Virus record (IMG/VR): IMGVR_UViG_2706795377_000001
Coordinates: 52,360-116,359 of that record
Length of the DNA stretch: 64,000 nucleotides
Origin: a virus
Lineage: Duplodnaviria; Heunggongvirae; Uroviricota; Caudoviricetes
Direction: 5' to 3' (one strand)
In this document: piece after piece, positions 1-64,000 of the stretch
Position numbering within the stretch: position 1 is the stretch's first letter
Layout: every line of letters starts with the position of its first letter
The notes under the pieces: generated by a model
What the model was told of the DNA's origin: nothing
Seen by the model: the letters and a program-made list of their open reading frames with translations, nothing else
Database searches by the model: none
Position numbers and translations under genes: made by a program

Positions 1-380
1 TTGACAAGCGAAAAGATGAAGTGTTCAAAGAGGGAGAAATGAGAAAATACTTCTTTGATAAGCCTTGCACATACAGATTCTTCAAAATTGTGTTCATTTC
101 CAACAATAGCGACCCCAAAAACTTAGCAATTAACTACATTAATTTCTATGACACTCAAGCAGATAGTGTAAGTCCATTCTGGAAGTCACTATCAACAACA
201 ATGCCCTCTCAAAGCACTATTAGAAGTGAGGGACTTAAAGATTTGTCTGTGTTAGATAGAAAAAGGAGGACTTTGAAAGAAGGATTGGAGCCATCTGGTT
301 CCTTCGGAGATGGAAGTCTTCATAAAATAAAAATAGACTTGAATAGCAAGAAAAACATCAATGAAATCAAAATAATTTAG
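1..380 (+). CDS. C-terminal part of a structural (tail-associated) protein, 5' end outside window
   Basis: Reading frame is open from position 3 with no upstream stop, so the ORF enters from outside the window. Stop at 378-380. C-terminal segment FKIVFISNNSDPKNLAINYINFYD resembles the end of a galactose-binding-like domain, as in the following genes. Confidence 0.4.
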   Translation, partial: DKRKDEVFKEGEMRKYFFDKPCTYRFFKIVFISNNSDPKNLAINYINFYDTQADSVSPFWKSLSTTMPSQSTIRSEGLKDLSVLDRKRRTLKEGLEPSGSFGDGSLHKIKIDLNSKKNINEIKII

Positions 381-391
381 GTGGTGAAAAA

Positions 392-1639
392 ATGGCTATC
401 AAAAGAGTTTATTTAGAGAATATGAGCATTAATAATATTCAAAGCTCTTACTTTGGGTTTGCTCGTCTTTGGTTTTATGATAAGAATGGCGATAGAATTG
501 ACTCTGGTACTCTTCTTAAAAACCATGTGAATCTTTGCGAGTCAGAGAAGATGTATATTGAAGGAGATATTGCATATAGTTCAAGTTATCCAGCATTCAA
601 TGCAGTAGATACAACACTTCCATTGTCTTCTTACGACAATAGATACATGTTAAGTTCACAATATGCCCCACATTGGTTTCAAGTTATTTTCAAAACTCCT
701 GTAGAAGCTTTGAGTAAATTCACAATTGACACTAGAGCATACACCGATTGTTCTATCGACAGCTTGTTCAAAGTAAGCTTCTACGATGAGTTTGATAATC
801 TATTAGCAACATACGAGGTAGACCCAAGACCACATTATAGAGAGAAAGCAAAATATCGCATTCATACAATTGAAACACCAGAGTTGATGGAGAAACCAAA
901 GTTTTATGTTCTTCAAGATATACAAGAAGCTGGAACAAAAAATTACGTAATCGACATGATTGAAAAGAGCATTGTTCCAAAGTTGTGGAACGCAGAATAT
1001 GATAAGGTTGTAAGTGGATTGAATGCTTCACCAGCATACTATTCAAATATTTGTCAAGCAGATAACGTATTTGGCGAGAATTTGGGGTTAACTGATTATG
1101 GAGACTACTCTTACTATAGGTCTAGTGCATCGCCTAACGGAATAGTTAATGTATTTTTTGAAGTTTATTTTCATAAGCCACAAATGATTAACGCCTTTGA
1201 GTTCTCGATTTATTATGGGAATCATGGCACAAATCTAAAGTTTACTGTAGAAGCACTTGATGAAAATGTAAACGAATGGATTTTATTAGGTCTTTTTGAA
1301 CGAGACAATATTGCTCAATACACATTACCAAGATTCGAGCTTAGTAATAGCAATTATTATCATCGTTACAAGATAACCTTTATTAGTATTGATACTTCTG
1401 GTTTACAACTTATTACTAACAGAATGAATTTTTACACATATGAAGGTCAAGTCAGAGAAGTTTCAATTGCATCTGGTGAAGATTATAAAAAGAAAGGAAT
1501 GTCTACACTCAACAAGATTATAACAAATAATCTTAAAAAAGTAGCGACTCAAAACAATAAGCTCTCTTTCTTTGAAGGCAATATTTTTAGTAAAAAATTT
1601 AACTTGAAGAATGAAAAAATTAGAAGCATTACAATTTAG
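392..1639 (+). CDS. Phage structural protein with galactose-binding-like domains (putative tail fibre/baseplate component)
   Basis: 415 aa ORF. RBS GGTGGTGAAAAA precedes the ATG. Packed head-to-tail with four other large + ORFs. Segments such as HWFQVIFKTPVEAL..FKVSFYDEF and VFFEVYFHKP..FEFSIYYGN look like F5/8 type C domains. Confidence 0.45.
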   Translation: MAIKRVYLENMSINNIQSSYFGFARLWFYDKNGDRIDSGTLLKNHVNLCESEKMYIEGDIAYSSSYPAFNAVDTTLPLSSYDNRYMLSSQYAPHWFQVIFKTPVEALSKFTIDTRAYTDCSIDSLFKVSFYDEFDNLLATYEVDPRPHYREKAKYRIHTIETPELMEKPKFYVLQDIQEAGTKNYVIDMIEKSIVPKLWNAEYDKVVSGLNASPAYYSNICQADNVFGENLGLTDYGDYSYYRSSASPNGIVNVFFEVYFHKPQMINAFEFSIYYGNHGTNLKFTVEALDENVNEWILLGLFERDNIAQYTLPRFELSNSNYYHRYKITFISIDTSGLQLITNRMNFYTYEGQVREVSIASGEDYKKKGMSTLNKIITNNLKKVATQNNKLSFFEGNIFSKKFNLKNEKIRSITI

Positions 1640-1674
1640 AGTAATGCTTCTAATAATAATAAAGAGGTGAACCT

Positions 1675-3096
1675 ATGGACAAATATGTTCCTATTATAAC
1701 TAGTCAAGCTAATGCTTCGGAGTATGGAGGTATTGATAACTTTACTGTTTACTCTTCAGGAAATTACAATAAAAGCACTTACCCTAGAGAGATACTTAAT
1801 CGAGATAATCAAGTTGGTTGGGGGAGCAAAACAGGTGATAGACTTGCATGGGTTAGAGTTTTATTTCCACATGTCTACGCTCCAAGAAAGTTTACTATGT
1901 CTACTCCAATTGATGTAGTAATGACAAAGCGAACACCAACCAAATTTAAAATATATGGTATTCGTGAGAATTATCGAAACGTTCATGAGGCATATCAATT
2001 GAGAGCAGATACTTCAATTACTGTCGAACCTGATTGGGCTGGTGCAGACTTGCTTCTTGATGTGAATGAGGGGGAAGGATTTTGGAGTCCAAACCAAACT
2101 AAAGAATGGATAATCAATAAAAGCAATAAAAAGTACATCGGCTTCTATGTTTACATGTATGGGAAAGAAGAAGCTTGGACAGGTACTATGGAGTACTTCA
2201 TTGGAGAAGTTCAGATGTACACATATATTAATGATGAAAAGGATGTTGCGCTGATTAAAAGAAGTGTGGATGGCAAGTATATCTCTATTCAGAAGAACAG
2301 GCTTCATGCAAATCTATTTTCTGTAAGAGATTTGCATGAAGAAAGAGAAAGGTTTTACACTTTTAAATCACAAAGAAATATACGTTCTCCCTTTAGGGTG
2401 TATTTGAATGGAGCAGAAAATTTCTATATATTTAGCGAGACAGCTTACACGAAAGGAAAGTGGTACTATGAAATAAGAGTGTCTTCGGGAGATTCGAATT
2501 ATGGGCAAGCCACATACCATATGCTTGGATGGCACAGCAAAAGCGATATTGAGAACGTTGTGATTCCATATGAAGGCGATGGAGTTTATTTGTTTTGCGT
2601 AAATGGTAATTTATATGGAGCAATTGAACGAAAAGTAGATTATCAATATACCAAAAATACAAGTATGGTTGATAGAATTGGAATTGCTATAGATTTAGAT
2701 AATGATTATTTTGAAGTGTATTATGATGGTGCTTCACAAGGGAAAGTTAAAATGCGTTCTATGGGGAAACCTCTTGTTCCAGTTGTTGGATGTGGTTCAA
2801 GTAGTGTAGGTGAGGTTACTCTTGTTGACAATCCAAAATACCTACCAAAAGGATATAAAAACATTGTGAGAAAGCGAGATTACGAAGATATTATTGTTAG
2901 ATTTGAAGATGCCCCAACTGTTGATGATTATAAGAAGTATGGCGTAAAAGAAGGGGAGTCAATAGAATTTGACAAGCCTTATAACAAATTGAGGGTGTTT
3001 ACAGAAGCTACGATAAATACAGCTAATGGGAAGATTCATTCGTTTAAAATTGTTCCTAGCGCTGAAACAATTAATAAAGTTAGGATTGAGGTGTAA
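1675..3096 (+). CDS. Phage structural protein with galactose-binding-like and SPRY/B30.2-like segments
   Basis: 473 aa. RBS AAGAGGTGA. N-terminal part LAWVRVLFPHVYAPRKF is discoidin-like. Central part GKWYYEIRVSSGDSNYGQATYHMLGW..GVYLFCVNGNLYG..IGIAIDLDNDYFEVYYDG matches the SPRY domain pattern. Confidence 0.45.
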   Translation: MDKYVPIITSQANASEYGGIDNFTVYSSGNYNKSTYPREILNRDNQVGWGSKTGDRLAWVRVLFPHVYAPRKFTMSTPIDVVMTKRTPTKFKIYGIRENYRNVHEAYQLRADTSITVEPDWAGADLLLDVNEGEGFWSPNQTKEWIINKSNKKYIGFYVYMYGKEEAWTGTMEYFIGEVQMYTYINDEKDVALIKRSVDGKYISIQKNRLHANLFSVRDLHEERERFYTFKSQRNIRSPFRVYLNGAENFYIFSETAYTKGKWYYEIRVSSGDSNYGQATYHMLGWHSKSDIENVVIPYEGDGVYLFCVNGNLYGAIERKVDYQYTKNTSMVDRIGIAIDLDNDYFEVYYDGASQGKVKMRSMGKPLVPVVGCGSSSVGEVTLVDNPKYLPKGYKNIVRKRDYEDIIVRFEDAPTVDDYKKYGVKEGESIEFDKPYNKLRVFTEATINTANGKIHSFKIVPSAETINKVRIEV

Positions 3097-3098
3097 TT

Positions 3099-4745
3099 AT
3101 GATTCGTCAAACGTACTCTCATGGTTTTAATAAAACACTTAATGCTGTAATAAACTATTCAACAGATTGCATGTATTTGATAGAAAGACCTTTTGATTTA
3201 TTGTCGAATGCAATTTTAAGAACTATTAAACTCGTTGGTTCACCAACATATAAAACTCCAAAAATAAAGATTGCTATTTTCGAGGAGACAAACAAATATA
3301 AAGAGTTTAGAATTATTTGGATTGGCGAAATTGTAAATGATGGAAAGTACGGAGATAGCATTTATTATGCTGAGAATCTAAATGTTCAATGTCCAAATAA
3401 TGTTTACGTTGGCGTCCTTTACGAAAGAGGAACAAATCTTAATAAAAACACGCTCTTCGTAGATTCAAGTCAAAACACTTGGCACAATAGATATACAACA
3501 AAATTTAATTTTTCAGACTTTAAAGAAGGGTTTCTGTTCGACACAAAAGTTGATGGCGCAAGAAGTGATTATCACTTTCCTTTACAATTTGAATTTGATA
3601 TGAAAGAAGAACCAAAGGTTTTATTCCAAGATGAATCTACAGAATACAAAGTATTCAAGCCAGAACGATATGAAAATATAGCAAATGTTACTATGAATAG
3701 CACTCATATTTCAAGTAGTGGAACACATGAAAACCATCCAAATACGCTCTGGAATTTATTCGATGAAAATGACAATACTTTTTGGATAAGTTCAACTGAA
3801 ACGACATTTCCTAAGTATGTAAAATACGATTTTGGCGTACCTACAACTCTTGATAGATTTGAGATGACACCAGCAAAATCGCCTGTTCATGGTCAAAATG
3901 ATTGGGGGATTAGAAGTTGGACTTTGTATGGCTCTAACGACGATGTTTCGTATAGAGAGGTATTTAAGTCAGATATAACAACATCTAATAAGAATCTTGA
4001 CCAGTACAATTATGCGAATGGAAATGGTTTGAGGTTTGTTAATTTTATTAACAGTAAGCCTACATTCAGATATTTTAAGGTCGAGTTCAAAGACACTTAT
4101 GTAAGTGCAATACCATACAGTAACATTATTGCTATTCAACATATGCGATTTATGAAGTTGCGCGAAAAGACTTGGGAATCAATTGGGGTAGATGTAACCG
4201 AATCAGACTTTATCAATTATGGTATGACTATTGATGAAGTTGAGAATATGACAAATGAAGATTTTAATGAATTGCAAGGTAATTACACAATACAAGTATT
4301 TGTTGAAGATGCTAATTTAGATAAAATTTCAATTGTTAAAGAAACAGAAGAACAAATTTGGTTGAGGAATGAAACAACTGACGAATTCGATGTTGTTAGA
4401 TATACAGAAAATATTTATCTTGAAGAAGCCAAATATATTATTGATAATGGAAATAAAACATTAAAGGACTACTTCAACACAGTTGATGTGTCTGTTTATA
4501 CAGAGGAACCGAATCCAACAAAAAAACAAATTGAAATAAATCAACAATATAGCCCATTAGATGAATTAAGTGGCGACATTGAAATGTATGAATACAGCGA
4601 TATTGATTTAGCCAGAAGCCCAAAAGCTGATAAATCAATATTTGAAGAAGATTATACCCATTCAATTAATGGCGCATATGTAGATAGTGTTGAAATCAAT
4701 TTGAATGATACGAAAGGAAAGGCTAATAGGATAATTAACCCATAA
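3099..4745 (+). CDS. Phage structural protein with F5/8 type C (discoidin)-like domain
   Basis: 548 aa. RBS GAGGTG, and the ATG overlaps the previous stop. Segment NTLWNLFDENDNTFWISSTETTFPKYVKYDFGVPTTLDRFEMTP is typical of a discoidin/galactose-binding fold. Confidence 0.45.
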   Translation: MIRQTYSHGFNKTLNAVINYSTDCMYLIERPFDLLSNAILRTIKLVGSPTYKTPKIKIAIFEETNKYKEFRIIWIGEIVNDGKYGDSIYYAENLNVQCPNNVYVGVLYERGTNLNKNTLFVDSSQNTWHNRYTTKFNFSDFKEGFLFDTKVDGARSDYHFPLQFEFDMKEEPKVLFQDESTEYKVFKPERYENIANVTMNSTHISSSGTHENHPNTLWNLFDENDNTFWISSTETTFPKYVKYDFGVPTTLDRFEMTPAKSPVHGQNDWGIRSWTLYGSNDDVSYREVFKSDITTSNKNLDQYNYANGNGLRFVNFINSKPTFRYFKVEFKDTYVSAIPYSNIIAIQHMRFMKLREKTWESIGVDVTESDFINYGMTIDEVENMTNEDFNELQGNYTIQVFVEDANLDKISIVKETEEQIWLRNETTDEFDVVRYTENIYLEEAKYIIDNGNKTLKDYFNTVDVSVYTEEPNPTKKQIEINQQYSPLDELSGDIEMYEYSDIDLARSPKADKSIFEEDYTHSINGAYVDSVEINLNDTKGKANRIINP

Positions 4746-4775
4746 GCCTAATATCATGAGAAGGAAGTGTGTTAA

Positions 4776-7328
4776 ATGACAGAAAATAAACTTCTCCCTT
4801 ATGTTTTTAAAGGCATGGGGGGAGACAGTCTTTGTACTTTCCAAGGAAACATATGGGGCATGACAAGAATTGGTGATGAAATTTATACGACACCCTACTA
4901 TAATCCTGACAAGATTTATGTAACGAAGTTTGGAACTTTTGAATTGGTTAGAACTATAAAGTTGGAGAAACCTCTTTGGTCATATGGAGGATTGGGAACT
5001 GATGGAGAGAAACTTTATGCCAGATTTGATGGAGAAGGAATTTATATTATAAGAGAAATTGACAAAAATAATGGCATGATTAAGGGAGACTTAATTCAGC
5101 CTAAGACAAGCATATCAGGCAGTATTGGAAGCTTTGTTGTCAATAAGGATTGGAATATGATTTTGATGCCAAATTATGATGGAAATATTTACGCGTTTGA
5201 TTTAACATCTGGAAATCAGATAGGTTTCAATAACTCTGGATTAAATTCCAACACTTGTGGAATTGCAATAACAAATAAAGAGTATATTGTTGTTGGAAGT
5301 TACAGTTCTAACTCAATACACGTTGCTAAAATCAATGATTATGCAACATTTACTGAAAAAGATTTTAACGCATTACACTTTACAAGTGTAGATGTTAGTG
5401 GTGGATACGTTTCAGGGATATGCTCATATGGCAACATCTTACTATATCAAATATATGATACAGGTGATTTGAAATGGTTAAATATTAATAGATTGAGAAT
5501 GGGGGACTCGCACCCAGAACGGTATCTTGTGTTACACGACTCTAAATACAAAACATTTAATCCACTAAGAAAAGTTAAAAGTCTAACAAATCTAGTTCCT
5601 GTACTGACTAGCAATACATCAAATGGAGTGGCTTCTGCAAGCTCAAAGTATAATGACACATTTGACGCTTTTAGAGCATTTGATGGTAATGGCAATACTG
5701 CTTGGACTACATTATCCAATAGTACTTACTGTTGGCTTGCATATGAGTTCACATCACCAACATTAGTTAATGCTTATTCAATCGAAGCAAATGAGACTAC
5801 TATAGGCGAATCGCCAAGAAGTTGGCATTTTGAAGGATTTGATGGTTTGAAGTGGATTCAACTTGACAGAAGGTTAAATGAAACAATGTGGACGAAAGGC
5901 GAGATTAGGGCTTTTACATTCGCAAATACAACAGCGTACATCAAGTATAGAATTGTATGTCATAGCAATTGGAACAAGTCAGCGTCTTACTTGACAATCG
6001 CAAATTTGAATTTTTACAACATCACAGATGGTCAAGGTGGTTGGATGGATTACTCAACCACAATTCCTTCAAGCATTAATGATGTCTTTATTGATGGAAT
6101 TAAGGATTTGTCTATTATTCGTGAGTCGGATTGGAATTATTTATCAAACAAAGACCCTCGTATTAAAATTATTAGATACAATGATGACACTTTAAGCGAC
6201 TTAGCTAAAAATAAGGTGAATGTGATAGCAGTTAAAAACGGATATAAAAACACTTTCAATATGCGTTTTACTCCTGTAAATCAAGTTGCGATTCCTCTCG
6301 ATAACATTTCTATCAACGAAGATATTGAAAAGTTCGACCTTGGGATTGATAGAGAATATCATGATAGAATCAGAATGTTTGTTTCATTCAATAATGGCAT
6401 CTCATGGGAGTCATTCAAGTTTGGTGAGTGGAGAAATGTTGATACTCAAGATGAGAATGATGTCATGATTAATGGAATGAGGGTTTGGGAATTTGAGTCA
6501 CTTAGAACAAAGGATTTCAAAAACAAAATTTCATTTGGGTATGTCAAAGTTGGCTTCATGATTGAAACTGACGTTCTTGAAAAGGGCGGTGTGAAGGTAG
6601 ATGATATCACAGCTTACATCAACACTTACATGAATGGCGCAGATATCGGCAAAATGTCTTTATATATCTTAAATACGACAGCCGCGATTAATATAACATT
6701 TGTTGGCAACAAGTTATCTGGTACATTGAGTGATTTTGATTTGGGTTTAGTTCAATATCGTGTATCCCTCAATGGAAAGCCATACTATCCAATCAATGGT
6801 GAATTTACTCCATTGGATTACTCGCCTGAACCTATCAACTTAAACATTAGAAATCAAGATGTGTTGATGAATCAAATCAATTCTCTCTCTGTTGATTTTA
6901 AAGACTATTGGGGAAATGTTGACACTTGGACAACGCATTTCATTGGAACATATGCTGGATTGATGTTTGCAGACCCATCAGGGAAATACTATACAACTGA
7001 TATTGGTGAGATTCTACAGAAGCTTAATTTAGGCACTCTTACAGCAGGGCAAACAACTCAGGAGAATAAGATTCAACTCATTAATCAATATGGGAACAAT
7101 GTTAAGGACTTGGAGATTAAAGCAGTAAACGAAAAGCTTCCTGATGGTGTTCGAGTGGAACTATCTAAAACGCAATATCCATTCCTTCCAAGTGATAAAT
7201 TAACTTGGAATAACAACCTTGCTTATGGAGATAGAGTTTTGTTTTTTATGAGATTGACAACTGACATTGAAGCAAACTCTGTTCCAAATGGTACATTTGA
7301 AATTAGAGCAAAAGCAACTAAAGTCTAG
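4776..7328 (+). CDS. Large tail fibre/baseplate-type structural protein
   Basis: 850 aa. RBS AGGAAGTG. Contains a discoidin-like segment FDAFRAFDGNGNTAWTTLSNSTYCWLAYEFTSPTLVNAYSIE. Size and position match the large distal-tail proteins of SPbeta-like phages. Confidence 0.45.
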   Translation: MTENKLLPYVFKGMGGDSLCTFQGNIWGMTRIGDEIYTTPYYNPDKIYVTKFGTFELVRTIKLEKPLWSYGGLGTDGEKLYARFDGEGIYIIREIDKNNGMIKGDLIQPKTSISGSIGSFVVNKDWNMILMPNYDGNIYAFDLTSGNQIGFNNSGLNSNTCGIAITNKEYIVVGSYSSNSIHVAKINDYATFTEKDFNALHFTSVDVSGGYVSGICSYGNILLYQIYDTGDLKWLNINRLRMGDSHPERYLVLHDSKYKTFNPLRKVKSLTNLVPVLTSNTSNGVASASSKYNDTFDAFRAFDGNGNTAWTTLSNSTYCWLAYEFTSPTLVNAYSIEANETTIGESPRSWHFEGFDGLKWIQLDRRLNETMWTKGEIRAFTFANTTAYIKYRIVCHSNWNKSASYLTIANLNFYNITDGQGGWMDYSTTIPSSINDVFIDGIKDLSIIRESDWNYLSNKDPRIKIIRYNDDTLSDLAKNKVNVIAVKNGYKNTFNMRFTPVNQVAIPLDNISINEDIEKFDLGIDREYHDRIRMFVSFNNGISWESFKFGEWRNVDTQDENDVMINGMRVWEFESLRTKDFKNKISFGYVKVGFMIETDVLEKGGVKVDDITAYINTYMNGADIGKMSLYILNTTAAINITFVGNKLSGTLSDFDLGLVQYRVSLNGKPYYPINGEFTPLDYSPEPINLNIRNQDVLMNQINSLSVDFKDYWGNVDTWTTHFIGTYAGLMFADPSGKYYTTDIGEILQKLNLGTLTAGQTTQENKIQLINQYGNNVKDLEIKAVNEKLPDGVRVELSKTQYPFLPSDKLTWNNNLAYGDRVLFFMRLTTDIEANSVPNGTFEIRAKATKV

Positions 7329-7355
7329 TTATTCCAATACAATGGAGTGATGATT

Positions 7356-9311
7356 ATGAGCAAAATTGATATGGACTTTAATTCAAGTCTTTGGGTTGAT
7401 AACAGCCCAAAGACTGATTTAAAGTCAAAAGTATATATTAGACACTATGACAATCCCCACAATACAATGCAGGGGATTTTTCGATTGTACACTGGAAGAA
7501 ATAGAGATATAGAATCAACAATCTTTATTTATCAATCCAGAGGTCACGATATGAAATCGGTAATCAGAGTAAGAAAGGACAGGAGAGAAGAACTTCGCTC
7601 CTTCGCTACGATTAAATATCGTCGTAATACTGAGCTTAATGGCTCGATTGAAGCTGTCGCAGGTAATTTCCTAGACGCATTCATTGAAATCAAGCCTAAC
7701 AACGTCATGTATGGACAATATGATTTACTTGAAGCACCTCGTATTACTAAAGATTTGCCTCCAATTAAAGATGCCTTCACAAGAAGCGAGATTGATTACC
7801 AATCTATAAACTGGGGTACTGAAAAGAGGATGCTTGTTGGTAGAGACAAATCTAAACTTGACCAACCAGAATACACCTCATTCTTGGAGTTTGACCTTTC
7901 TGGAGGTCTTGGAAAAGATAAATTGATTGAGAACGCAACTTTAAGACTTTACTATCAAAATCCAAATATTAATGGCGTGGATTTAGAGTTTGCTACAAAC
8001 AATAAATATTGGAGCGAACTAGGAATTACCTATCTCAATAAACCAATGCCAAATTACATCATTACTAATAAATTTTCTGAGAATAAAACAGAACGATATA
8101 TTGATGTTGATTTGACAGAAATTGTCAAGAAATGGTACGATGGAACCGTTACGAACTTTGGTTTAAACATCAATTCATTGTTCGATACTCCTGTAACTTT
8201 TTACACAAAAGAAAATGGATTAAAAACACCTAAACTATCAGTGAAATACATTGACACATCAAAATCTTATTCAGCAAACATTGCGCCATTGGATGCAACA
8301 ATGTTCGTTATTGGTCATGGACATTCTGAACGCGAAGGTAAAATTACTGTTCACAGCGACCGAGGTGCTGACGAAAAAGAAGCAACATTATATGTCCATA
8401 GAATTGGTGTTCCTCTTCCAAATGATAAGGAATCAACGATAGGCACTAGTAGACCAATGATAGACTCAAAACTTATAATTTCGAGATTTGAAAACAATGA
8501 AACAGAGTCTTTTATTACAGTCTATCAACAGAAGGTTGATGATAAACATAGTAAGATTGCAAATACAATACCAGAACTATTCTCTCAAATCAATGTAGAC
8601 CCTGATGCCCATTTAAAAGCAAGCATTACGACAAAGGCATTTGTTGAGAATGACCCTAACGCCAACAAGGATTCGTTCTTGATTTTCCATAAACCAGAGA
8701 TTTCAGTTGTCATTGAAGTTCCTAGCTATGCTTGGCTAGATGCAACAGTTACTGTTAAAAGTGGCTACGTGGATGAAAGAGAAGCTACAATTGCTGTTCC
8801 AACATATGTTGGTGACAAATCTCCTTGGGGAAGAACAGATGGAGACAAGAAGGCAAAAATCGAAAGCACTACACCTGAACTTGCATCAACAGTACTAATC
8901 TACCATGCTGATAAAAGTGAACTTGGTGGCTTTATTAAAGTCTATGAGAGAACAGAAATAAAATCTGACATTGCAGTAAGTAGACCAGAGATTGATTCCA
9001 CGATTAGTACAAAAATCAAATCTGAAATCAACGCAATGATTAATATTAGAGGTGCTTCTTGGATAGATGCAACACTAGTTGCTAAACAAATTAATGAATT
9101 ACCAGCATTCCTTATGATTCACAATGCTGATGAGAAGAAATCTACAATAGCTTCCAGTAGACCAGAGATTCATGGCTTTATCTTTAGGCGTTATGCGGAA
9201 GATAAGGACTTGAACGCAAGAGCCACATTTAGAGCGAAAGACGTAGCAGACTTGACATGTAGATTTGGTGCAAAAGGTAAGTCGGCAGGAGCGTACTACT
9301 TCATCATTTAA
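7356..9311 (+). CDS. Tail-associated structural protein with internal ~60-aa repeats
   Basis: ORF track starts at GTG 7347. The ATG at 7356 has a better-spaced RBS GGAGTGA. C-terminal half carries repeated modules containing SRP(E/M)ID motifs (STIGTSRPMIDS, DIAVSRPEIDST, STIASSRPEIHG). Confidence 0.4.
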   Translation: MSKIDMDFNSSLWVDNSPKTDLKSKVYIRHYDNPHNTMQGIFRLYTGRNRDIESTIFIYQSRGHDMKSVIRVRKDRREELRSFATIKYRRNTELNGSIEAVAGNFLDAFIEIKPNNVMYGQYDLLEAPRITKDLPPIKDAFTRSEIDYQSINWGTEKRMLVGRDKSKLDQPEYTSFLEFDLSGGLGKDKLIENATLRLYYQNPNINGVDLEFATNNKYWSELGITYLNKPMPNYIITNKFSENKTERYIDVDLTEIVKKWYDGTVTNFGLNINSLFDTPVTFYTKENGLKTPKLSVKYIDTSKSYSANIAPLDATMFVIGHGHSEREGKITVHSDRGADEKEATLYVHRIGVPLPNDKESTIGTSRPMIDSKLIISRFENNETESFITVYQQKVDDKHSKIANTIPELFSQINVDPDAHLKASITTKAFVENDPNANKDSFLIFHKPEISVVIEVPSYAWLDATVTVKSGYVDEREATIAVPTYVGDKSPWGRTDGDKKAKIESTTPELASTVLIYHADKSELGGFIKVYERTEIKSDIAVSRPEIDSTISTKIKSEINAMINIRGASWIDATLVAKQINELPAFLMIHNADEKKSTIASSRPEIHGFIFRRYAEDKDLNARATFRAKDVADLTCRFGAKGKSAGAYYFII

Positions 9312-9323
9312 AGGAGTGATTTA

Positions 9324-9494
9324 ATGGCTAACGGTGGATTTGTTAGAAAGAATGGTTATCTTGCAGTACTTCATAGAGATACAGTCATCCCAATGAGGTA
9401 TGTAGAAGAATTGAAGAGAGTTGCCAAAAGAGTTGCCAAAAGAGTTGCCGAGCAAAAGCAGTTCTCTTCTAGTATCACAATAAACATCAAGTAA
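9324..9494 (+). CDS. Small hypothetical protein (56 aa) with RVAK tandem repeat
   Basis: Not in the ORF track, which appears to list only ORFs of 60 aa or more. ATG at 9324 is preceded by AAAGGAGTGA. It encodes MANGGFVRKNGYLAVLHRDTVIPMRYVEELKRVAKRVAKRVAEQKQFSSSITINIK. Confidence 0.3.
   Translation: MANGGFVRKNGYLAVLHRDTVIPMRYVEELKRVAKRVAKRVAEQKQFSSSITINIK
9417..9452. repeat. 3 x 12-bp tandem repeat (AGAGTTGCCAAA)
   Basis: AGAGTTGCCAAA, AGAGTTGCCAAA, AGAGTTGCCGAG. It encodes the RVAKRVAKRVAE segment of the small ORF at 9324-9494. Confidence 0.55.
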
Positions 9495-9665
9495 ATGAAA
9501 TCAGCATTTTATTTATAATATGCGATACAAAAACATAATAAAATACAGGCGAAAAAATTTGGAAATTCGTCTTTCCCTAAACACTATTAGTATTGTAGGG
9601 ATGAGAAAGAAGTTATGGGGCTTTCAACCTCGTAGCTTCTTTTATTTTAAAGGAGGTTGATTTGA

Positions 9666-9899
9666 ATGGAAGTTGTTGTAAGGTATACAGACTACAATGA
9701 GAAAATCAGTCAAGTCGAACTACCTATCAATGCAGACCAACGTAAAGTTATGAGTTTTATTGCTCAAGGTGACGTAGAGAAGGTGCAAATGGATACCATT
9801 GACGATACTATCTCTTTCACAGTCACACAGACCTTTACCAAGTTTGAGTTGAGGGATTATGTTCAAGTATTGCAGAAGTTGCTTATGCAAATGAAATAA
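9666..9899 (+). CDS. Hypothetical protein
   Basis: 77 aa ORF with a strong RBS AAAGGAGGTTGA 7 nt upstream. Confidence 0.4.
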   Translation: MEVVVRYTDYNEKISQVELPINADQRKVMSFIAQGDVEKVQMDTIDDTISFTVTQTFTKFELRDYVQVLQKLLMQMK

Positions 9900-9905
9900 G
9901 AAAGG

Positions 9906-10277
9906 GTGTTGAAAATGAAATTAGTAATAAATAAAAAACTTACAAATAACAACTACGAGGTCGTTTTAAAGCTCGAAGATATTCAGCCAGAGGAAGAGGA
10001 GTTGTTCAATGACTTTGGCAATCCTTCGATTAATATTGGTGGAGCTTTAACTAAGAAAGGCGCTTCTTCGGCAGAAACCGCAGTAGGAGATGCTTTTAAG
10101 TACTTGCCTACAGACTTTCCAATTACAAAAGTATTCACCCATGCTTCACATGGTGAAAAGGCTGAAAATGTCGCCATTGCTTTTATTGACACAATTACAC
10201 TTCGTATACAGACAGCAATTACTGCTTTAAAAGCGAAATCTGATAGCTTTACAGGCAGTACAGAAGTACAACTGTAA
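9906..10277 (+). CDS. Hypothetical protein
   Basis: 123 aa ORF. RBS AAAGGGTG. An intrinsic terminator follows it. Confidence 0.4.
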   Translation: MLKMKLVINKKLTNNNYEVVLKLEDIQPEEEELFNDFGNPSINIGGALTKKGASSAETAVGDAFKYLPTDFPITKVFTHASHGEKAENVAIAFIDTITLRIQTAITALKAKSDSFTGSTEVQL

Positions 10278-10282
10278 ATAGC

Positions 10283-10327
10283 ATATGGGAAATGTGGGCT
10301 TCTCCTGCATTTCCCATATTTTTTTTG
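10283..10327 (+). terminator. Rho-independent terminator
   Basis: Perfect 12-bp stem ATATGGGAAATG / CATTTCCCATAT followed by TTTTTTTT. Confidence 0.7.
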
Positions 10328-10417
10328 GCTTTTAAAGTAAGCCTAATCCATGAATATTCCCTGTTTTTGTCACTTTATTTTAAGAGGGAGTGATAAAGGA
10401 GAAGTCTAATTCAAGAG

Positions 10418-10789
10418 GTGAACAAAATGAACCAAGAAATCTTAAATGTACTTTTACCTGTAATTTCTGCAATTGTAGGTTCTGTAGGTACATACTTCGT
10501 TACAAGGAGTAACAACAAAAAAGAATTAACTATTAATGACAGACAGCTTTATGTTGAAGATGAAAAATCCTTCAGGGAAGATGAGAAGGTTTTTCGACAA
10601 GAACTTCGTTCTACTATTGCTGAATACAAAAATGAATTGGACGAAGCGCGCAAGGAAATCAAGCTTTTGACAGAAGAAGTCGCAAAACTTCACCAAGTCA
10701 ATTTAGTATTGACTTTAGAAAATAAACAACTTCAAAAGAAAGTAGATGAACTTCGGACAGAATTGCAAGGGTTTAAAAGAGGTGAGTAA
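10418..10789 (+). CDS. Membrane-anchored coiled-coil protein (holin-associated/BhlA-like?)
   Basis: 123 aa. RBS AGAGGTGA. N-terminal hydrophobic helix LLPVISAIVGSVGTYFV, then a long charged coiled-coil region. Sits immediately upstream of the holin-like gene and the amidase. Confidence 0.35.
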   Translation: MNKMNQEILNVLLPVISAIVGSVGTYFVTRSNNKKELTINDRQLYVEDEKSFREDEKVFRQELRSTIAEYKNELDEARKEIKLLTEEVAKLHQVNLVLTLENKQLQKKVDELRTELQGFKRGE

Positions 10790-10791
10790 TC

Positions 10792-11055
10792 ATGAAATTC
10801 CTCAAAGATGGTTTGTCGATTGACGAGACAAGAATTTCGGTTCTTGTCTTGGCTTTTGCCTTTACTCTTGGGTTTGCGCTCTATCAGGTTATTACTACAG
10901 GTGATGTAAGTGACAATCTGTTAATTCTGTTAGGTTATGAAATTGCGGCTGTAACAGGAGTGAACGTAGCTGATTCGATTATGTTAAACAAGAGAAAGAA
11001 GCTATCGCCAGTCACTATTAACCAAAGTGACAACAGCAATATGAATTTACCTTAA
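10792..11055 (+). CDS. Small two-TM membrane protein, putative holin
   Basis: 87 aa. Two hydrophobic helices (ISVLVLAFAFTLGFALYQVI and LLILLGYEIAAVTGV) and a charged C-terminus. Directly precedes the endolysin gene. Confidence 0.4.
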   Translation: MKFLKDGLSIDETRISVLVLAFAFTLGFALYQVITTGDVSDNLLILLGYEIAAVTGVNVADSIMLNKRKKLSPVTINQSDNSNMNLP

Positions 11056-11070
11056 AAGGAGGTTAGGAAT

Positions 11071-11886
11071 ATGTCTTTTAAAATGAAATATCCCATTGAG
11101 AAACAATATCTCACTTCTGGAAGCAAAAGACGCTCTGGGATTAAAATGCCTTATGTTGGTTTTATTGTATCTCATGATACAGGTAATGATGGGAGTACCG
11201 CAAAAGGGAACGTTGGCTACTATGAGCGTTCTCGAAATGAAATGAGTGCATCTGCACACACATTTATTGACCATTGCTCTATCATTGAATGTATACCTGC
11301 CACAACAGACAAACCAGAGAAAGCGTGGCATGTGCTTTATAACGTTACCATTGACAATCAGATGTTTGGCGGAGACGCCAACGATATTGCCATTGGGGTG
11401 GAACTTTGCTACAGCTACAAGAAGGGTTCTATTAACAATAAGGAAGCGTATAAGCGTTATGTATGGTATCATGCATATTTGTGTCACAAGTTCAATATCG
11501 ACCCTCGTAAGAAGATTGTAGGTCACAATGAACTTGACCCTACTCGTAAGACAGACCCATTCAAGAATGCATTAAAGATTATGGGTATTAATAAAGCACA
11601 GTTCATTCAGGATGTCGTTGATGAACTGGCTGATTGTTTGGCTACTGAGTCACTTGGAGTAAATATTACAAAAGAAAGTGAGGACGATGCACCTATGAAA
11701 TTAGAACAATGGCAAAAAGATGTGATTATTGAGGGAGTAAAGAAATGGAGCAAGGTGAATGACAGTGATGGAAGCCCAATTATCAATAGTCCTGACTATT
11801 GGATTAAGAAAGTTAATGATGGAACGCTTACTGCTAGCGAATTATCTACTCTGACTTTTACAGTTGTTAGCAGAAATCAGAAGTAA
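11071..11886 (+). CDS. N-acetylmuramoyl-L-alanine amidase (endolysin, Amidase_2/PGRP family)
   Basis: 271 aa. RBS AAGGAGG. N-terminal Amidase_2-like region (GFIVSHDTGNDGSTAKGNVGYYERS...AHTFIDH...GHNELDPTRKTDP) carrying the conserved H..H..D zinc ligands. Confidence 0.8.
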   Translation: MSFKMKYPIEKQYLTSGSKRRSGIKMPYVGFIVSHDTGNDGSTAKGNVGYYERSRNEMSASAHTFIDHCSIIECIPATTDKPEKAWHVLYNVTIDNQMFGGDANDIAIGVELCYSYKKGSINNKEAYKRYVWYHAYLCHKFNIDPRKKIVGHNELDPTRKTDPFKNALKIMGINKAQFIQDVVDELADCLATESLGVNITKESEDDAPMKLEQWQKDVIIEGVKKWSKVNDSDGSPIINSPDYWIKKVNDGTLTASELSTLTFTVVSRNQK

Positions 11887-11894
11887 AGGGGGTT

Positions 11895-12191
11895 GTGCCA
11901 ATGCCAAAAAAAGTAGATACAAATCAAGAAAAAATTGAGACAAAAGAAATTGAGTTGACCAGTAGTACACGAAAATCGCTTAAAAAGGGCGAAGAAGAAG
12001 ATGAAAAAAAAGTTGTTGAAGACAATTCTCCAAAACTTTTTGGCGTTGCTACATGTCAATTAAAAGATGAGAATGGAAAAGTGTTGCTGGAGAAAGGTGA
12101 AGAAGCTTTGGTTATTGGCGAAACAGAAACCGATTGGCGCATTAAGAGTGGATGGGTTTCTAAGCTATTCATTCTTAAAAAATACAAATAA
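11895..12191 (+). CDS. Lysine/glutamate-rich hypothetical protein
   Basis: 98 aa. RBS AAGGGGG. Low-complexity charged N-terminus. Confidence 0.35.
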   Translation: MPMPKKVDTNQEKIETKEIELTSSTRKSLKKGEEEDEKKVVEDNSPKLFGVATCQLKDENGKVLLEKGEEALVIGETETDWRIKSGWVSKLFILKKYK

Positions 12192-12210
12192 TAATGAGAG
12201 GTGTTTGGGA

Positions 12211-12474
12211 ATGGAATATGTAATTATTTTGTTGCTCGTTGCTTTGGTTGCACTTTTGTATTTCAAACAGCCCAACAAGGTGCAAGCCATTTTGTCTAAA
12301 GCAATCATTAATAGATTGCGCGAAAAGGAAGCTGAGATTGTTCAAGAATTGTATAATAAGTTACCTGACGAGATTAGAAAGAAGGTTGACTCTAAGCTGA
12401 TTGCCGAGATTGTTGGACTAACAATTGGAGTAGCTATTGATATTTTAGAAAGTGTTTTTGGTAAGTCTGAATAA
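12211..12474 (+). CDS. Small holin-like membrane protein (N-terminal TM, charged C-terminus)
   Basis: The ORF-track entry 12067..12474 is over-extended. The internal ATG at 12211 has RBS GAGAGGTG at 7-nt spacing. Product MEYVIILLLVALVALLYFKQ... is 87 aa with one TM helix followed by a coiled-coil/charged tail. Confidence 0.4.
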   Translation: MEYVIILLLVALVALLYFKQPNKVQAILSKAIINRLREKEAEIVQELYNKLPDEIRKKVDSKLIAEIVGLTIGVAIDILESVFGKSE

Positions 12475-12517
12475 TATCCAGTAAAATAGACACAATATAA
12501 GTACCGACGATAGTCGG

Positions 12518-12582
12518 AAGGGGACGATAAACCTACCATATAGCGATGCTATTCATGTAGGAATCGTCCCCTTATTTTTTAT
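12518..12582 (+). terminator. Strong compound rho-independent terminator closing the lysis cassette
   Basis: AAGGGGACGAT ... ATCGTCCCCTT is a perfect 11-bp stem with a nested inner stem CCTAC/GTAGG. It is followed by TTATTTTTTAT. Confidence 0.65.
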
Positions 12583-12789
12583 GTCAAAATTAGAACATTT
12601 CATTAAATACAATTATATTAATAATATGGTATAATTTCTGTGGTCATTTAGGAATTATTTGCAATTTGGTCGTCCCCGTTTAGCCGATGGTTCCACTAGT
12701 CTTTTTAATAGTAAGTTAGTCCTATTTACATACATATTTTTCCAAAATATACTAATAAAGTAATGAAATAATATTTTGGAGGTAGGATT

Positions 12790-13491
12790 ATGCGTTGTAG
12801 TAAGTTGTTTAGTCTTCTCATGTCTATTGCTCTAGTTTTTTGTCTATCAGTAGGTGTTTCCGTTGCAAAAGAGAAAGAAAATCCACTAGCTACACCTGAG
12901 AATTACGCAGAATATCTTGCAAACTACGATAAGGTAGAGGCATTAAGATTAGGCGTTGACCCTGCATATGCAACACAAGCTGTACAGGATGCTAAAGATG
13001 CTTTGGAAGATTTTCAAGCAATGTCAACTGAGAATCAGAAGAAATTACTAGAATACATGCAATCTCCAAAAATATTGGAACAATCATTTACAAGTGTAAA
13101 AGTCGAAAAAGTCCAAAAGCAAGAATTGATTTCTGATTATGCTCTGCAACCACAAGCCAGCACGAAACGTGTTAGCCATGAATACAAAATGACTCTGTTA
13201 GGTGTTGATTGGACAGTCTACGTCGTAGACGGCAAATATGAATATGACAAAAAAGGAGCAACAAAAGAGTTAGGTGCATCTGGTTATGTCAAGAAAAATT
13301 TGAATCCTTTGGTTCAGACTTCGAAAACATCTGAATATGATGAAGTAATTGGTGGTACTTATTATGGAACTGCTGTATTCGATTATAAAATCGGTCCATT
13401 AGATGGGTTAAGCTATCAAATTGGCTCTGCCTACTGCCGAGTAACAGGAGACGAGGGCGGTAAAACAGGTGGAAGAGGATGGACAGAGTAG
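12790..13491 (+). CDS. Secreted hypothetical protein (signal peptide)
   Basis: 233 aa. RBS GGAGGTAGGA. N-terminal signal peptide MRCSKLFSLLMSIALVFCLSVGVSVAKE. No enzymatic motif recognised. Confidence 0.5.
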   Translation: MRCSKLFSLLMSIALVFCLSVGVSVAKEKENPLATPENYAEYLANYDKVEALRLGVDPAYATQAVQDAKDALEDFQAMSTENQKKLLEYMQSPKILEQSFTSVKVEKVQKQELISDYALQPQASTKRVSHEYKMTLLGVDWTVYVVDGKYEYDKKGATKELGASGYVKKNLNPLVQTSKTSEYDEVIGGTYYGTAVFDYKIGPLDGLSYQIGSAYCRVTGDEGGKTGGRGWTE

Positions 13492-13497
13492 TAAGGA

Positions 13498-13605
13498 GGT
13501 TGTCGTGAGTAAGAAGCTGAAAATCGTACTGTGGTCAATTGCAGGGGTAGTTGTTTTATTTAGTGCAATAGGAATAATTACTTTCATGCAAGGAAAAGCA
13601 TAAAA
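13498..13605 (+). CDS. 35-aa single-TM peptide
   Basis: GTG start. RBS GTAAGGAGGTTG at 6-nt spacing. Encodes VSKKLKIVLWSIAGVVVLFSAIGIITFMQGKA. It follows the secreted-protein gene directly, so it could be an immunity or accessory peptide. Confidence 0.3.
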
Positions 13606-13640
13606 TGAGGCAGAGTTTATTCCTGCCTCATTTTATTTTA
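13604..13640. terminator. Rho-independent terminator between convergent genes
   Basis: Stem AATGAGGCAG/CTGCCTCATT followed by TTTTATTTT. Confidence 0.6.
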
Positions 13641-13670
13641 AAATATGTAAATTTACAAAAAGAATATTCT

Positions 13671-13859
13671 TTATGGATTTGATGATGGCTTAGACTTTAA
13701 GATATGTTCCATTTGTTCCTTGTCAGTATAAACATCATATTTGCTCTTTTCATGACTTCCACACGATTTAGAGCCTGTTACAATTAAAAAAACCACAAAG
13801 ACCACGCCAACCCAACCCAAGAAACCTAAACCTTGTTGATTTTGTTTCTCTTCGTTCAT
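13671..13859 (-). CDS. Small membrane protein (62 aa), type I toxin-like topology
   Basis: The internal ATG at 13859 has RBS GAGGGG. Upstream is an extended -10 element TGGTATAAT (minus strand, about 13895-13903). Product MNEEKQNQQGLGFLGWVGVVFVVFLIVTGSKSCGSHEKSKYDVYTD... has a single TM helix. Confidence 0.4.
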   Translation of the reverse strand: MNEEKQNQQGLGFLGWVGVVFVVFLIVTGSKSCGSHEKSKYDVYTDKEQMEHILKSKPSSNP

Positions 13860-14016
13860 ATTAACACCCCTCAATCATTAACAAACACCATAAATCCTAC
13901 TTTCTGCCATTATACCATTTTCTTTGAACGTTATATATACAATTGGCTTTTTAAAGAAAGGGTATCCGAGGAATCAGTACTTCATTTGCTATCGGAGGGA
14001 AAAGCCTCTTAGTTTA

Positions 14017-14045
14017 AATGAATTACTTGTCATGGAAAATGTTAG
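14017..14045 (+). promoter_or_regulatory. Sigma-A-like promoter (TTGTCA-17 bp-TATAAT)
   Basis: TTGTCA at 14017-14022, a 17-nt spacer, then TATAAT at 14040-14045. No protein-coding ORF follows. Confidence 0.5.
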
Positions 14046-14051
14046 ATGATA

Positions 14052-14236
14052 TAATAAGAGTACCAAAGCCGAACATCACCGTCAGTGTTTGATGTACTGA
14101 CATGATGCCTTGTAGGTGTTGGCGCACCTACGGTTTATACAATAGACTGTCCCCAATGGGGCGGCTCATTCTGAATACTGTGATGTAAGACCGCTAAAGC
14201 TTCTGAGGACTCGATGGCGGTCTTACTTTTTATTTT
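14052..14236 (+). ncRNA. Candidate small non-coding RNA (~185 nt)
   Basis: Runs from the predicted +1 to an intrinsic terminator (GTAAGACCGC...GCGGTCTTAC + TTTTTATTTT at 14185-14236). It contains several internal hairpins (GTCAGT/ACTGAC, GTAGGTG/CACCTAC) and only trivial ORFs of 15 aa or fewer. Confidence 0.3.
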
Positions 14237-14640
14237 AAATCACTTACAACCCATTTAATTATAGCTATCTCTTACTTGGTACTGTAAATGATATTAATTC
14301 CAAATAAGCAATTTTCATTAGATTGCTTTATGAAGGTTAGTATGTTAAGTTAACAGTAGTCAATTTAATAATCGCTGTAGTTAACAAAGCGAAACACCTA
14401 AAGGGTAGACCACGGAATAGTGGTCTATTTCTTTTTTAGTGAGTATTTATTGAGTCCGATAATAAAGATTATGTAAACTTATAAAATTTAAGTGAATGGG
14501 TATAGACGTAAGATATATTATGTTAACATTAAAAAAGTATATTAATAAAGTTTACATACTTTGGAATATATGATACACTTAAATCAATATGTAGTGTCTA
14601 CTTAGACTCTCACAACAATATATAGAAGGTGGTCGAGATT

Positions 14641-15234
14641 ATGTTAATGTTGAAAATGCAATTGGAAGACTTAAAGAAACAAATTGAGGACGCATACGCA
14701 GAAATTTCAAAGAAAAGGCTTCCGAAAATTGAAAAAAGTATTGAAATGGCAAACAAAGAGTTTGAGGAATACTTTCACTCTTTAGGATTTTCGACTTCTA
14801 CTAAAAATGAAGTAGAAGTTTCTGACGGTGTTAGATATAAGAAAAAAATTATTGAAGCTACGTACCATAATTTATCCTATTCTCTAGTTACATATGAAGC
14901 TTCTTACCCTTTTTTTGGAAGCCTATCAACATTATTTCTTTACGATGACCCTCGTAGAGATGAAGATAATGAGTATGTTATTCTTATCAATCAAAGTGGT
15001 AAGTCTCCGAGAGCTTCTTTCACTTGCTACTCTATCCCTGATGATGAGGCTGAAAAAATAAGAATTGAAGTTAATCGGAAGGAAGAAGAGCTTCAAGGAC
15101 TTAGAAATAGATTGAATAGTATTGATGATTTAAATTTAAACTACTTTTACAAAGATGCGGATGCTTATAGCTTAACTGAATACTCTTCTTTTAAAGAAGT
15201 TCTTGTTAAATTAGTTAACTCAAATAGCATATAA
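14641..15234 (+). CDS. Hypothetical protein (N-terminal coiled coil), isolated accessory gene
   Basis: The ORF-track start is 14629 (GTG). The ATG at 14641 has RBS GAAGGTGG at 8-nt spacing. It is flanked upstream by about 750 bp of non-coding DNA and downstream by a terminator. Confidence 0.45.
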   Translation: MLMLKMQLEDLKKQIEDAYAEISKKRLPKIEKSIEMANKEFEEYFHSLGFSTSTKNEVEVSDGVRYKKKIIEATYHNLSYSLVTYEASYPFFGSLSTLFLYDDPRRDEDNEYVILINQSGKSPRASFTCYSIPDDEAEKIRIEVNRKEEELQGLRNRLNSIDDLNLNYFYKDADAYSLTEYSSFKEVLVKLVNSNSI

Positions 15235-15249
15235 GCAGATACGAAAAAT

Positions 15250-15292
15250 AGTCCATTAGCCTTGTGTAATGGATTATTTTTTTATTTAAACA
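15250..15292. terminator. Putative bidirectional terminator
   Basis: Short stem CCATTA/TAATGG with an A-run before it and a T-run after it. Lies between convergent genes. Confidence 0.35.
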
Positions 15293-15320
15293 GAATCGTC
15301 TCTAGCATTATTTTGTAGAA

Positions 15321-15956
15321 TTATTTAAAGTAAGGATATTGGATTTCTTCAATATTGTAAGTCTCTCCTAGTTTTCCAACATAGGTTGCCCTTTCCCACA
15401 GGGTTTCGACAGGATAGTTAGACATTCTTGCAACCCATTCGTTAAATTGCTCACTAAAATGAGGATTAATAATAGCTCTTGCCCAAGACGATTTACAAAT
15501 CTGAATCATTTTGAGAGGAAGGTTGCATTCTCTTATTGCTTTTAGAACACCAGTATCACTGTCAATTAAGAAGATGGTAAGTATATTATTCGTTTCGGTA
15601 AATTGCAAGGCTCTGTTGTCACTGTAAAGTGTAGGGTCGAATACCATTTCGAATGTCATGGCGTTGCCAAATTTAATCATAGGTATAACCATATGGTCAT
15701 TTCCTTGAAGGATACGCATTGATATAGATGACTCTTTGAAAGTTTTTAGCTCTTTAAAGCTGATACTTGTGAAATGAATGCAAAAGAAGTAACCTTGATT
15801 TAAATCAGTAGCTTCAAAGTGCGCTCCATCTTTTCCCTTTAAACTTTCTGTACTGCCCGAAAAAAGTGGGAATTTCTGACCTACTCTAATGTCATATAAT
15901 TCTATTTCTTCATTCTTAGAATCCATTTTTAAGACATCCTCTCTAATTAGATTCAA
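15321..15956 (-). CDS. Hypothetical protein
   Basis: 211 aa, last gene of the leftward block. Confidence 0.45.
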   Translation of the reverse strand: MNLIREDVLKMDSKNEEIELYDIRVGQKFPLFSGSTESLKGKDGAHFEATDLNQGYFFCIHFTSISFKELKTFKESSISMRILQGNDHMVIPMIKFGNAMTFEMVFDPTLYSDNRALQFTETNNILTIFLIDSDTGVLKAIRECNLPLKMIQICKSSWARAIINPHFSEQFNEWVARMSNYPVETLWERATYVGKLGETYNIEEIQYPYFK

Positions 15957-16039
15957 CCCCTTTGTAGATTATACTTAGTAAGCTAAAACCTGTCAAACAC
16001 CAAGCTACAATAAAAAGAGACTACCAAAGTAGTCCCAAT

Positions 16040-16618
16040 TTATTTCTTTTCTTTGAACTGCGTGCATCTAGGGTCATAAATATTTCCAATTTCTTCTCGT
16101 ACTGTTCCAGCAATTGAGTTTTTAATGATGGAACAACTACCCTTCCTATATCTAGAACAACTTTCGCATACCTTTTGGAAATCCCTTAACATTTCTTGGT
16201 TCTTAAAGATTCCTACAAATTCTACTGGAACCAGTGTCAGCTCAATTCTAGGATTCTTAGAATCATATACAATGTGCTGAGTACGAACCAGAACCCTAGA
16301 GTCGTTGTCATAAGCAATTCCTTCCAGACTATCATTGAGAAGCTTGTAGATGTTATTGTCGTCTGAACCGCGCCTTGCAAAGAAGATTACAGCATCCTGA
16401 TACACAAAGTTTTCTTTTGTCCAATCGAAATCCCAATCCTGATTCTCTGTTTGAACCCTAGCTTGACCCTGTATCTTAGCCTTTACCTGTCTTCCTTCTT
16501 TAGAAAGGATTCTTCGACCAGTGGGTACACGCATTTTGAGTCGTGCATCCCACTGGTATTCATTGATGTAAAGTTTATTGATAGATACAGGCATTGGTAA
16601 TGTTAGTTTCAATTGCAT
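16040..16618 (-). CDS. rusA: RusA-like Holliday junction resolvase with C-terminal Cys-rich extension
   Basis: Start revised to ATG 16618 (RBS AGGAGTGG). Product MQLKLTLPMPVSINKLY...GRR..SKEGRQ...RRGSDDNNIYKLLNDSLEGIAYDNDSRV matches the RusA pattern LPxPPSxN..Y...D.DN. The conserved element at 16631-16650 lies immediately upstream. Confidence 0.55.
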   Translation of the reverse strand: MQLKLTLPMPVSINKLYINEYQWDARLKMRVPTGRRILSKEGRQVKAKIQGQARVQTENQDWDFDWTKENFVYQDAVIFFARRGSDDNNIYKLLNDSLEGIAYDNDSRVLVRTQHIVYDSKNPRIELTLVPVEFVGIFKNQEMLRDFQKVCESCSRYRKGSCSIIKNSIAGTVREEIGNIYDPRCTQFKEKK

Positions 16619-16630
16619 ATGACCACTCCT

Positions 16631-16650
16631 AAATACTTTATTTGGCTTTG
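16631..16650 (-). repeat. Conserved early-region element copy 1
   Basis: Plus-strand AAATACTTTATTTGGCTTTG. Lies about 5 nt upstream of the RBS of the RusA-like gene. A 10-bp inverted partner AGCCAAATAA at 16667-16676 could form a hairpin. Confidence 0.6.
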
Positions 16651-16842
16651 TTTGTAGGAGTGTAAGAGCCAAATAAGAATTAGAAGTACTCACTTGTTCA
16701 ACATAGAAACATTAGCCTTTTTTCCCTGAAATCAAATACATTAATGTAGAAACTGAAACAAATCCAAAAATAAATCCAAGCAATGCAAACGATATAATAA
16801 CGATTAATGCCTCCTTTATAAACTTCACAAAAAGACAACTCC

Positions 16843-19800
16843 TTATTTCTTTACCCTCTTCCTGTCGATGATTTGCTTCCATTCATCGAATGTTTTCAGC
16901 TTGGAAATAATTGCCTCATCCTTGTTTCGTTTTGCAAGGACAACAATCGTTTCCCCTTTATTAAGGAGGTTTTTGTACTCGCTATATTGAGTAGAATATG
17001 CTCTTACTTGAACAACTCCATATGGAGTAAGGACTTGTAATTTGGCATGTTGACCACCTCTGGAAGACTTCTTGACATCTTTGCCAATGATAGTTCCTAC
17101 AACAAGCACTTTATCTGTGCCATTCTCGTAGGTGTAAAAGTCTTTGAGATACTTCATGTAACTGTCGAATGGAGACATTGTGAGATACGTACCCATAGCT
17201 TCAAACTCGTAATACTCAATTTGACCAATGTATTTGTCAGTAAATCCATTGAGATGTTTCAACTTACGTTCCTCATCCTTCTTCAAATACTCCTTATATT
17301 TGAAGTCATTAAAGAGTTGTTTGCGTAGTTCTTTGTCCTTGTAGTCCTCATCTGTTATGATAAATCCTGCTTTAGTGAAATCAGATTTACTTGGAACAGT
17401 AGCTCTTGGCTTCCATTTCAATGGCGTATAGGTCATCTGTCCGAACTCAACAATGATTTCGTCCTTGTTACTTCCGAATGCTCCACTCTTAATAAGGTTG
17501 ATAATCGCATCTGTAGGTAACATTTCAAGTGTGGCAATCTTATTGCCTTCTGAATTTATATCTACAATTATATGATTGCTCATTTCAACCATATAATTGT
17601 AGAACTGTACAAAAGATTCGAATGGTTTTTTGTGAAACTTTCTTATATCTTCAATCAAGTCAACTGTTGGCTCACCAACGCCTTTGATTGCAAGAAGACC
17701 AAATAAAATACCAGCATCTTTTATTGTGAACTCCCCCGCCGATGTGTTGATGTTTGGAACGTCTACCTTTATTCCCATACGTTTGCATTCGCTTATGTAA
17801 TGGGATACCTCTTCGATTTTCCCAATCTTACTGTTCAGCAAGGCTGTCATAAATTCTATAGGATGGTAAACTTTCTGCTTCGCCATCTGCCATGCGATAA
17901 TCGCGTAAGCTACAGCATGGGATTTATTAAAGGAATAGGAAGCGAAGTCAATCATGATTTCCCATAAAGTATTTAGTTGCCATTCATTCCAGCCACGTTT
18001 AGATAATCCTTCAAACAATTCTTCCTTGCACTCTGTCATCAAGTCCATTTTTTTCTTGGCTGTTGCCTTACGAATTTTGTCTGGATTCTTCATGTTTGCC
18101 AGCCATGCAATCTCGATTAATTGCTCTTGAAACACTAGAATGCCATATGTTTTGGAGAGAATTGGCTCCAAGTCAGGGTGAAGATATTCAAACTCTTCTT
18201 CTCCCTTTTTACGTTTGGCATAGTGTTCGATGTGCTTCATGGACGCTGGACGAAACAGAGCGTTACACACAGCCAAGTCCTCGATACCATCAGGCACTAC
18301 CTGTCGAAGTGTTTCCTTCATGCCTACAGACTCGAACTGGAACACTCCATCTGTCTGTCCAGTTCTGAACAAAGCGAGAACCTTTTCATCATCAAAATTC
18401 AGAGTATCAGGATTGATATATTCGTAATCCTTGCCAATCATTTCAAGAGTGTCATAGATTACGTCGATTGATTTCAGACCAAGAAGGTCTACCTTAACCA
18501 ATCCAAGGTCTTCAAGGTCATCCATGTCAGCCTGATAAACGATAGAGCCATCATTAGATGCTACTGCTGTATAAAAGTCCTTGTTTTTAATGGAAACTAT
18601 CTTCCCGCAAGGGTGAACACCAAAGCTTCTTGGCAGTCCTGCAAGCTTCTCAGCATACTCGAACAGTTTTGGATATTTCTCAAACCATTCGCTGAATAAG
18701 CCAGCTTCACGAATGTACTCGATGGTCATGTTGCCGAGTTGTTGAGTGAACTGATTCGTTTCCTGATAAGGAATGTTCAACACTCGACCAACGTCTTTGA
18801 TTGCTGATTTATCCCAAATGAATCCGAACTGTCCTATAGATGCAAACTTATCTGCACCATAACGCTCAATAATAAACTCGACAACCTTCTCTCTATCCGA
18901 AGCCCCAAAATCAGAGTCAACATCAGGAACCTTCAACTCTTTACGAGTGATTTGTCCTGATTCGAGAAGTTCCAATGCGCCTACGTCAATGAAGCGCTCG
19001 AAGTATAGACCAAATTTCAACGGGTCAACGTCAGTAATTCCAAGCAACCAAGCAATCAGGCTTCCACCAGATGAACCTCGCGCAATACCTCTTCGCCTTA
19101 CGGAATTTACATAGCTGTCTACTAGTAGAAAGTATCCTTCAAAGCCCATTTTGGTAATCGCGTTAAACTCATACATTAATCTTTTGTTGTAGTATTCTTT
19201 ATTTGGTTTTTGATTGATTTTCCTACGCTTCCATCCCTGATTAATTAATACCTTTAGATAAGCCATTTCTGAGTCATATTCATCAGGAATTGGTACATGA
19301 GGAATGATAGGCTCAGACAGTGGAAGTCTTACATCACATTTGTCTGCAATGACTAGTGAATTTCTGATTGCAATCTCTCTTTCTTCTACTGAAAAAGATG
19401 TGAGTCTGTCGTATACATCTTTCGCGCTCATGATGAATGTATCTTCATAAGTTTCGCCAGCCTCCCTGTTTGTCCCAATCTGAATGAAGATGCTGTGCAA
19501 TTCATGGTCTTCATTGTCTACAAAATGAGAGTCAGTTGTAGCAACGTATTCAATTCCCAATTCGATAGCCAAGTCGATGATTGCTCGATTCAGCTTTTGC
19601 TGTCTGTAATCTCTATGTGCCTGTACTTCTAAATAGTAGTCAGCACCGAAGGTTTCCCTGTACCATTTAATAACTCTCTTAGCATTCGCTTTATTATTCT
19701 CCGTAATCTCAATGTCACCATCTCCAATTTTCCCTCCTGCCAATGCTTGTTGAACTTCACTTGCCATACAACCACTCAAGACAATTAGCCCTTCACTGTA

Positions 19801-20250
19801 CTCTTTCAAGATTTTGTGGTCAATCCTTGGTTTGAAGTAAAAGCCTTCAATGTATCCCAAAGAAGCTAATTTGTTAATGTTCTGGCGACCTTTTTCATTC
19901 TTCGCTAAGACAGTGAGGTGAAAATACTTTCTGTCTTTATCTTTCACAAATCTGTCTTCTGTGATATAGAACTCTGCACCATAGATGTGCTTTATATTTT
20001 CTTTTTTCGCAAGTTTATGAACTTTGACAGCAGAGAACACGTTTCCATGCTCTGTTACTGCTACTGCTGTTTGATTTAGAGACGCTACCTTTTTAATTAC
20101 ATCTTCTGGTTTTGACATTCCATCAAGAAGCGAATAAGCTGTGTGCAAATGCAAGTTTACAAACTTATCGTAGGATTTTGCTCCTACATGAAACTTAGAT
20201 GGATTACCACATGAATGACACAATGTTACTCCTCCTCGTTTTGTTTCCAC
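16843..20250 (-). CDS. DNA polymerase III alpha-like replicative polymerase (PHP domain, DnaE/PolC family)
   Basis: 1135 aa. N-terminal PHP motif NLHLHTAYSLLDGMSKPEDVIKKV...VAVTEHGNVF...YGAEFY, with polymerase palm/fingers-like regions further on. Confidence 0.8.
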   Translation of the reverse strand: METKRGGVTLCHSCGNPSKFHVGAKSYDKFVNLHLHTAYSLLDGMSKPEDVIKKVASLNQTAVAVTEHGNVFSAVKVHKLAKKENIKHIYGAEFYITEDRFVKDKDRKYFHLTVLAKNEKGRQNINKLASLGYIEGFYFKPRIDHKILKEYSEGLIVLSGCMASEVQQALAGGKIGDGDIEITENNKANAKRVIKWYRETFGADYYLEVQAHRDYRQQKLNRAIIDLAIELGIEYVATTDSHFVDNEDHELHSIFIQIGTNREAGETYEDTFIMSAKDVYDRLTSFSVEEREIAIRNSLVIADKCDVRLPLSEPIIPHVPIPDEYDSEMAYLKVLINQGWKRRKINQKPNKEYYNKRLMYEFNAITKMGFEGYFLLVDSYVNSVRRRGIARGSSGGSLIAWLLGITDVDPLKFGLYFERFIDVGALELLESGQITRKELKVPDVDSDFGASDREKVVEFIIERYGADKFASIGQFGFIWDKSAIKDVGRVLNIPYQETNQFTQQLGNMTIEYIREAGLFSEWFEKYPKLFEYAEKLAGLPRSFGVHPCGKIVSIKNKDFYTAVASNDGSIVYQADMDDLEDLGLVKVDLLGLKSIDVIYDTLEMIGKDYEYINPDTLNFDDEKVLALFRTGQTDGVFQFESVGMKETLRQVVPDGIEDLAVCNALFRPASMKHIEHYAKRKKGEEEFEYLHPDLEPILSKTYGILVFQEQLIEIAWLANMKNPDKIRKATAKKKMDLMTECKEELFEGLSKRGWNEWQLNTLWEIMIDFASYSFNKSHAVAYAIIAWQMAKQKVYHPIEFMTALLNSKIGKIEEVSHYISECKRMGIKVDVPNINTSAGEFTIKDAGILFGLLAIKGVGEPTVDLIEDIRKFHKKPFESFVQFYNYMVEMSNHIIVDINSEGNKIATLEMLPTDAIINLIKSGAFGSNKDEIIVEFGQMTYTPLKWKPRATVPSKSDFTKAGFIITDEDYKDKELRKQLFNDFKYKEYLKKDEERKLKHLNGFTDKYIGQIEYYEFEAMGTYLTMSPFDSYMKYLKDFYTYENGTDKVLVVGTIIGKDVKKSSRGGQHAKLQVLTPYGVVQVRAYSTQYSEYKNLLNKGETIVVLAKRNKDEAIISKLKTFDEWKQIIDRKRVKK

Positions 20251-20534
20251 TCTTTATACATCTTGATTACTTCATTTCTCGAACTGTTGTGACTACGAAG
20301 TATAAATTCCAATAGTTCGGTATCAGTAAAGTCCTCTTCTCGACAATATTTGCAACTTGTCTCCTGCGCCCATTTCGTACCTTTTGGTGTAAATCCATTA
20401 TCTTCTTTACGGAAACCTTCTGCTTTTGCACATTCATCTGAGTCCCACACATTTCCACATTCACATCCCACATGATAACCGCAATCGGGGAATGTCTCTC
20501 CACATTTGTGACACGCGTAAAAATCAACTCCCAT
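20226..20534 (-). CDS. Cys-rich zinc-ribbon hypothetical protein
   Basis: 102 aa with several CxxC/CxC pairs (CHKCGETFPDCGYHVGCECG). Confidence 0.35.
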   Translation of the reverse strand: MGVDFYACHKCGETFPDCGYHVGCECGNVWDSDECAKAEGFRKEDNGFTPKGTKWAQETSCKYCREEDFTDTELLEFILRSHNSSRNEVIKMYKEWKQNEEE

Positions 20535-20546
20535 TCAAATCTCTCC

Positions 20547-21014
20547 CTACAGTAAATTTTTGATTGTAGACTTATCAGTCCTTCTATCTTTCCTTACTCG
20601 AATATTAATCTTTCTGCAATCTATTTTTCTCTGGTTGCCATGATATAATGGCGATTCAATGCCACTTCTTAGGTAAGTAATAAAGTCGATGAGATTTACA
20701 GATAGTTTTTTGCCATTTTTATTTACTGTCGTACAGACATGACCATCGCCATGCTGTCTCCATCGAACCTCTTGGAGTAATGGAATATCCTCTGCATCGA
20801 CTATCACCTTGTAAGGTTTTTCTTCGAATTTCTTATTGTAAACTGACATTTCTGCCTCATCGCCCTTAATGACAAATCTGTTCTTCTTGTATTGGGTTGC
20901 TTGTTCCTCATCCTCTTCTAACAACATATCTCTGTGTTTTGGACACATGTAAACTTCATTAGTTGTTACATAGAAGGCACGATTTTTTACATTACATATA
21001 ACGCAACCTTTCAT
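20547..21014 (-). CDS. Hypothetical protein, possible zinc-finger/HNH-like nuclease
   Basis: 155 aa. N-terminal CVIC...CPKH cluster. Weak HNH-like C-terminal region. The call is uncertain. Confidence 0.3.
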   Translation of the reverse strand: MKGCVICNVKNRAFYVTTNEVYMCPKHRDMLLEEDEEQATQYKKNRFVIKGDEAEMSVYNKKFEEKPYKVIVDAEDIPLLQEVRWRQHGDGHVCTTVNKNGKKLSVNLIDFITYLRSGIESPLYHGNQRKIDCRKINIRVRKDRRTDKSTIKNLL

Positions 21015-21027
21015 GTTTAATCATCCC

Positions 21028-21294
21028 TTATTTTGTTTTTCCTTGAATGGACATTTCTACTGCCTTTCTGATAGCGTTAGTGAACTCTTTCCCATCTTGG
21101 AAGAAACGCCATCTACCAATATGACAGTCACCCTTCCACACTTCGAGTCGATAGGCGTATAGATGAGAGTCATCAGTAGAGCGTTTTAATGCCTCTTTTA
21201 CAACAACATCTTTATCTTCATTTTCAAAAACCACTTCTTCATAGTCTCCAAAGGTATATCTGCTCAATTTGTATACAATACTTTCTGCGCTCAT
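21028..21294 (-). CDS. Hypothetical protein
   Basis: 88 aa ORF with RBS. Confidence 0.4.
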   Translation of the reverse strand: MSAESIVYKLSRYTFGDYEEVVFENEDKDVVVKEALKRSTDDSHLYAYRLEVWKGDCHIGRWRFFQDGKEFTNAIRKAVEMSIQGKTK

Positions 21295-21303
21295 AAGACT
21301 CTC

Positions 21304-21750
21304 CTACTTCAAAATTTCAGTGACAATCTCATTGACCAGTCTATTGTCAGCTTTACCTTTAACATGTAGCATCAGAGTCTTCATTACAGTGCCTTTGTTT
21401 ACAGGTTGCTCATCGCGCTGAATGGATGCAATTGCAAGGTGGACAGTGAGCAGGATTTCATCTCTTGTCATCTGTTCTGGCAAAAACTTCTCGACAAGTT
21501 TCTCAGATGCAAGCAATTCTTCTACTTTGTCGTGATTGTTGGCTTTCTTGAATGCGTCTATTTCTTCACCTATCTGTTTCTTGAACGTTTGAAGAACTTG
21601 TGCTATCTCTTCTTCTGTTAGGTCACGCAACAGGTCTTTTTCTTTCTTCTGAATGTGGTCAATCACCAATCGGATTGTTGCCAGAGTTTGTTTGTCTTTA
21701 CTGCGCATAGCTTCCTTCATTTCATTTTGCAAACGTAGTTTTGTTTTCAA
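21304..21750 (-). CDS. GatB/YqeY-domain protein
   Basis: Start revised to TTG at 21750 (RBS AAGGAGAG at 7-nt spacing). Product MKTKLRLQNEMKEAMRSKDKQTLATIRLVIDHIQKKE...LTEEEIAQVLQ...LASEKLVEKFLPEQMT matches the YqeY architecture. Confidence 0.5.
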   Translation of the reverse strand: MKTKLRLQNEMKEAMRSKDKQTLATIRLVIDHIQKKEKDLLRDLTEEEIAQVLQTFKKQIGEEIDAFKKANNHDKVEELLASEKLVEKFLPEQMTRDEILLTVHLAIASIQRDEQPVNKGTVMKTLMLHVKGKADNRLVNEIVTEILK

Positions 21751-21769
21751 ATTACATCTCTCCTTGTTT

Positions 21770-22339
21770 TTAATAGAACAATCCATATCCAAATTGAACG
21801 TTTAGATTCTCATTCCAGAATCCATTGAGGTAATTGCCCACTTCTTCAAATTTATATGTGAAATCATCAGGCATCGAAAGCGAAATAAACCATAGCAATG
21901 TTTTTGTGAAGTCTTTTGTTCCTTCAAAGTATCCTTCTTCAACTAACACTTCGCTTGGACAACCAAACTCTGCAAAGATTTCCCTTGCTACATCCGAGAT
22001 GGTACTTTCCCCATACTCTGTGCAGATGTGACGTTTGTTTTTGGAAATTCTGTTATTAGGTAATTCAGCATAATTGTCTCCATGATTGAATTGAAGACCT
22101 GTCAGTTTGCAACTTGCTTTATAGGCTTCCTGTAATGACAAAACAGGATAATTTGACTTGATGGTAAAGACTTTATATTGACCATGACCATCGTTTGACC
22201 AGTCACCAATTGGAATCTTGATGATGTGTTGCATGCTTATCTCCCCTATGCATATTTGACTTGTACTTCTTCGAGCGAATCGTTTTGAACAGTAATAATA
22301 AAGTTTTGTGGATACTTCCTGTCCAATTCTTTGAACCAA
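21770..22339 (-). CDS. Hypothetical protein
   Basis: 189 aa ORF. Confidence 0.4.
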   Translation of the reverse strand: MVQRIGQEVSTKLYYYCSKRFARRSTSQICIGEISMQHIIKIPIGDWSNDGHGQYKVFTIKSNYPVLSLQEAYKASCKLTGLQFNHGDNYAELPNNRISKNKRHICTEYGESTISDVAREIFAEFGCPSEVLVEEGYFEGTKDFTKTLLWFISLSMPDDFTYKFEEVGNYLNGFWNENLNVQFGYGLFY

Positions 22340-22605
22340 TTTAAGTTATAATCCAGAATGTTTACGTTTACCTCAAAAGCAATCCAATCGTATTTAATGA
22401 AATGTTCCTGATACGCTTCCTCAAAGATTTTGACAAGACTCTCCATGGAAGTGTTTTCTATAATAAGATGTGTCACGCCTTCCTTAAAGTTGCAGTTAGG
22501 AACATTTACGATGTCAAGAATTACAATTGAAGTGTTCTTTATTTGGTTGTTGATTAATTTTTCTAAAGCAACTGACTTCCCTGCTTTGCCTTCAATAATA
22601 ATCAT
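22246..22605 (-). CDS. Hypothetical protein
   Basis: 119 aa ORF. Its 5' end overlaps the next gene, so the true start may be internal. Confidence 0.35.
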   Translation of the reverse strand: MIIIEGKAGKSVALEKLINNQIKNTSIVILDIVNVPNCNFKEGVTHLIIENTSMESLVKIFEEAYQEHFIKYDWIAFEVNVNILDYNLNWFKELDRKYPQNFIITVQNDSLEEVQVKYA

Positions 22606-22777
22606 GTTGATTACTCCTTATCTTTGAATTTTTGTTTGAGTCGTTTATATTCAGCCCATATTTGTAGTACTGCACTTGAGTTGAGTGGCTACATCTATCA
22701 GATTTCTTTCAGCATCTTCGAGTACGCATCGAATAAGTTTTTCTATTCTTGTTTGTTTGCTCATTTTAACCCTCCAG

Positions 22778-23005
22778 CTATTTTCTAACTGTAAGAAACA
22801 GTCTATGTGTCTCACTAAAATCAACTCGCCTAACGTCAAATCCAAAGTCAATAAGTCGTTTTATAATATCGTTAAGCTTTTCTTCTCCAATCTTGTTTAA
22901 AATAGCTATATCACCATCTCCATAAATGCCACAACGCTTGTACGACATTAATGAGCCTAATTCTGCATTGATGTTGTATACAAAATCCCAATAATATCTT
23001 CCCAT
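22778..23005 (-). CDS. Hypothetical protein
   Basis: 75 aa ORF. Confidence 0.3.
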   Translation of the reverse strand: MGRYYWDFVYNINAELGSLMSYKRCGIYGDGDIAILNKIGEEKLNDIIKRLIDFGFDVRRVDFSETHRLFLTVRK

Positions 23006-23239
23006 GTCATTTTAGACCCCCTATTTTAGAGAAATGATGGACTCAACCATATCTCTGACCATTGTAGGGCTTTCGTTTGCATACATGCCATCTGGGGTCA
23101 TTGTGATGTCGATATACATAGTCCTCCTCCATTCTCAATTGAAGTCTAGTTTTATTTAGAAGTTTCATTTTTTAATACCTGTATTTTATTACGTTTTTAA
23201 TGGGTCACTTGCTAAATCCATATTTTGTTCAAAGTTTAT

Positions 23240-23425
23240 CTACATCGAGATTGATAATCTCAACTTATCTTCTTTTCCTGCCTCGGTGATAAACCATTCT
23301 TCAACACCATCGTCTTCGCCATTTAATATTGCATTGTCAATATTACTCACTACTTTATGAATATCAATTTCTTCATTAGATTTTAATTCAATTATCAAAA
23401 CTTTTCTATTCTTCATTAATAACAT
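23240..23425 (-). CDS. Hypothetical protein
   Basis: 61 aa acidic ORF. Confidence 0.3.
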   Translation of the reverse strand: MLLMKNRKVLIIELKSNEEIDIHKVVSNIDNAILNGEDDGVEEWFITEAGKEDKLRLSISM

Positions 23426-23485
23426 CTCCTTTTATATATTATAATTAGGCTCTGGAACTAATTCCCACACCTTACTACTTGCATT

Positions 23486-23752
23486 CTACTGTAATATCTT
23501 GATAGTCATTCTAGGATTTTCGCCAATGAAGTGGCGAACTGGAATTTCATAAGTATCACCAGATTTGTTAAGAACAAAGATTTCTGTACTATAGCATCCT
23601 TGAACCAGATAGAGTCCAGTTAGATTTTCGCCAATATAATCCAACTCCGTCCCCCAAGCTACATACCCACCTTCATTGTATTGCCCATCTTTAATTTCTA
23701 CTGCTGTGTTCAGAAATAATTCTTTATCAAAACCAAATATATTTTTAAACAT
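23486..23752 (-). CDS. Hypothetical protein
   Basis: 88 aa. Two copies of the conserved element lie upstream (23771-23790 and 23823-23847). Confidence 0.4.
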   Translation of the reverse strand: MFKNIFGFDKELFLNTAVEIKDGQYNEGGYVAWGTELDYIGENLTGLYLVQGCYSTEIFVLNKSGDTYEIPVRHFIGENPRMTIKILQ

Positions 23753-23770
23753 TTTATCACCTCATATATT

Positions 23771-23790
23771 TAGTACTTTATTTAGCTCTT
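23771..23790 (-). repeat. Conserved element copy 2 (TTTAGCTC variant)
   Basis: Plus-strand TAGTACTTTATTTAGCTCTT. Confidence 0.55.
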
Positions 23791-23822
23791 ATTTCTTAGA
23801 CCGTCTTACATAATTATATTAT

Positions 23823-23847
23823 AATACTTTATTTGGCTTTAGTCAAT
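23823..23847 (-). repeat. Conserved element copy 3
   Basis: Plus-strand AATACTTTATTTGGCTTTAGTCAAT. Confidence 0.6.
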
Positions 23848-23879
23848 AGAAAAGGAGAGAATTTCTTCTCCCCTTTCAC

Positions 23880-24194
23880 TTACAACTTTGATTCATTTAA
23901 CAGTTCATCTGCATTGTCTTTCATATATTGAGAAACCTTTTTGTATCCATCAGAGGTCATGTCCTCAGAGAATCCTCTGTATTTGCATCTGGCGGGAGTT
24001 ACAGCTTTGGTTTCTGTATCAAATATTAAAGTCCAACCAAACATATGCAGTGTTGTATTTATAAACCATAGCAATCCAGTTTTATGGAATTCTTCCCAGC
24101 TCTTATGTTTAATCATTGACATGCGATGATTCCTCCATATAATATTTTCTGTAAAGTACTTTATAAAGCTGTTCTCTACCAACAACATCGCCAT
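23880..24194 (-). CDS. Hypothetical protein
   Basis: 104 aa ORF. Confidence 0.4.
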   Translation of the reverse strand: MAMLLVENSFIKYFTENIIWRNHRMSMIKHKSWEEFHKTGLLWFINTTLHMFGWTLIFDTETKAVTPARCKYRGFSEDMTSDGYKKVSQYMKDNADELLNESKL

Positions 24195-24242
24195 CAGCTT
24201 GGAACCCCATCCAAAGCAGGCTTGAAGATAATAAAATTTTTG

Positions 24243-24470
24243 TTATTGCTCTTGTGACAATACCAACCCATAATTAATTGTGCTGACCTCTTTTGTGGCT
24301 ATAGTTGCTAATGCCAACAAAGCTGTAGATTTTGCTTGCATTAATTGATTATATGAGTCCCACGTTACATAATCTTTCCTGTTTGCTCTTCTTTCTAAAA
24401 CATCAATGCTATCATTTAGCTCTTCTATATGTTCAATGATTTCTTCTGTGACTTCTTCTTTCATATTCAT
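24243..24470 (-). CDS. Hypothetical protein
   Basis: 75 aa ORF. Confidence 0.35.
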   Translation of the reverse strand: MNMKEEVTEEIIEHIEELNDSIDVLERRANRKDYVTWDSYNQLMQAKSTALLALATIATKEVSTINYGLVLSQEQ

Positions 24471-24500
24471 TATATCGCCCCTTAAACATCATTCTCATTA

Positions 24501-24743
24501 TCAAAATATCCTCAACACATCACAACCATCAACCACATAAACTCTCCCCCTTCCGTCAACGGAAAGGTCTTTCTCAAAAACCAATAGGCAAGTATCGCCA
24601 AGTCTTTGTTTAGTCCAAACATAGAATGAATCTCCTTGTTTGTACTTTCTCATGCCTTGACCATCGGTGTACAGCTTAACTCTTCCCTTGCTGTCCACCT
24701 TGCTAAGAACATCGTCAATCGTGCAATATTTCATAGTTGCCAC
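24501..24743 (-). CDS. Hypothetical protein
   Basis: 80 aa ORF. Confidence 0.35.
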   Translation of the reverse strand: MATMKYCTIDDVLSKVDSKGRVKLYTDGQGMRKYKQGDSFYVWTKQRLGDTCLLVFEKDLSVDGRGRVYVVDGCDVLRIF

Positions 24744-24934
24744 TTCCCTCGACTAACCAACTCGTTGTACATTGCGTCAAGATGCTTTTTGGACAGATTG
24801 TTTTCCTCTACCCAACGGTTCCATTCAAGCCTTGCCCGAATCCTGTCCATTTGTTTCTTGCTACTCTCCAACCTAGTTAGTTCATCGAACTTTGCAAGTT
24901 GCTCTTCTGTAAAAAGCTTACCCTGTTCGTCCAT
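24731..24934 (-). CDS. Hypothetical protein
   Basis: 67 aa ORF. Confidence 0.35.
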   Translation of the reverse strand: MDEQGKLFTEEQLAKFDELTRLESSKKQMDRIRARLEWNRWVEENNLSKKHLDAMYNELVSRGKWQL

Positions 24935-25442
24935 AGTGAATCGCCCTCGCTTCGTTCAAGCCATTACGTGCAAGGTCATCAACCATTTCGTTATAGTAGA
25001 TGCCATCATGACCCTTGATTTTTTCGAATTTTACCCATAGCCCTTTGCCCTCAACAACTTCAAGCAGTTCTTCCCATAGGTCTTGATTTGCTACAGGTTG
25101 CTTCTTGGAGTTTTTCCATCCATTGCTTCGCCAATTATCATACCAGCGTTGCTTCATGCAATTGATAAGATAAGCAGAATCAGCGAAAACGACAATATTG
25201 ATATTAGTGTTTTTAATTCGCTTCAAACCTTCGATGCAAGCCTTCATTTCTTCACGCTGATTAGTTGTCTCAGTATGACTGCCAAAGCCAGTTAGCATAT
25301 ACTTGTCATCACAATACTTTATATCAAGGTCTGCACCTTCAAAGTTTCCGTAAAGGAGGACATAGCCATGTCCTCCCAGACCCTTTTCTACACCATTATT
25401 CACCGATGAGCCATCTGTCCAGAGATGTATTTCTTTAGGCAT
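24918..25442 (-). CDS. rnhA: Ribonuclease HI
   Basis: 174 aa. HLWTDGSS...E...D motifs of RNase H type 1. C-terminal IKGHDGIYYNEMVDDLARNG. Confidence 0.75.
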   Translation of the reverse strand: MPKEIHLWTDGSSVNNGVEKGLGGHGYVLLYGNFEGADLDIKYCDDKYMLTGFGSHTETTNQREEMKACIEGLKRIKNTNINIVVFADSAYLINCMKQRWYDNWRSNGWKNSKKQPVANQDLWEELLEVVEGKGLWVKFEKIKGHDGIYYNEMVDDLARNGLNEARAIHYGRTG

Positions 25443-25454
25443 ACAAACCCTCCT

Positions 25455-25655
25455 TTAAGCCATGAAATATCCTTGCTCTTGAATTTTTGTCCACTCGTCA
25501 ACTGTCCAAACTTTTTGGTATGTTTCAACTTGACCATAACAATTCGCGGTCAATACAACTTTTACGAACTGTTTGTCTGGAAATTTGTCAGTCCAATCTT
25601 CTGTATAAGGCTCCACGAAAGTTACATTTGCGATGTAGTGTTCCAATAGGTTCAT
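25455..25655 (-). CDS. Hypothetical protein
   Basis: 66 aa ORF. Confidence 0.35.
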   Translation of the reverse strand: MNLLEHYIANVTFVEPYTEDWTDKFPDKQFVKVVLTANCYGQVETYQKVWTVDEWTKIQEQGYFMA

Positions 25656-26662
25656 ACCACACCATCCTTCAAGAAGTCAGGCAAATCCACATAAGACTTA
25701 CCTTCAATCGGCTTGATTTTTCCTGTAGCAACAGCACGTTTCAAGATATCAACAAAATTCGGATTATATCTCTTAATCGCTTCTGGATAGTTCTCAATCG
25801 CAAATTCTCGAAACCAACCAGAGCAAAGAGTTGTACAAATGCGCTTTAATGCATTCTTATACATTTCAAAATGATTTGTATGATTTTCTCCATACTGAGG
25901 TACGATATAGCGTTCAAGTGCAATTACATAAGCTTCTTCTTGCACAGCCTGTACTTGCATTTCATATGGAAGTGCAAAGAACATATCTAATGAACACCAA
26001 GCCATTGTAGGGTCTGGTTGCATCTTCTTGTACACTGGCTCATCGTTGTGTGCCATCACTTCGTGAATATCATCATGTACAAAATAATGAGGGACATTTA
26101 ATTTGGAACTAAAGAAGTCTTCTGTGGTCACATTAAGCTTTGGAGTTCTTTGCTTGTAGCGATTTTTGGCTTCTTGTGAGCGAAGTGCAAAATATTCATG
26201 CATACGTTCGTCTGCCTTAAAGTTTTTGCCTAACATAGATTTAATGATATGATAATCCTCAATATTTTTTTCAAAGTGTACTGGATAAATCAAGTGTGAC
26301 CTCTTTGTAAACATAAGGTAAGGCAGATTCATTGTAGACATCCATTCACCCATACCGCCAACATTCAAGTAATCACATACAAATGATTTATTATCCAAAA
26401 GCCATTTTGCAGATGTTCCTTCAAATGCGATTTCAATTTCATAAATTTTTCTTTGGTCACTATCTTCTCGAAAAATTACTGCTCTATACTTGTTTTCTTT
26501 GGTAGGAACTAGAGAGATAATATTTTTTGCATACTGATTACTCCAATCTACAAACTCGTCCCAAGACATGATTACATCATAATCAGACTTATTGTATCGT
26601 TCAACATTCTTTTTTGTAGGTTTCAAATTTAACAACAACGCTTTTGAGCCTATCACTATCAT
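25652..26662 (-). CDS. Hypothetical protein (336 aa)
   Basis: Long ORF with no recognisable motif. Confidence 0.45.
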   Translation of the reverse strand: MIVIGSKALLLNLKPTKKNVERYNKSDYDVIMSWDEFVDWSNQYAKNIISLVPTKENKYRAVIFREDSDQRKIYEIEIAFEGTSAKWLLDNKSFVCDYLNVGGMGEWMSTMNLPYLMFTKRSHLIYPVHFEKNIEDYHIIKSMLGKNFKADERMHEYFALRSQEAKNRYKQRTPKLNVTTEDFFSSKLNVPHYFVHDDIHEVMAHNDEPVYKKMQPDPTMAWCSLDMFFALPYEMQVQAVQEEAYVIALERYIVPQYGENHTNHFEMYKNALKRICTTLCSGWFREFAIENYPEAIKRYNPNFVDILKRAVATGKIKPIEGKSYVDLPDFLKDGVV

Positions 26663-26706
26663 GCTAAACTCCTCCTTGACGTTCAGTAATTTATTATGTT
26701 CTGATA

Positions 26707-26994
26707 TTAGTCTTCCTCGTAATAGCTACTACTATATTCCTCTTCCTCGTAATAGCTACTACTATACTCTTCTTCTTCATAAGAGTCTTCTGCACAAAAC
26801 TCACTTACAATACTGTACAGATTGACTACTAGAGGGATGTTGGAATCACGGAAATATTCTTGCAATTTGGCAACTCGACCTTCAATTGCATTTTCCATTT
26901 CATCGTATGTCATGTGCGAGTTCTGTCCGCAATACTCCCGAATGCTTTCTAATTGCTTTTGTGCTTCAATTAGTTTATTCATATCCATTTTCAA
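26707..26994 (-). CDS. Acidic hypothetical protein with tandem (E/Y/S) repeat
   Basis: 95 aa. Its C-terminus is encoded by a 2x30-bp tandem DNA repeat (26711-26770) giving ...EEEEYSSSYYEEEEYSSSYYEED. Confidence 0.35.
   Translation of the reverse strand: MKMDMNKLIEAQKQLESIREYCGQNSHMTYDEMENAIEGRVAKLQEYFRDSNIPLVVNLYSIVSEFCAEDSYEEEEYSSSYYEEEEYSSSYYEED
26711..26770. repeat. 2 x 30-bp tandem direct repeat inside a coding region
   Basis: TCTTCCTCGTAATAGCTACTACTATATTCC followed by TCTTCCTCGTAATAGCTACTACTATACTCT. Confidence 0.6.
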
Positions 26995-27029
26995 ATTCCT
27001 CCAATTATTTTTTTCTTATTTTCTAATGA

Positions 27030-27398
27030 TTAAAAAGTAGCCCATTTACCGCGAACTATTTCATCGAACAAGATTGAATCTATCAAAGTACTATAGTCTG
27101 CAAAACTTCCACCATAGTAGCAACGAACTGTTTTCCCTTCTCCAATTAGACGTAGAGCTGTTGGAAAATCTATTTCTAGTTCTTTTAGCGTCCACTTCGC
27201 TTCAATTATCTCTTTGGTGAGTGGTAAAGGTTTTCCGATGTATTTTCCTGAAAGGCTGTCACGCCTTACAACGATTGAGCCATTTCTCTTTTTGGTTACT
27301 ATAGTTTTACGAAGTGATTCTTCTGTAATTGCTGATTGCCCTATCGCGATTTTCTCTATCATTTCAAATGTGCTTAACAATCCTTGTTCTTTTTCCAT
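27030..27398 (-). CDS. Hypothetical protein
   Basis: 122 aa ORF. Confidence 0.4.
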   Translation of the reverse strand: MEKEQGLLSTFEMIEKIAIGQSAITEESLRKTIVTKKRNGSIVVRRDSLSGKYIGKPLPLTKEIIEAKWTLKELEIDFPTALRLIGEGKTVRCYYGGSFADYSTLIDSILFDEIVRGKWATF

Positions 27399-27431
27399 TT
27401 TATAATCCTCCGATAATTTATTTGTCTTTTA

Positions 27432-27635
27432 TTAATTTATTCTTTCAAGAAGCTTTAATACTCTGCCCTTAACAAAAGCAATAGCTTTCTTTTCATCGTC
27501 TTTAAACGCTTCTCTGATACAACTCAATGCCTTCTCAAGCTGTTCTATTGAAATTCCTTCGGTATCTCGATTATGCACTAAAATAGTAATATAAGCTAAT
27601 AGGTCAACAAGTTCTTTCTTTGACAGTGGCTTCAT
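27432..27635 (-). CDS. Hypothetical protein
   Basis: 67 aa ORF. Confidence 0.35.
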   Translation of the reverse strand: MKPLSKKELVDLLAYITILVHNRDTEGISIEQLEKALSCIREAFKDDEKKAIAFVKGRVLKLLERIN

Positions 27636-27937
27636 ATAACAACATCTACCTTTCTGTAGAAGATATGCTCCACATAAGTTTGATTGTTGCCAAACATCAA
27701 TGTGCCAATAAATTTATAGTCCTCTATCTTATCAGCATCCTCGCCAGTACAAACTGCAATGAACTCATAAGGTTCAATACCTTTAACTAACGTGTTCACT
27801 ATTGCGTAAATAACTGGTTTGCCTCGTTGCAATTTAATTGAAAGAATTTTTGCTCCTACTGGAAGGTAGATAATCTCGTTGGATTCAAATGGATATTTAA
27901 ATATTTTTTTCATCTCGTAATTCCTCCATAAGTGCAT
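27632..27937 (-). CDS. Hypothetical protein
   Basis: 101 aa ORF. Confidence 0.35.
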   Translation of the reverse strand: MHLWRNYEMKKIFKYPFESNEIIYLPVGAKILSIKLQRGKPVIYAIVNTLVKGIEPYEFIAVCTGEDADKIEDYKFIGTLMFGNNQTYVEHIFYRKVDVVI

Positions 27938-28496
27938 TATATATTGTCAGGAAAGGAATCTTAGACTCTCCTGCATTGTAACCTACAGTCAAATCTACAA
28001 ACACTTTTATATGTTCTACATTTGGGATGTCCCCACGTTTCATCAACTGCTCCATCTCGTTGATGAGCATTGTGTTATCAATAAGTTTAACCAATTTGTA
28101 GTCTTCTTCTGTTGGTTTTGGTAAGCCAGCCACTTCCCAAATAACAGTCATAATGCGGTCTTCCACTTCTTTGTATTGAGGAATGTTTTGTTTTACTGGT
28201 TTAGCCAAATCATTAACAACACTCTCGCTTCCATCATGCAACAAGCAATAGAGTTGTTGAAGCGTAGAATATCCAAGTTTTCGTGCAATACGCGCACACA
28301 AGATAGAATGTTCTCCTACGCAATAGAATCTGTCACCATGACCAGTGAATCGGCAGATATTTGCAAGTGAATGCGCAATATCTTGGATAGTGATATCTTC
28401 TGGTCTTGGGTCAAGGACATAAAAGTATCGTCCAGAATTTACTTGAATATAATCGCCTACACGTTCTTGTTCATAAGTTGTCATACTATTGTTCAT
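27897..28496 (-). CDS. HD-domain phosphohydrolase (YfbR-like 5'-deoxynucleotidase?)
   Basis: 199 aa. HD motif elements IAHSLANICRF..GH...VGEHS...LLHDGSES. Confidence 0.55.
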   Translation of the reverse strand: MNNSMTTYEQERVGDYIQVNSGRYFYVLDPRPEDITIQDIAHSLANICRFTGHGDRFYCVGEHSILCARIARKLGYSTLQQLYCLLHDGSESVVNDLAKPVKQNIPQYKEVEDRIMTVIWEVAGLPKPTEEDYKLVKLIDNTMLINEMEQLMKRGDIPNVEHIKVFVDLTVGYNAGESKIPFLTIYNALMEELRDEKNI

Positions 28497-28773
28497 CCTT
28501 TATAAAGAAGATTTTTTTGATAATTTCTTCACCAGTAAGGTTGTTGTCGTCCAGCTTTTCGACAATAAAAATGAAAATGAATATAGCAATACCAATTACG
28601 CAAACAACCACGTTTATTGTTGGCACAATGAGAATCAGAAAAAAGAATACCCACCAATCCTCAACTAGACCTCTTATGTGCCCATAGGTGTATCTCTCGT
28701 CAAGCTGAAACAAGATGCACATTATAAAAAACGTTATTGCTATAGAAAGAATCCAAATTATCATGAATGTCAC
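28486..28773 (-). CDS. Small membrane protein
   Basis: 95 aa with three hydrophobic helices. Confidence 0.35.
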   Translation of the reverse strand: MTFMIIWILSIAITFFIMCILFQLDERYTYGHIRGLVEDWWVFFFLILIVPTINVVVCVIGIAIFIFIFIVEKLDDNNLTGEEIIKKIFFIKDEQ

Positions 28774-28873
28774 TTCTCCACCTGCTTATATTTTATATAG
28801 CTTTCAATATCATTTTTACTGCTTCTGCCCACTTATAACCCTGACCATTCATCCATGTTGTGCTAATTTCTTA

Positions 28874-29098
28874 TTACTCAATTCCTCTTTTTAAAAATAT
28901 TTCTTCCATTGCGGAATCGAAATCAGCACCTTGTTTGATTTTTTTTGCCAATTTCACAGAGTCTTCTGCACCGTCAGTATAGCCTAGAAAGTAGCTTTCT
29001 GATAAAGCATTCGCAATTAACTCCATTTGTCTTTTGTCATTAAACCCCTTAAAACTAACTCTCAATTTTCTATCAACAATATCCACCTTTATTTCCAA
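28874..29098 (-). CDS. Hypothetical protein
   Basis: The ORF-track start (TTG 29113) sits inside the conserved element. The TTG at 29098 has RBS GGAGGTG at 6-nt spacing. Confidence 0.35.
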   Translation of the reverse strand: MEIKVDIVDRKLRVSFKGFNDKRQMELIANALSESYFLGYTDGAEDSVKLAKKIKQGADFDSAMEEIFLKRGIE

Positions 29099-29111
29099 TT
29101 TAAACACCTCC

Positions 29112-29133
29112 AAAGTACTTTATTTGGCTTTAG
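29112..29133 (-). repeat. Conserved element copy 4
   Basis: Plus-strand AAAGTACTTTATTTGGCTTTAG. It abuts the RBS GGAGGTG. Confidence 0.6.
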
Positions 29134-29816
29134 TAAAGAGCGACTAGAGATTTGCAGATATGTTTCTTTTTCAACTTGATGTGGAACAACTTCCACCCTT
29201 CTTGTTTTAGATGAAGATTTTGTTCAGATATAAGAGCTTTAATTTCTCTCTTTCGTCTCACTCCACCTCCCCTTCCGATATGTAGAAGGCTTTCACAAGC
29301 TTTAACTGATTCTCTTACCCTGCGTTCAATGTCAAGTATTTTAGCCGTTTGCACTCTTTCTTTTTCTTCAATTCTTCTAAGATGCTTTAAGTATAATTTA
29401 ATCAGGCTATTTTTGTCAATATCTTTATGTACTTTATTTAGCTTTGGTGTTCTTGCTTTAAAATATCTGTTAACAGTAACAACTGTCTTTAAGTCGGGAG
29501 ATAGGTAAAATGCAATTTGATTATATGCATATAACACGTTAATTCGCCCCTCATACGAAATAATGCAACTAATACGTACAGCTTTAGACAACATTTCTTT
29601 GACCATTCTCGTAGCTATAACCATATCTTTCACTTTAAAATGCTGTTTCATTCTTTTATACGCATGGTTAGACAATTTAATGCCTTTGACATAGAGATTT
29701 TTCTTAATCTCTTCTTGCTTAATCATTTCAATCATTTCTTTAACATGAAGATTGTATGCCTTTTCGTTTCTAAATTGTCTTTTTACATAACGATAGTTTT
29801 CTGCGTTTTTATCCAT
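29130..29816 (-). CDS. Basic hypothetical protein
   Basis: 228 aa, rich in K and R. Confidence 0.4.
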   Translation of the reverse strand: MDKNAENYRYVKRQFRNEKAYNLHVKEMIEMIKQEEIKKNLYVKGIKLSNHAYKRMKQHFKVKDMVIATRMVKEMLSKAVRISCIISYEGRINVLYAYNQIAFYLSPDLKTVVTVNRYFKARTPKLNKVHKDIDKNSLIKLYLKHLRRIEEKERVQTAKILDIERRVRESVKACESLLHIGRGGGVRRKREIKALISEQNLHLKQEGWKLFHIKLKKKHICKSLVALY

Positions 29817-29871
29817 TCCTACTCCCTCCTATTCCCTCCTATTTATATCGTCTTCTTTGTACTCATATTAT

Positions 29872-29897
29872 AGTACTTTATTTAGGTCTTGTCAATC
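29872..29897 (-). repeat. Conserved element copy 5 (variant)
   Basis: Plus-strand TAGTACTTTATTTAGGTCTTGTCAAT. Confidence 0.55.
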
Positions 29898-29932
29898 AAA
29901 AAGCAGAGGATTTTTCCTCTGCTTTGAAGGCT

Positions 29933-30472
29933 TTATTCTATCTCTATCCCTACCGTCTTTTCATAGATGACTGTAGAAAATGTGTATTCATTCCTCTCAT
30001 TGGCTGGAACAACCCCTTCTTCTCCTATAGGGTAGCCTACAGGCTCCCATTCATTCCAATTCACCTTTGGAAAGTAAACATTAGCGTCTTTAAAGGAAGC
30101 ATGAATATGACTTACTATAAGACTATCGCAATAAGACAAGAACTCTTCATATATCTGTCCGCCACCAATAATAAACATTTTTTTGTCATTTTGTTGTTTC
30201 AAAAAATCAAGAACGTCATCAGATGAGTGCATTATATAACAATTCGCACATTTAGGAATAGGATAGTTTTTATTCCTAGTTAAGATGATGTTGATTCTAT
30301 TAGGTAACAAACCCCCTATACTTTCAAACGTTTTGCTTCCCATGACAACAATGTGTCCCTCAGTAACTAAACGAAAGTACTCAAGGTCATCTTTCAATTT
30401 GCACAGAAGCTTATCGTCTTTACCTATGGCATTGTTGGAATCCATAGCAGTAATAGCAATCATATTCTTCAT
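29933..30472 (-). CDS. dfrA: Dihydrofolate reductase
   Basis: 179 aa. MIAITAMDSNNAIGKDDKL...IVVMGSKTFESIGG..LPNRINIILTR...FIIGGGQIYEEF matches DHFR family motifs. Start overlaps the thyA stop. Confidence 0.8.
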   Translation of the reverse strand: MKNMIAITAMDSNNAIGKDDKLLCKLKDDLEYFRLVTEGHIVVMGSKTFESIGGLLPNRINIILTRNKNYPIPKCANCYIMHSSDDVLDFLKQQNDKKMFIIGGGQIYEEFLSYCDSLIVSHIHASFKDANVYFPKVNWNEWEPVGYPIGEEGVVPANERNEYTFSTVIYEKTVGIEIE

Positions 30473-31341
30473 CAGATTGCCACCTCCATTTTTATAGATG
30501 GGTGATGTTGGTAATTGACTAGCTCAAAATCCTCAATCTTGAAATCGTCAAAATTCTTAACATCTGGATTTATGTTAAGGATTGGTGCATCATATGGTTC
30601 CAAAAGGATTTGCTGGCTTAAAGGCTCGATGTGACGTTCATATATATGTACATCATTGATGTTGAAAGTTAATGTACCCATTTCGTAGCCTGTTACTTGT
30701 GCAATCATTCGTTGCAAAACATAATACTGGAACACATTGAATGGCTGTCCCAAGGCTACGTCATTGGAGCGAACACCAACAATTAGATGAAGTTTTCCTT
30801 CCTTGACAAGCCATTGGTTATGCCATACGCAAGGATACAGAGCCATATCGTGTAGGTCATCAATATTCCAAAGTGAAATTACATGACGACGAGATGCAGG
30901 ATTTGTTTTCAGACCATGAATTAAATTATGAATTTGATTAGTAAATCCAAAAATTGATAATGGACAATCTGTTATTGGTACAGTGTCACCTAAGAAAATT
31001 GCTTTTCCAAGCTGATATCCATAAGCTTTACCAATCGTCCCATCTTCTCTTGTCCACGCTTCCCAAATCTTCACATTGTTCTCTCGAAGATAGGACACAT
31101 TACTTGTACGCTTCACATAGAACCACAACAGTTCATAAATAGCAGACTTCCAAGCCACGCGTTTTGTAGTCAGGATTGGAACCTCAGAATTGTCAAATAT
31201 TAATTGTTCAGAAATGGTACTCTTTGTATAGGCAGGAGTGCCATCATCCCAAACAGTACGAACCTGTTGGTCTTTATCCCAAATTCCATTTTTAAGGATT
31301 TTAGAAACTAATCTAGCGTAAACTACATCATAATTACTCAT
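30472..31341 (-). CDS. thyA: Thymidylate synthase (ThyA)
   Basis: 289 aa. Conserved ThyA blocks including the active-site region ALYPCVWHNQW and the C-terminal segment LTFNINDVHIYERH. Confidence 0.85.
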   Translation of the reverse strand: MSNYDVVYARLVSKILKNGIWDKDQQVRTVWDDGTPAYTKSTISEQLIFDNSEVPILTTKRVAWKSAIYELLWFYVKRTSNVSYLRENNVKIWEAWTREDGTIGKAYGYQLGKAIFLGDTVPITDCPLSIFGFTNQIHNLIHGLKTNPASRRHVISLWNIDDLHDMALYPCVWHNQWLVKEGKLHLIVGVRSNDVALGQPFNVFQYYVLQRMIAQVTGYEMGTLTFNINDVHIYERHIEPLSQQILLEPYDAPILNINPDVKNFDDFKIEDFELVNYQHHPSIKMEVAI

Positions 31342-31344
31342 GGA

Positions 31345-31515
31345 CTATATTCCTTTCATTACAATAAAGCGATATTTTCCTAGCTTAATTACCTTAGAAA
31401 CTTTGATGTACTCATGATTTGAAATGTAGGTCTTCATGCCAACACTTACATTTTGCACTGTGATGCCAATGGCTGTTTTCTTGGAGACAAAGAAACCAAA
31501 TCCACCCTTTCTCAT
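31345..31515 (-). CDS. Small hypothetical protein (56 aa)
   Basis: Not in the ORF track. ATG at 31515 has RBS AAGGAGTG at 7-nt spacing. Its stop lies 3 nt before the thyA ATG. Encodes MRKGGFGFFVSKKTAIGITVQNVSVGMKTYISNHEYIKVSKVIKLGKYRFIVMKGI. It is preceded by a hairpin and the conserved element. Confidence 0.35.
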   Translation of the reverse strand: MRKGGFGFFVSKKTAIGITVQNVSVGMKTYISNHEYIKVSKVIKLGKYRFIVMKGI

Positions 31516-31566
31516 TTTCAACACTCCTTAGTTTGAAGCCCACCCACTTGTATGGATGGGCTTGAT

Positions 31567-31587
31567 AGTTATTTATTTGGCTTTACT
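31567..31587 (-). repeat. Conserved element copy 6
   Basis: Plus-strand AGTTATTTATTTGGCTTTACT. On the minus strand it is followed by a hairpin (31536-31563) and the RBS of the small ORF upstream of thyA. Confidence 0.55.
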
Positions 31588-32413
31588 ACTTATTAGTAAC
31601 TACAGCACTTACACCTTTAACTTCTACCCAGCCATGAGCGATACGCGCTTCCATTTCCATCTTTTTCAAGAGTTCTGGCGTGATGGATTGTTGCACTAAA
31701 CGATTGGATTCTGCCTGACCTTTTGCTTCTGCAATTGTGGCTTGTGCCTTACCTTCTGCTTCAATCTTCTGTTTCTCAGCAATTTCTTGAGCCTTTTGTT
31801 TTTCGATTTTCAAAGCTTCAAGTTGTTGTTGTGCGTCAACTACAGCTTGAATTGCTTTAGCTGTGCTTTCATCAGGAGTTGGTGTGCCAAGTACGAAATC
31901 AGTGACTGTGAAGCCTTGCTTCTTCATGTCTTCTGTAAACACCTTTGAAATATCAACCTTAATTTGCTCTCGGTTTTGGAAGATTTCTAAGATTGTATAT
32001 TTAGATGTAACAGATAGTGCGGCTTCTTTAATGCGAGAAAGAATAAACCCTTGCTCAATTGCTTCTGGTTTTGCGCCCTTAAATTTGTTGAAAATGTTAA
32101 CTACTTGTTCTGGGTCATTCATATAGTTGAATGTCATGTTCATAGTTAAAGGTTTACCATCTTTCGTTGCAAGCTGTACATCTTTGTACTCCACAGTCTC
32201 AAGCGCAACAGGGTATTGGGTTACCATCTTCCAAGGCAAAACAGGATGCATGCCTTGACTAAGTGTTTGGTTTTCAACTCCGCCACTGCGATTATAAACT
32301 ACACCCACATGACCTTGCTTAATCGTTGTCAAAGAAGCTAGACCCATTCCTCCCAAAAATAAAACTCCAATTCCAACTAGTCCTGCTACAATTGTACGTT
32401 TTTTACTCATCAT
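31586..32413 (-). CDS. SPFH/band-7 (prohibitin/flotillin-like) membrane protein
   Basis: 275 aa. N-terminal TM helix, then a PHB-like domain (GHVGVVYNRSGG...) and a C-terminal coiled-coil QQQLEALKIEKQKAQEIAEKQKIEAEGKAQ. Confidence 0.55.
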   Translation of the reverse strand: MMSKKRTIVAGLVGIGVLFLGGMGLASLTTIKQGHVGVVYNRSGGVENQTLSQGMHPVLPWKMVTQYPVALETVEYKDVQLATKDGKPLTMNMTFNYMNDPEQVVNIFNKFKGAKPEAIEQGFILSRIKEAALSVTSKYTILEIFQNREQIKVDISKVFTEDMKKQGFTVTDFVLGTPTPDESTAKAIQAVVDAQQQLEALKIEKQKAQEIAEKQKIEAEGKAQATIAEAKGQAESNRLVQQSITPELLKKMEMEARIAHGWVEVKGVSAVVTNK

Positions 32414-32580
32414 TTACACATTCTCTCCTTTGTCGTTTCCAAAGTTATTTTTCTTAAATTGCTTTGTCTTCTCAATGGCTTTATCGTGTACCTTCATGTT
32501 AATTAGAAGCAACCAAATTGATATCAACGCTATCAAGAACAACATGAATAGAACTATGCTTGAGTACATAATTACACCAC

Positions 32581-33069
32581 CTATCGAATTCGTAGATGCT
32601 CGTTATTTTCAATAAGACTTGCACCTTCTACGATTTCTCCACTTTTGATATCTTTTGCAATAGCCTTCTTGTCAATTTTGTCAGGTTGTGCGATACGATA
32701 CTTCGCTGGAATCTTTGCTTCATCAATCAAGGACACGCTTGCTTGACTCTTCTGGATTCCTACTGTGAATGTGCCAGCCTTAACCTTCTGTAACTTATTA
32801 GCTTTTAACACACTGAATAGATAGTTTTCCAATCCATCAAGGCGGTTCTCAAGAGTCTTTCTTCGTTCGTTAATACGCTTTTCTTCTCCTTTGAACATAT
32901 CAATCTCGCCTTTGATAGACTTCATTAGTTTAACGATATTTTCTACCTTAACCTCAAGAGCGTCTTCATATGATTCAAGAACTTCTTTGATTGCTTCAAA
33001 ATCCAACTCTCCACTTTCAATCATGTCAACAATTTGACGATAATTTCCTGCTAATTCATACAATTTCAT
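32581..33069 (-). CDS. Siphovirus Gp157-like protein
   Basis: 162 aa. MKLYELAGNYRQIVDMIESGE...EAIKEVLESYEDALEVKVENIVK pattern typical of the Gp157 family. Confidence 0.4.
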   Translation of the reverse strand: MKLYELAGNYRQIVDMIESGELDFEAIKEVLESYEDALEVKVENIVKLMKSIKGEIDMFKGEEKRINERRKTLENRLDGLENYLFSVLKANKLQKVKAGTFTVGIQKSQASVSLIDEAKIPAKYRIAQPDKIDKKAIAKDIKSGEIVEGASLIENNEHLRIR

Positions 33070-33073
33070 TTAG

Positions 33074-33328
33074 CTATTCACTCCTACTAAACACATGAAT
33101 TTCTGTTCCGAATTCACACACCACTTCATAATCGCCTTTTGTGGTATTGTCAATGTGTACTGGAACACTAGAAAAATGATATTTCTTCATCATCTCTTCT
33201 GCTGAAAAAACTTTTCCATCATAAACATCTTCTGGATTTTCTTTTGATAACGAGATAAAAGCATCAACAGTAAATTTTACATATAGTGGGTAGCCAACCT
33301 TGCCATGATTGCTTTTATCAATACTCAT
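33074..33328 (-). CDS. Hypothetical protein
   Basis: 84 aa ORF. Confidence 0.35.
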   Translation of the reverse strand: MSIDKSNHGKVGYPLYVKFTVDAFISLSKENPEDVYDGKVFSAEEMMKKYHFSSVPVHIDNTTKGDYEVVCEFGTEIHVFSRSE

Positions 33329-33531
33329 AATCTACCTCTACTAGCATTTTTCTTGTCAAATTTCATCTGCTTCTCTTTCTTCGATTGTGCTTCCTCATAG
33401 CTTAGTGCTTTACGTCGATTGATTTTCCCTACTGTAAAAGTGGAAAATGTTTCAACACCTTCACCGCCACACACTTCACAAATATCGTAATTTACTTCGC
33501 CTTTTCCATAGCATGCTCCGCAAATTTTCAT
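33325..33531 (-). CDS. Zinc-ribbon hypothetical protein
   Basis: 68 aa with CGACYGKG...CEVCGGEG. Confidence 0.35.
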   Translation of the reverse strand: MKICGACYGKGEVNYDICEVCGGEGVETFSTFTVGKINRRKALSYEEAQSKKEKQMKFDKKNASRGRL

Positions 33532-33767
33532 TTTGCTCCCTCGCTTTGCCGTTTTTGCTGTGGATACAATCCTGAATGTTCAGCAAATGGTGTGAAGAGT
33601 TTTAAGTGATTATACACAACATCTTTCTCTTCAAGGTTTTGTTCTTTCATCTCATCTTCCATTTGAGGAATAGAGAAAGTGGCAAGCGCCATTGTTACTA
33701 CATTAAGCTCTTCTTTGGAAAGAGTCACTTTAAATCGGTTGTTTGTTTTTGCTGTAATTCGTGCCAT
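33528..33767 (-). CDS. Hypothetical protein
   Basis: 79 aa ORF. Confidence 0.35.
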   Translation of the reverse strand: MARITAKTNNRFKVTLSKEELNVVTMALATFSIPQMEDEMKEQNLEEKDVVYNHLKLFTPFAEHSGLYPQQKRQSEGAK

Positions 33768-33778
33768 AACGATTCCCC

Positions 33779-34141
33779 TTACGCTAATTTTTGATGTGTT
33801 CCTGCTTTATAGCGCACTGAAACACCAAGTTCTTTAATGAGCTTTCCAAGTTGCTCTTGTGTTACGGAGCCATGCGAAGCGACAAATTTGAGGAGTACAT
33901 CTTCTGCCTTCGGCAATTCAGGCTTTTCTTGCTGTGGTTCCTTAACTAATGTATAGTTAAAAATGCCATTACCAAATGATTCTTTATTAATTACATAACC
34001 AACCTCATACAATTTCCCAAGATACGCCCCATATCTCAATGAGATTTTGGACAATTCGTAATTTGGTACACCTGTACGTCCTGCATTGCGAAGTACCGCC
34101 AAGATTTCACGATGTTTCAAGTTAAGTCTGCTCATATACAT
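33779..34141 (-). CDS. Hypothetical protein (possible winged-helix DNA-binding)
   Basis: 120 aa ORF. Confidence 0.35.
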   Translation of the reverse strand: MYMSRLNLKHREILAVLRNAGRTGVPNYELSKISLRYGAYLGKLYEVGYVINKESFGNGIFNYTLVKEPQQEKPELPKAEDVLLKFVASHGSVTQEQLGKLIKELGVSVRYKAGTHQKLA

Positions 34142-34187
34142 ATTCTCCTTTATTGTATGTTTTGTTTAGGAGGGACAGTTCTCTCCT

Positions 34188-34209
34188 AAAGTACTTTATT
34201 TGGCTTTTG
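34188..34209 (-). repeat. Conserved element copy 7
   Basis: Plus-strand AAAGTACTTTATTTGGCTTTTG. Confidence 0.6.
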
Positions 34210-34211
34210 TA

Positions 34212-34937
34212 TTATTTTTTAGAAGAACCCAATGCTCCTATACCACGCTTAGAGGGAATTTCTTTCAATCGTTCGTACGAAATCTCCTTTACAACTGCTT
34301 TCGGTACGTTGATAAGTAAAAGTTGAGCAATTGCTTTGTTTGCTGGATATACAATAGCATTCTCGTCTTTGATGAGTTCTGGTGTTTTAGAAATAACTAA
34401 ACGCTTAGTGTTTTCGTTAGTGATTGCAATAAAGATTTCACCGCGATATCCAGAGTCAACCACGCCAGCACGTACAGCCATCCCTTTTGTTCCAGTGGAA
34501 CCACGCTCTTTTGCAATCAGGCTCCAATCATCAAGGACACTCGATGCAATACCAGTTGGTACTAATCGTGTTTCATGAGGTTGAATTACAAAGTCTTCAC
34601 CTTCGAAATCAGCATAAATATCGTACCCTGCATTTTCTGTTTCTTTAGTAGGGATAATTGCAGTTTCCCGTACTTTCGCAAACAAAATGGTTGTATTTCT
34701 TAGTACTTTATTGAGTTTTCGTTTGTCTCTAAAGTACGTTCTCTTATTTTTATCAATCTCCCACAGATTGACTTTAATATTTGCCCTGTCTTTTTCCTTA
34801 TCTACAATTTCAACAATTGCTTCATAGATGTTCTGGTCAGGCTTTATACTTAATTCTTTAATTGTGCCAAGAGTTTTCTCGCTTTTTACCCAAACTACTT
34901 CTCCAATTTTGTAATAACGCTTTTCTGTACGCTTCAT
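34212..34937 (-). CDS. dut: dUTPase with N-terminal extension
   Basis: 241 aa. Motifs AGYDIYA and GVVDSGYRGEIFIAITN match dUTPase motifs I and III. Confidence 0.75.
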   Translation of the reverse strand: MKRTEKRYYKIGEVVWVKSEKTLGTIKELSIKPDQNIYEAIVEIVDKEKDRANIKVNLWEIDKNKRTYFRDKRKLNKVLRNTTILFAKVRETAIIPTKETENAGYDIYADFEGEDFVIQPHETRLVPTGIASSVLDDWSLIAKERGSTGTKGMAVRAGVVDSGYRGEIFIAITNENTKRLVISKTPELIKDENAIVYPANKAIAQLLLINVPKAVVKEISYERLKEIPSKRGIGALGSSKK

Positions 34938-34958
34938 TCTTACATTCCCCCTATAAGC

Positions 34959-35495
34959 TTATTCTTGTTTGTATTTTTTGTATTTTAATGTGGATGTTTC
35001 TACTACAAATCGACCATCATTGTTAATTAATACTGCAAAATTGCCATATTTAGTTTTATATAAACCTTCCACTTTGTATTTCTCGCCTCTAAAGATTGGT
35101 AGTGTTCCATTTGGGACGTTGATAATTTGGGTTTCCTCTATCTCAAAATAGCCCTCTCTCGTAATAGCATTTTTTCTTTCTTCTAAACGCCCAAACCATA
35201 TTTCTGCTTCAATTTTAATTTCTGTTAGAAGCTCAAACTCAATTTCGGTAAAGTTTGACATAAAGTTAATGAGTTTCGAAGATGATTCATCATTATCGTC
35301 GCCAACAAAATATTTATAGAAATTGACCATTTTGCCTTCTTCAACCATTGATTCGACCAGTTCAATGTTCAACAGTTCTACAAAATCCCTTTCTTCGTGA
35401 AGGAACATCTTCATATCTTGAACAACTCCGTATGGCATAGAATCAATGATAATTTGTTGCTTGTTACTGTTTTTTGTTTGGTTAATGTTATTCAT
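34959..35495 (-). CDS. Hypothetical protein
   Basis: ORF-track start is GTG 35510. The ATG at 35495 has RBS GTGAGGAA at 7-nt spacing. Confidence 0.4.
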   Translation of the reverse strand: MNNINQTKNSNKQQIIIDSMPYGVVQDMKMFLHEERDFVELLNIELVESMVEEGKMVNFYKYFVGDDNDESSSKLINFMSNFTEIEFELLTEIKIEAEIWFGRLEERKNAITREGYFEIEETQIINVPNGTLPIFRGEKYKVEGLYKTKYGNFAVLINNDGRFVVETSTLKYKKYKQE

Positions 35496-35512
35496 TTTAC
35501 AATTCCTCACTT

Positions 35513-35533
35513 CTGTATTTTATTTGGCTCTTG
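35513..35533 (-). repeat. Conserved element copy 8 (variant)
   Basis: Plus-strand CTGTATTTTATTTGGCTCTTG. Directly abuts RBS GTGAGGAA. Confidence 0.5.
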
Positions 35534-35590
35534 ATATGATTTACTTATTAATAACGGGTACAATCTTATAATATCAAAGGTTAAACATAG

Positions 35591-35614
35591 AGTCAATACT
35601 TTATTTGGCTTTGG
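35591..35614 (-). repeat. Conserved element copy 9
   Basis: Plus-strand AGTCAATACTTTATTTGGCTTTGG. Confidence 0.6.
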
Positions 35615-35840
35615 TTGAATTTATTTTTCTGGATTTTTTTGTAAGTTCCAGAAGTCTATTGCCGTATTGACCAATCCGTTGTCCTAACGGACATTCTTTG
35701 CAAGCATTTGTTAATCCAGTAATATCTTTGGTTTTATTGAACTCATAATGAATCTTACACCCCTCACAGCCTTTTGTCAAATCATCAATTTCATATAATA
35801 TCAGTATCCTCTCTTGTTGTGTAGCCTTCTTATTGTTCAT
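35601..35840 (-). CDS. Cys-rich zinc-binding hypothetical protein
   Basis: The ORF-track entry 35601..35957 overlaps the ligase 3' end by 110 nt, so an internal start is likely (ATG 35840 or 35877). Motif CEGCKIHY...CKECPLG. Confidence 0.3.
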   Translation of the reverse strand: MNNKKATQQERILILYEIDDLTKGCEGCKIHYEFNKTKDITGLTNACKECPLGQRIGQYGNRLLELTKKSRKINSTKAK

Positions 35841-35847
35841 AGGCAAC

Positions 35848-37152
35848 TCAATACAGAGATGGTTCAGTTTTATCATCTCGAATACGCTTAAATGAAGGGA
35901 ATTGTAATGATATACCACCATTCTGATTTGATGATTCTTCGAAATATTGAATTTCAATAATTTGACCTATAATAGAATCCTGCATTTTGTTCCAAATTAC
36001 ATCTCTTTCTTCGTCAGCAAATCCAGAACCCACCTTGACCTCATATCCCTTGTAATCGACAATCAAAGCTCCTAAAGTTCCTTTATATTTGCCTGTTCCT
36101 TCATTCAGTCCGATTACACGTAAGTCAGCAGTCTTCCATTTCTTAACTTTTAAAAGAGCATCAGAACGCTTAGTAACGTAGTAAGCATTTCCATCGTTAA
36201 CCATCAAACCTTCTTTATCCTCTACTACAACCTTGTGAAGAAGTTTGTAAACCTCAGTTTTTTCTTCTCCACTATAAAGCACTGGAACAAGTCTTACTGT
36301 AGTGTAATTTGCATCTTTAAAAAGTGCATCTAGGTTTTGTCTACGAATCTCGTATATTTTACTAGATTTTCCATCCAAAAACTCCTCCAAAGGAAGGGCA
36401 TCAAACATATGAAATTCTACATTTTTCTTTGCTCCATCTTTACGTACAACCTTTTGTGTTGCTCGAAGCAGTTCTCCACAAGATAAATTATCCGTATTCT
36501 TCAACAGCAATTCGCCATCATATACAAAATTGTCAGGAAGTTCTCTGGTAATCTCTTGTTCAATTTCAGCTAAACCCTCGATAGGCTGTCCTTGTCGCGT
36601 AAAAAAGTTTACAGACCCATTCTTTTTAATAGCTATGCCACGAATACCATTAAGCTTTAACGTTACATAGAATGTCCCTTTAATCTTATGTTCTTCTTCC
36701 TGAAACCTTTTTCCACTCATCACATCAAACTCAGGAATTGTCCCTTTGCCATACACTTTATTGATTGTCGATGAGGTGATTCCACATTTGAAGTCTTTTG
36801 TAATAAGGTCTTGCAGGAAGTCATGGACTTCTGCATCCTCATGTTTGTTGATGAAGTTAGCTACAGTTTTCACAACTTCATCAGAGCCAGTTTTATGCCA
36901 GCGCAACCATTTGATAAGGTCAAACACATTAGCAAATTCTTGGACATTTTCCCACTCTTCATCAGCTTTGTATTGAGCAAACTTCTTTAATTTCTTTGTG
37001 CCAATACCTGTTAGGTCGAATGGATTGTAGAGGAATTTTAGAAGAAATCGGAAATCCTCATTCTTCTCATTCGCTCTCAGAATCGCTTCCTTGCCTGTTC
37101 GACTTGATGTTGCTTGGATTTCCTTGAAAATCGCCACAATGTTCTTTAGCAT
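35848..37152 (-). CDS. lig: ATP-dependent DNA ligase
   Basis: 434 aa. Adenylation motif I KLNGIRG (KxDG). RBS AAGGAG overlaps the conserved element at 37165-37183. Confidence 0.8.
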   Translation of the reverse strand: MLKNIVAIFKEIQATSSRTGKEAILRANEKNEDFRFLLKFLYNPFDLTGIGTKKLKKFAQYKADEEWENVQEFANVFDLIKWLRWHKTGSDEVVKTVANFINKHEDAEVHDFLQDLITKDFKCGITSSTINKVYGKGTIPEFDVMSGKRFQEEEHKIKGTFYVTLKLNGIRGIAIKKNGSVNFFTRQGQPIEGLAEIEQEITRELPDNFVYDGELLLKNTDNLSCGELLRATQKVVRKDGAKKNVEFHMFDALPLEEFLDGKSSKIYEIRRQNLDALFKDANYTTVRLVPVLYSGEEKTEVYKLLHKVVVEDKEGLMVNDGNAYYVTKRSDALLKVKKWKTADLRVIGLNEGTGKYKGTLGALIVDYKGYEVKVGSGFADEERDVIWNKMQDSIIGQIIEIQYFEESSNQNGGISLQFPSFKRIRDDKTEPSLY

Positions 37153-37164
37153 GTTTTAAGTCAT

Positions 37165-37183
37165 CTCCTTTATTTGGCTCTAG
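37165..37183 (-). repeat. Conserved element copy 10 (3' half replaced by RBS)
   Basis: Plus-strand CTCCTTTATTTGGCTCTAG. The minus-strand reading AGAGCCAAATAAAGGAG supplies the ligase RBS. Confidence 0.5.
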
Positions 37184-37443
37184 TTTACGACTACCCAATC
37201 TTCCGAAAGTATATCTGTTTGTGAAGCCAGCCAACCAACAACACATTTACCTTCTGCATCACGCATACAAATGTGCGCTCGGCTCTCAAAGAAGTCTTTT
37301 CCTGTGCCTTCAACCATGTGACCTTCCGTTGTCTGAATGGTGCGACCTTCACGAAGGAAAATGAACATTCCTTTGCCATTCCATCCTTCACGCGCAACCT
37401 TACCACCATTTTTAATTACTTCAAGTGCCTGCCCGAAATTCAT
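37180..37443 (-). CDS. DUF2829-like protein (family that includes Thoeris anti-defence Tad2)
   Basis: 87 aa. MNFGQALEVIKNGGKVAREGWNGKGMFIF matches the characteristic N-terminus of DUF2829 proteins. Confidence 0.45.
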   Translation of the reverse strand: MNFGQALEVIKNGGKVAREGWNGKGMFIFLREGRTIQTTEGHMVEGTGKDFFESRAHICMRDAEGKCVVGWLASQTDILSEDWVVVN

Positions 37444-37446
37444 ATT

Positions 37447-37752
37447 CTAATTACCTCCCATTGTTCTTGGATTAAATGGTGTGAAGCGACGAACACTTTG
37501 ACCATCGACCTCAACGTATTCAAAGAACATTTCTTCTGGACGAAGCCAATAGTTGCCTTGTGTGTCGATATAAAGAATAAGTGAATCATCAATATTCGCA
37601 TGAAATCCATTTTCATAAAGGAATACTGGCTGAACATGACCTGTCTCTGTATGTGTTGCAGAAAGGTATCCCTTTGCTTTCTCAGGATTTACACCTTGCT
37701 TCACTACGCCTAAAACATAGTAATCATTACCTTTGTAATGGCGATAAAACAT
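37447..37752 (-). CDS. DUF1653-like protein
   Basis: 101 aa. YRHYKGNDYYVLGV...ATHTETGHV motif pattern. Confidence 0.4.
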   Translation of the reverse strand: MFYRHYKGNDYYVLGVVKQGVNPEKAKGYLSATHTETGHVQPVFLYENGFHANIDDSLILYIDTQGNYWLRPEEMFFEYVEVDGQSVRRFTPFNPRTMGGN

Positions 37753-37753
37753 T

Positions 37754-38122
37754 TTACTTTCCCTCCTTTAACTCATTCAGTACTTTAATAAGTTCTGAAC
37801 GGAATACATCAATTTCATCGTGCCAACCACCAATTCCTAATGCTCCTTGCGTTAGGCGATGTTCAAGGACTTCAATGTTTGTTTCATCTGGTTTCCATTG
37901 ACCTTCAAGACCAAAGCAAGAGCAATGACTTCCATTGACTTCATACAACTTACCATCCTTACGGAATAAGACAAACGCATCCCCTTCACAACTATCGTAT
38001 GTGTAAGATGCAAGAAGAATCTCTACATCTTTCAGTTCATCACCTCGAATCTGGAAGTCGTCTTTCAACAATGCTAGTCCCCAATTAGTTTTAGCCCAAT
38101 CATTTAAGTAAATAGCTTCCAT
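37754..38122 (-). CDS. Hypothetical protein
   Basis: 122 aa ORF. Confidence 0.4.
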   Translation of the reverse strand: MEAIYLNDWAKTNWGLALLKDDFQIRGDELKDVEILLASYTYDSCEGDAFVLFRKDGKLYEVNGSHCSCFGLEGQWKPDETNIEVLEHRLTQGALGIGGWHDEIDVFRSELIKVLNELKEGK

Positions 38123-38409
38123 TAGCCGATTCCTCCTATAACTAGTGTTTTTGTTGTGCTGTTTCTTGCCTTCTTGAAAACATCTTTAAGATATAGAGTC
38201 ACACATTCAATCTCTCTCTCAGTTTTGCCACTACCATTTTTGAAGCCTTTTATCAGAGCAATCTTAACATCTTCAAAATCCTTGCCTTTGCGATATTCAA
38301 AGATGCCTTCAATCCGCAATTCTAATTCGGCTCTAGTCCGAATGAATCCAAACATGATATGTTCAGCTAAAGACTCCAAATTAGTAGGTCTAAAACTCAA
38401 ACTTCTCAT
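38122..38409 (-). CDS. Hypothetical protein
   Basis: 95 aa ORF. Confidence 0.35.
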   Translation of the reverse strand: MRSLSFRPTNLESLAEHIMFGFIRTRAELELRIEGIFEYRKGKDFEDVKIALIKGFKNGSGKTEREIECVTLYLKDVFKKARNSTTKTLVIGGIG

Positions 38410-38543
38410 CCCCTCTGTTTTGAAAGATTTCTTTTACAGCTCCATCTTTATCTGCTTCAATAAAGAGCCTTTGACAAATCTTGTCGTTTATCATAAAGCT
38501 TCCACCACTATTATTCTGTGAAAAATCATAGAATTGTGTCATG

Positions 38544-38876
38544 TTATTCCTCTAATATTCCTTTACGGGTAGTTCCATAAGAGATAACATCAACGCCCAT
38601 TCTACCTAATTCATAATAAAGTGATGCAAGTTGTTTTGCGCTATACATAAAGCCATCATCCAAAACAACCGTAACGACTCTACGACCAGCGAATTGATGT
38701 TGTATATTTCCCTTCCCATCAATCAAGCGATTTTGAAGGTGTTTTGGATAAAAGTCAAATAATGATTTATTTGGAAGAATACAATAAAGCTTTTCATCAA
38801 ACTCCATCAATGACCTAACAATCGTTGTCTTTCCAGACCCTCTCTCCATATCGTAAACTTGAATCATCAGTATCAT
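38544..38876 (-). CDS. Small P-loop NTPase-like protein
   Basis: 110 aa with a Walker-A-like ERGSGKTT. Confidence 0.35.
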   Translation of the reverse strand: MILMIQVYDMERGSGKTTIVRSLMEFDEKLYCILPNKSLFDFYPKHLQNRLIDGKGNIQHQFAGRRVVTVVLDDGFMYSAKQLASLYYELGRMGVDVISYGTTRKGILEE

Positions 38877-38971
38877 CTCCCATCATCAATAAAACACTTC
38901 TTTCATTTAGAAAATAACATAGGACTTTATTAAGTTTTTGTTGGTGTTTAAAAATCGGATTTAACGATTTT

Positions 38972-39295
38972 CTAGCGTTTCATATTAATGCTACCACCAG
39001 CATCAACATCTCCACCTACATTCATGCAGTTTACAGAACCACCAGCATCAACTGAACCATTCACGTTGCCACACTTGACACTTCCTCCTGCATCTACATT
39101 TCCCATCACATTTCCCTTGACTGTTGCAGAGCCATCAGTCTTCAATGAAGCCAAGTCTCCAACAAAAGAAATTTCTACATGACCAAAAAGACCTTCTGCG
39201 ACCATTTTATCACCAACAAACACTTTGTTGTTAACGATGGAGATATTATTCCCTTGAACCGAAAACGAATTTCCATTGATAATAATTGTATTCAT
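38972..39295 (-). CDS. Bactofilin-like (polymer-forming beta-helix repeat) protein
   Basis: 107 aa with the repeats GNVMGNVDAGGSVKCGNVNGSVDAGGSVNCMNVGGDVDAGGSI typical of the bactofilin/DUF583 fold. Confidence 0.45.
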   Translation of the reverse strand: MNTIIINGNSFSVQGNNISIVNNKVFVGDKMVAEGLFGHVEISFVGDLASLKTDGSATVKGNVMGNVDAGGSVKCGNVNGSVDAGGSVNCMNVGGDVDAGGSINMKR

Positions 39296-39313
39296 ATTAG
39301 CCCTCCCAATTGT

Positions 39314-39622
39314 TTAAGATTTTTCCTCTTCTATTTCGATATATAGTTGTTTACTTTCTGAATCAAAACATTGTTTGTAGAAATTGTCCTCAGTAGCTTC
39401 AACGTCATAAACGAATATCACTATTTCATCTTCTGTAAATTTGCACAATCCAATTGCATTGGTGATGCCGATACTCTTACGAACGCTCTTGCATAATGCT
39501 TTGTAGCCTTTTCTGTATAAATCTTCGTTCATTCCTTTTAGTTCACCAATTTTCTCATAATGAATAAGAAGATTTTCGTCTGTACTTGTATAATACTCTT
39601 GATTTGCATATACTCTTTTCAT
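39314..39622 (-). CDS. Hypothetical protein
   Basis: 102 aa ORF. Confidence 0.35.
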   Translation of the reverse strand: MKRVYANQEYYTSTDENLLIHYEKIGELKGMNEDLYRKGYKALCKSVRKSIGITNAIGLCKFTEDEIVIFVYDVEATEDNFYKQCFDSESKQLYIEIEEEKS

Positions 39623-39635
39623 GTTTACCCTCCGA

Positions 39636-39923
39636 TTATTGTTTATTTAAGAAATAGATTGTGTTTCGTGTTGTTACTATAATCAAATCTTCATTGACAA
39701 TATCGACATCAAGAATTAAGGACGTTCTGATTCCGTAATTATCATCGTCGTCGTCTTTAGATAGAACCATATATGGTGCTACTCGAAGGTCATCAAGCTC
39801 AGTGGGGAACGCAAGTCGCAATCCAAATCGTTGTTTTACCCCTGTTTCAGCAAGTAACTCCCCGATATCTCCATCCTTTGGCGTTACGCCATCACGTTCT
39901 GTTGCTTTTACAACGTAATACAT
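39636..39923 (-). CDS. Hypothetical protein
   Basis: ORF-track start is 39929. The second ATG at 39923 has better spacing to the RBS AAAGGGAG. Confidence 0.35.
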   Translation of the reverse strand: MYYVVKATERDGVTPKDGDIGELLAETGVKQRFGLRLAFPTELDDLRVAPYMVLSKDDDDDNYGIRTSLILDVDIVNEDLIIVTTRNTIYFLNKQ

Positions 39924-39937
39924 TCGCATCTCCCTTT

Positions 39938-39958
39938 CACTACTTTATTTGGCTTTCG
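39938..39958 (-). repeat. Conserved element copy 11
   Basis: Plus-strand CACTACTTTATTTGGCTTTCG. Confidence 0.55.
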
Positions 39959-40679
39959 TTATGTTTTTTAGAATCATCTTGTAGATAAGAGATTCTACTT
40001 CTTGCTTAATTTCTTCGTTTGGAATCATACTTCCATACACTTTTGCAAGCTGTCTGAAATGTGCGCATTTCTGAGAAACCAATTCTTCATACTGCTCTCT
40101 GTTGTATTCACCATACTTAATATCGAGCATTCGTTGCGCTGTGGTTCCTTCATAGGTCATAGCCCATTCAAAGTCTTCAAAATTAGTGATAGCAAATCGC
40201 ACAGGGAAATCAAGAATACGATATGCGTGAAGTGCTTCTTTGGTGTTGTATCCATACTTCTCTACCAAATTCTCTGTGTCTTCTGTGGCTTTGTTAAGTC
40301 GCTTCATCTTCTCGAAGTGCATACCTTTACATGCATTGTATAGATATGGAAGATTCATTCGTACAATCTCTTTCTTCATAGCAATGATTTTGCTAATTTC
40401 TTGACTGTAGCTATTCAACTGCTTTGAGTACAGAACTTCAAGGAAATTGAGGTTTGATTTCCACCAGAGGTTCACAGCCTTGCGAATGTCATGAACATCA
40501 TAGTCCTCCTCCACTCCTATTGTATCTTTCGTATACATTTTTCCATGATACAGGTCATCGAATGTCGGAAGCACAAATACTTTGAAATCCTTGTCTGACT
40601 CAGGTGTTGCCAGCCCATAGTTGTGTGAGCCAACCAATGCTTTTAAAACTGTCTTTCTTTCATTCAGCAAACAAATCAC
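39945..40679 (-). CDS. Nucleotidyltransferase-fold protein (GS-x10-DxD)
   Basis: 244 aa. N-terminal VGSHNYGLATPESDKDFKVFV is a pol-beta superfamily NTase signature. It is the first gene of the leftward block, next to the divergent promoter region. Confidence 0.4.
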   Translation of the reverse strand: MICLLNERKTVLKALVGSHNYGLATPESDKDFKVFVLPTFDDLYHGKMYTKDTIGVEEDYDVHDIRKAVNLWWKSNLNFLEVLYSKQLNSYSQEISKIIAMKKEIVRMNLPYLYNACKGMHFEKMKRLNKATEDTENLVEKYGYNTKEALHAYRILDFPVRFAITNFEDFEWAMTYEGTTAQRMLDIKYGEYNREQYEELVSQKCAHFRQLAKVYGSMIPNEEIKQEVESLIYKMILKNITKAK

Positions 40680-40764
40680 CTAGCTTCTTTTATAGTTGGT
40701 TTCTATCTCAGCACCCTTGCTGTGCTTGATGTTTTTATTTATTTGTGTCTTTTCTCCTTTATTA

Positions 40765-40790
40765 TAGTACTTTATTTAGCTCCTGTCAAT
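40765..40790 (-). repeat. Conserved element copy 12 (variant), in divergent promoter region
   Basis: Plus-strand TAGTACTTTATTTAGCTCCTGTCAAT. Lies 85 nt upstream of the first leftward gene and about 160 nt from the RNPP-receptor gene start. Confidence 0.55.
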
Positions 40791-40951
40791 GATATTTATA
40801 TATTCTCACTCTTAATTTTCCTAAATATAATATTTAAGAATCTATAGATATTTATTACATAACTTTATTGTGCATTTACAAATATATACATTTTTGGTAA
40901 CATATTAAGAAATATCATGTTTTATTAATTTAGGAAGGGGAATATTTTGAT

Positions 40952-42244
40952 ATGGCTGAAAGTTTAACTTTCACATCATTGGGGGAACTGGTAAAAGGAA
41001 AACGAATAAATTTAGGTCTAAGCCTATCGGAACTATCTAGGAAAACTGGGGTTAGTAAAGGGATACTATCTAAGATTGAATCAGGTGAAACAAAACGCCC
41101 TGAACTAAGGAACCTTAAATTAATTGCAGATGGGTTACAGATTCCTTATGACGATGTAGTTGAGCTTTATATAGAGATTGAACATAGAATGAGCATTTTT
41201 GAGGATTTTCTTTGGGAAGCGATTGCCGTTTCTAGTCCCTCTTTGATTGAAAAAGTGGCTAGTAAGTTCCTTGAAGATTCTAAAAAAGATACCTTCGAAT
41301 CATTAGAAAGTATCTTTGTGATTGCAAATACTATTAAAAACAATGATGCTAGATTAGCACTTTACAATACTATAATTAAATATGCGAGAATACACGGTAT
41401 ACCAATGTATATAGCTAAAGGGTTATATCAAAAATATCTGATTGACAGACAGGATTTAAAACGGATGGACAAATCTTTTAAAGATGGTGAAGAAATCCTC
41501 CATTATGTCGATTTTTTATCTCATGAAGATAAAGTTACATACTACTACAAGATTTCATTACAGGCATATGCTCTAAAATACTACGATTCATGCATAACAT
41601 TAGGGAAAAAAGGGCATGAGGAAGATTGTACAGTAAACGAATTGAAAGAGCGTGTTGCTTTAGCAATTTGTAATTCTTATTTACTTTTAAAAGATTACAC
41701 TACTTTGGAAGAACACCTCTCGTTGTATGAGAATTTGAACTACACTTTCATAATTGAGCGTGTTCAATATTATCGCGCTCTTATACTTTCAAAAACAGGA
41801 AATTATGAAGAAGCACTCCCTTTACTTTGGAGATGTTTCGAAGAAGTTACAGATTACCAAAGATTGCACAGAGCTAACATGTTACTAGAAGCACTGTTTG
41901 AGATTAATGATTCTGATTCTATTCGGAGAATTATAGAATCAGAAGAGAAGAAGTTTTTAATTTTAGAAAATGAACCATTCCAGTGTTTAGAATTAGGTAA
42001 ATACTATAGGTTCAAAGGGACTTACCTTGTTAAAAATGAATCATTTGATTTAGGAATGGAGGCTTATCTTAGTAGCATTTATCACTATGGGAAAATAAAT
42101 GCTTATAAAGAAATTACGGAATGTTCAAGAGACATTTATTTTTATCATAGTTCGATGAAAAAAAACATAAGCTTTGATATGTCATCTAAATTGGAAAAAT
42201 TGTATAATTTATCTAATGACATTATAGAAAGAGGTGATAAGTAA
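40952..42244 (+). CDS. RNPP-family quorum-sensing receptor (N-terminal XRE-type HTH + TPR-like domain; AimR/NprR-like)
   Basis: 430 aa. RBS AGGAAGGGGA. HTH LGLSLSELSRKTGVSKGILSKIESGETKRPELRNLKLIADGL, followed by about 370 aa of helical-repeat sequence. Its stop overlaps the ATG of a signal-peptide ORF (TAATG). Confidence 0.6.
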   Translation: MAESLTFTSLGELVKGKRINLGLSLSELSRKTGVSKGILSKIESGETKRPELRNLKLIADGLQIPYDDVVELYIEIEHRMSIFEDFLWEAIAVSSPSLIEKVASKFLEDSKKDTFESLESIFVIANTIKNNDARLALYNTIIKYARIHGIPMYIAKGLYQKYLIDRQDLKRMDKSFKDGEEILHYVDFLSHEDKVTYYYKISLQAYALKYYDSCITLGKKGHEEDCTVNELKERVALAICNSYLLLKDYTTLEEHLSLYENLNYTFIIERVQYYRALILSKTGNYEEALPLLWRCFEEVTDYQRLHRANMLLEALFEINDSDSIRRIIESEEKKFLILENEPFQCLELGKYYRFKGTYLVKNESFDLGMEAYLSSIYHYGKINAYKEITECSRDIYFYHSSMKKNISFDMSSKLEKLYNLSNDIIERGDK

Positions 42245-42390
42245 TGAAAAGAATTTTTTGGGGCGTATCGGTATTTTTAACAATGTTTTCTTTCTCTCTT
42301 CTAGCATTAGAAAATGATAAAACAGAACACTCCACAAATAAAATTCAGCATTACGCAATAACTGTATATACTGATAATCCCGGTTATTAA
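42244..42390 (+). CDS. Secreted pro-peptide (48 aa), candidate signalling peptide cognate to the RNPP receptor
   Basis: Not in the ORF track. ATG at 42244 overlaps the receptor stop by 1 nt. RBS AGAGGTGA at 7-nt spacing. Encodes MKRIFWGVSVFLTMFSFSLLALENDKTEHSTNKIQHYAITVYTDNPGY. The arrangement matches AimP, Phr, NprX and PapR pro-peptides. Confidence 0.5.
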   Translation: MKRIFWGVSVFLTMFSFSLLALENDKTEHSTNKIQHYAITVYTDNPGY

Positions 42391-42409
42391 TCAATGAATA
42401 TTACTTTTA

Positions 42410-42437
42410 AAGAACGCTATTGTAGCGTTCTTTTTTT
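42410..42437 (+). terminator. Rho-independent terminator after the peptide gene
   Basis: AAGAACGCTA ttg TAGCGTTCTT followed by TTTTT. A second, weaker hairpin with a T7 run sits at 42474-42496. Confidence 0.65.
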
Positions 42438-42561
42438 ATGGAAAATTTATAATTCTTTGTCGAAATTTGAAGAACGTTTCATGTTCACGTTTTTTTAAGG
42501 CGAACATGCATCTTTTGGTAAAATAATACATAAGAGGAAGGAGGTGCTTATTTATTAGTGT

Positions 42562-42846
42562 ATGTTTTTCAATGATAAGAGGTGTTCCCACTGTCTCCAA
42601 ACTTACGGGAACACCTCCTCCTTAAGTAACCCTTTTGTTACTCAAACTCATTTTACCACTCACCTACAGAATGTGAAAACAGAAAATTCTCAACAGAGAA
42701 ATGATTTACAGAAGCTTATAGAACTCCTCCGTAAAGAATTAGAGATGTTGTATTACAAAGAAGGTTCATTTGTACACCCAACCGTACTACAAATGAGCCA
42801 ACAACTAGATGAGTACATCGTTATGTTTGAGAAGATTAAACACTAG
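42562..42846 (+). CDS. Spo0E-like sporulation regulatory phosphatase family protein (start uncertain)
   Basis: C-terminal 55 aa NDLQKLIELLRKELEMLYYKEGSFVHPTVLQMSQQLDEYIVMFEKIKH fit the Spo0E-family pattern, including the SQxLD signature. The ATG at 42562 lies 21 nt from the nearest SD, which is unusually far. The in-frame GTG at 42673 would give a 58-aa product. A strong hairpin lies within the 5' region at 42579-42618. Confidence 0.5.
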   Translation: MFFNDKRCSHCLQTYGNTSSLSNPFVTQTHFTTHLQNVKTENSQQRNDLQKLIELLRKELEMLYYKEGSFVHPTVLQMSQQLDEYIVMFEKIKH

Positions 42847-43033
42847 TTGGTCATTAAGAGTAGGCTGTACGGAAAACTTATACAAAGCCCATTAGGGGTA
42901 ATGATTATTATAGCCGTTTTTCAGCTATTCATGGACAACTAAAAAGAGAATATAGTGAAAATATTCCAAATAAGGTTTATAATGAAAAAGTATGTTGTGT
43001 AAATATTTCCTAAACTAAAAGGAGCGAGTAATC

Positions 43034-43510
43034 ATGAAGAGAAAAATGATTGAGGCTTTAGCCTTAACTTGCGTACTCTCTGGTGTTAGTGTTATACCTG
43101 CATTTGCCGAAGCTAATAATGTGAACCAAGTTGAAGAAAATCGAATAGTTACGAATAAATCTAGCGTTACTCCTCAAGGACTCATTCAACCTATGAAAAC
43201 TAAAAAAATACTTACCAAAGACCTAGCTAATACCGAAATGGCAGAAGAGTTTAGTGTCAATAGGAGTTATGGATGGGTCAAGGTATATGTACACAACGAA
43301 GGCTCTAAGACAATTAATATTTCAGTCACCGATGAAAACGGCAATGAGAAAATGAGCGGAAAAGTAAAGCCCGGAAAGACTTGGACGGGATATGGCGAAA
43401 AGCCTTGGGGGATTGGTGATTATACAGTTGGACTGACGTCAGGACAAGCTAAAATGTCTGGTAAACTCTCAGTTCGTATTGCCCAAAACCGAGATGAATT
43501 AGACGATTAA
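43034..43510 (+). CDS. Secreted hypothetical protein (signal peptide, beta-rich)
   Basis: 158 aa. RBS AAAGGAGCGAG. Signal peptide MKRKMIEALALTCVLSGVSVIPAFAEA. Confidence 0.45.
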   Translation: MKRKMIEALALTCVLSGVSVIPAFAEANNVNQVEENRIVTNKSSVTPQGLIQPMKTKKILTKDLANTEMAEEFSVNRSYGWVKVYVHNEGSKTINISVTDENGNEKMSGKVKPGKTWTGYGEKPWGIGDYTVGLTSGQAKMSGKLSVRIAQNRDELDD

Positions 43511-43571
43511 AGCTTACAAAGAAACTTGTAGATTCCAAATAAGCAAATCGACTATCGTTCCCTTAAACGAA

Positions 43572-43601
43572 AAACGTCCGAATTCTCAAATTCGGACGTT
43601 T
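43572..43601. terminator. Terminator hairpin between convergent transcription units
   Basis: Perfect 13-bp stem AAACGTCCGAATT/AATTCGGACGTTT, with an A-run upstream and T's downstream. Confidence 0.6.
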
Positions 43602-43693
43602 AGAATCACTTGTAAACAAAATTCACGTTTCGATTAGAGATAGGCAATGCTGAGAAAAAGTCTGAAGAAAGGTATCACCCTTCCCTTTATTTT

Positions 43694-43948
43694 TTATCCA
43701 CGTTTTGCGAACAACTCTTTGATTTTTTCATGTTGCATTCCGACAGCGCGGTCAATCTCATTCCCACTGTCATCTATTAAAATAAGAGTTGGTGTGCTTC
43801 GCACTCCTACAAGATGTGCTTTATCCATACCTTTCTCATCCGTCACAATATCAATCTTTTCATCAACTTGTTGATTAATATGTTGTAGGAACGCATCTAC
43901 CATTTTGCAAGGGGCACAGCTAGGTTGTTCAAATTTAATGATTTTCAT
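43694..43948 (-). CDS. Thioredoxin-like protein
   Basis: 84 aa with CAPC active-site motif (FEQPSCAPCKMVD). Adjacent to nrdF, nrdE and nrdI. Confidence 0.65.
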   Translation of the reverse strand: MKIIKFEQPSCAPCKMVDAFLQHINQQVDEKIDIVTDEKGMDKAHLVGVRSTPTLILIDDSGNEIDRAVGMQHEKIKELFAKRG

Positions 43949-43966
43949 GTCAGCATCATCTCCTAA

Positions 43967-44950
43967 TTATTTATTCAATAGATTATTAACAAAGGCAAAT
44001 GTGTCATCTGTCACAGGAACAACTTTGCCTTTTTGATATCCGTTGCCCTTATTGCTAAAGAAATCAAATGTCTTAGTCTCTGTAGACAATCCATTTAATA
44101 CAATGGGGTTAATTTTCTCTTCCTTGTAATAAGTCTCTCTACCTAAATTCATAAGAGCCTTATTGGCATTGTATTTAAGGAACGATTTAACTTCGTTATC
44201 AAGATTAATTCCAGAGTAAATTTCCTGTGTATAACCAATCTCGTTATCCATTAACTCATCGAGCAAACGATAAACAAGATTATCTACCTCTTCTTTCTCT
44301 TCCTCTGATAGCTCAGAATAAATTTCTTGTCCAAGCAAACCACCAAATAGTCCATGCACACTTTCATCACGAATGATTAAGTTAATAATTTCACCACTTG
44401 CAACCATCTTCCCTTGACCAGCCAAATACAGAGGGTAAAAGAAACCACTATAAAATAGGAACGACTCTAAGAACACAGAGGCTACAATTGCCATATATAA
44501 GTCTTTCTTTGTTTCAATGTTGCGGTAATATTTGTCAATGATAGACACTTTCTTTTGTAGATATTTATTCTCAGCGACCCAATCAAATACATCGTCGATT
44601 TCTTCCTTTGTGGCTAATGTTGTAAAAATTGTACTATAAGATTTTGCATGGATGCCTTCCATCATTCCCATAAAAGACAAGACAGATTTCTTAGCAAGGT
44701 CATTTATATGGTCTAAGATTTTTGGCATACCAACAGTATTTTGCTCTGTATCAAGCAATGTTAACCCACCTAATACTTTCATGTAAGTGTCTCGCTCTAT
44801 TTGACTTAGCCTATTCCATACTTTAATGTCTTTTGAAGGCACAAACTCTGTATCAATCCAAAATTGTTTAAGATTTTGCTCCCAAAATACCATTACATAA
44901 TCATCACTTTTAACATTATTCCAATTAACAGCATGGAATTGTTTCTGCAT
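43967..44950 (-). CDS. nrdF: Ribonucleotide reductase class Ib beta subunit (NrdF)
   Basis: Start revised to ATG 44950 (RBS AAGGAGTG). Product MQKQFHAVNWN...IIRDESVHG... with ferritin-like R2 ligands. Confidence 0.8.
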   Translation of the reverse strand: MQKQFHAVNWNNVKSDDYVMVFWEQNLKQFWIDTEFVPSKDIKVWNRLSQIERDTYMKVLGGLTLLDTEQNTVGMPKILDHINDLAKKSVLSFMGMMEGIHAKSYSTIFTTLATKEEIDDVFDWVAENKYLQKKVSIIDKYYRNIETKKDLYMAIVASVFLESFLFYSGFFYPLYLAGQGKMVASGEIINLIIRDESVHGLFGGLLGQEIYSELSEEEKEEVDNLVYRLLDELMDNEIGYTQEIYSGINLDNEVKSFLKYNANKALMNLGRETYYKEEKINPIVLNGLSTETKTFDFFSNKGNGYQKGKVVPVTDDTFAFVNNLLNK

Positions 44951-45009
44951 CAAAAACACTCCTTTATTTGTTTGTTTAAACGAATGAGAAGGTCTATTGA
45001 CCCTCTCGT

Positions 45010-47142
45010 TTACACTGTGCAAGAAGCGCACTCGTCTACACCTAAAAGTTTTGTTCTTGTATAATACAGCCCTTTCAAGCCTTTCTTCTGTGCGTAGATA
45101 TAATACTTAACAAGGTCTTCTGTAGTTTGATTGCTATCTACGAATAGAGTTGTTGAAATTCCTTGGTCAACATGTTTTTGAATTGTAGCAACCAAGTCAA
45201 TGTATTTGAACATATTCACTTCATAAGCAGGTGTATAAAAAAACATATTTTCATTTGTCATGTAAGGCATTGGATAATGGGTCACACTATCACCATAAGT
45301 TCTTGTTTCAATCTGTTCTGTAATAGGTGTAATTGAAGCTGTAGCTGATTGAACATAAGAGATTGAGCCTGTAGGAGCAATAGCCATAAGGTATCCATTA
45401 GCCATACCATATTTCTGCACATCCAACATCAACTTTTCCCAATCAGATTTGGTTGGAATGTTGATTCCATCATATAATCTCTGTACTTTAATTGTCTCTG
45501 GATTAAAATCTTTATTAAGATATTGAGGAAATACATTCCCTTCTCTGCCTTTTGCATATTCAGATTCCTCAAATCTAGCAAACTTTATACCAAAGTCTCT
45601 TGCAATTTCCATAGAGCGTTGAATTGCATAATAACGCACCATCATAAAAAAGATGTTAGAAAATTCCAAGGCTTCATCGCTATCATAGAACATTTCATTT
45701 TTTGCGAAATACCCATGAAGATTCATCGCGCCTAGACCCATAGAGCGAATATTGTTATTGCCTTTGGCAACAGTTGGTACACTCTCGATATTCGTTTCAT
45801 TAACAACAACATTTAACGCATTAACAGCTAGCTTAACAGCGTTCTCGATATCTTTATTCTCCATCACATTAACTACGTTCAAAGAACCAAGATTGCAAGA
45901 AATATCGTAACCCCAATTGCTTTTATCATCATACATGTTGTTGGAGATTAGGCTCTGCTTATTAAACTGATAAATTTCATTGCAAAGGTTAGACATGTCG
46001 ATTCGTCCAATATCTTTTAGAGCATGTACCTTGTTTGCATTATCAATAAACATCCAGTATGGGTATCCAGACTGCTGTTGTATTTGTGCAATCTTGGTAA
46101 GCATTAATCTTGGGTCAAGCATATCTTTCTTGATAGCTGGATTGTTGATAAGCTTCTCATACCAGACATTCATATCCATATCATTCAATTCTACTCCAGT
46201 AACCTTCCTAACATTATGAGGGTAAAATACATAATAAGGCTCACCACGCTCTGCTAGCTCAAAGAATTTGTTTGGTGCTACCACTCCAATGGAGAGTGTT
46301 TTCAAACGAACCTTTTCATCTGCATTTACTTTCTTTGTGTCCAAAAAGCGATTAATGTCTGCATGAAAGAGGTTAAGATAAACTACTCCAGAACCATCGC
46401 GTTTCCCGTTTTGGTTATAGTAGCTAAATTTTTCTTCAAGCATCTTTGCAACACCAACAACTCCTCCAGATACGCCCTCCGTACCTTTGATGGACTCTCC
46501 CATTGCTCTAATGCGAGTAAGATTAATCCCAACCCCACCACCTCTGCGACTAAGCTGTGCAGATGAGTTATTTACATATTCAATACCTTCTGTGCTGTCT
46601 GGTGTACTTAATAAAAAGCAAGAAACTTTCTCCCCACCGCGACTTACTCCTGCATTAAGGAATGTTGGCGTAGCAGGTTGATAGTTTTGCTTCATCATAT
46701 TGTCAACTTGACATAACGCCTCCTCAAACATTGCTTGTTGACTTACAGACTCGTAAATCTTTCCTATAAATAAAGCATTCATTGCTACTCTATCTTCATA
46801 ACGTTCTAAAAAATTCGCTTGGTCATCTGTCTTTAATGCGTAGTTATTATAGAACTTAAACGCACTCATGAAGGAGGGGAATCTGAATTTGTAGCTGTAT
46901 GCTCTATTAAATACAGTCTTCAACTGTTCCATTGTATACAAATCAGTCAATCCAGAATCCCAATAGTTGTTCTCTATCATATAATCAAGCTTCTCCTCAA
47001 AGTCATGAAAGAACATTGTATTTTTATTCACAAAATTAATCATATAATCTCGCACTGCTTCTTTATCTTTCTCAAATTGATACAAGCCATCCTTTACAAT
47101 CTTTACCTCGTTGTTAAGTTCAATCCATCTTGCCAAGCTCAT
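45010..47142 (-). CDS. nrdE: Ribonucleotide reductase class Ib alpha subunit (NrdE)
   Basis: About 710 aa. Active-site block SNLCNEI. Appears uninterrupted, with no intron- or intein-sized insertion. Start is probably ATG 47142 (MSLARWIELNNE). Confidence 0.85.
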   Translation of the reverse strand: MSLARWIELNNEVKIVKDGLYQFEKDKEAVRDYMINFVNKNTMFFHDFEEKLDYMIENNYWDSGLTDLYTMEQLKTVFNRAYSYKFRFPSFMSAFKFYNNYALKTDDQANFLERYEDRVAMNALFIGKIYESVSQQAMFEEALCQVDNMMKQNYQPATPTFLNAGVSRGGEKVSCFLLSTPDSTEGIEYVNNSSAQLSRRGGGVGINLTRIRAMGESIKGTEGVSGGVVGVAKMLEEKFSYYNQNGKRDGSGVVYLNLFHADINRFLDTKKVNADEKVRLKTLSIGVVAPNKFFELAERGEPYYVFYPHNVRKVTGVELNDMDMNVWYEKLINNPAIKKDMLDPRLMLTKIAQIQQQSGYPYWMFIDNANKVHALKDIGRIDMSNLCNEIYQFNKQSLISNNMYDDKSNWGYDISCNLGSLNVVNVMENKDIENAVKLAVNALNVVVNETNIESVPTVAKGNNNIRSMGLGAMNLHGYFAKNEMFYDSDEALEFSNIFFMMVRYYAIQRSMEIARDFGIKFARFEESEYAKGREGNVFPQYLNKDFNPETIKVQRLYDGINIPTKSDWEKLMLDVQKYGMANGYLMAIAPTGSISYVQSATASITPITEQIETRTYGDSVTHYPMPYMTNENMFFYTPAYEVNMFKYIDLVATIQKHVDQGISTTLFVDSNQTTEDLVKYYIYAQKKGLKGLYYTRTKLLGVDECASCTV

Positions 47143-47491
47143 GCACCCTTTCCACAAAGTTCTTTACATCACTAGGAAATCCACTATTCTCAAATTTAAT
47201 CAGAAGAGGCACATTATATTTCTCTGAAATTATCTCCCCACTCTTTGCGAATAAGTCAACTCCCCAATTGTTGTTACCACTAGAAGCAACTGCAACAAGG
47301 CTCTCATGATTTTCATTCAAAAATTTTTCTACATCTTTTGGCACTAGCCCGAATCCATGTGTAGGAGTCACTAAGACAAACTTCTCTTGAATGGCAGGGT
47401 TATCCAAAATATTTATACATCTGAATTGATTTGAAATCTTATCAACAAATCTCTTTACATTGCCTGTCTTAGAATAGTAGGCTATCAGCAT
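47120..47491 (-). CDS. nrdI: NrdI flavodoxin-like protein
   Basis: MLIAYYSKTGNVKRFV matches the NrdI N-terminus. Overlaps the nrdE start. Confidence 0.7.
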   Translation of the reverse strand: MLIAYYSKTGNVKRFVDKISNQFRCINILDNPAIQEKFVLVTPTHGFGLVPKDVEKFLNENHESLVAVASSGNNNWGVDLFAKSGEIISEKYNVPLLIKFENSGFPSDVKNFVERVHELGKMD

Positions 47492-47495
47492 ACAA

Positions 47496-49241
47496 TCACT
47501 CCACAATCTTGAAGTCCTCGATAAAGACCTGTTTTGTAATCACCCATCTCTGCAATCCTCCATTATAGAATCGGTTAAGGTTCAAACTACCAACAACCTC
47601 TAGTTCGGTTACAAAATTACTTTCGTCATTGAAGTGTTGTTCAATTTCGATTCCATAACTTTCGTGCGACCTAAATCTCATCAACGCAAAGCTGTTTTCG
47701 CAATTGATTTTGATAGTGTCATTATTACCACCCATTACTGCTCTTACATGATTCCCTAATTTTTTTGTGTAAGCTTCTTCTACAACCAATCCTCGTATGA
47801 GGAATTTAGGCTCTGGAAAGCCTTGACCAACAATTTTTGAAAACTTTTCTACTTCTTTAATATCTAATTCTTCAATATCACTTGCGTCAAGTTCCAAGTC
47901 GTACTCGATTACTTTCTGGAGGTCTGTACTATCTAAAGTGCTATTGAAGTAAGAAATTATCTTTTGTAGGTTTTCCTCTGGAAATTCAACGCCAAAAGCC
48001 CCTTCGTGACCTTGTGCAAAGTTAAATAGTCCAGAGTCTTCGCAAAGAGATTGCAAGGGAATTACGCCAACACTTCGACCACTTCCCATGTACACTCCCT
48101 TTTCCTTATTGTGATAAAGGATGAATGTTGGTTTACTATACTCTTCTACAATACCTTGTGCTACGAGTCCTCTGTAACCAGAACCAATATCATCCTTCAC
48201 ATAGATAATTACATTATTTGTGTTTAGATTTTCTGATTCAATACTTTTTTTAGCTTCTTCAACAAAAATCTTTAGTCCTCTTTTACGTTCCTCATTTATC
48301 TCAATCATTTGTTCTGTTAATTCATAAATACGAATTTTATCCTCAGTAGTCAAACATTCAAGAGCCAACTCAATCTTATCTAAACGAGAACACGCACCGA
48401 CGATAGGAGCGATTTTAAAACTAATATCTGTTGACTTGATGCCATTCGCATAATCCATCTTGCTTTGCTTTAAAATCTCCTTGACTCCTAAATTAACGAT
48501 ATGATTTAATCCATTGTAGATTAGGAACCTATTCTCCATGACCTTAATGTCCATCAAATCACCAACCAGACCAATTGCTGTCAAGTCAAGGAAGTTGTCA
48601 GCCATTTCAATACCTAAGTATTCATCCAGCACCTGACATACCTTGTAGCACATTGCGCTACCAGAAAGGTACTTGTTTGGATAATCACCCATCTGGCAAT
48701 TAACTAAAATCGCGTATGGATTTGGTTTGCTAATTTTGTGATGGTCAATGATTACTACCTTAATTCCTCTCTCTTGCAACTCTTTACACTCATCAGTAGA
48801 GTTAGAAGATGAATCAACTATAATAACCAATTGAACGTCATCTCCTATCTGGTCGAGAACAGTTTCAACGCCATGACCTTTACTGCGTTGTGAATGAATG
48901 TACTGAATATTATTTGTCAGCACTTTTAGATAGTTGTACATGATAGCTGTTGAGCAGACACCATCTGTATCAATATCAGCTACAATACGAATAACTTCTC
49001 CTTTATGTACTGCCTTAATAATTGTATTTACTGCTTCATCAATATTAAGTAATCTATAAGGAGAATTAAGATTATTAGAATGTGGGTTCATCCACTCCTT
49101 AACATTTTTAATTCCTCTTACCTTTGCCAACTTTTCGATGATAAGTGCATCATCATTTATCTTGACGTTGTTCCTCTTTATCCATTTCAATAACAGCATC
49201 CCCCTTGTTAAGCTCTTCTTTAAATATGTCAATCTTGTCAT
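47496..49241 (-). CDS. DHH-family phosphoesterase (RecJ-like ssDNA exonuclease)
   Basis: 581 aa. DHH motifs IVADIDTDGVCS and VVIIDHHK, with a DHHA1-like C-terminal region. Start is uncertain (alternative ATG at 49199). Confidence 0.6.
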   Translation of the reverse strand: MTRLTYLKKSLTRGMLLLKWIKRNNVKINDDALIIEKLAKVRGIKNVKEWMNPHSNNLNSPYRLLNIDEAVNTIIKAVHKGEVIRIVADIDTDGVCSTAIMYNYLKVLTNNIQYIHSQRSKGHGVETVLDQIGDDVQLVIIVDSSSNSTDECKELQERGIKVVIIDHHKISKPNPYAILVNCQMGDYPNKYLSGSAMCYKVCQVLDEYLGIEMADNFLDLTAIGLVGDLMDIKVMENRFLIYNGLNHIVNLGVKEILKQSKMDYANGIKSTDISFKIAPIVGACSRLDKIELALECLTTEDKIRIYELTEQMIEINEERKRGLKIFVEEAKKSIESENLNTNNVIIYVKDDIGSGYRGLVAQGIVEEYSKPTFILYHNKEKGVYMGSGRSVGVIPLQSLCEDSGLFNFAQGHEGAFGVEFPEENLQKIISYFNSTLDSTDLQKVIEYDLELDASDIEELDIKEVEKFSKIVGQGFPEPKFLIRGLVVEEAYTKKLGNHVRAVMGGNNDTIKINCENSFALMRFRSHESYGIEIEQHFNDESNFVTELEVVGSLNLNRFYNGGLQRWVITKQVFIEDFKIVE

Positions 49242-49590
49242 TCATATCTTTTTCTACAATCTCAGCAAACTTCATCAATCCTGCCATTGTTATAAATTGC
49301 TTATCATTTATTTGTCTCTCAAAGTCAGAGACAATTTCATTTACTTGATTAATAGTATCTTCTGTAATCTCTTTAGAGAGCATTAGCTTGCGATAAAAAC
49401 GTTCAGCAAGAACCGAAGCCACATATACCATAAATAAACAAAGCGTTATAATGAAATTGTACTGTCCAAAGTCTTGAAAAACAGATAAGACTGTTAAACC
49501 AAAAAACAAATCAGGAACAAAATATGTCAGTTCTTCGAGAATCTTTAAACCCTTAGAGAGCCATTCATTCACATTATTCACCTGTTTCAT
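49153..49590 (-). CDS. Membrane protein, hypothetical
   Basis: 145 aa with two TM helices. Its 3' end overlaps the annotated DHH start. Confidence 0.35.
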   Translation of the reverse strand: MKQVNNVNEWLSKGLKILEELTYFVPDLFFGLTVLSVFQDFGQYNFIITLCLFMVYVASVLAERFYRKLMLSKEITEDTINQVNEIVSDFERQINDKQFITMAGLMKFAEIVEKDMNDKIDIFKEELNKGDAVIEMDKEEQRQDK

Positions 49591-49849
49591 TGCTATTTTC
49601 TTCTAAAAACTCAGCCATCCTCACCAATTCTTTTGCCAACTCTTTGGCTTCCGAGATAGTCAAGGCGAAGTTTGTAAATTTATAACTTGAAAATATTTCG
49701 CTTTGAATTTCAACCAATATTGGTCTTTTCATTCCAATAGCGTTATCCAGATAATTTTCCTTATCCTTGCCATGATTAGACTTCAAGACAAGTAGAACAC
49801 CTGTGTCATCTTTTGTTTTGTAACCATATTTTCTTGACATTTGAATCAC
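49574..49849 (-). CDS. Hypothetical protein
   Basis: 91 aa ORF. Confidence 0.35.
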   Translation of the reverse strand: MIQMSRKYGYKTKDDTGVLLVLKSNHGKDKENYLDNAIGMKRPILVEIQSEIFSSYKFTNFALTISEAKELAKELVRMAEFLEENSNETGE

Positions 49850-49867
49850 TCCAAATCTTATTAATAA

Positions 49868-50155
49868 TTATTCTACAAGCTTGTACGTTGCTTCAAAAAT
49901 GTCTGGTTTGCAAGGATAAAATTCACCATTTACCCCTTTAATAATGTAATCATCAGGACTTGCTACCATGTCACCTTCTAATGTACGGATGACAATACCG
50001 CCTTTGTTTTCACCTTTTACAAGTAACTCATAGTAGGTATCTGACTCAGACCATCTCAAAAAATCACATACTTCTTTTGTTAATCCTTCAATTCCGCCAC
50101 TAAAACGAACAGCTTCAATTACTACTGGTTTCTTTCGATATTTAGCCATTAACAA
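49868..50155 (-). CDS. Hypothetical protein
   Basis: 95 aa ORF. Confidence 0.35.
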   Translation of the reverse strand: MLMAKYRKKPVVIEAVRFSGGIEGLTKEVCDFLRWSESDTYYELLVKGENKGGIVIRTLEGDMVASPDDYIIKGVNGEFYPCKPDIFEATYKLVE

Positions 50156-50164
50156 ACCTCCTAA

Positions 50165-50794
50165 TTAATAAGTAAATCTGTGACTACCAATATCAACAGC
50201 CTTCTTTCTTGTATCAAGCCATCTACTAGTTGCAATCTTCGGATTATAGAAAAACATTACGTCTTTATTAATAACCCTTTCGCCTTTGAGAGCTTTCTTA
50301 GCTGATTTGACTGCTTCCTCTGTAGGTTCCTTATAAATGCTCTTATCTTTAACAGAGGAAAATTGCCTCTTCTGGAATACCACTTCCTTAATGCTGTCAG
50401 GATATTTATCACTCTCTACCCTATTCAAAACTACATTGGCTACAGCAATTTGACCTTTTGCAGACTCGCCTTTAGCTTCTGATGAAACCACCCTTGAAAG
50501 CCAGTAGATATCTTCGTCAGTATAGCTTTTCGATTCTCTCATTTTCTCTTCTTGTTTTGATTCTTCATTAGGTTCTTGAATAGAAGCCGCAACGACTTGT
50601 GCTTTCTGCACTTTTTCCATCATTTTTTCAGCATAAAGCTTGCTATAATCAACAATCTCTTGTGGTAGTGCATACTGTTCTTCCTTTTTTTCTGGGATTG
50701 TTTTACTAGTTGCTGGAACACCTACCAAAATCATTGCAGAAGCAATTGTTGTAATCAAACGACCAATAGGCATTCCTTGTACAGTCTTTTCCAC
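50165..50794 (-). CDS. SleB/CwlJ-family cell wall hydrolase domain protein with N-terminal membrane anchor
   Basis: 209 aa. C-terminal DEDIYWLSRVVSSEAKGESAKGQIAVANVVLNRVESDKYPDSIKEVVFQKRQFS matches the Hydrolase_2 (SleB) domain. Confidence 0.55.
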   Translation of the reverse strand: MEKTVQGMPIGRLITTIASAMILVGVPATSKTIPEKKEEQYALPQEIVDYSKLYAEKMMEKVQKAQVVAASIQEPNEESKQEEKMRESKSYTDEDIYWLSRVVSSEAKGESAKGQIAVANVVLNRVESDKYPDSIKEVVFQKRQFSSVKDKSIYKEPTEEAVKSAKKALKGERVINKDVMFFYNPKIATSRWLDTRKKAVDIGSHRFTY

Positions 50795-51846
50795 GATATC
50801 TCTCCTTTATCTACTGGTGCATCTTTCTCTCCTAGTAGTCCAAGTTTGTCTTTGATGTAGAAGCACTTCCGAGTTTTGATTTGCTTAGATTGCTTCTTTG
50901 AATGCTCTTCCTCCATGTCATTGTCAAAGGCAAATATTATATTCGCTTCAAGTTTTTTTAGCATAAATGCTTGTATTGGTGAAATCTCTGACCCCGAAAT
51001 TGCTACTGTATTTTTACAGCCATACTGCCAAGCCTTCATACACGATTTTTCCGATTCAAACACAATAACCTCACCAGTTTGTTTGATATAGGGCAAAGCC
51101 TTGTACAGATTGAACAATTCGATTGACTTGTCAAAACTGTACAAGTAGAGATACTTGATTTCGTCCATTATCCATTCATCCTTGCCAACATATCTTCCCT
51201 TAATGGACACTAACTCACCATCAGCGTTGTAAATTGGGAAAACAATTCGTTGAGTGTCATCATCAAACATGACTTCAAACTCTATTTGAGTCCTTATACT
51301 AATCCCATCTAAAAGAAAGTTTTCATGCGGATATCTCCTGTACCAACTGAACACTTGCTCCTTATTTAAGATGTGATTTTCCTTACTTCGCATGTTCTGC
51401 ATTCGCTTACGCTGTTTGCGACTTTTTTGTATGCCTCTCAGGAATTTAAGATAGTCTTTTCTCTCAACTCTCTCTTCAAAGTCATCCCTATGTTCGAGGT
51501 ACTTATCCCAACCTAATACGTTGCAAACCCATGCTTTGACTTGGTGCAGATGCTCTTTCAATTCTTCGAAATCAGTCACTTCGTACAGGATGTACCCAAC
51601 TAACATGAAGATATCGCCTGAAATGCCTTTATTTCTGACTTTAGAAGGGAGTGAGGGGAGTTCGTAAACCTGCACTCCTCTCCTGTTATTACTCCCAAAT
51701 TTATAAGGCAATTGCGCCTCCCATCTGTTCCCTATTTGCCTGATGTATTCACATTCTAGCTCTTCAAGGATTTTTTCTATCAGATTTTCGTCGTAGATTC
51801 TCTCCTTGATTACAGGCAAGTCATTTTCATACATGAACATCACCAC
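50755..51846 (-). CDS. Toprim-domain DNA primase (DnaG catalytic core-like)
   Basis: 363 aa. C-terminal VIVFESEKSCMKAW...AISGSEI...IIFAFDNDMEEE carries the Toprim E...DxD signature. No zinc finger. Confidence 0.45.
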   Translation of the reverse strand: MVMFMYENDLPVIKERIYDENLIEKILEELECEYIRQIGNRWEAQLPYKFGSNNRRGVQVYELPSLPSKVRNKGISGDIFMLVGYILYEVTDFEELKEHLHQVKAWVCNVLGWDKYLEHRDDFEERVERKDYLKFLRGIQKSRKQRKRMQNMRSKENHILNKEQVFSWYRRYPHENFLLDGISIRTQIEFEVMFDDDTQRIVFPIYNADGELVSIKGRYVGKDEWIMDEIKYLYLYSFDKSIELFNLYKALPYIKQTGEVIVFESEKSCMKAWQYGCKNTVAISGSEISPIQAFMLKKLEANIIFAFDNDMEEEHSKKQSKQIKTRKCFYIKDKLGLLGEKDAPVDKGEISWKRLYKECLLVV

Positions 51847-51861
51847 TACTTTATTAAGCTT

Positions 51862-52380
51862 TTAAACTGTGACATGTTTCCATCTTTTCCCTCTCTTGAT
51901 GAGAGAAACATGTTTATGAGATATGCCAAATATGTTCGCCACATCAATGTTCTTTACTCCATTTTTTAGAAGTGTTTTTATTTGTTTCACAACATCTTCA
52001 TCAAGAATCGCCATTGAGTTTTTGCTTCCCAAATTAGAATCAAGACCTAATCTAAACTTGTGTTTTTGATTTTCCTCTACAGTGACAAGTTCAAGATTGT
52101 CTTTCCTATTGTCTGTCTTGATGCCATTCTTGTGATTTACGTCAAGCTCTTCTGATAAACTATCTAATCCATAATAGACAGCATATAGTAATCTGTGTTG
52201 ATAAGCTATATATCTCTTTCTATTGACTGTGACTCCTATTTGCAGATATCCTGTTTTATGTTTTGCGTTTGCTTTCTTCCCGTTTGAATAGTGTATAACT
52301 CCACTTTCTTCATCCACAATTAGGTTGCCATTTTTGATAGCTTCGATAAAATGAACTAACTTGCTATCATTCGGTTTCAC
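51862..52380 (-). CDS. HNH homing endonuclease with C-terminal HTH DNA-binding module
   Basis: 172 aa. GYLQIGV...HRLLY...VNHKNGIKTDNRKDNLELVT is an HNH_3 signature. It is inserted between the helicase and primase genes. Confidence 0.65.
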   Translation of the reverse strand: MKPNDSKLVHFIEAIKNGNLIVDEESGVIHYSNGKKANAKHKTGYLQIGVTVNRKRYIAYQHRLLYAVYYGLDSLSEELDVNHKNGIKTDNRKDNLELVTVEENQKHKFRLGLDSNLGSKNSMAILDEDVVKQIKTLLKNGVKNIDVANIFGISHKHVSLIKRGKRWKHVTV

Positions 52381-52394
52381 CTATAACCACCTAC

Positions 52395-53987
52395 CTAAAA
52401 ATCATCTCTATGAACTGTCTTACACCAACCAACCTCTTTCCATCTGTTACTGTTAAAATCAACCTCCATAACCAAAACATCAAGACCAGTAAGGTTTGTC
52501 ATTCCGCGACGATTCTTGCTTGTAAACAGCAGATAATAAACCCTGCCATGTTCAAGCCTAATTTTTTTCTTCATCATCGTTGTGCCATCTTCGGTCTGGA
52601 ATGATTCTATTTCGTTGTCACCTTTATCATCTTGATTGAACATATCTTCGCTTTTTGGCATCCAGTTAAATACTTCAAGCTCTCTTGTACCATCCTTGTA
52701 TTCTTGCGGAAACACAGGGCGAAGATGCCACACCAAATCTGCAACGTTCTTGATTTTCTTACCATCGGCTAGACATTGTTCATTGAGCCAATGCTTACCA
52801 ACGTAGTTGTCTGCTTGTTGAACAGTTGCAAACATAGCGAGATTAAGCCCCCCAGCATCTTTACGAGCCAATTTGTACAATCTATCAAAATCCTCGACAA
52901 ACTGAACCCAACGGTCTTTCTTGCCTCCACCCTCAGAAGGCTTTGCTGTATCGACAATGACCCTGCGATAACCTCTGCGAGCAAACTTTTTGACAACTTT
53001 CTCAACGTTGTCCATTGTATATTCTTCAAGTGGAACAAGCTTAATAAGACTCTCATGACCTTCAACATCTTTAATCCATTGGACAGCCATTATCAGCTTT
53101 TCTTTTTCCTCTAGGGTAAAGTTACCCTTATTGATTGATTTGCGATTGAATTTCGGTTTAGTGAAATAGTCTTTGAATTTCTCATATAGCTCTGTTCCCA
53201 TGATAGTAATAAGCATCATTTTCCTGTACTGTGCCAAATCCATCTCATTCGCAATTACAAGTAATTTTTCTTTTTCAATAATGCAGGACATAAAAAGCTT
53301 TTCGATGATGAAACTTGACTTACCATTACCAGAGAATGCACCAATGATGCTGAGTGTGCCGTAAGCCCATCCATTGATAATGTCTGTCAGCTTTTTTCCT
53401 CTATAAAATGGCATGCCCAAGTCAGGGTTGATATCCAATTCTTCGATGAATTTATCGAGGTCAGCCAAGAGATTGTAGGCTACGATTGACGTTTCGTTAT
53501 GCTCAATATCTATGTTGTTGAGTTTGTCGTTCCAATACATAGCTATCTGATTTCGTGTTAATTCCTTGTAATTGTAGTTGTTGTTTACTTCCAGAACCTT
53601 ATCAGAAAAAAGTTTGTGGTACTCTCTCAAAAGAGCATATTTCTTGACCTCTTCGTAGTAACCCTCAAAGTTGTCACTCATCTCTTTGGTTTCTTCCATC
53701 AATTCTTCGATGATTGTATAACCGCCATATTTCTCAAATTTCTCATTCAACTTCAAGGCAGTTATAGCTTCTTGCACTGAGATGTCATCAAAATGCACGA
53801 TGTTCTTCTTGAACATATGTCTACCTAAACCCAAATAAAATGCCCAAATGGGATTGCCCATTGTTTTCTTATTGAGCTTTTCTTCATTAAACATATCTAG
53901 TAAATCTGGATTATTCCAGATGATACCAACAAGAATAGCTTCCTTGTTATAGGATTCCGTATTTAGTTGTTTTATGCTCAAAACCAA
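52395..53987 (-). CDS. Replicative DNA helicase (DnaB-like)
   Basis: 530 aa. DnaB-like N-terminus (EAILVGIIWNNPDLL) and Walker A IGAFSGNGKSSFII. Confidence 0.6.
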   Translation of the reverse strand: MVLSIKQLNTESYNKEAILVGIIWNNPDLLDMFNEEKLNKKTMGNPIWAFYLGLGRHMFKKNIVHFDDISVQEAITALKLNEKFEKYGGYTIIEELMEETKEMSDNFEGYYEEVKKYALLREYHKLFSDKVLEVNNNYNYKELTRNQIAMYWNDKLNNIDIEHNETSIVAYNLLADLDKFIEELDINPDLGMPFYRGKKLTDIINGWAYGTLSIIGAFSGNGKSSFIIEKLFMSCIIEKEKLLVIANEMDLAQYRKMMLITIMGTELYEKFKDYFTKPKFNRKSINKGNFTLEEKEKLIMAVQWIKDVEGHESLIKLVPLEEYTMDNVEKVVKKFARRGYRRVIVDTAKPSEGGGKKDRWVQFVEDFDRLYKLARKDAGGLNLAMFATVQQADNYVGKHWLNEQCLADGKKIKNVADLVWHLRPVFPQEYKDGTRELEVFNWMPKSEDMFNQDDKGDNEIESFQTEDGTTMMKKKIRLEHGRVYYLLFTSKNRRGMTNLTGLDVLVMEVDFNSNRWKEVGWCKTVHRDDF

Positions 53988-53995
53988 TCATCTCC

Positions 53996-54619
53996 TTAAT
54001 CATCCCCAAGAAGAAAGGTTAAATCATCTCCGTTGGATTTTTTCTTATAAACTACCTCCCTATCATCAGCCATCATTTCGACTTGCTGTTGTTCGATAGC
54101 TGTAGCTATTTTAGTTTGCTGTTCTTTTGCTTTGAGTCGTTTATACGCATCGTTTACTTTATTAAGCATAATCATGATGCCATAATTCAACTCACCATCG
54201 AGAGTTTTGAAATTTTTGTTGAGCCTAGCCCATTCGATATCTGCTTTTGACATACGATAGGCTTCTGCCATAACGCTAAAGGGAATACCTTTTTTATATT
54301 TCTTCTTCCACTTCCTTTCATATCTATTTGTCCCTTCTCGTAAATCAGAAACATATTCCCAAAACCTTGGAGGTAGTTGATATTGAACGTTATAAAGCTT
54401 TTTAACTACTTCGTTCATTTCATCTTTCTCTTCTCTTTCCTTCTCCAAGAAAGCTTCGTACTTAACATGCTTCGTATAACATTCTGGATGGAAGTATAAA
54501 TTCTGTTTTTTCCCCGTAGATTCAGATACCTTGACTTCGTGAGCCAAGGTATCCTTTAGTGAATTAGGGATTTGTTTGGATTCACAAAACTTATACTTGC
54601 AGACAAGATATCGACCCAA
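53996..54619 (-). CDS. Hypothetical protein with N-terminal Cys/His cluster
   Basis: 207 aa. TTG start with RBS AAGGAGAG directly after the conserved element. Confidence 0.4.
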   Translation of the reverse strand: MGRYLVCKYKFCESKQIPNSLKDTLAHEVKVSESTGKKQNLYFHPECYTKHVKYEAFLEKEREEKDEMNEVVKKLYNVQYQLPPRFWEYVSDLREGTNRYERKWKKKYKKGIPFSVMAEAYRMSKADIEWARLNKNFKTLDGELNYGIMIMLNKVNDAYKRLKAKEQQTKIATAIEQQQVEMMADDREVVYKKKSNGDDLTFLLGDD

Positions 54620-54631
54620 ACCAATCTCTCC

Positions 54632-54653
54632 TTAATACTTTATTTGGCTTTTG
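54632..54653 (-). repeat. Conserved element copy 13
   Basis: Plus-strand TTAATACTTTATTTGGCTTTTG. Abuts RBS AAGGAGAG. Confidence 0.6.
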
Positions 54654-55176
54654 ATGAAATGATTCTAATAACATCCTTAATTGCGCTATCAATCTCTTCG
54701 TTGACAACAATATAGTCAGAAATCTCTTCTACGTCAGCGAAATCGCTTCGGTCAGTATAAAAACGTCTGATAATTTCATCTACCTCGTCACCACGTTTCA
54801 ATTGACGTTTCATGCGCTCACGCGCATCGACCTTAATATGAATTGCTTTAACGTTTTCCTTACCTACGATTCTCAACAACTCTTTATAGCCATGCACAGT
54901 TACAACAACGATGTATATGTTGTCTCTGTAATCCAGACCATCTAAGCTAAGACCATACCACCAATCACGATATTGAGCCGTCTCTGCAAAGAATCCTTTG
55001 TTTTTTAGCTCATGGAATGTTTGGCAATCTATAAAGTGATAATCTACCCCATTCGTTTCACCCTTTCGAAGAGGACGAGTTGTATAACTAATAATACGAG
55101 GGAATCCCATTTCTTCGAGATTGCGTTCGATTGTAGATTTACCACTAGCGCTTTGACCAATAAGGCAATATATCAA
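54640..55176 (-). CDS. gmk: Guanylate kinase
   Basis: 178 aa. GQSASGKST P-loop and SYTTRPLRKGETNGVDYHFI guanylate-kinase signature. Confidence 0.7.
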   Translation of the reverse strand: MIYCLIGQSASGKSTIERNLEEMGFPRIISYTTRPLRKGETNGVDYHFIDCQTFHELKNKGFFAETAQYRDWWYGLSLDGLDYRDNIYIVVVTVHGYKELLRIVGKENVKAIHIKVDARERMKRQLKRGDEVDEIIRRFYTDRSDFADVEEISDYIVVNEEIDSAIKDVIRIISSKAK

Positions 55177-55220
55177 TACACAGCACCTTCTTTCTTTATT
55201 ATATAATTCAATGTTTTATT

Positions 55221-55247
55221 AGTCAATACTTTATTTGGCTTTAGTAG
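55221..55247 (-). repeat. Conserved element copy 14
   Basis: Plus-strand AGTCAATACTTTATTTGGCTTTAGTAG. Lies upstream of gmk. Confidence 0.6.
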
Positions 55248-56668
55248 TATTGAAGAGTGAGATTCTTCTTCTCAGCCCACTTCTCAACAAACTCCTTCTC
55301 AGGGTTGGTCGGTATACGGTTCCCCTTGCCTCGAATCTGTTTAATCTGGTTGCCCCGTATCTCAATCGTTACAACAGGTGTCTCCACATTTCTTGTTTCT
55401 CTCAAGAAGAGAATCTTACACAACCCTTTGGCAACATCCTTTACGTATGAAGCTACGCAATGACTAAGTGACTCCCCTTCTTTGATGAGGTCATTTGACT
55501 CGCTAGGAGCTATGATGGAATACTCTTTTGACTTAAAAGCTAACCCCTTGTAATCATCACTGATAACCTGCTCTCCAAACTGACGTTCAAGGATTTTATC
55601 TGCATTGATTTTGTAGTTCATATTTGCGATATCATGAACCTTCTTCAACGATTTAGGGTACTTCTCAGGTTCGTAACCCAATTCCTTCATCATTCTTATG
55701 TAGTCTTTCAAATACATCAGCCCATCATTTGGATTGTCAATGCCTTGTTGTAGCTTTACTTCACGACTTACGTATGTCGTAAGCTTCTCTACATTTTTGT
55801 AACTATATTTATCGTACAATTCAAGGAATAAATAAGAGAAGTTGGCTATATTAAAGTTATACAGTTCAGTCTCTTGTTCCAGAATGCCAATCACTGTCTT
55901 GAAGTTATGACCACCTAATGAATTGTATAGATTGGTCAATCCTTCCATAGCATACTTTGAAATATCATCCATCTTCCTCATGACCACAAGAACTTGCTTT
56001 CGAACTTGGAAGAAATCCAACAGATTTGTTGCGTTGGTATTATACCAATTGCTATCATTCACCACCCTTCTTAGATGTTCATATCTATTAAACCCACCAT
56101 AGTATAACAATTCAAGATAAGGATGTTTCATAAGTCTAACAAGACTTTTGCCCATTGTGCAAGTACGTTCTTCCCAATCTAGTCTTGACAATCTATTGTA
56201 TGCGAACTCAAACAAAGTTTTATTTTCTTCTGTTGAAATCAAGCTGATATAAATCTTATTGTCAAAAAAGGCGTTAATTCTGCGCTCATCTGCACGATAT
56301 TCTTCAACCTTTTCACCATTAGTATTAATGATAGTATTAATGATGACTTTTTCCTTTTGGCGCAAATCGTATTTAAATTCTTGTTTGCTAGCCATTTTAA
56401 TCGTAATTGTATTATCCTTATGGAATACAATTCGATATTTATCTTTGGCTACATGAAAATGTTTCAAACCCTTGTCTATAACATAAATTCCATTATCGAA
56501 AACTTTTGTCTTGTATTTTCTGTCAAGAAAAAGAATATCTTCATTGCCACAAGTTGGACAACAAAACTCGCCACTCACCTTAGTAATGACATGATATCCG
56601 CATGTACAAAAATATTCGATGTTTTTACGAAAGCCTCCATATGTTATTATCTTTACTGTTTTCTTCAA
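55241..56668 (-). CDS. Hypothetical protein with N-terminal zinc ribbon (475 aa)
   Basis: CTCGYHV...CCPTCG near the N-terminus. No other recognisable motif. Confidence 0.4.
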   Translation of the reverse strand: MKKTVKIITYGGFRKNIEYFCTCGYHVITKVSGEFCCPTCGNEDILFLDRKYKTKVFDNGIYVIDKGLKHFHVAKDKYRIVFHKDNTITIKMASKQEFKYDLRQKEKVIINTIINTNGEKVEEYRADERRINAFFDNKIYISLISTEENKTLFEFAYNRLSRLDWEERTCTMGKSLVRLMKHPYLELLYYGGFNRYEHLRRVVNDSNWYNTNATNLLDFFQVRKQVLVVMRKMDDISKYAMEGLTNLYNSLGGHNFKTVIGILEQETELYNFNIANFSYLFLELYDKYSYKNVEKLTTYVSREVKLQQGIDNPNDGLMYLKDYIRMMKELGYEPEKYPKSLKKVHDIANMNYKINADKILERQFGEQVISDDYKGLAFKSKEYSIIAPSESNDLIKEGESLSHCVASYVKDVAKGLCKILFLRETRNVETPVVTIEIRGNQIKQIRGKGNRIPTNPEKEFVEKWAEKKNLTLQYY

Positions 56669-56674
56669 AGGTTA

Positions 56675-56875
56675 TCACTCCTTGCAATCCATCAAAGATA
56701 AGTATGTTGTTGGTTTTGGACATGGTTCAGCAGGTCTGCCATCAATCTTCTTGTATCCAAGCTTGCAAGCTCCATTTTGATTTAACGCCTTGCACTTATA
56801 ACAACTTCCATGAATGTACCCAACTTGGCATTTCTCACAAGCCATTGCTGTTATCCCCTTTGTTCGCATATTCAT
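56675..56875 (-). CDS. Cys-rich small protein
   Basis: 66 aa with 8 Cys. Confidence 0.3.
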   Translation of the reverse strand: MNMRTKGITAMACEKCQVGYIHGSCYKCKALNQNGACKLGYKKIDGRPAEPCPKPTTYLSLMDCKE

Positions 56876-57064
56876 TCAATAATCTGCAAGCAATTCGAGC
56901 AATTGGCTTAATGAAGAAAACAGCAACAACCTTCTTCTTTCCTTCATTAGTTGTTTCAATTAAGCTCCAAGCGCCTTCCTTTTCCTCAACGCTATAACGC
57001 ATTTCAAACCCTCCAAATGTATAAAATGCGAGGTATAGCCAAGTTGACCATACCTCATTCTTAC

Positions 57065-57568
57065 TTACATCTTGGCAAGTACTTTATTAGCTTCTTTACT
57101 AATTGCCTTCAACAAACACACTTGGTAGCCAATTTGTTTGTCGTATACATCCCCACTATCAACATTACACTTCGCTACAATCTTACGTTCTGGACTCCAA
57201 GAAATGAATCGCCCATAAGAATCAAGATGTGCAGTTCGATAAAACATGATAGTCGCTGGCTCATTGTAGATGATGCGGTCAACAAAAATATCCATTTTTT
57301 CTGTTTCTTGAATTAGTCGTGTTTCACTTGTTACTTTCTTGACAGATGGTTCAAACATTTCATCAGTCCAAAAACATTCATTCCCTTCAATTATATAGCC
57401 ATAATCATATGCATTTAAAATCGTAACTTCCATACCTTCAAATTGACACATATCAAAAATAAACATTTGTTTCTTTCTACTATTTTCCATAGCGTAGGAC
57501 TCGTAGAGAACCAAACCCTTACGAACAATCACTTTGTCACCAACTTTAAATTTTGTTTCCATATTCAA
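57065..57568 (-). CDS. Hypothetical protein
   Basis: 167 aa ORF. Confidence 0.4.
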   Translation of the reverse strand: MNMETKFKVGDKVIVRKGLVLYESYAMENSRKKQMFIFDMCQFEGMEVTILNAYDYGYIIEGNECFWTDEMFEPSVKKVTSETRLIQETEKMDIFVDRIIYNEPATIMFYRTAHLDSYGRFISWSPERKIVAKCNVDSGDVYDKQIGYQVCLLKAISKEANKVLAKM

Positions 57569-58051
57569 TCGCTTCCTCTCTAGTGTGTGTGTGTAGTCTC
57601 TATTTGAATGGTAGTGCAGTTTGTCTTATGCGAATCCCAAGTCTACCAATATAAATATCAACATAGCCCTCTCTTAACTGAATCCCCCAATGAGGAAACC
57701 TATGAAACCATTTGATGGACAATGGACTATACCATTTCGTTCCGAATAAGCGAGTTAGATGTTCTTCCTTTTGATAGAGCCACTTGAACATAGCTTCACC
57801 TCATATTAAATTGAATCGGTATTTTATTGAGAATTATCACATGAATTCTCTTGTATTTTGTATGTGCTTCAAACCAAATTTTGCATTTTAACCGAAATAT
57901 CCACCATTAGGCTTTTTTCGTAGTGATGCGATAAATAATACGACAATGAAAAGTGTAGGGAAAGCAATAAAACCAACCAATACCCCTATCCAAAACATGA
58001 TATATTACACCACTCTCAATAGAAGATTTGTTTAATTTGGATTCACAGCAT

Positions 58052-58270
58052 TTAGACAATTCGGAAATACTTATGAAAGCATTCATCATTTTCCCAATCT
58101 TTATTCTTTCTTTCAGCAATTATGCGACTAACACCTTGCTCGTCTTGCACTACTAACTTTGTACCATCAATTTCAAATGCTGAATATCTAGCATTTTCGA
58201 TAAAATATACTACTCCATCCACTTCTACCTGTTTAATGCAACGAATATCCATTTTATCCCTACTTCCCAC
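58052..58270 (-). CDS. Hypothetical protein
   Basis: 72 aa ORF. Confidence 0.3.
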   Translation of the reverse strand: MGSRDKMDIRCIKQVEVDGVVYFIENARYSAFEIDGTKLVVQDEQGVSRIIAERKNKDWENDECFHKYFRIV

Positions 58271-58463
58271 TCCACATATCTAATGCAGATTTCTTTATAT
58301 AGTATTTTTCTCCACCATATAGATAGACACTTGCTAATACTTCACCGTTTTCATCTCTCCAAACAACACTATCTGCAACAGTTACTACATGTGAATGAAA
58401 TCCAGAAATATTGTCATAAGCCCAATTTAAAAACATACTATGAATATCTTTAGCTACTTCCAC
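58260..58463 (-). CDS. Hypothetical protein
   Basis: 67 aa ORF. An AT-rich perfect palindrome lies upstream. Confidence 0.3.
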   Translation of the reverse strand: MEVAKDIHSMFLNWAYDNISGFHSHVVTVADSVVWRDENGEVLASVYLYGGEKYYIKKSALDMWSGK

Positions 58464-58501
58464 ACTCTCATCCCTTCTACAAAAAACAAAATATAATCCA
58501 T

Positions 58502-58549
58502 TTTAAATGTAAAAATACATGTATTTATATATGCATTTTTACATTTAAA
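58502..58549. repeat. Perfect AT-rich inverted repeat (15-bp arms, 18-bp spacer)
   Basis: TTTAAATGTAAAAAT-acatgtatttatatatgc-ATTTTTACATTTAAA. Lies in the intergenic/promoter region upstream of the gene at 58260-58463. Confidence 0.55.
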
Positions 58550-58777
58550 TATATTTGCACTTACACATGTATTGTCAACCTGAAATATTTCCATCAGTTG
58601 TGGGCAATACAACAAAATTCATTAACAATGATTACTTACTCGCTTTGCTTCATATCCTGCAAACCACGATTCAATTTCTTCTTTGATTGATTGTTCGACC
58701 TCTTTTTTCATGTTATATACCTCTTTATGGTTTATTGTTTAAACTAGTTGAATAGAAAAGCGTCATCTTTTAGAATT

Positions 58778-59059
58778 TCATTCAGATTGTTCAATCTCAA
58801 AAGCATCTAAAATGCTAGGCAATTGATTGAATGAACTACTTGTTGTTTCACCTGTCTCAATATTCCTTACAGCAATGTAGGTTGCATATGACCCTCTGTT
58901 CCTGCCAGCATATTTGACAGGAACAGACATTTCAATTTTACTTCCTACTTTAAGATTCTCGAACATCTTAGCTTTAGTCTTACGATTGATTTTCGTAATT
59001 TTAAGGATGTTACTACGCAACACAATGGAATCTTTATTTTCCATATTCATCAATCCCAT
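58778..59059 (-). CDS. Hypothetical protein
   Basis: 93 aa ORF. Confidence 0.35.
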   Translation of the reverse strand: MGLMNMENKDSIVLRSNILKITKINRKTKAKMFENLKVGSKIEMSVPVKYAGRNRGSYATYIAVRNIETGETTSSSFNQLPSILDAFEIEQSE

Positions 59060-61080
59060 CTGTCGATTTTGATAATTCGTGTGGAGTTATTTGCAGTTAC
59101 TTTTACAACCAAGTTCCATTCGCTGTCTCTGGAATAGCCCACACCGCAAGCTGTCGCTTGTTCAACGCCCTCAATTGGAGTGTTCGCTGTGTACGCTTCC
59201 AGAGTCTTGCGAATCTCACGAAGTTCTGGCTTCAGAGTTTCAACAAAGAATCCTCGACCTTTTCCTTCTGATTTATCTTTGGCTCCTTCAAGCAGGAAGA
59301 AGATGTGATGCCCTACATGAGTAGATTTTTCTTCACCCCACAGATTAGGAGAGTTTGTAATACCTTTTACCTTCACAAAGTTGTTCACTGGAATCGCCCA
59401 AGCATCATCAGATGTATAGCTTGTGCTAGTGATATTTGGTGCTTGACCTTTGATGTAATCGAATGTGAATACGACAACCTTCTGTTTGTCTCGCAAAGCA
59501 TCACTGAATGTATAGATTTTTCCTGCAACTTCCAGTTCAACCTTGAATGGTGTAATGTCATTTCCTCGTTCAGCAAAGTTGTGAACAAAGAACTGATAGC
59601 GTCCTTGTCGTGCTTGACCATTAGCCCAACGAATGTTTTCTACAGGATACATGGTTGTTCCACTTCCAGCATTCGCATCAACGTCAAGCCATCCTCCGCA
59701 ACGACTACGCTTATGTGTGTAATCAATGCTTTCTCCACTTGGAGCAATTGCATGAAGGTCAAGGTCAGTGTAGCTTTCCCAAATCAGAGAGCAACGAATT
59801 TCGTTATTCTCATATTGTCCTCCTGCATCCTCAACTCTACGCTTAATTTCTCCATCAATCCCACCATGATAGTACCAAGAGAAAGTGTTGTCCCATTGCA
59901 GAATGTTAGGAGCATCTTCATCAGAAGCAGTGACTAATGCCATTAGTCGATTAGGATTATCAACCATTACCTCAATGCTTTCTGCTGTTGGCAGTACAGT
60001 TCGGGAGAACTTGTCCCAAGTCATTACTGTAGTAGGTAGATTCATGATGTTGCTATGAACAGTTTGCTTTTCTTTAGGCGTAATGTTGCCAAACACTCCA
60101 CCAGACTTCTTTACTTCCTCCTTGACAGTCTTTTTGCCCTGCCAGATGAATTGAGGAATTTCTTCATATGTCGCATATCTACGCTTCAAGGATTCAGAAA
60201 ACCCAAGCTTCTCAACAATTTTTTCAGCTTGTTGAATATTGCCTTGCGTTGGTGCAGATTGCGCTCTCATGTAGTTGGATGGATTCATTTTCTCTGCAAA
60301 TCTACGCGAGATTACATCAATAGAATATCCACTCACGATATCATCAAGTAATGTACCAATCATGCTACTCTTGATATGGCAAAAGCCAGATGGTGCAGTG
60401 GCTACAGCCAACCAAGTGATATTATCTCGCTTTCTACTATTTTTGGCATTTATACGTTTGTTGTGTAGTTCCTGAACAAATTTGGCAACACCAAGCACTC
60501 TGTCAGAGCGATAAAGTGTTTCAGATTCCAGAAGTGTTACAGCTTGATTTACAGCTTCAAGTGGATACTCTATAAGTCCAGAAACCAGAATCCGAAAATC
60601 TTCTTTCTTTTCTGCCATTTCCTGTCCAGCAGTTTTCAGCATGGAACGATGAACTTTTTCTGTTGGGAGTGTTACTGACATATGTTCCCACCCACCAAAA
60701 GTAGGTGTACCAAGAACTCTTTCACTCGAAACAAATACTCCTTTTACTCTCGAAGCAAGCACAATTTTCTTCATTGCTTTAACAGCTTTAAGGAAGAATT
60801 TTGGAGTTTCTTCTTCGTCCCACAAAACTGAACTTAATTCGCCATTCTCGAAAATCGAAACTAGACCACCAAAACGCTCTACAAAATTTTTGCAACATCT
60901 GCAAGTATAGTGTTGTCGTGCATTTTCTGGCAAATTTTCAAGGAAGATTTCGAACAGATTTTCTGCATCTGTTGTGAAGAGAGGTTTATCATTAAAGCTT
61001 GCAAATCTTTCCTTGATTGCTTCGCTAAATTGTGGATAGTTATCGTTATGGCTGTCAATTGTTGTGTAGATGTTTGTCAT
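59050..61080 (-). CDS. Large hypothetical protein (676 aa)
   Basis: Long intact ORF. N-terminal CRCC motif. No confident domain assignment. Confidence 0.45.
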   Translation of the reverse strand: MTNIYTTIDSHNDNYPQFSEAIKERFASFNDKPLFTTDAENLFEIFLENLPENARQHYTCRCCKNFVERFGGLVSIFENGELSSVLWDEEETPKFFLKAVKAMKKIVLASRVKGVFVSSERVLGTPTFGGWEHMSVTLPTEKVHRSMLKTAGQEMAEKKEDFRILVSGLIEYPLEAVNQAVTLLESETLYRSDRVLGVAKFVQELHNKRINAKNSRKRDNITWLAVATAPSGFCHIKSSMIGTLLDDIVSGYSIDVISRRFAEKMNPSNYMRAQSAPTQGNIQQAEKIVEKLGFSESLKRRYATYEEIPQFIWQGKKTVKEEVKKSGGVFGNITPKEKQTVHSNIMNLPTTVMTWDKFSRTVLPTAESIEVMVDNPNRLMALVTASDEDAPNILQWDNTFSWYYHGGIDGEIKRRVEDAGGQYENNEIRCSLIWESYTDLDLHAIAPSGESIDYTHKRSRCGGWLDVDANAGSGTTMYPVENIRWANGQARQGRYQFFVHNFAERGNDITPFKVELEVAGKIYTFSDALRDKQKVVVFTFDYIKGQAPNITSTSYTSDDAWAIPVNNFVKVKGITNSPNLWGEEKSTHVGHHIFFLLEGAKDKSEGKGRGFFVETLKPELREIRKTLEAYTANTPIEGVEQATACGVGYSRDSEWNLVVKVTANNSTRIIKIDRWD

Positions 61081-61245
61081 TAGAAATACACTCTCCTTTT
61101 AATGTTTGCATATTCTCAAAGTGTTACATAATTTCCTTGTAGCCCTTTCTCTGCCATCTAAATCAATATGTGTAGGGAACAATTTTTGCACGTTGCCAAA
61201 CTGGTGAATGGTTTAAATCTGACTTGACACTCTTACTAATTGGAA

Positions 61246-61467
61246 CTACTTTTTGGTTGTAGGCAAGCATTCTAAGCACTCCTTCATAGAAGAGAAAGTA
61301 AAGGAAAGAAATGATATCGCCAAGCAGATTAATAACCATATGATACTTGAATTAGGAAGTATATAATTATTAAATGCTACCTCATAAGCATAGTAAATGC
61401 TATGTCCTGAAAGGATTAAAGTTAACAGACTATAAATGATATTAAAATAAAATTTCCCCACAAACAA
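61246..61467 (-). CDS. Small membrane protein
   Basis: 73 aa with two TM helices. Confidence 0.3.
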   Translation of the reverse strand: MFVGKFYFNIIYSLLTLILSGHSIYYAYEVAFNNYILPNSSIIWLLICLAISFLSFTFSSMKECLECLPTTKK

Positions 61468-61476
61468 AACCTCCTA

Positions 61477-61761
61477 TCATCTAATAAATTCAGCTAATTT
61501 AGCTTGGAGTTTTTTATTCATTTCCATTTCATCGAATGCTTTATCGCGATTACGTTCAATTTCAATAGCCTTCTGAGTTTCTTCATCAATCACCTGTTGA
61601 AGCTGATTATTGATATCTTCCAATTCATCATGGGTCTTCTTAAATGATTCTAACAAACCAACTGCTTGCTCACTTAATACTTGTACTTTCATGTCATTTG
61701 TCATTTTTGAAAGCTTTGCCCTTTTTGCCAACCCTTTTATACGCTTCAACAATTCAACCAT
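61477..61761 (-). CDS. Coiled-coil hypothetical protein
   Basis: 94 aa ORF. Confidence 0.35.
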   Translation of the reverse strand: MVELLKRIKGLAKRAKLSKMTNDMKVQVLSEQAVGLLESFKKTHDELEDINNQLQQVIDEETQKAIEIERNRDKAFDEMEMNKKLQAKLAEFIR

Positions 61762-61765
61762 CTCC

Positions 61766-62104
61766 CTATTTTTGTTGGATTTTTTTTATAATACCAAGAT
61801 GTTTAAATTCTGCTTTGATGATGTTCGCTTTATGCGTCACTGTGTCATCATAGTGCTTTTTTACTTTGTCGCTAATCTTATGGTATGGCGTTTCTGTGTC
61901 TCGCCATACTGTCAGTACAAGACCTGTTTTGCTAATCAAAAGATTAATGTCTTGGTAGCGTATAATGTAATCACCAGATGCATAGATATGTGACATCTTA
62001 CCCATTGAGATTGCTCTATAGATTTTGTATGTAGTACGTCTAATACCTTCTTTTTTATTGCAAATCTGATTCCATTGTCCAATTGCTACGCCACTAATTT
62101 TCAT
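61766..62104 (-). CDS. Hypothetical protein
   Basis: 112 aa. RBS GGAGGA. Preceded by a 5' hairpin and the conserved element. Confidence 0.35.
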   Translation of the reverse strand: MKISGVAIGQWNQICNKKEGIRRTTYKIYRAISMGKMSHIYASGDYIIRYQDINLLISKTGLVLTVWRDTETPYHKISDKVKKHYDDTVTHKANIIKAEFKHLGIIKKIQQK

Positions 62105-62150
62105 GTTTTTATTCCTCCACTTCGTACTGTAGGAGAGGGAAAGTCCCCTA

Positions 62151-62171
62151 CAGTACTTTATTTGGCTTTAT
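62151..62171 (-). repeat. Conserved element copy 15
   Basis: Plus-strand CAGTACTTTATTTGGCTTTAT. It overlaps a 10-bp-stem hairpin (62124-62156) that precedes RBS GGAGGA. Confidence 0.6.
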
Positions 62172-63250
62172 ATAAGGATTTGGTTGCAGATAGCTACACC
62201 TTTTTCAAACTGCTCGATTTCAGTGTACTTCTTGTAGTTGATAGAACCAACTTTCGATTTTAGTTCCACTTTCAATTGTTTCTTCTGGTCTTCGTTCATT
62301 TTGCCAATCAATGCATCTAATTGAGCAATATAATCATCAGGAGTCTTCTCAGGATTACCAGCCTCTTCTTGAACATAGTCCTGAGCCTTTTCTTCACGTT
62401 CCTGTTCTTGCGTTTGCTTTGCGGTATCTACAGCTTTCTCATCGCCATCGTAGGCTTCCAAAACGGCTTTTTCAAACGTTTCCAAGAACAAATCAACATC
62501 ATACTCGATTTTGTTCGGAACATTCTCAAATCGGCTTCCTGCTTCGATATCGCCATCACTACGGAAATGAATATAACGATTCTCGTTTACCAAACCATTA
62601 ACCACTTCCTTGTCGATAGAAATGTAGATGATAAAGTCGGACATGTTGACGAACAAATTCCGCGCACGTTCTGGAAGAGTCACAGTTGTCTTGTCGTAGG
62701 ATTGACCATTTTTCAGTTCAATTTTTTTCTCTTTATCATGTGTAATCATAAATAGACCGTACCCTGCATTCACCAGACGTTTAATTTGCTTATCGACTTC
62801 TTCTTCTACCATTACGTGACCTTGACCCCAAGGCACATCATTAATAGCTTTAATCTTTGCGTCCTTACGTGCAATACGTTCACGTTTGATGATATATTCT
62901 GTAGCATATTTGTACATGTAGTCCAGAGTATCAAATGCAATAAATTTGTAAGAGACTTTCCCACGATTTTCAACCAACTGACCTACAACCTCTTGGAACT
63001 GTTCCCAAGCACCGCGCTTTTCTTCGGGATTTTCACTTGGTACTGCAACAGCATGAATACCACGCAACGCCTTAAACCCTTTTTCAAAGCCAATTAGTAA
63101 CGCCTTATCCAGCCCACCAATGTAATCTGTTTGTGCAAGTTTGTAGAACAATGTTGTTTTCCCTGCTTTGCCTACTCCGTAGACCAAAAAGATGTAGTCG
63201 AACAGGATTGCTCTTGGTTGGTTAGGCTGGATATTAAGTACGTTAATCAT
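62168..63250 (-). CDS. AAA-family ATPase (RecA-fold, Sak4/AAA_24-like)
   Basis: Walker A VYGVGKAGKTTLFYKL. ORF-track start is GTG 63256. The ATG at 63250 is preferred. Confidence 0.55.
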   Translation of the reverse strand: MINVLNIQPNQPRAILFDYIFLVYGVGKAGKTTLFYKLAQTDYIGGLDKALLIGFEKGFKALRGIHAVAVPSENPEEKRGAWEQFQEVVGQLVENRGKVSYKFIAFDTLDYMYKYATEYIIKRERIARKDAKIKAINDVPWGQGHVMVEEEVDKQIKRLVNAGYGLFMITHDKEKKIELKNGQSYDKTTVTLPERARNLFVNMSDFIIYISIDKEVVNGLVNENRYIHFRSDGDIEAGSRFENVPNKIEYDVDLFLETFEKAVLEAYDGDEKAVDTAKQTQEQEREEKAQDYVQEEAGNPEKTPDDYIAQLDALIGKMNEDQKKQLKVELKSKVGSINYKKYTEIEQFEKGVAICNQILI

Positions 63251-63330
63251 TTTCACATTACCCCTTTGGTTTCAATTTTTAATTGAAGTACCAGAGGGGA
63301 AAGCAAGACATCCTTATCTCCCTTCCCCTC

Positions 63331-63352
63331 AAAGTACTTTATTTGGCTTTAG
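63331..63352 (-). repeat. Conserved element copy 16
   Basis: Plus-strand AAAGTACTTTATTTGGCTTTAG. On the minus strand it is followed by a hairpin (63295-63330, stem GAGGGGAAG/CTTCCCCTC) and then the RBS of the AAA ATPase gene. Confidence 0.6.
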
Positions 63353-63369
63353 ATTATAGCCTAATAAAA

Positions 63370-64000
63370 TTACTCGAAAGGAAGGTCATCAATTTCTTCT
63401 TCATTACTAGGAAGTTCATCATTATCATCGTTGAAATCGTCGCCTGTGTCCTCATCATCTACGTTGCCATTGAAGTTGTCCTCATCTTCACTTTCAAGGT
63501 CGCCCTCATTATATTTTTTAGGCTCGTAGGTTGAGGAATCCACACTGGTAATCCGAAGCTCTTGGAGATAGTCACGAATGTAGTTGTTTTCGAAATCTTT
63601 TTTGATTTCGTCATCTCCACCCCAATCATCCTCATCTACAGTCGTATCTTCTGTGTTTTCAGTGAGGATTACAGAGTTGATGATGTGACCAAAAACTTTA
63701 ATGAAGTCTCCATAAGAAAAGCGATTTGCCATGTTATTTGCAAGTTTCGGATAATCGTTTGCATTTACCACAAACGTTGCATTTGCAGTTTCACCGCCAT
63801 ACTTGATTACCTTCGCGCTCACAATAAGCGTGTTTTTCTCTTCGTCTTTCATCGTGTCTGTAACAACTATTTCCTGCTCGAATTTCGATTCTTCTTTGAA
63901 ATCAGGAGAGTCGAAGTCAAGTGCTTCATCAAGCTTTGTGATGGAATTGAAATTGAACTTCTGTGTTTCTTTTTTCTTGCCTTGTTTGTCTTCATATTCT
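63370..64000 (-). CDS. Acidic protein with SSB-like C-terminal tail (...DDLPFE); possible single-strand DNA-binding protein. N-terminus lies outside the window
   Basis: Frame is open beyond position 64000. The C-terminal ~60 aa are highly acidic and end in DDLPFE, resembling the SSB protein-interaction tail. The OB-fold is not clearly recognisable in the visible part. Confidence 0.35.
   Translation of the reverse strand, partial: EYEDKQGKKKETQKFNFNSITKLDEALDFDSPDFKEESKFEQEIVVTDTMKDEEKNTLIVSAKVIKYGGETANATFVVNANDYPKLANNMANRFSYGDFIKVFGHIINSVILTENTEDTTVDEDDWGGDDEIKKDFENNYIRDYLQELRITSVDSSTYEPKKYNEGDLESEDEDNFNGNVDDEDTGDDFNDDNDELPSNEEEIDDLPFE

What the first reader, a model, noticed from the sequence alone, without database searches (positions are those of the whole stretch)
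40952..42846. Phage RNPP-type peptide-sensing cassette joined to a Spo0E-like phosphatase gene
This cassette shares only the operon layout with arbitrium and Rap-Phr, not the peptide motif or receptor class.

Evidence in the sequence:
- A 430-aa regulator with an XRE-type HTH followed by about 370 aa of TPR-like helical repeats. This is the architecture of AimR, NprR and PlcR.
- Its stop overlaps (TAATG) the start of a 48-aa ORF with a textbook signal peptide and its own RBS. That is the arrangement of AimP, Phr, NprX and PapR pro-peptides.
- Unlike classical SPbeta/phi3T arbitrium, the pro-peptide C-terminus (..VYTDNPGY) lacks the xxxRGA motif.
- The same rightward unit then has terminators, a hairpin-containing leader and an ORF whose C-terminal 55 aa fit the Spo0E family (LIELLRKELEML...VLQMSQQLDEYI). 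Spo0E proteins dephosphorylate Spo0A~P.

A phage that couples a peptide quorum signal to a Spo0A~P phosphatase would be sensing population density and rewiring the host sporulation/Spo0A state, which also influences lysis-lysogeny.
Basis: partly seen in the sequence, partly recalled or inferred. Interest (0 to 1): 0.85.

Follow-up and report, generated by a model that had tools for sequence, protein, structure and literature searches.

The report
Phage peptide-sensing cassette beside Spo0E gene
This stretch of Brevibacillus phage Sundance carries a real peptide-signal, receptor and Spo0E-like phosphatase gene trio that probably lets the phage tune host sporulation to population density, but the same prediction for this same phage is already published and is still untested.

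Summary
Window 40952-42846 is 100% identical to Brevibacillus phage Sundance gp120-gp122.

- gp120 is a 430-aa protein with an XRE-type HTH and a TPR-like superhelix. Its nearest solved folds include NprR, PlcR, Rap and AimR.
- gp121 is a 48-aa secreted pro-peptide. Its ATG overlaps the receptor stop (TAATG).
- gp122 is a Spo0E-family protein (PF09388, with an invariant SQxLD motif).

The trio is the standard layout of a small family found in Brevibacillus and some Paenibacillus. Of 51 related loci, 49 keep a pro-peptide ending in D-x-P-G-[Y/H]. Of 48 loci with enough sequence, 34 keep a Spo0E-like gene downstream. Profile comparison shows the receptor is a remote, full-length relative of AloR. 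AloR13 was shown experimentally to switch an adjacent spo0E-like gene on, and its peptide switches that gene off.

The idea is not new. Berg 2016 noted the PlcR-like and Spo0E genes. Bernard 2021/2023 named Sundance as carrying a candidate quorum-sensing system beside spo0E.

This work adds:
- the conserved peptide motif;
- the AloR link;
- doubt about the Spo0E start codon (GTG 42673 for 57 aa, against ATG 42562 for 94 aa);
- a conserved promoter and leader architecture with two hairpins;
- a Sundance-like prophage in a host genome.

None of the function has been tested experimentally.

The parts
40803..40903 (+). Candidate promoters of the receptor/pro-peptide operon: TTCTCA-17-TATAAT at 40803-40831, and TTTACA-17-TAACAT with an upstream TG at 40875-40903
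   Evidence: Consensus scan only. The number of promoter-like sites in the region is no higher than in shuffled sequence, so this is weak.
40952..42244 (+). gp120, the receptor: 430 aa, an N-terminal XRE-type HTH (about residues 10-70) followed by a TPR-like alpha-superhelix
   Evidence: ORF. HTH_3 at E 5.9e-12. phrog_32768 over its full length. AlphaFold model pLDDT 87.4, all-helical. PlcR, NprR, Rap and AimR are among the best structural matches. Remote homology to AloR. RefSeq YP_009194170.1.
42244..42390 (+). gp121, the 48-aa pro-peptide MKRIFWGVSVFLTMFSFSLLALENDKTEHSTNKIQHYAITVYTDNPGY, made of a basic n-region, a 19-residue hydrophobic core and a conserved C-terminus
   Evidence: ORF and TAATG overlap. 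Homologous small ORFs are present in 49 of 51 related loci. The Sundance-like prophage L054 has an identical C-terminal 16 residues.
42364..42387 (+). Predicted mature signal: the C-terminal 6-8 residues (VYTDNPGY), carrying the family motif D-x-P-G-[Y/H]
   Evidence: Among 44 distinct C-termini, position -3 is P in 43, -2 is G in 38, -4 is D in 29, and -1 is H, Y, G, L, F or W. The cleavage point is inferred, not shown.
42409..42440 (+). Intrinsic terminator after the pro-peptide gene: an 11-bp stem AAAGAACGCTA/TAGCGTTCTTT followed by a T-run
   Evidence: It is conserved in position in the relatives.
42456..42481 (+). Conserved box TTTGTCGAAATTTGAAGAACGTTTCA (core GAACGTTT at 42472-42479). 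This is the candidate receptor operator, about 55 bp upstream of the predicted transcription start.
   Evidence: CGTT is invariant, and the flanks are conserved in 8 aligned leaders. The box sits 40-42 nt upstream of the -10 element in the more distant loci L005, L017 and L021. The operator role is inference.
42516..42524 (+). Extended -10 element TGGTAAAAT with a poor -35. This is the candidate activator-dependent promoter of the spo0E-like gene.
   Evidence: Nearly invariant in 8 relatives and in SecTim467. No transcription start site data exist.
42532..42546 (+). Purine-rich, Shine-Dalgarno-like element AAGAGGAAGGAGGTG. ATG 42562 lies 15 nt downstream.
   Evidence: Conserved as AGGAGGAAGAAAGGAGG in relatives. 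In SecTim467 it directly precedes the Spo0E ORF.
42579..42645 (+). Two conserved hairpins in the spo0E leader: GAGGTGTTCCC-N17-GGGAACACCTC at 42579-42617, and TTAAGTAAC-N6-GTTACTCAA at 42622-42645
   Evidence: Of 17 pairs, 90.8% of cells are paired and 6 pairs show changes on both sides (only 6 of 500 shuffles reach this). The reading frame across this region is not conserved. Fold z-score of the leader is -1.97.
42650..42677 (-). Candidate antisense promoter on the minus strand: -35 TTCACA, a 16-nt spacer, and TG-extended -10 TAAAAT. It overlaps the spo0E start codon.
   Evidence: 10 of 12 positions plus TG. The -10 varies only at its weakly constrained positions in relatives (TGATACAAT, TGATATAAT). 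Function is unknown.
42673..42846 (+). gp122, the Spo0E-family protein: 57 aa from GTG 42673 as annotated. The alternative is 94 aa from ATG 42562.
   Evidence: PF09388 at E 4e-12. A family profile hits the B. anthracis Spo0E-like structures 2C0S (E 5.5e-6) and 2BZB (E 3.8e-4). S, Q, L, D and Y of SQxLDxY are invariant in 17 sequences.
43034..43510 (+). gp123, a 158-aa protein with a signal-peptide-like N-terminus. It is the last gene of the rightward island and may be co-regulated.
   Evidence: ORF. phrog_33200, function unknown. No Pfam or NCBIfam support for the 'putative GTPase' label. Homologues follow the cassette in L054 and SecTim467.
43572..43601 (-). Strong 13-bp terminator closing the island, at the convergence with the leftward thioredoxin/RNR genes

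Best explanation
This is a phage-borne copy of a receptor/pro-peptide/Spo0E module that is native to Brevibacillus and Paenibacillus. It is an RRNPP-type quorum-sensing system of the subfamily that Bernard et al. call 'QSS1 of Brevibacilli' or 'cluster 8'. That subfamily is a remote sister of AloR.

Proposed mechanism, step by step:
1. gp121 is exported by Sec and trimmed outside the cell to a C-terminal peptide of about 6-8 residues (…YTDNPGY). This is inferred.
2. The peptide is re-imported and binds the TPR groove of the gp120 dimer. This is inferred.
3. gp120 acts through its SinR/XRE-like HTH on the conserved GAACGTTT box upstream of a promoter with a weak -35 and an extended -10, at 42516-42524. 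It thereby controls transcription of the Spo0E-like gene, and perhaps of gp123. The anatomy is shown; the binding is inferred.
4. By analogy with AloR13 and AimR, the peptide-free receptor most likely activates, and the peptide switches the gene off.
5. The Spo0E-like protein would dephosphorylate host Spo0A~P. That would hold infected or lysogenic cells out of sporulation while the peptide (the density of phage or lysogens) is low, and release them when it is high.
6. A structured leader with two hairpins and a possible antisense promoter add a second, uncharacterised control layer.
For: - Identity and annotation.
- Receptor architecture and fold.
- AloR homology over the full length.
- AloR13 activates its downstream spo0E promoter and the peptide shuts it off, shown by RNA-seq and a GFP reporter: PMC7425212.
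- The trio is conserved: 49 of 51 loci have the motif pro-peptide and 34 of 48 have spo0E downstream.
- Peptide motif statistics.
- Spo0E membership.
- Conserved box, -10 element and leader.
- The cassette is a rightward, low-GC island (0.29-0.32 against 0.34-0.40) inside leftward replication genes, bounded by terminators.
- A close Sundance-like prophage in a B. laterosporus genome keeps the cassette, with a receptor 95% identical and the same peptide C-terminus.
- The same hypothesis has been published for this phage.
Against: - There is no experimental datum for this family or this phage. Secretion, processing, binding, the operator, the polarity of regulation and the phosphatase activity are all inferred.
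- The receptor fails the 30% identity / 80% coverage criterion against AloR13, so the AloR mechanism is transferred across a large distance.
- The annotated GTG start of spo0E has no Shine-Dalgarno sequence.
- Some relatives have a broken or start-less spo0E (L011, L051, L053).
- 14 of 48 loci lack spo0E, so the receptor must have other targets in those.
- The conserved box is not enriched elsewhere in the window, and its palindrome is short.
- Sundance has not been shown to lysogenise (PMC4909266).
Confidence: 0.7

Rival explanations
1. This is an arbitrium-like lysis-lysogeny switch. The receptor and peptide measure phage density to set the lysis-lysogeny decision. The downstream transcript (leader plus Spo0E-like ORF) would be the aimX-like effector, and any effect on sporulation would be secondary.
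For: The operon order matches aimR-aimP-aimX, with a terminator and a regulated downstream transcript. AimR is among the structural matches. Sundance carries an integrase, and a close prophage exists. Spo0A~P state is known to influence the development of Bacillus phages (general knowledge, not tested here).
Against: The cassette is about 24 kb from the integrase and putative repressor module. The same module sits in many bacterial chromosomal loci that show no phage context here. The peptide motif differs from arbitrium. There is no sequence-level similarity to AimR. The downstream gene is a bona fide Spo0E-family member.
Confidence: 0.12
2. The polarity is the reverse, as in PlcR or NprR. 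The peptide-bound receptor is the active DNA-binding form, so spo0E is switched on at high density. That would block sporulation in dense lysogen populations.
For: PlcR and NprR are the closest solved folds, and both are activated by their peptide (general knowledge of PlcR-PapR and NprR-NprX). Nothing in the sequence fixes the polarity.
Against: In the nearest characterised relative with the same gene order (AloR13), and in AimR, the peptide switches the downstream gene off (PMC7425212).
Confidence: 0.2
3. The cassette is passenger DNA. It would be a host-derived mobile or recombined segment (the 'putative transposable region' of Berg et al.) with no adaptive role in the phage, possibly decaying.
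For: - GC content is lower than the flanks (also PMC4909266).
- The cassette is mosaic. The L054 flanks are 98-100% identical, but Spo0E is 68% and gp123 65% identical.
- Phage Jenst keeps only a remnant of the receptor.
- Some relatives have a broken spo0E.
- The annotated start lacks a Shine-Dalgarno sequence.
Against: All three Sundance ORFs are intact, and the regulatory elements are conserved. The cassette is retained in two unrelated phages, in a prophage and in six IMG/VR contigs. No transposase is present, and the 'inverted repeats' coincide with terminators.
Confidence: 0.1

Closest known systems
AloR-AloP (Alo13) quorum-sensing system of Paenibacillus polymyxa (Voichek et al. 2020, PMC7425212)
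   Same: - The gene order is the same: an HTH-TPR receptor, a secreted pro-peptide, then a spo0E-like gene.
- It occurs in the same bacterial group (Paenibacillaceae in the broad sense) and has many paralogues per genome.
- Full-length profile homology holds (hhalign probability 96.3%).
- In Alo13 the receptor activates spo0E and the peptide represses it.
- In SecTim467 a true AloR13-like receptor (37% identity) sits right next to the homologous cassette.
   Different: Identity is only about 17-26%, below the family threshold used in the literature. The peptide code differs (…D-x-P-G-Y/H here, SHGRGG for AloP13). The receptor is shorter (about 430 aa against about 465). This copy is carried by a phage.
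'QSS1 family of Brevibacilli' / 'novel cluster 8' of RRNPP_detector (Bernard et al. 2021 preprint; MBE 2023, PMC10075063)
   Same: This is almost certainly the same family. [quoted passage not shown]
   Different: Those papers give a genomic-context prediction only. The text available to me did not describe the conserved C-terminal motif, the AloR relationship, the start-codon problem or the leader and promoter architecture. I could not find the Sundance accession in the supplementary files held.
Arbitrium (AimR-AimP-AimX) of SPbeta-like and B. cereus-group phages
   Same: It is phage-borne. It has an HTH-TPR receptor, a C-terminally matured secreted peptide and a regulated downstream transcript after a terminator.
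   Different: There is no detectable sequence similarity. The peptide motif is different. The downstream gene is a Spo0E-family protein rather than aimX. The cassette is not next to the lysogeny module. The same module is common in bacterial chromosomes.
Phage-borne Rap-Phr (e.g. phi3T)
   Same: It is a phage-encoded peptide system expected to lower Spo0A~P and delay sporulation.
   Different: Rap has no HTH and acts directly on Spo0F~P. Here a transcription factor is predicted to control a separate Spo0A~P phosphatase gene.
Spo0E / YnzD / YisI and the B. anthracis Spo0E-like proteins (PDB 2C0S, 2BZB)
   Same: There is a Pfam PF09388 match. The SQxLD signature is kept, including the Asp. The protein is small and predicted helical.
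   Different: The motif is SQQLD rather than SQELD. There may be a 37-residue N-terminal extension. The gene is phage-encoded and placed under a peptide receptor. Activity is untested.

Membership tests
RRNPP(A) peptide receptors | [quoted passage not shown] | tested here: met
   HTH_3 at E 5.9e-12, residues 17-68. The 434 repressor and SinR match by sequence.
RRNPP(A) peptide receptors | C-terminal TPR-like superhelical peptide-binding domain | tested here: met
RRNPP(A) peptide receptors | Adjacent small gene for a secreted pro-peptide whose C-terminus is the signal | tested here: met
   The 48-aa ORF overlaps the receptor stop. It has a basic n-region and a hydrophobic core (12-residue Kyte-Doolittle mean above 1.8). 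It is conserved in 49 of 51 loci with a C-terminal motif. SignalP was not available.
RRNPP(A) peptide receptors | Direct binding of the matured peptide to the receptor, changing its activity | not testable with these tools
   This needs ITC or MST, a reporter assay, or at least a complex prediction.
AloR family (Voichek 2020) | Sequence similarity to AloR13 at family level (at least 30% identity over at least 80% of the length, the criterion used by Bernard et al.) | tested here: not met
   BLASTP gives 26% identity over 111 residues only. hhalign gives 17% identity.
AloR family (Voichek 2020) | Profile-level homology over the full length | tested here: met
   hhalign probability 96.3%, E 1.7e-9, 374 aligned columns spanning both proteins. 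The AloR profile was built from only 7 sequences that came from machine-read PDF text.
AloR family (Voichek 2020) | spo0E-like gene immediately downstream (present in a subset of Alo systems) | tested here: met
   PMC7425212.
Bernard 'QSS1 of Brevibacilli' / 'cluster 8' | Receptor clusters with the Brevibacillus/Paenibacillaceae candidates found on chromosomes, plasmids and phages | tested here: inconclusive
   108 homologues, nearly all from Brevibacillus, including plasmid and phage copies. The text names Sundance and cluster 8. The cluster table entry for this accession was not found in the supplements held.
Arbitrium (AimR/AimP) | AimR sequence family and an AimP C-terminal motif (xxxxGG/GA) | tested here: not met
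   No AimR hit by sequence. The peptide ends in DNPGY.
Arbitrium (AimR/AimP) | Control of the lysis-lysogeny decision | not testable with these tools
   Context argues weakly against it, since the integrase is about 24 kb away.
Rap-Phr | A TPR protein without an HTH that acts directly as a phosphatase or anti-activator | tested here: not met
   gp120 has an N-terminal HTH.
Spo0E family (PF09388) | Match to the family profile above the curated threshold | tested here: met
   46.3 bits against a cut-off of 23, E 4.1e-12, covering all 42 profile positions.
Spo0E family (PF09388) | Signature SQELD-type motif with the conserved Asp | tested here: met
   The motif is SQQLD. S, Q, L, D and the following Y are invariant in 17 family sequences. 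It aligns to SQELD of 2C0S.
Spo0E family (PF09388) | Dephosphorylation of Spo0A~P | not testable with these tools
   A biochemical or sporulation assay is needed.

The most novel reading that the evidence does not exclude
The Sundance cassette could be more than a copy of an Alo-like module. It may speak a previously uncharacterised peptide code (x-Y-x-D-x-P-G-Y/H) shared with a dozen or more paralogous host systems. That would let the phage both signal to its kin and eavesdrop on, or jam, host signalling. Its spo0E output may also be gated by a new cis-regulatory arrangement: a conserved two-hairpin leader flanked by convergent extended -10 promoters. This recalls the prgQ/prgX antisense switch and could give a bistable decision on host sporulation.
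Probability: 0.2. Interest if true: 0.6.

Novelty: already known. Interest (0 to 1): 0.35.

Why it matters
If validated, this would be a clear case of a phage using a peptide signal to steer a host developmental pathway (entry into sporulation through Spo0A~P) rather than its own lysis-lysogeny switch. B. laterosporus is a bee-associated and insecticidal spore-former, so it would also bear on how spores, the transmissive form, are produced in infected populations.

The hypothesis already exists in print. The practical value of this work is a sharper experimental design:
- the likely mature peptide (the last 6-8 residues, …YTDNPGY);
- the likely operator and promoter (42456-42524);
- the two candidate start codons;
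- a heterologous assay that worked for the related Alo13 system.

Tried and rejected
- Rfam found no family for the leader. Only two chance-level hits appeared in 40600-43100 at E up to 1, and none in the whole window at gathering score.
- I considered a long-range RNA helix between TGGTAAAAT (42516-24) and ATTTTACCA (42650-58). I rejected it because the 3' side changes in relatives with no compensating 5' change, while those changes keep a -10 consensus on the minus strand.
- The minus-strand 54-aa ORF at 42436-42600, and the leader ORFs on the plus strand, are not conserved as reading frames. Indels of 1, 2 and 7 nt occur, and stop codons appear in relatives.
- The core box pattern RAACGTTY is not enriched in the window (7 found, 4.5 expected). 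This gives no evidence for a regulon elsewhere in these 64 kb.
- The second 'terminator' (AACGT…ACGTT plus T7) is present only in Sundance, L048 and L054, not across the family.
- The transposon reading of Berg et al. has no support: no transposase is present and the repeats coincide with terminators.
- A search of the MBE 2023 supplements for Sundance accessions found nothing.
- A single-sequence PDB search with Spo0E was only marginal (2C0S at E 0.19). A profile was needed.
- Foldseek TM-scores to the RRNPP structures are low (0.23-0.42) because the superhelix pitch differs. The fold assignment therefore rests on the ranking plus the domain architecture, not on a tight superposition.
Full report
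**Identity of the region.** Window 40700-43600 is 100% identical to Brevibacillus phage Sundance (NC_028749.1, 93059-95959; record coordinate = window + 52359). Sundance is a 134-kb siphovirus of B. laterosporus isolated from honeybee debris. RefSeq annotates four genes here:
- gp120, 'putative DNA-binding protein', 430 aa;
- gp121, hypothetical, 48 aa;
- gp122, 'aspartyl-phosphate phosphatase Spo0E family protein', 57 aa;
- gp123, 'putative GTPase', 158 aa.

These four are the only rightward genes in a long run of leftward replication and nucleotide-metabolism genes.

**Check of the observation.**
- The receptor stop and the pro-peptide start overlap as TAATG, with GGTGA 8 nt upstream.
- Pfam gives HTH_3 (E 5.9e-12) for gp120, with only sub-threshold TPR hits. 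It gives SpoOE-like PF09388 (E 4.1e-12, 46.3 bits against a cut-off of 23) for residues 49-91 of the 94-aa ORF.
- PHROGs places gp120 and gp123 in families of unknown function.
- One canonical terminator follows the pro-peptide gene (42409-42433 plus a T-run). A strong terminator on the other strand (43601-43572) closes the island.
- The island has lower GC (0.29-0.32 across the receptor) than its flanks (0.34-0.40).

**The receptor.** A search of 5.8 billion proteins found 108 relatives, almost all from Brevibacillus and a few from Paenibacillus. Many paralogues occur per genome, some on plasmids, and one in the unrelated phage SecTim467.

A profile search of 1.84 billion cluster representatives found only 92 clusters at E ≤ 1e-30. 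The family is therefore small and taxonomically narrow.

An AlphaFold model built from 79 family members is confident (pLDDT 87.4) and entirely helical.
- Foldseek against the PDB ranks PlcR-PapR-DNA first (E 6e-5), and also finds AimR, Rap and ComR.

With the N-terminal HTH, this is the RRNPP architecture.

**Relation to AloR.** I took seven AloR sequences from the supplement of Voichek et al. 2020.
- BLASTP of gp120 against AloR13 aligns only the first 111 residues, at 26% identity.
- A profile-profile comparison of the gp120 family with the AloR set aligns 374 columns end to end, with probability 96.3% and E 1.7e-9 at 17% identity.

The family is therefore a remote sister of AloR, not a member by the 30%/80% rule used in the literature.

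**The pro-peptide.** I fetched 46 loci from species-representative genomes and 6 from IMG/VR, then added a prophage locus (L054) and SecTim467 (L055).

In 49 of 51 assessable loci, a 35-57-aa ORF with a basic and then hydrophobic N-terminus sits at the receptor's 3' end. It ends in a shared motif. Among 44 distinct C-termini, position -3 is P in 43, -2 is G in 38, -4 is D in 29, and the last residue is H, Y, G, L, F or W. Residues -8 to -5 vary (for example VYTDNPGY, AFHDNPGH, AYTDDPGY, RVVDPGY, NVDVTPGH). That variation is what a specificity-determining mature peptide would show. A K or R often lies at -9, which hints at an 8-mer, but the cleavage site is an inference.

The motif is unrelated to arbitrium (xxxxGG/GA) and to AloP13 (SHGRGG).

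**The Spo0E-like gene.** In 34 of 48 loci with enough downstream sequence, an ORF with SQxLDxY lies 370-790 nt after the receptor.
- S, Q, L, D and Y are invariant in 17 representatives.
- Their profile hits the two solved B. anthracis Spo0E-like proteins, 2C0S (E 5.5e-6) and 2BZB (E 3.8e-4). SQQLD aligns on SQELD/SRDLD.

The start codon is uncertain.
- For the 57-aa form: the closest relatives begin at ATG codons that align with Sundance GTG 42673 (MENTQSK… and MKTENSQ…). The frame upstream is not conserved.
- For the 94-aa form: the Sundance GTG has no Shine-Dalgarno sequence, whereas ATG 42562 follows AGGAGGTG by 15 nt. More distant relatives (L012, L007) also encode long forms that start at the equivalent strong Shine-Dalgarno sequence.

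**The intergenic control region.** Alignment of eight close leaders, and inspection of about 30 more, show the following order of elements:
1. The terminator.
2. A conserved box TTGTCGAAAT-N4-5-AGAACGTTTC (Sundance 42456-42481).
3. An extended -10 element TGGTAAAAT (42516-42524) with a poor -35, 40-42 nt after the ACGT core in Sundance, L005, L017 and L021.
4. A purine-rich AGGAGGAAGAAAGGAGG.
5. In the B. laterosporus group only, an insertion of about 125 nt carrying two hairpins and a conserved ATTTTACCA.

SecTim467 lacks this insertion, and there the purine-rich element directly serves the Spo0E ORF.

The two hairpins (42579-42617 and 42622-42645) are supported by 17 pairs with 90.8% of cells paired. 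Six pairs change on both sides, a value that only 6 of 500 shuffles reach. The sample is only nine related sequences, and the fold z-score of the Sundance leader is modest at -1.97.

ATTTTACCA reads as a TG-extended -10 on the minus strand. In relatives it varies only at weakly constrained positions (TGATACAAT, TGATATAAT). Together with a TTCACA -35, it scores 10 of 12. This suggests a convergent antisense promoter. No Rfam family matches.

A weak -35 with an extended -10 is typical of activator-dependent promoters. The HTH is SinR/SlrR-like, and GTTC/GAAC motifs recur in the box, the terminator stem and hairpin 1. I therefore propose the box as the operator. This is inference.

**Phage context.**
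- A B. laterosporus assembly (GCA_024742055.1) contains a Sundance-like prophage. A holin and amidase lie upstream, followed by the same cassette, thioredoxin (100% identical), RNR-beta (97.7%) and the rest of the replication block.
- Its receptor is 95% identical, and the last 16 residues of its pro-peptide are identical. Its Spo0E and gp123 homologues are only 68% and 65% identical, so there is a recombination junction inside the cassette.
- This supports a temperate lineage. Berg et al. inferred the same only from an integrase. That integrase lies about 24 kb away, outside the window.

**What is already published.**
- Berg et al. 2016 described this region in SecTim467 and Sundance as a 'putative transposable region' shared with B. 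laterosporus LMG 15441. They noted the Spo0E homologue and a 100% HHpred match of SecTim467 gp71 to PlcR/PapR.
- Voichek et al. 2020 showed for Alo13 that the receptor activates the downstream spo0E-like promoter, and that 10 nM to 5 µM peptide shuts it off.
- Bernard et al. [quoted passage not shown] They name Brevibacillus phage Sundance, next to phi3T, as a sequenced temperate phage with the 'density-dependent sporulation-hijacking' signature.
- I found no experimental follow-up.

The most likely mechanism is an Alo13-like circuit. The peptide-free receptor activates the spo0E-like promoter. The imported C-terminal peptide releases that activation. The Spo0E-like protein lowers Spo0A~P. My confidence is about 0.7 that the peptide-receptor pair controls spo0E. 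The polarity is much less certain.

The rival readings are:
- an arbitrium-like lysis-lysogeny role;
- reversed polarity;
- a neutral passenger segment.

This analysis adds the peptide motif, the AloR homology, the start-codon ambiguity, the conserved promoter and leader anatomy with a possible antisense promoter, and the prophage relative.

Noticed in passing
L055 (SecTim467, KT151957.1) 4312-4476, minus strand: The pro-peptide gene of SecTim467 gp71 is not annotated. The ORF ends …SSAKAYTDDPGY and overlaps the end of the receptor gene.
   Followed up: partly
L055 (SecTim467) 2400-3824, minus strand: SecTim467 gp69 (474 aa) is a genuine AloR-type receptor, 37% identical to AloR13 over 448 residues (E 2e-89). 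It lies immediately after the Spo0E gene, so this phage carries two different RRNPP receptors side by side. No obvious secreted pro-peptide follows it: gp68 has no hydrophobic N-terminus.
   Followed up: partly
window 43034-43510 (+): gp123 is annotated 'putative GTPase', but it has no Pfam or NCBIfam support and does have a signal-peptide-like N-terminus. Homologues follow the cassette only in the L054 prophage (65%) and in SecTim467 gp67 (64%). It may be a secreted product co-regulated with spo0E.
   Followed up: partly
window 42650-42677 (-): A conserved TG-extended -10 (TGGTAAAAT) with a TTCACA -35 lies on the minus strand and overlaps the spo0E start codon. In relatives it varies only at weakly constrained -10 positions. 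It is a possible antisense promoter, convergent with the spo0E promoter.
   Followed up: partly
L054 (B. laterosporus GCA_024742055.1, JANSGZ010000003.1 8104-29396): This is a Sundance-like prophage. Its flanking genes are 98-100% identical, and the receptor is 95% identical, but Spo0E is only 68% and gp123 65% identical. A recombination junction therefore lies inside the cassette. Sundance's Spo0E is closer (76%) to those of L050, L011 and L051.
   Followed up: partly
L005 and L019 (DASQNU010000067.1, DASQNU010000157.1): Contigs labelled 'Candidatus Bathyarchaeia archaeon' MAG carry Brevibacillus-type cassettes of receptor, pro-peptide and spo0E (46-50% identity). These are probably bacterial contigs binned in error.
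   Followed up: no
window 40761-40789 (-): A perfect consensus sigma-70 promoter (TTGACA-17-TATAAT, 12 of 12) points leftward toward gp119. It is divergent from the receptor promoter region.
   Followed up: no
window 42406-42500 (+): The terminator and the box region look like a degenerate tandem duplication. TTTAAAGAACG and TTTGAAGAACG, and TTTTTTTATGG and TTTTTTTAAGG, each recur with a spacing of 59-60 nt.
   Followed up: no
window 37414-37782 (-), record 90113-90481: gp112 is annotated 'integrase' but is only 122 aa. The integrase cited by Berg et al. is gp157 (322 aa), which lies outside the window. The gp112 label looks doubtful.
   Followed up: no
window 1-64000: The whole 64-kb window has no tRNA genes and no Rfam family at gathering score.
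   Followed up: yes

Follow-up and report, generated by a model that had tools for sequence, protein, structure and literature searches.

A conserved control region ahead of the spo0E-like gene of Brevibacillus phage Sundance, with a predicted antisense RNA

The receptor-peptide-spo0E locus and its relatives

The stretch of DNA analysed here (the window, 64,000 nt of a Caudoviricetes record in IMG/VR) is 100% identical to Brevibacillus phage Sundance, in which genes gp120 to gp123 are annotated, and the region of interest is the gap that separates the propeptide gene gp121 from the Spo0E-like gene gp122 (42410-42673; Table 1). The product of gp120 begins with a helix-turn-helix domain (Pfam HTH_3, E = 5.9e-12), and its AF2 model (pLDDT 88.5) is all-helical, with 23 helices. 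When this model was compared with the PDB by Foldseek, the PlcR-PapR-DNA complex (3u3w) came out on top with E = 6.5e-5 and a low TM-score (0.23/0.31); generic TPR proteins are interleaved in the list, where AimR and Rap are also present, and the TM-scores range from 0.2 to 0.4. Sequence searches returned nothing beyond HTH and PPR/TPR repeats from the PDB, and HTH matches only from NCBIfam. The protein thus has the N-terminal HTH of a receptor of this kind and, to judge from the model, its C-terminal TPR-like peptide-binding domain. Nearly all of its 108 homologues come from Brevibacillus, those from Paenibacillus being 33-44% identical. The start of gp121 overlaps the stop of gp120 and its product has the hydrophobic N-terminus expected of a secreted propeptide, the C-terminus of which, D(D/N)PG(Y/H), is kept in most relatives that have a peptide gene. 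By its domains and gene layout, gp120-gp121 is read as an RRNPP/Alo-like receptor-peptide pair; elsewhere, relatives of AloR13 have been required to share 30% identity or more with it at a coverage of no less than 80% (PMC10075063).

Sundance has been named before as carrying a viral RRNPP system next to spo0E (Bernard et al., bioRxiv 10.1101/2021.07.15.452460), viral systems adjoining spo0E are also reported in PMC10075063, and an adjacent spo0E-like gene is found at 37 of 80 related loci. For the gap itself, 20 related leaders from B. laterosporus chromosomes, plasmids and phages, IMG/VR and metagenomes were compared (loci are designated by L numbers where they have to be told apart). Both hairpins discussed below are carried by 18 of these 20, all of them related paralogues, and 15 leaders entered the alignment of the promoter region. 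The spacing from peptide gene to spo0E is about 285 nt throughout the relatives. When the promoter/5' SD motif was searched as an exact pattern in the genome collection, it gave 0 matches, and the relatives were gathered by other routes.

Table 1. Observed and predicted features of the Sundance locus (window coordinates)
Feature	Position	Strand	Details
gp120, RRNPP-type receptor/regulator	40952..42244	+	N-terminal XRE HTH and all-helical TPR-like domain (modelled)
gp121, 48-aa secreted propeptide ending ...TDNPGY	42244..42390	+	from ORF list
Intrinsic terminator of receptor-peptide operon	42409..42437	+	stem 42409-42419/42423-42433, 11 bp, loop 3 nt, then T-run
Spo0A-box-like tandem repeats (candidate)	42456..42474	+	TTTGTCGAA with perfect 0A box TGTCGAA 42458-64, spacer ATT, TGAAGAA 42468-74
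ACGTTTC motif, candidate regulator half-site	42474..42480	.	CGTT invariant, TC nearly so, in 15 leaders
Inverted repeat CATGTTC-N15-GAACATG, candidate operator	42480..42508	.	centre 42494, about -37
Extended -10 of spo0E promoter (predicted), TGgTAAAAT	42516..42524	+	predicted TSS ~42530-42532
SD-like element AAGAGGAAGGAGGTG at predicted 5' end of spo0E mRNA	42532..42546	+	unique in window
Predicted cis-antisense sRNA, ~70 nt	42570..42643	-	5' end G 42643, 3' end ~42570-42575
Hairpin 1, read as intrinsic terminator of antisense RNA	42579..42617	-	U-tract TTATCATTG at 42578→42570
Hairpin 2, read as 5'-terminal stem-loop of antisense RNA	42624..42643	-	arms 42624-42630/42637-43
Antisense promoter (predicted)	42650..42677	-	-35 TTCACA 42677→42672, TG 42658→57, -10 TAAAAT 42655→42650
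gp122, Spo0E-like protein, 57 aa, GTG start	42673..42846	+	Pfam SpoOE-like, E = 4.1e-12; start as in RefSeq

The sense promoter region and the 5' end of the leader

The terminator of the receptor-peptide operon, which the initial annotation had placed at 42410-42437, was recovered by our scan with its G+C stem and U-run and is conserved, its stems differing in sequence among relatives yet still pairing (e.g. GGACACCACC/GGTGGTGTTC and GAACACTGCTG/CAGCAGTGTTC). The weaker terminator said to follow it in tandem (42474-42496) did not hold up: it is a mere 5-bp AACGT/ACGTT stem that fails the terminator scan, survives in just the two nearest relatives, L003 and L006, while L004 and all more distant ones have lost it, and sits within the promoter/operator region of spo0E.

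Between terminator and promoter lie two Spo0A-box-like repeats, a perfect 0A box and, 3 bp after it, a second one with two mismatches, so that at the level of sequence the region has the TGTCGAA box, usually accompanied by another about 10 bp away, that marks a Spo0A-controlled promoter. The longer TTTGTCGAA occurs a single time in the 64-kb window, and the weight of the boxes rests on their conservation because one exact 0A box in 64 kb equals the chance expectation (0.93). Box 1 has at most one mismatch in 14 of the 20 relatives, box 2 is perfect in L216, and the boxes keep a constant place 60-62 nt upstream of the -10 element. The box consensus and the 3-bp spacing are the same as in phi29 and Nf, where the consensus TGTCGAA of a phage promoter region is likewise accompanied, 3 bp away, by a less perfect second box (PMC2731898); those boxes repress phage early promoters, whereas the Sundance candidates precede the spo0E-like gene. 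Since the Spo0E-like product would dephosphorylate Spo0A~P, the candidate boxes would make a feedback loop.

The inverted repeat at 42480-42508, proposed earlier as an operator, is indeed perfect and unique in the window. It has one arm mismatch in L003 and L006; in other subgroups its place is taken by dyads of different sequence, the centres of which deviate from that of the Sundance repeat by no more than 1-2 nt (e.g. TTTTTTCTA..TAGAAAAAA in L099 and L092, and with a single mismatch in L124). The repeat covers the -35 position of the spo0E promoter, and nearly all relatives conserve the extended -10 of this promoter, G.AAAATA.T showing no variation in 15 leaders, which makes a function as operator plausible. 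The -35 of this promoter is poor, none passing the scan, and the best reading of the sequence is that of an activator-type promoter. A family-wide operator of the form CGTTTC-N~27-GAAACG was tried and discarded, its mean best match being 3.93 compared with 3.85 in shuffles, which is not significant.

The initial annotation had also noticed an SD-like GGAAGGAGGTG that lacks a well-spaced start codon; the element is there and no conserved start codon or ORF follows its conserved core (AGGAGGAAGAAAGGAGG) in the relatives, its true position being 42536-42546, six bases from the 42530-42540 originally given. What might a strong SD-like sequence do at the very beginning of a leader if not recruit a ribosome to a nearby start? 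The STAB-SD of the cry3A mRNA was reportedly described by Agaisse and Lereclus in 1996, and by analogy the Sundance element is probably a 5' stabiliser of the mRNA. The two have in common an SD-like sequence (GAAAGGAGG in most relatives) near the 5' end of a leader of some 130-140 nt, at a long distance from the true start codon, and in B. thuringiensis cry3A this sequence does not serve to initiate translation (reviewed in PMC4113751); they differ in that the Sundance 5' end is predicted from the -10 element, and in that short variable ORFs come after the SD in several relatives. At the other end of the leader, the view that neither candidate start of spo0E has a convincing ribosome binding site was confirmed: the 20 nt that precede GTG 42673, a codon aligning with ATG in L009, L097 and L117, contain no SD, and ATG 42562 lies 17 nt past GGAGG.

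Two hairpins and the strand to which they belong

Hairpin 1 is the perfect 11-bp inverted repeat GAGGTGTTCCC/GGGAACACCTC (42579-42589/42607-42617) that was rightly singled out from the start. It had been credited with sequestering an SD-like AAGAGGTG, an idea that fails, as a start codon after this sequence is missing from all 20 relatives; the anti-SD-like CACCTCC is found in Sundance only, the relatives having CGCCCC. On the minus strand, the purine run 5' of the hairpin (AAAAGGA, AAAGGGG or AAAGGAG in relatives), which had been taken for the hidden SD, becomes CCTTTT or CCTTTG after the stem, with a T-rich tract directly there in all relatives, and would read as the U-tract of a minus-strand terminator. 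Hairpin 2 was absent from the initial annotation, as was the minus-strand promoter (42677-42650).

A check of hairpin conservation and covariation, suggested at the outset, showed that both hairpins are kept, with compensatory changes. Among the 324 pair cells in the 18 sequences, 283 are Watson-Crick and 12 are double changes, at 4 pairs; 96.9% are paired on the minus strand versus 88.0% on the plus strand, and sliding the partner by 1-3 columns, as a control, left 47-57% paired. In hairpin 1, 98.9% of the cells are paired, with minus-strand G·U at 5 column pairs; in hairpin 2, one pair has gone from A-U to G-C by double changes in 8 of the 18, and U·G or G·U pairs occur on the minus strand only. 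Taken together, 31 cells are G·U on the minus strand (hence A·C on the plus strand) against 2 of the reverse kind; these wobble cells fall at 8 column pairs and stand for at least 10 events versus 2, independent events being few (~10 versus 2, binomial ~0.02) and the sequences being related paralogues. Folding points the same way (minus -29.9 kcal/mol, z = -5.8, and plus -24.4, z = -4.9, in Sundance; -30.9/-16.7, -29.1/-19.2, -30.9/-25.0 and -27.5/-26.0 kcal/mol for minus/plus in others), and with longer segments the minus strand is the more stable in 7 of 8, a stability owed partly to its G+U-rich composition, with z-scores nearly equal for L008 and L007. The terminator of the peptide gene, a control known to act on the plus strand, leans to the plus strand. 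A covariance model matched at homologous sites only, apart from weak and uncertain matches of 26-34 bits located 3' of divergent spo0E genes (L048, L011, L046, L016).

Upstream of hairpin 2, as seen from the minus strand, the predicted promoter TTCACA-16-TAAAAT with its TG has 10 of 12 matches and is the best TG-extended match in the scanned region, its -35 overlapping the GTG start codon of spo0E. The case for it rests on conservation, because promoter-like matches are no commoner than chance in such AT-rich DNA (14 found, 12.8 expected): TGnTAnAAT is invariant in 18 of 18 sequences while A, C, G and T are all seen at position 3 of the hexamer, and between the -10 and the hairpin there are 6 variable nt followed by an invariant G, which places the hairpin 7 nt from the -10. 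Judged by sequence, the antisense RNA would therefore have an opposite-strand promoter of its own as well as a terminator and a conserved fold fitting the minus strand, with two caveats that concern the terminator, namely a loop of 17 nt and a weak U-tract in Sundance (5 T in 8, partly paired into an extended stem). It is this long loop that makes the terminator scan miss hairpin 1. A long-range RNA helix between TGGTAAAAT (42516-24) and ATTTTACCA (42650-58) was also considered and rejected: it shows no compensating changes, and both segments are better understood as -10 elements. From the wobble pairs, the U-tract and the conserved promoter, the hairpins most likely belong to a minus-strand RNA.

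Could the hairpins instead act only in the plus-strand 5' UTR of spo0E, as a stability element, a site for RNase III or a protein, or a modulator of translation, with no antisense RNA at all? Structured 5' UTRs are common in Firmicutes, the plus strand of Sundance forms both hairpins with the energy given above, the whole 310-nt plus strand folds better than its shuffles (z = -3.85), and double compensatory changes fit pairing on either strand, so the hairpins may have some role in the sense leader. We nevertheless consider this explanation unlikely, though it deserves to be kept in mind, as it has to accept 31 cells, against 2, as A·C mismatches and a plus-strand fold that is much weaker in most relatives (e.g. 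-16.7 versus -30.9 kcal/mol), and it leaves unexplained why, on the opposite strand, an invariant TGnTAnAAT and the hairpin are separated by exactly 7 nt, why a T-tract follows the stem on the minus strand, and why subgroups differ in the orientation of the hairpin 1 loop, an inversion that is neutral for a sense/antisense pair. That inversion, which implies recombination across the arms, together with the perfect 11-bp arms in Sundance, could also be taken to mean that the palindromes work as DNA (a protein-binding or recombination site, or a cruciform); strand-asymmetric wobble changes would be meaningless for such a site, and two helices, a T-tract and a promoter amount to the geometry of an sRNA gene, so we give the idea very little credence.

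The same holds for the scheme of the initial annotation, an attenuator or translational switch composed of tandem terminators and an SD-sequestering hairpin. An alternative pairing between AGGAGGTG (42539-46) and CACCTCCT (42612-19), which are complementary in Sundance, and the absence of an SD before GTG 42673 would suit it, but the pairing is not conserved in relatives, the second terminator has fallen away, the supposedly sequestered SD lacks a start codon in any relative and attenuation or read-through lacks a substrate because no plus-strand terminator follows the hairpins. Nor did an Rfam scan of 42200-43100 on both strands give any match at E < 0.4, all being below half the gathering score, and no known cis-regulatory RNA (riboswitch, T-box, leader or attenuator) was recognised. 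It is just as improbable that the leader is coding, either for a 94-aa Spo0E starting at ATG 42562 or for an ORF behind the 5' SD that is translationally coupled to spo0E. Sundance does have an uninterrupted frame starting at 42562, the SD is followed by short ORFs in several relatives (MYVFQ* occurs in Sundance and L093, and MFF* in L006, L099 and L092), and the start codon shares bases with a TGA (GTGA/ATGA). All the other relatives checked, however, have a stop in the spo0E frame upstream of the annotated start, in most of them at most 84 nt from the QKLIE anchor, so that the 94-aa ORF is open in Sundance only; ATG 42562 has its GGAGG 17 nt away, the Pfam domain spans only residues 49-91, and the leader ORFs vary in frame, length and start. 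Coupling had been suggested by L003; the idea was dropped since L004 and L006 have interruptions in this frame and other relatives use a different one. A 54-aa ORF on the minus strand (42436-42600) is not conserved, and among the relatives compared neither strand of the leader holds a conserved ORF. What did stand from the initial annotation is that this is no plain mRNA leader, for it combines a conserved RNA structure carrying compensatory changes with a regulated promoter.

A proposed circuit and its known counterparts

With slightly better than even confidence, we take 42410-42673 to be the control region of the spo0E-like gene with two convergent transcription units, one of them for an antisense sRNA. 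From the sequence features and their conservation, which are observed, we infer both transcripts, their ends and all regulatory effects of the following circuit. The receptor-peptide operon would stop at its strong terminator, and a sigma-A promoter consisting of an extended -10 with no usable -35 would start the spo0E mRNA near 42531, the tandem Spo0A-box-like repeats lying at about -73 to -57 and the dyad over -37 being the likely site of the RRNPP regulator. The mRNA would open with the strong SD-like sequence without a start codon. From the other side, the minus-strand sRNA would begin with G 42643 and hairpin 2 under the direction of the -10 at 42658→42650 and end at hairpin 1 and its U-tract near 42570, yielding an RNA of ~70 nt that is complementary over its whole length to the central part of the spo0E leader of 140 nt. 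The face-to-face promoters are 125 bp apart, and their collision may hold down the Spo0E-like output; so may the duplex, by allowing RNase III to sever the protective 5' end from the coding part. It would then take a regulator that drives the sense promoter hard to raise expression, which would create a threshold.

The nearest likeness is to AloR13-AloP13-spo0E of Paenibacillus polymyxa, in which the spo0E promoter, located in the aloP-spo0E gap, is turned on by AloR13 and turned off by the peptide (Voichek et al. 2020, PMC7425212). An HTH+TPR receptor, a short secreted propeptide gene and a spo0E-like gene follow each other in the same order, with the spo0E promoter in the peptide-spo0E gap, receptor activation being a property of Alo13. 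In Alo13, a canonical AGGAGG precedes the ATG of spo0E by 8 nt (from a primer sequence), whereas Sundance spo0E has none. The papers on Alo13 and on viral RRNPP systems stay at the gene level and mention neither leader structures nor antisense RNAs nor 0A boxes, and we found no paper on a detected ~70-nt antisense transcript acting on spo0E here. In mechanism, the proposed circuit resembles prgQ/prgX of Enterococcus faecalis plasmid pCF10 (Anti-Q and Qs RNAs; PMC3181467), which shares with it an RNPP regulator, convergent promoters and a small structured antisense RNA (predicted in our case) directed against the 5' leader of a pheromone-controlled operon, and which is known to act through RNase III and transcriptional interference. 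In pCF10, however, the antisense RNA makes up the 5' portion of the mRNA for the regulator itself and enhances the sense-strand terminator IRS1 (PMC3181467), whereas in Sundance the regulator lies upstream on the same strand, the predicted sRNA is stand-alone and there is no sense-strand terminator; this is accordingly not a switch of the prgQ/prgX type, and the analogy, in which there is no sequence relationship, is one of mechanism only. Arbitrium (AimR-AimP-aimX of SPbeta-like phages) also has an RRNPP receptor and peptide, a terminator and a receptor-controlled downstream transcript. It differs in that the Sundance target is a recognisable Spo0E-family gene, in that gp120, by its structural model, best matches PlcR rather than AimR, and in that the predicted non-coding RNA would be antisense to the target rather than the target itself. 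The early suggestion of an aimX-like regulatory RNA thus came near the reading favoured here with regard to the kind of molecule, and missed its strand.

How widespread would such an antisense element be? Hairpins are wholly absent from the spo0E module of SecTim467, and among 29 distant receptor-peptide-spo0E loci a comparable minus-strand terminator is present in the leader at 2 (L026 and L037), possibly at a third (L036), so the element is not essential to the circuit. At L212-215, where another gene takes the place of spo0E, the hairpins and the antisense -10 have decayed, and the sense promoter and SD are kept. It is possible, and we put it forward tentatively, that the RNAs form an undescribed sRNA family of the B. 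laterosporus group, present on phage, plasmids and chromosomes and antisense within quorum-sensing-controlled spo0E-like leaders, such that an RRNPP receptor with its peptide, Spo0A~P acting via 0A boxes and an antisense RNA converge on one gene.

One practical lesson is that both strands of a palindromic 'leader hairpin' should be examined before it is taken for an attenuator. As for phage peptide signalling beside sporulation regulators, a role in sporulation timing has so far been proposed from gene order only; should both the Spo0A boxes and the antisense RNA prove genuine, a single 260-bp region would offer testable wiring of a peptide signal, the state of the phosphorelay and an RNA brake. 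This would add an RNA layer to a phage quorum-sensing circuit known so far at the gene level, and would make it the second RNPP-type system, after pCF10, to be shaped by convergent antisense transcription. Paralogues have almost the same stems, so that cross-talk between the phage RNA and resident copies of the host might occur as well, and the three inputs together would constitute a thresholded or bistable switch over host sporulation.

The receptor-peptide-spo0E locus and its relatives

The window is 100% identical to Brevibacillus phage Sundance (NC_028749), record coordinates being converted to window coordinates by subtracting 52359. The receptor gp120 carries an XRE-type HTH (Pfam HTH_3, E = 5.9e-12), and its confident, all-helical AlphaFold model (pLDDT 88.5) has PlcR-PapR-DNA as top PDB match, with AimR and Rap among the matches listed; residues 49-91 of the long gp122 ORF match Pfam SpoOE-like (E = 4.1e-12). 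Sundance was named among phages with an RRNPP quorum-sensing pair adjoining spo0E (Bernard et al., bioRxiv 10.1101/2021.07.15.452460), and in Paenibacillus Alo13 the gap separating the peptide gene from spo0E contains a promoter that is activated by the receptor and turned off by the mature peptide (Voichek et al., PMC7425212); the intergenic region itself is described in neither study. At the gene level the system is of a known kind, and the RNA layer is new and testable.

Homologues of gp120 (108 matches, nearly all Brevibacillus) form a large paralogous family with many copies per genome. Related leaders, i.e. gaps between peptide gene and spo0E, were collected from B. laterosporus genomes (loci L003, L004, L006, L212-L215 and L216-L220), plasmids (L007-L009), a GTDB genome (L025), IMG/VR contigs (L092, L093, L097, L099) and metagenomes (L117, L124), with homology checked by nhmmer. 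The two genes lie ~285 nt apart throughout, and the leaders share a terminator whose stems differ in sequence yet still pair, a box TTTGTCGAAATTTGAAGAACGTTTCA, TGGTAAAATAAT, AGGAGGAAGAAAGGAGG, and two hairpins followed by ATTnTAnCAnTCA.

The initial annotation had read this leader as tandem terminators preceding a hairpin that hides an SD sequence. The first terminator is real, and both the inverted repeat and the perfect 11-bp repeat are present, as is the SD-like GGAAGGAGGTG, albeit not at 42530-42540, where it had been placed. The second, ‘weak’ terminator is not called by the terminator scan and is kept only in the nearest relatives (L003 and L006), while the supposed hidden SD before hairpin 1 is a purine run (AAAAGGA, AAAGGGG or AAAGGAG in relatives) with no start codon after it. 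Attenuation and SD sequestration are not supported; the broader notion of a regulated leader containing a regulatory RNA has support, and the observation holds in part. Folding of the plus-strand leader is more stable than that of shuffled sequences (z = -3.85), and an Rfam scan of both strands brought no family near threshold.

Features of the locus, in window coordinates
Feature	Position	Description
gp120	40952-42244	RefSeq: 430-aa ‘DNA-binding protein’
gp121 (propeptide)	42244-42390	RefSeq: 48-aa hypothetical protein
First terminator	42409-42437	11-bp stem, 3-nt loop, T-run
Spo0A box 1	42458-42464	TGTCGAA, within TTTGTCGAA
‘Weak terminator’	42474-42496	5-bp stem
Inverted repeat	42480-42508	7+7
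Sense -10	42516-42524	TGgTAAAAT
Sense start (predicted)	near 42531	
5' SD	42536-42546	GGAAGGAGGTG
Five-codon ORF	42558-42575	GTG TAT GTT TTT CAA TGA (MYVFQ)
Antisense sRNA (predicted)	42643→~42570	minus strand
Hairpin 1	42579-42617	arms 42579-42589/42607-42617; 17-nt loop 42590-42606
Hairpin 2	42624-42643	
Direct repeat TACAGAA	42665-42671, 42707-42713	flanks spo0E start region
gp122 (Spo0E-like)	start 42673	GTG; RefSeq: Spo0E-family protein
gp123 upstream region	42864-43099	TATAAT at 42978-42983
gp123		RefSeq: 158-aa protein; next annotated gene of the four

A putative small RNA gene on the minus strand

On which strand do the hairpins act? Pairing, stability, terminator and promoter agree in favouring the minus strand. 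In an 18-sequence alignment (A7) of the two helices (324 cells), 96.9% of cells pair when read on the minus strand (283 are Watson-Crick, and 4 pairs contain 12 double-change cells between them); sliding the partners lowers the figure to 47-57%. Reading the plus strand instead turns 31 minus-strand G·U cells into A·C mismatches, with only 2 cells in the reverse case, and brings the paired share down to 88.0%. The minus-strand wobbles occupy 8 column pairs and need at least ~10 substitutions, versus 2 in the opposite direction, the aligned sequences being mutually related and independent wobble events few. The peptide-gene terminator, necessarily a plus-strand element, served as control and leans plus wherever wobbles occur. 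Predicted stabilities (minus versus plus, kcal/mol) are -29.9 versus -24.4 in Sundance, -30.9 versus -16.7 in L003, -29.1 versus -19.2 in L025, -30.9 versus -25.0 in L008 and -27.5 versus -26.0 in L007, and among 8 longer segments the minus-strand fold has the greater stability in 7.

Read on the minus strand, the purine run preceding hairpin 1 has the form of a terminator tail (CCTTTT or CCTTTG in relatives) directly after the GC-rich stem; the loop of this terminator is long and the Sundance U-tract is the weakest of the set. At the other end, ATTnTAnCAnTCA reads on the minus strand as TGAnTGnTAnAAT, an extended -10 in which TG, T1, A2, A4, A5 and T6 are invariant in 18/18 and position 3 takes all four bases (TAAAAT, TACAAT, TAGAAT, TATAAT), followed by six variable bases and the invariant G that opens hairpin 2. 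With a -35 (TTCACA) 16 nt upstream in Sundance, it is the region's best TG-extended match in a promoter scan in which promoter-like hexamers were as frequent as chance. Promoter, purine start, 5' stem-loop, 7-nt linker, terminator stem-loop and U-tract together make up the predicted anatomy of a small RNA gene.

Could the conservation instead reflect coding? A 94-aa ORF was rejected, since its frame is open in Sundance only and an upstream stop is found in every other relative checked; this closing stop lies upstream of the annotated spo0E start and, in most relatives, at most 84 nt from the QKLIE anchor. The Sundance GTG is aligned with ATG in L009, L097 and L117, and the L003 group has its ATG 4 nt downstream. 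No leader peptide is conserved, since the short ORFs that follow the 5' SD vary in both frame and length, and no minus-strand ORF is conserved among relatives. The five-codon ORF, 13 nt past the 5' SD, is also encoded in L093, with MFF in L006, L099 and L092; neither is conserved family-wide. Moreover, in several copies spo0E no longer has a usable start or frame although the RNA element is retained, which is thus better conserved than the gene downstream: AAG stands at the start position in L093 and L216, L025 has a frameshift, L217-L219 an early stop, and L008 a deletion of exactly the segment between the TACAGAA repeats; the annotated starts of such copies are ATT or ATA. L124 is likewise among the copies with an abnormal start or disrupted frame.

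A covariance model run over 438 kb of related loci found homologous sites only, apart from a weaker relative in B. borstelensis (L026) and some uncertain matches. Among 29 more distant receptor-peptide-spo0E loci, a comparable minus-strand leader terminator occurs only in L026, L037 and possibly L036; the element is confined to one clade. Weak matches (26-34 bits) directly 3' of spo0E genes divergent from the receptor (L048 933-1058, also L011, L046 and L016), with a similar GGGCGTTCC...GGAACGTCC hairpin and a TG-extended -10-like motif, could be distant relatives of the small RNA or merely terminators.

Subgroups differ in the orientation of the hairpin 1 loop, with CAAACTAAC on the plus strand in loci of the Sundance/L003 type and on the minus strand in those of the L025 type (matching loops were compared in L025, L009, L097, L117, L216, L219 and L220), which implies that recombination across the arms has inverted it. 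Such an inversion would be neutral if both strands were transcribed and paired with each other, which fits a sense/antisense pair. The pattern in L212-L215 (about 2937-3250) fits it too: spo0E is replaced there by a gene for a 194-202-aa secreted protein with its own SD, driven by the retained sense promoter and 5' SD, and both the hairpins and the antisense -10 are decayed.

Sense promoter, candidate operators and the 5' SD

Most hexamer positions of the sense -10 are invariant in 15 leaders (G.AAAATA.T), and the promoter scan found no acceptable -35, features that would suit activator dependence like that of the Alo13 promoter. The inverted repeat, which L003 and L006 carry with one mismatch, has its centre 25 nt before this -10, at about -37; in other subgroups the dyads are unrelated, with centres that fall within 1-2 nt of this position (e.g. 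9-bp TTTTTTCTA..TAGAAAAAA), an arrangement expected of paralogue-specific operators but no proof of them. The search for a long-spaced partner of the conserved ACGTTTC across the family gave no significant match.

Upstream of the dyad, the perfect Spo0A box is the sole exact copy in the window, as many as chance would give, and is followed after 3 bp by a second box, TGAAGAA; phi29 and Nf have consensus-plus-imperfect boxes at the same spacing (PMC2731898). The position is fixed among relatives, 60-62 nt from the sense -10; box 1 has at most one mismatch in 14/20, and box 2 matches exactly in L216, with a single mismatch in L007 and in L124. Input from Spo0A~P to a gene whose product strips Spo0A~P of its phosphate would form a feedback loop.

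Given the predicted 5' end of the mRNA, the 5' SD would be 2-15 nt from it and ~130 nt ahead of the start codon, and no conserved translation product follows it among relatives. With the mRNA end so predicted, its geometry would match that of the cry3A STAB-SD, which binds the 30S subunit and blocks RNase J1 (PMC4113751). In a related module of phage SecTim467 (L002 2890-3180), an unannotated propeptide gene ending DDPGY (stop 2995-2997) is found between gp71 and the spo0E gene gp70; this module retains terminator, 0A-like box, -10 and 5' SD without hairpins or antisense promoter, and its SD is still 23-29 nt from the start.

A possible threshold on Spo0E-like production

The DNA preceding gp123, which encodes a secreted protein, shares 88% identity with a SecTim467 segment (L002 5001-5236) located directly after a second receptor/peptide pair (gp69/gp68) and before gp67, and is equally conserved in L003. 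This region contains an CCGTTTTTCA motif resembling the ACGTTTCA box. gp123 looks like a second quorum-sensing target module in tandem after spo0E.

As for the leader, the predicted convergent promoters have -10 elements 125 bp apart, and the antisense -35 overlies the spo0E start codon. The most likely mechanism, judging from this arrangement, is that the antisense RNA would pair with the sense leader from about +40 to +113, downstream of the putatively protective 5' SD and ahead of the coding sequence. Colliding polymerases and duplex formation would block sense transcription as long as it is weak, and RNase III, invoked by analogy with the pCF10 Qs/X pair that it cleaves (PMC3181467), might cut the duplex and so part the putative stabiliser from the message. 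Once driven strongly by the receptor, sense transcription would overrun the antisense promoter. Production of the Spo0E-like protein would then be subject to a threshold, as would the point at which the phage stops or allows host sporulation.
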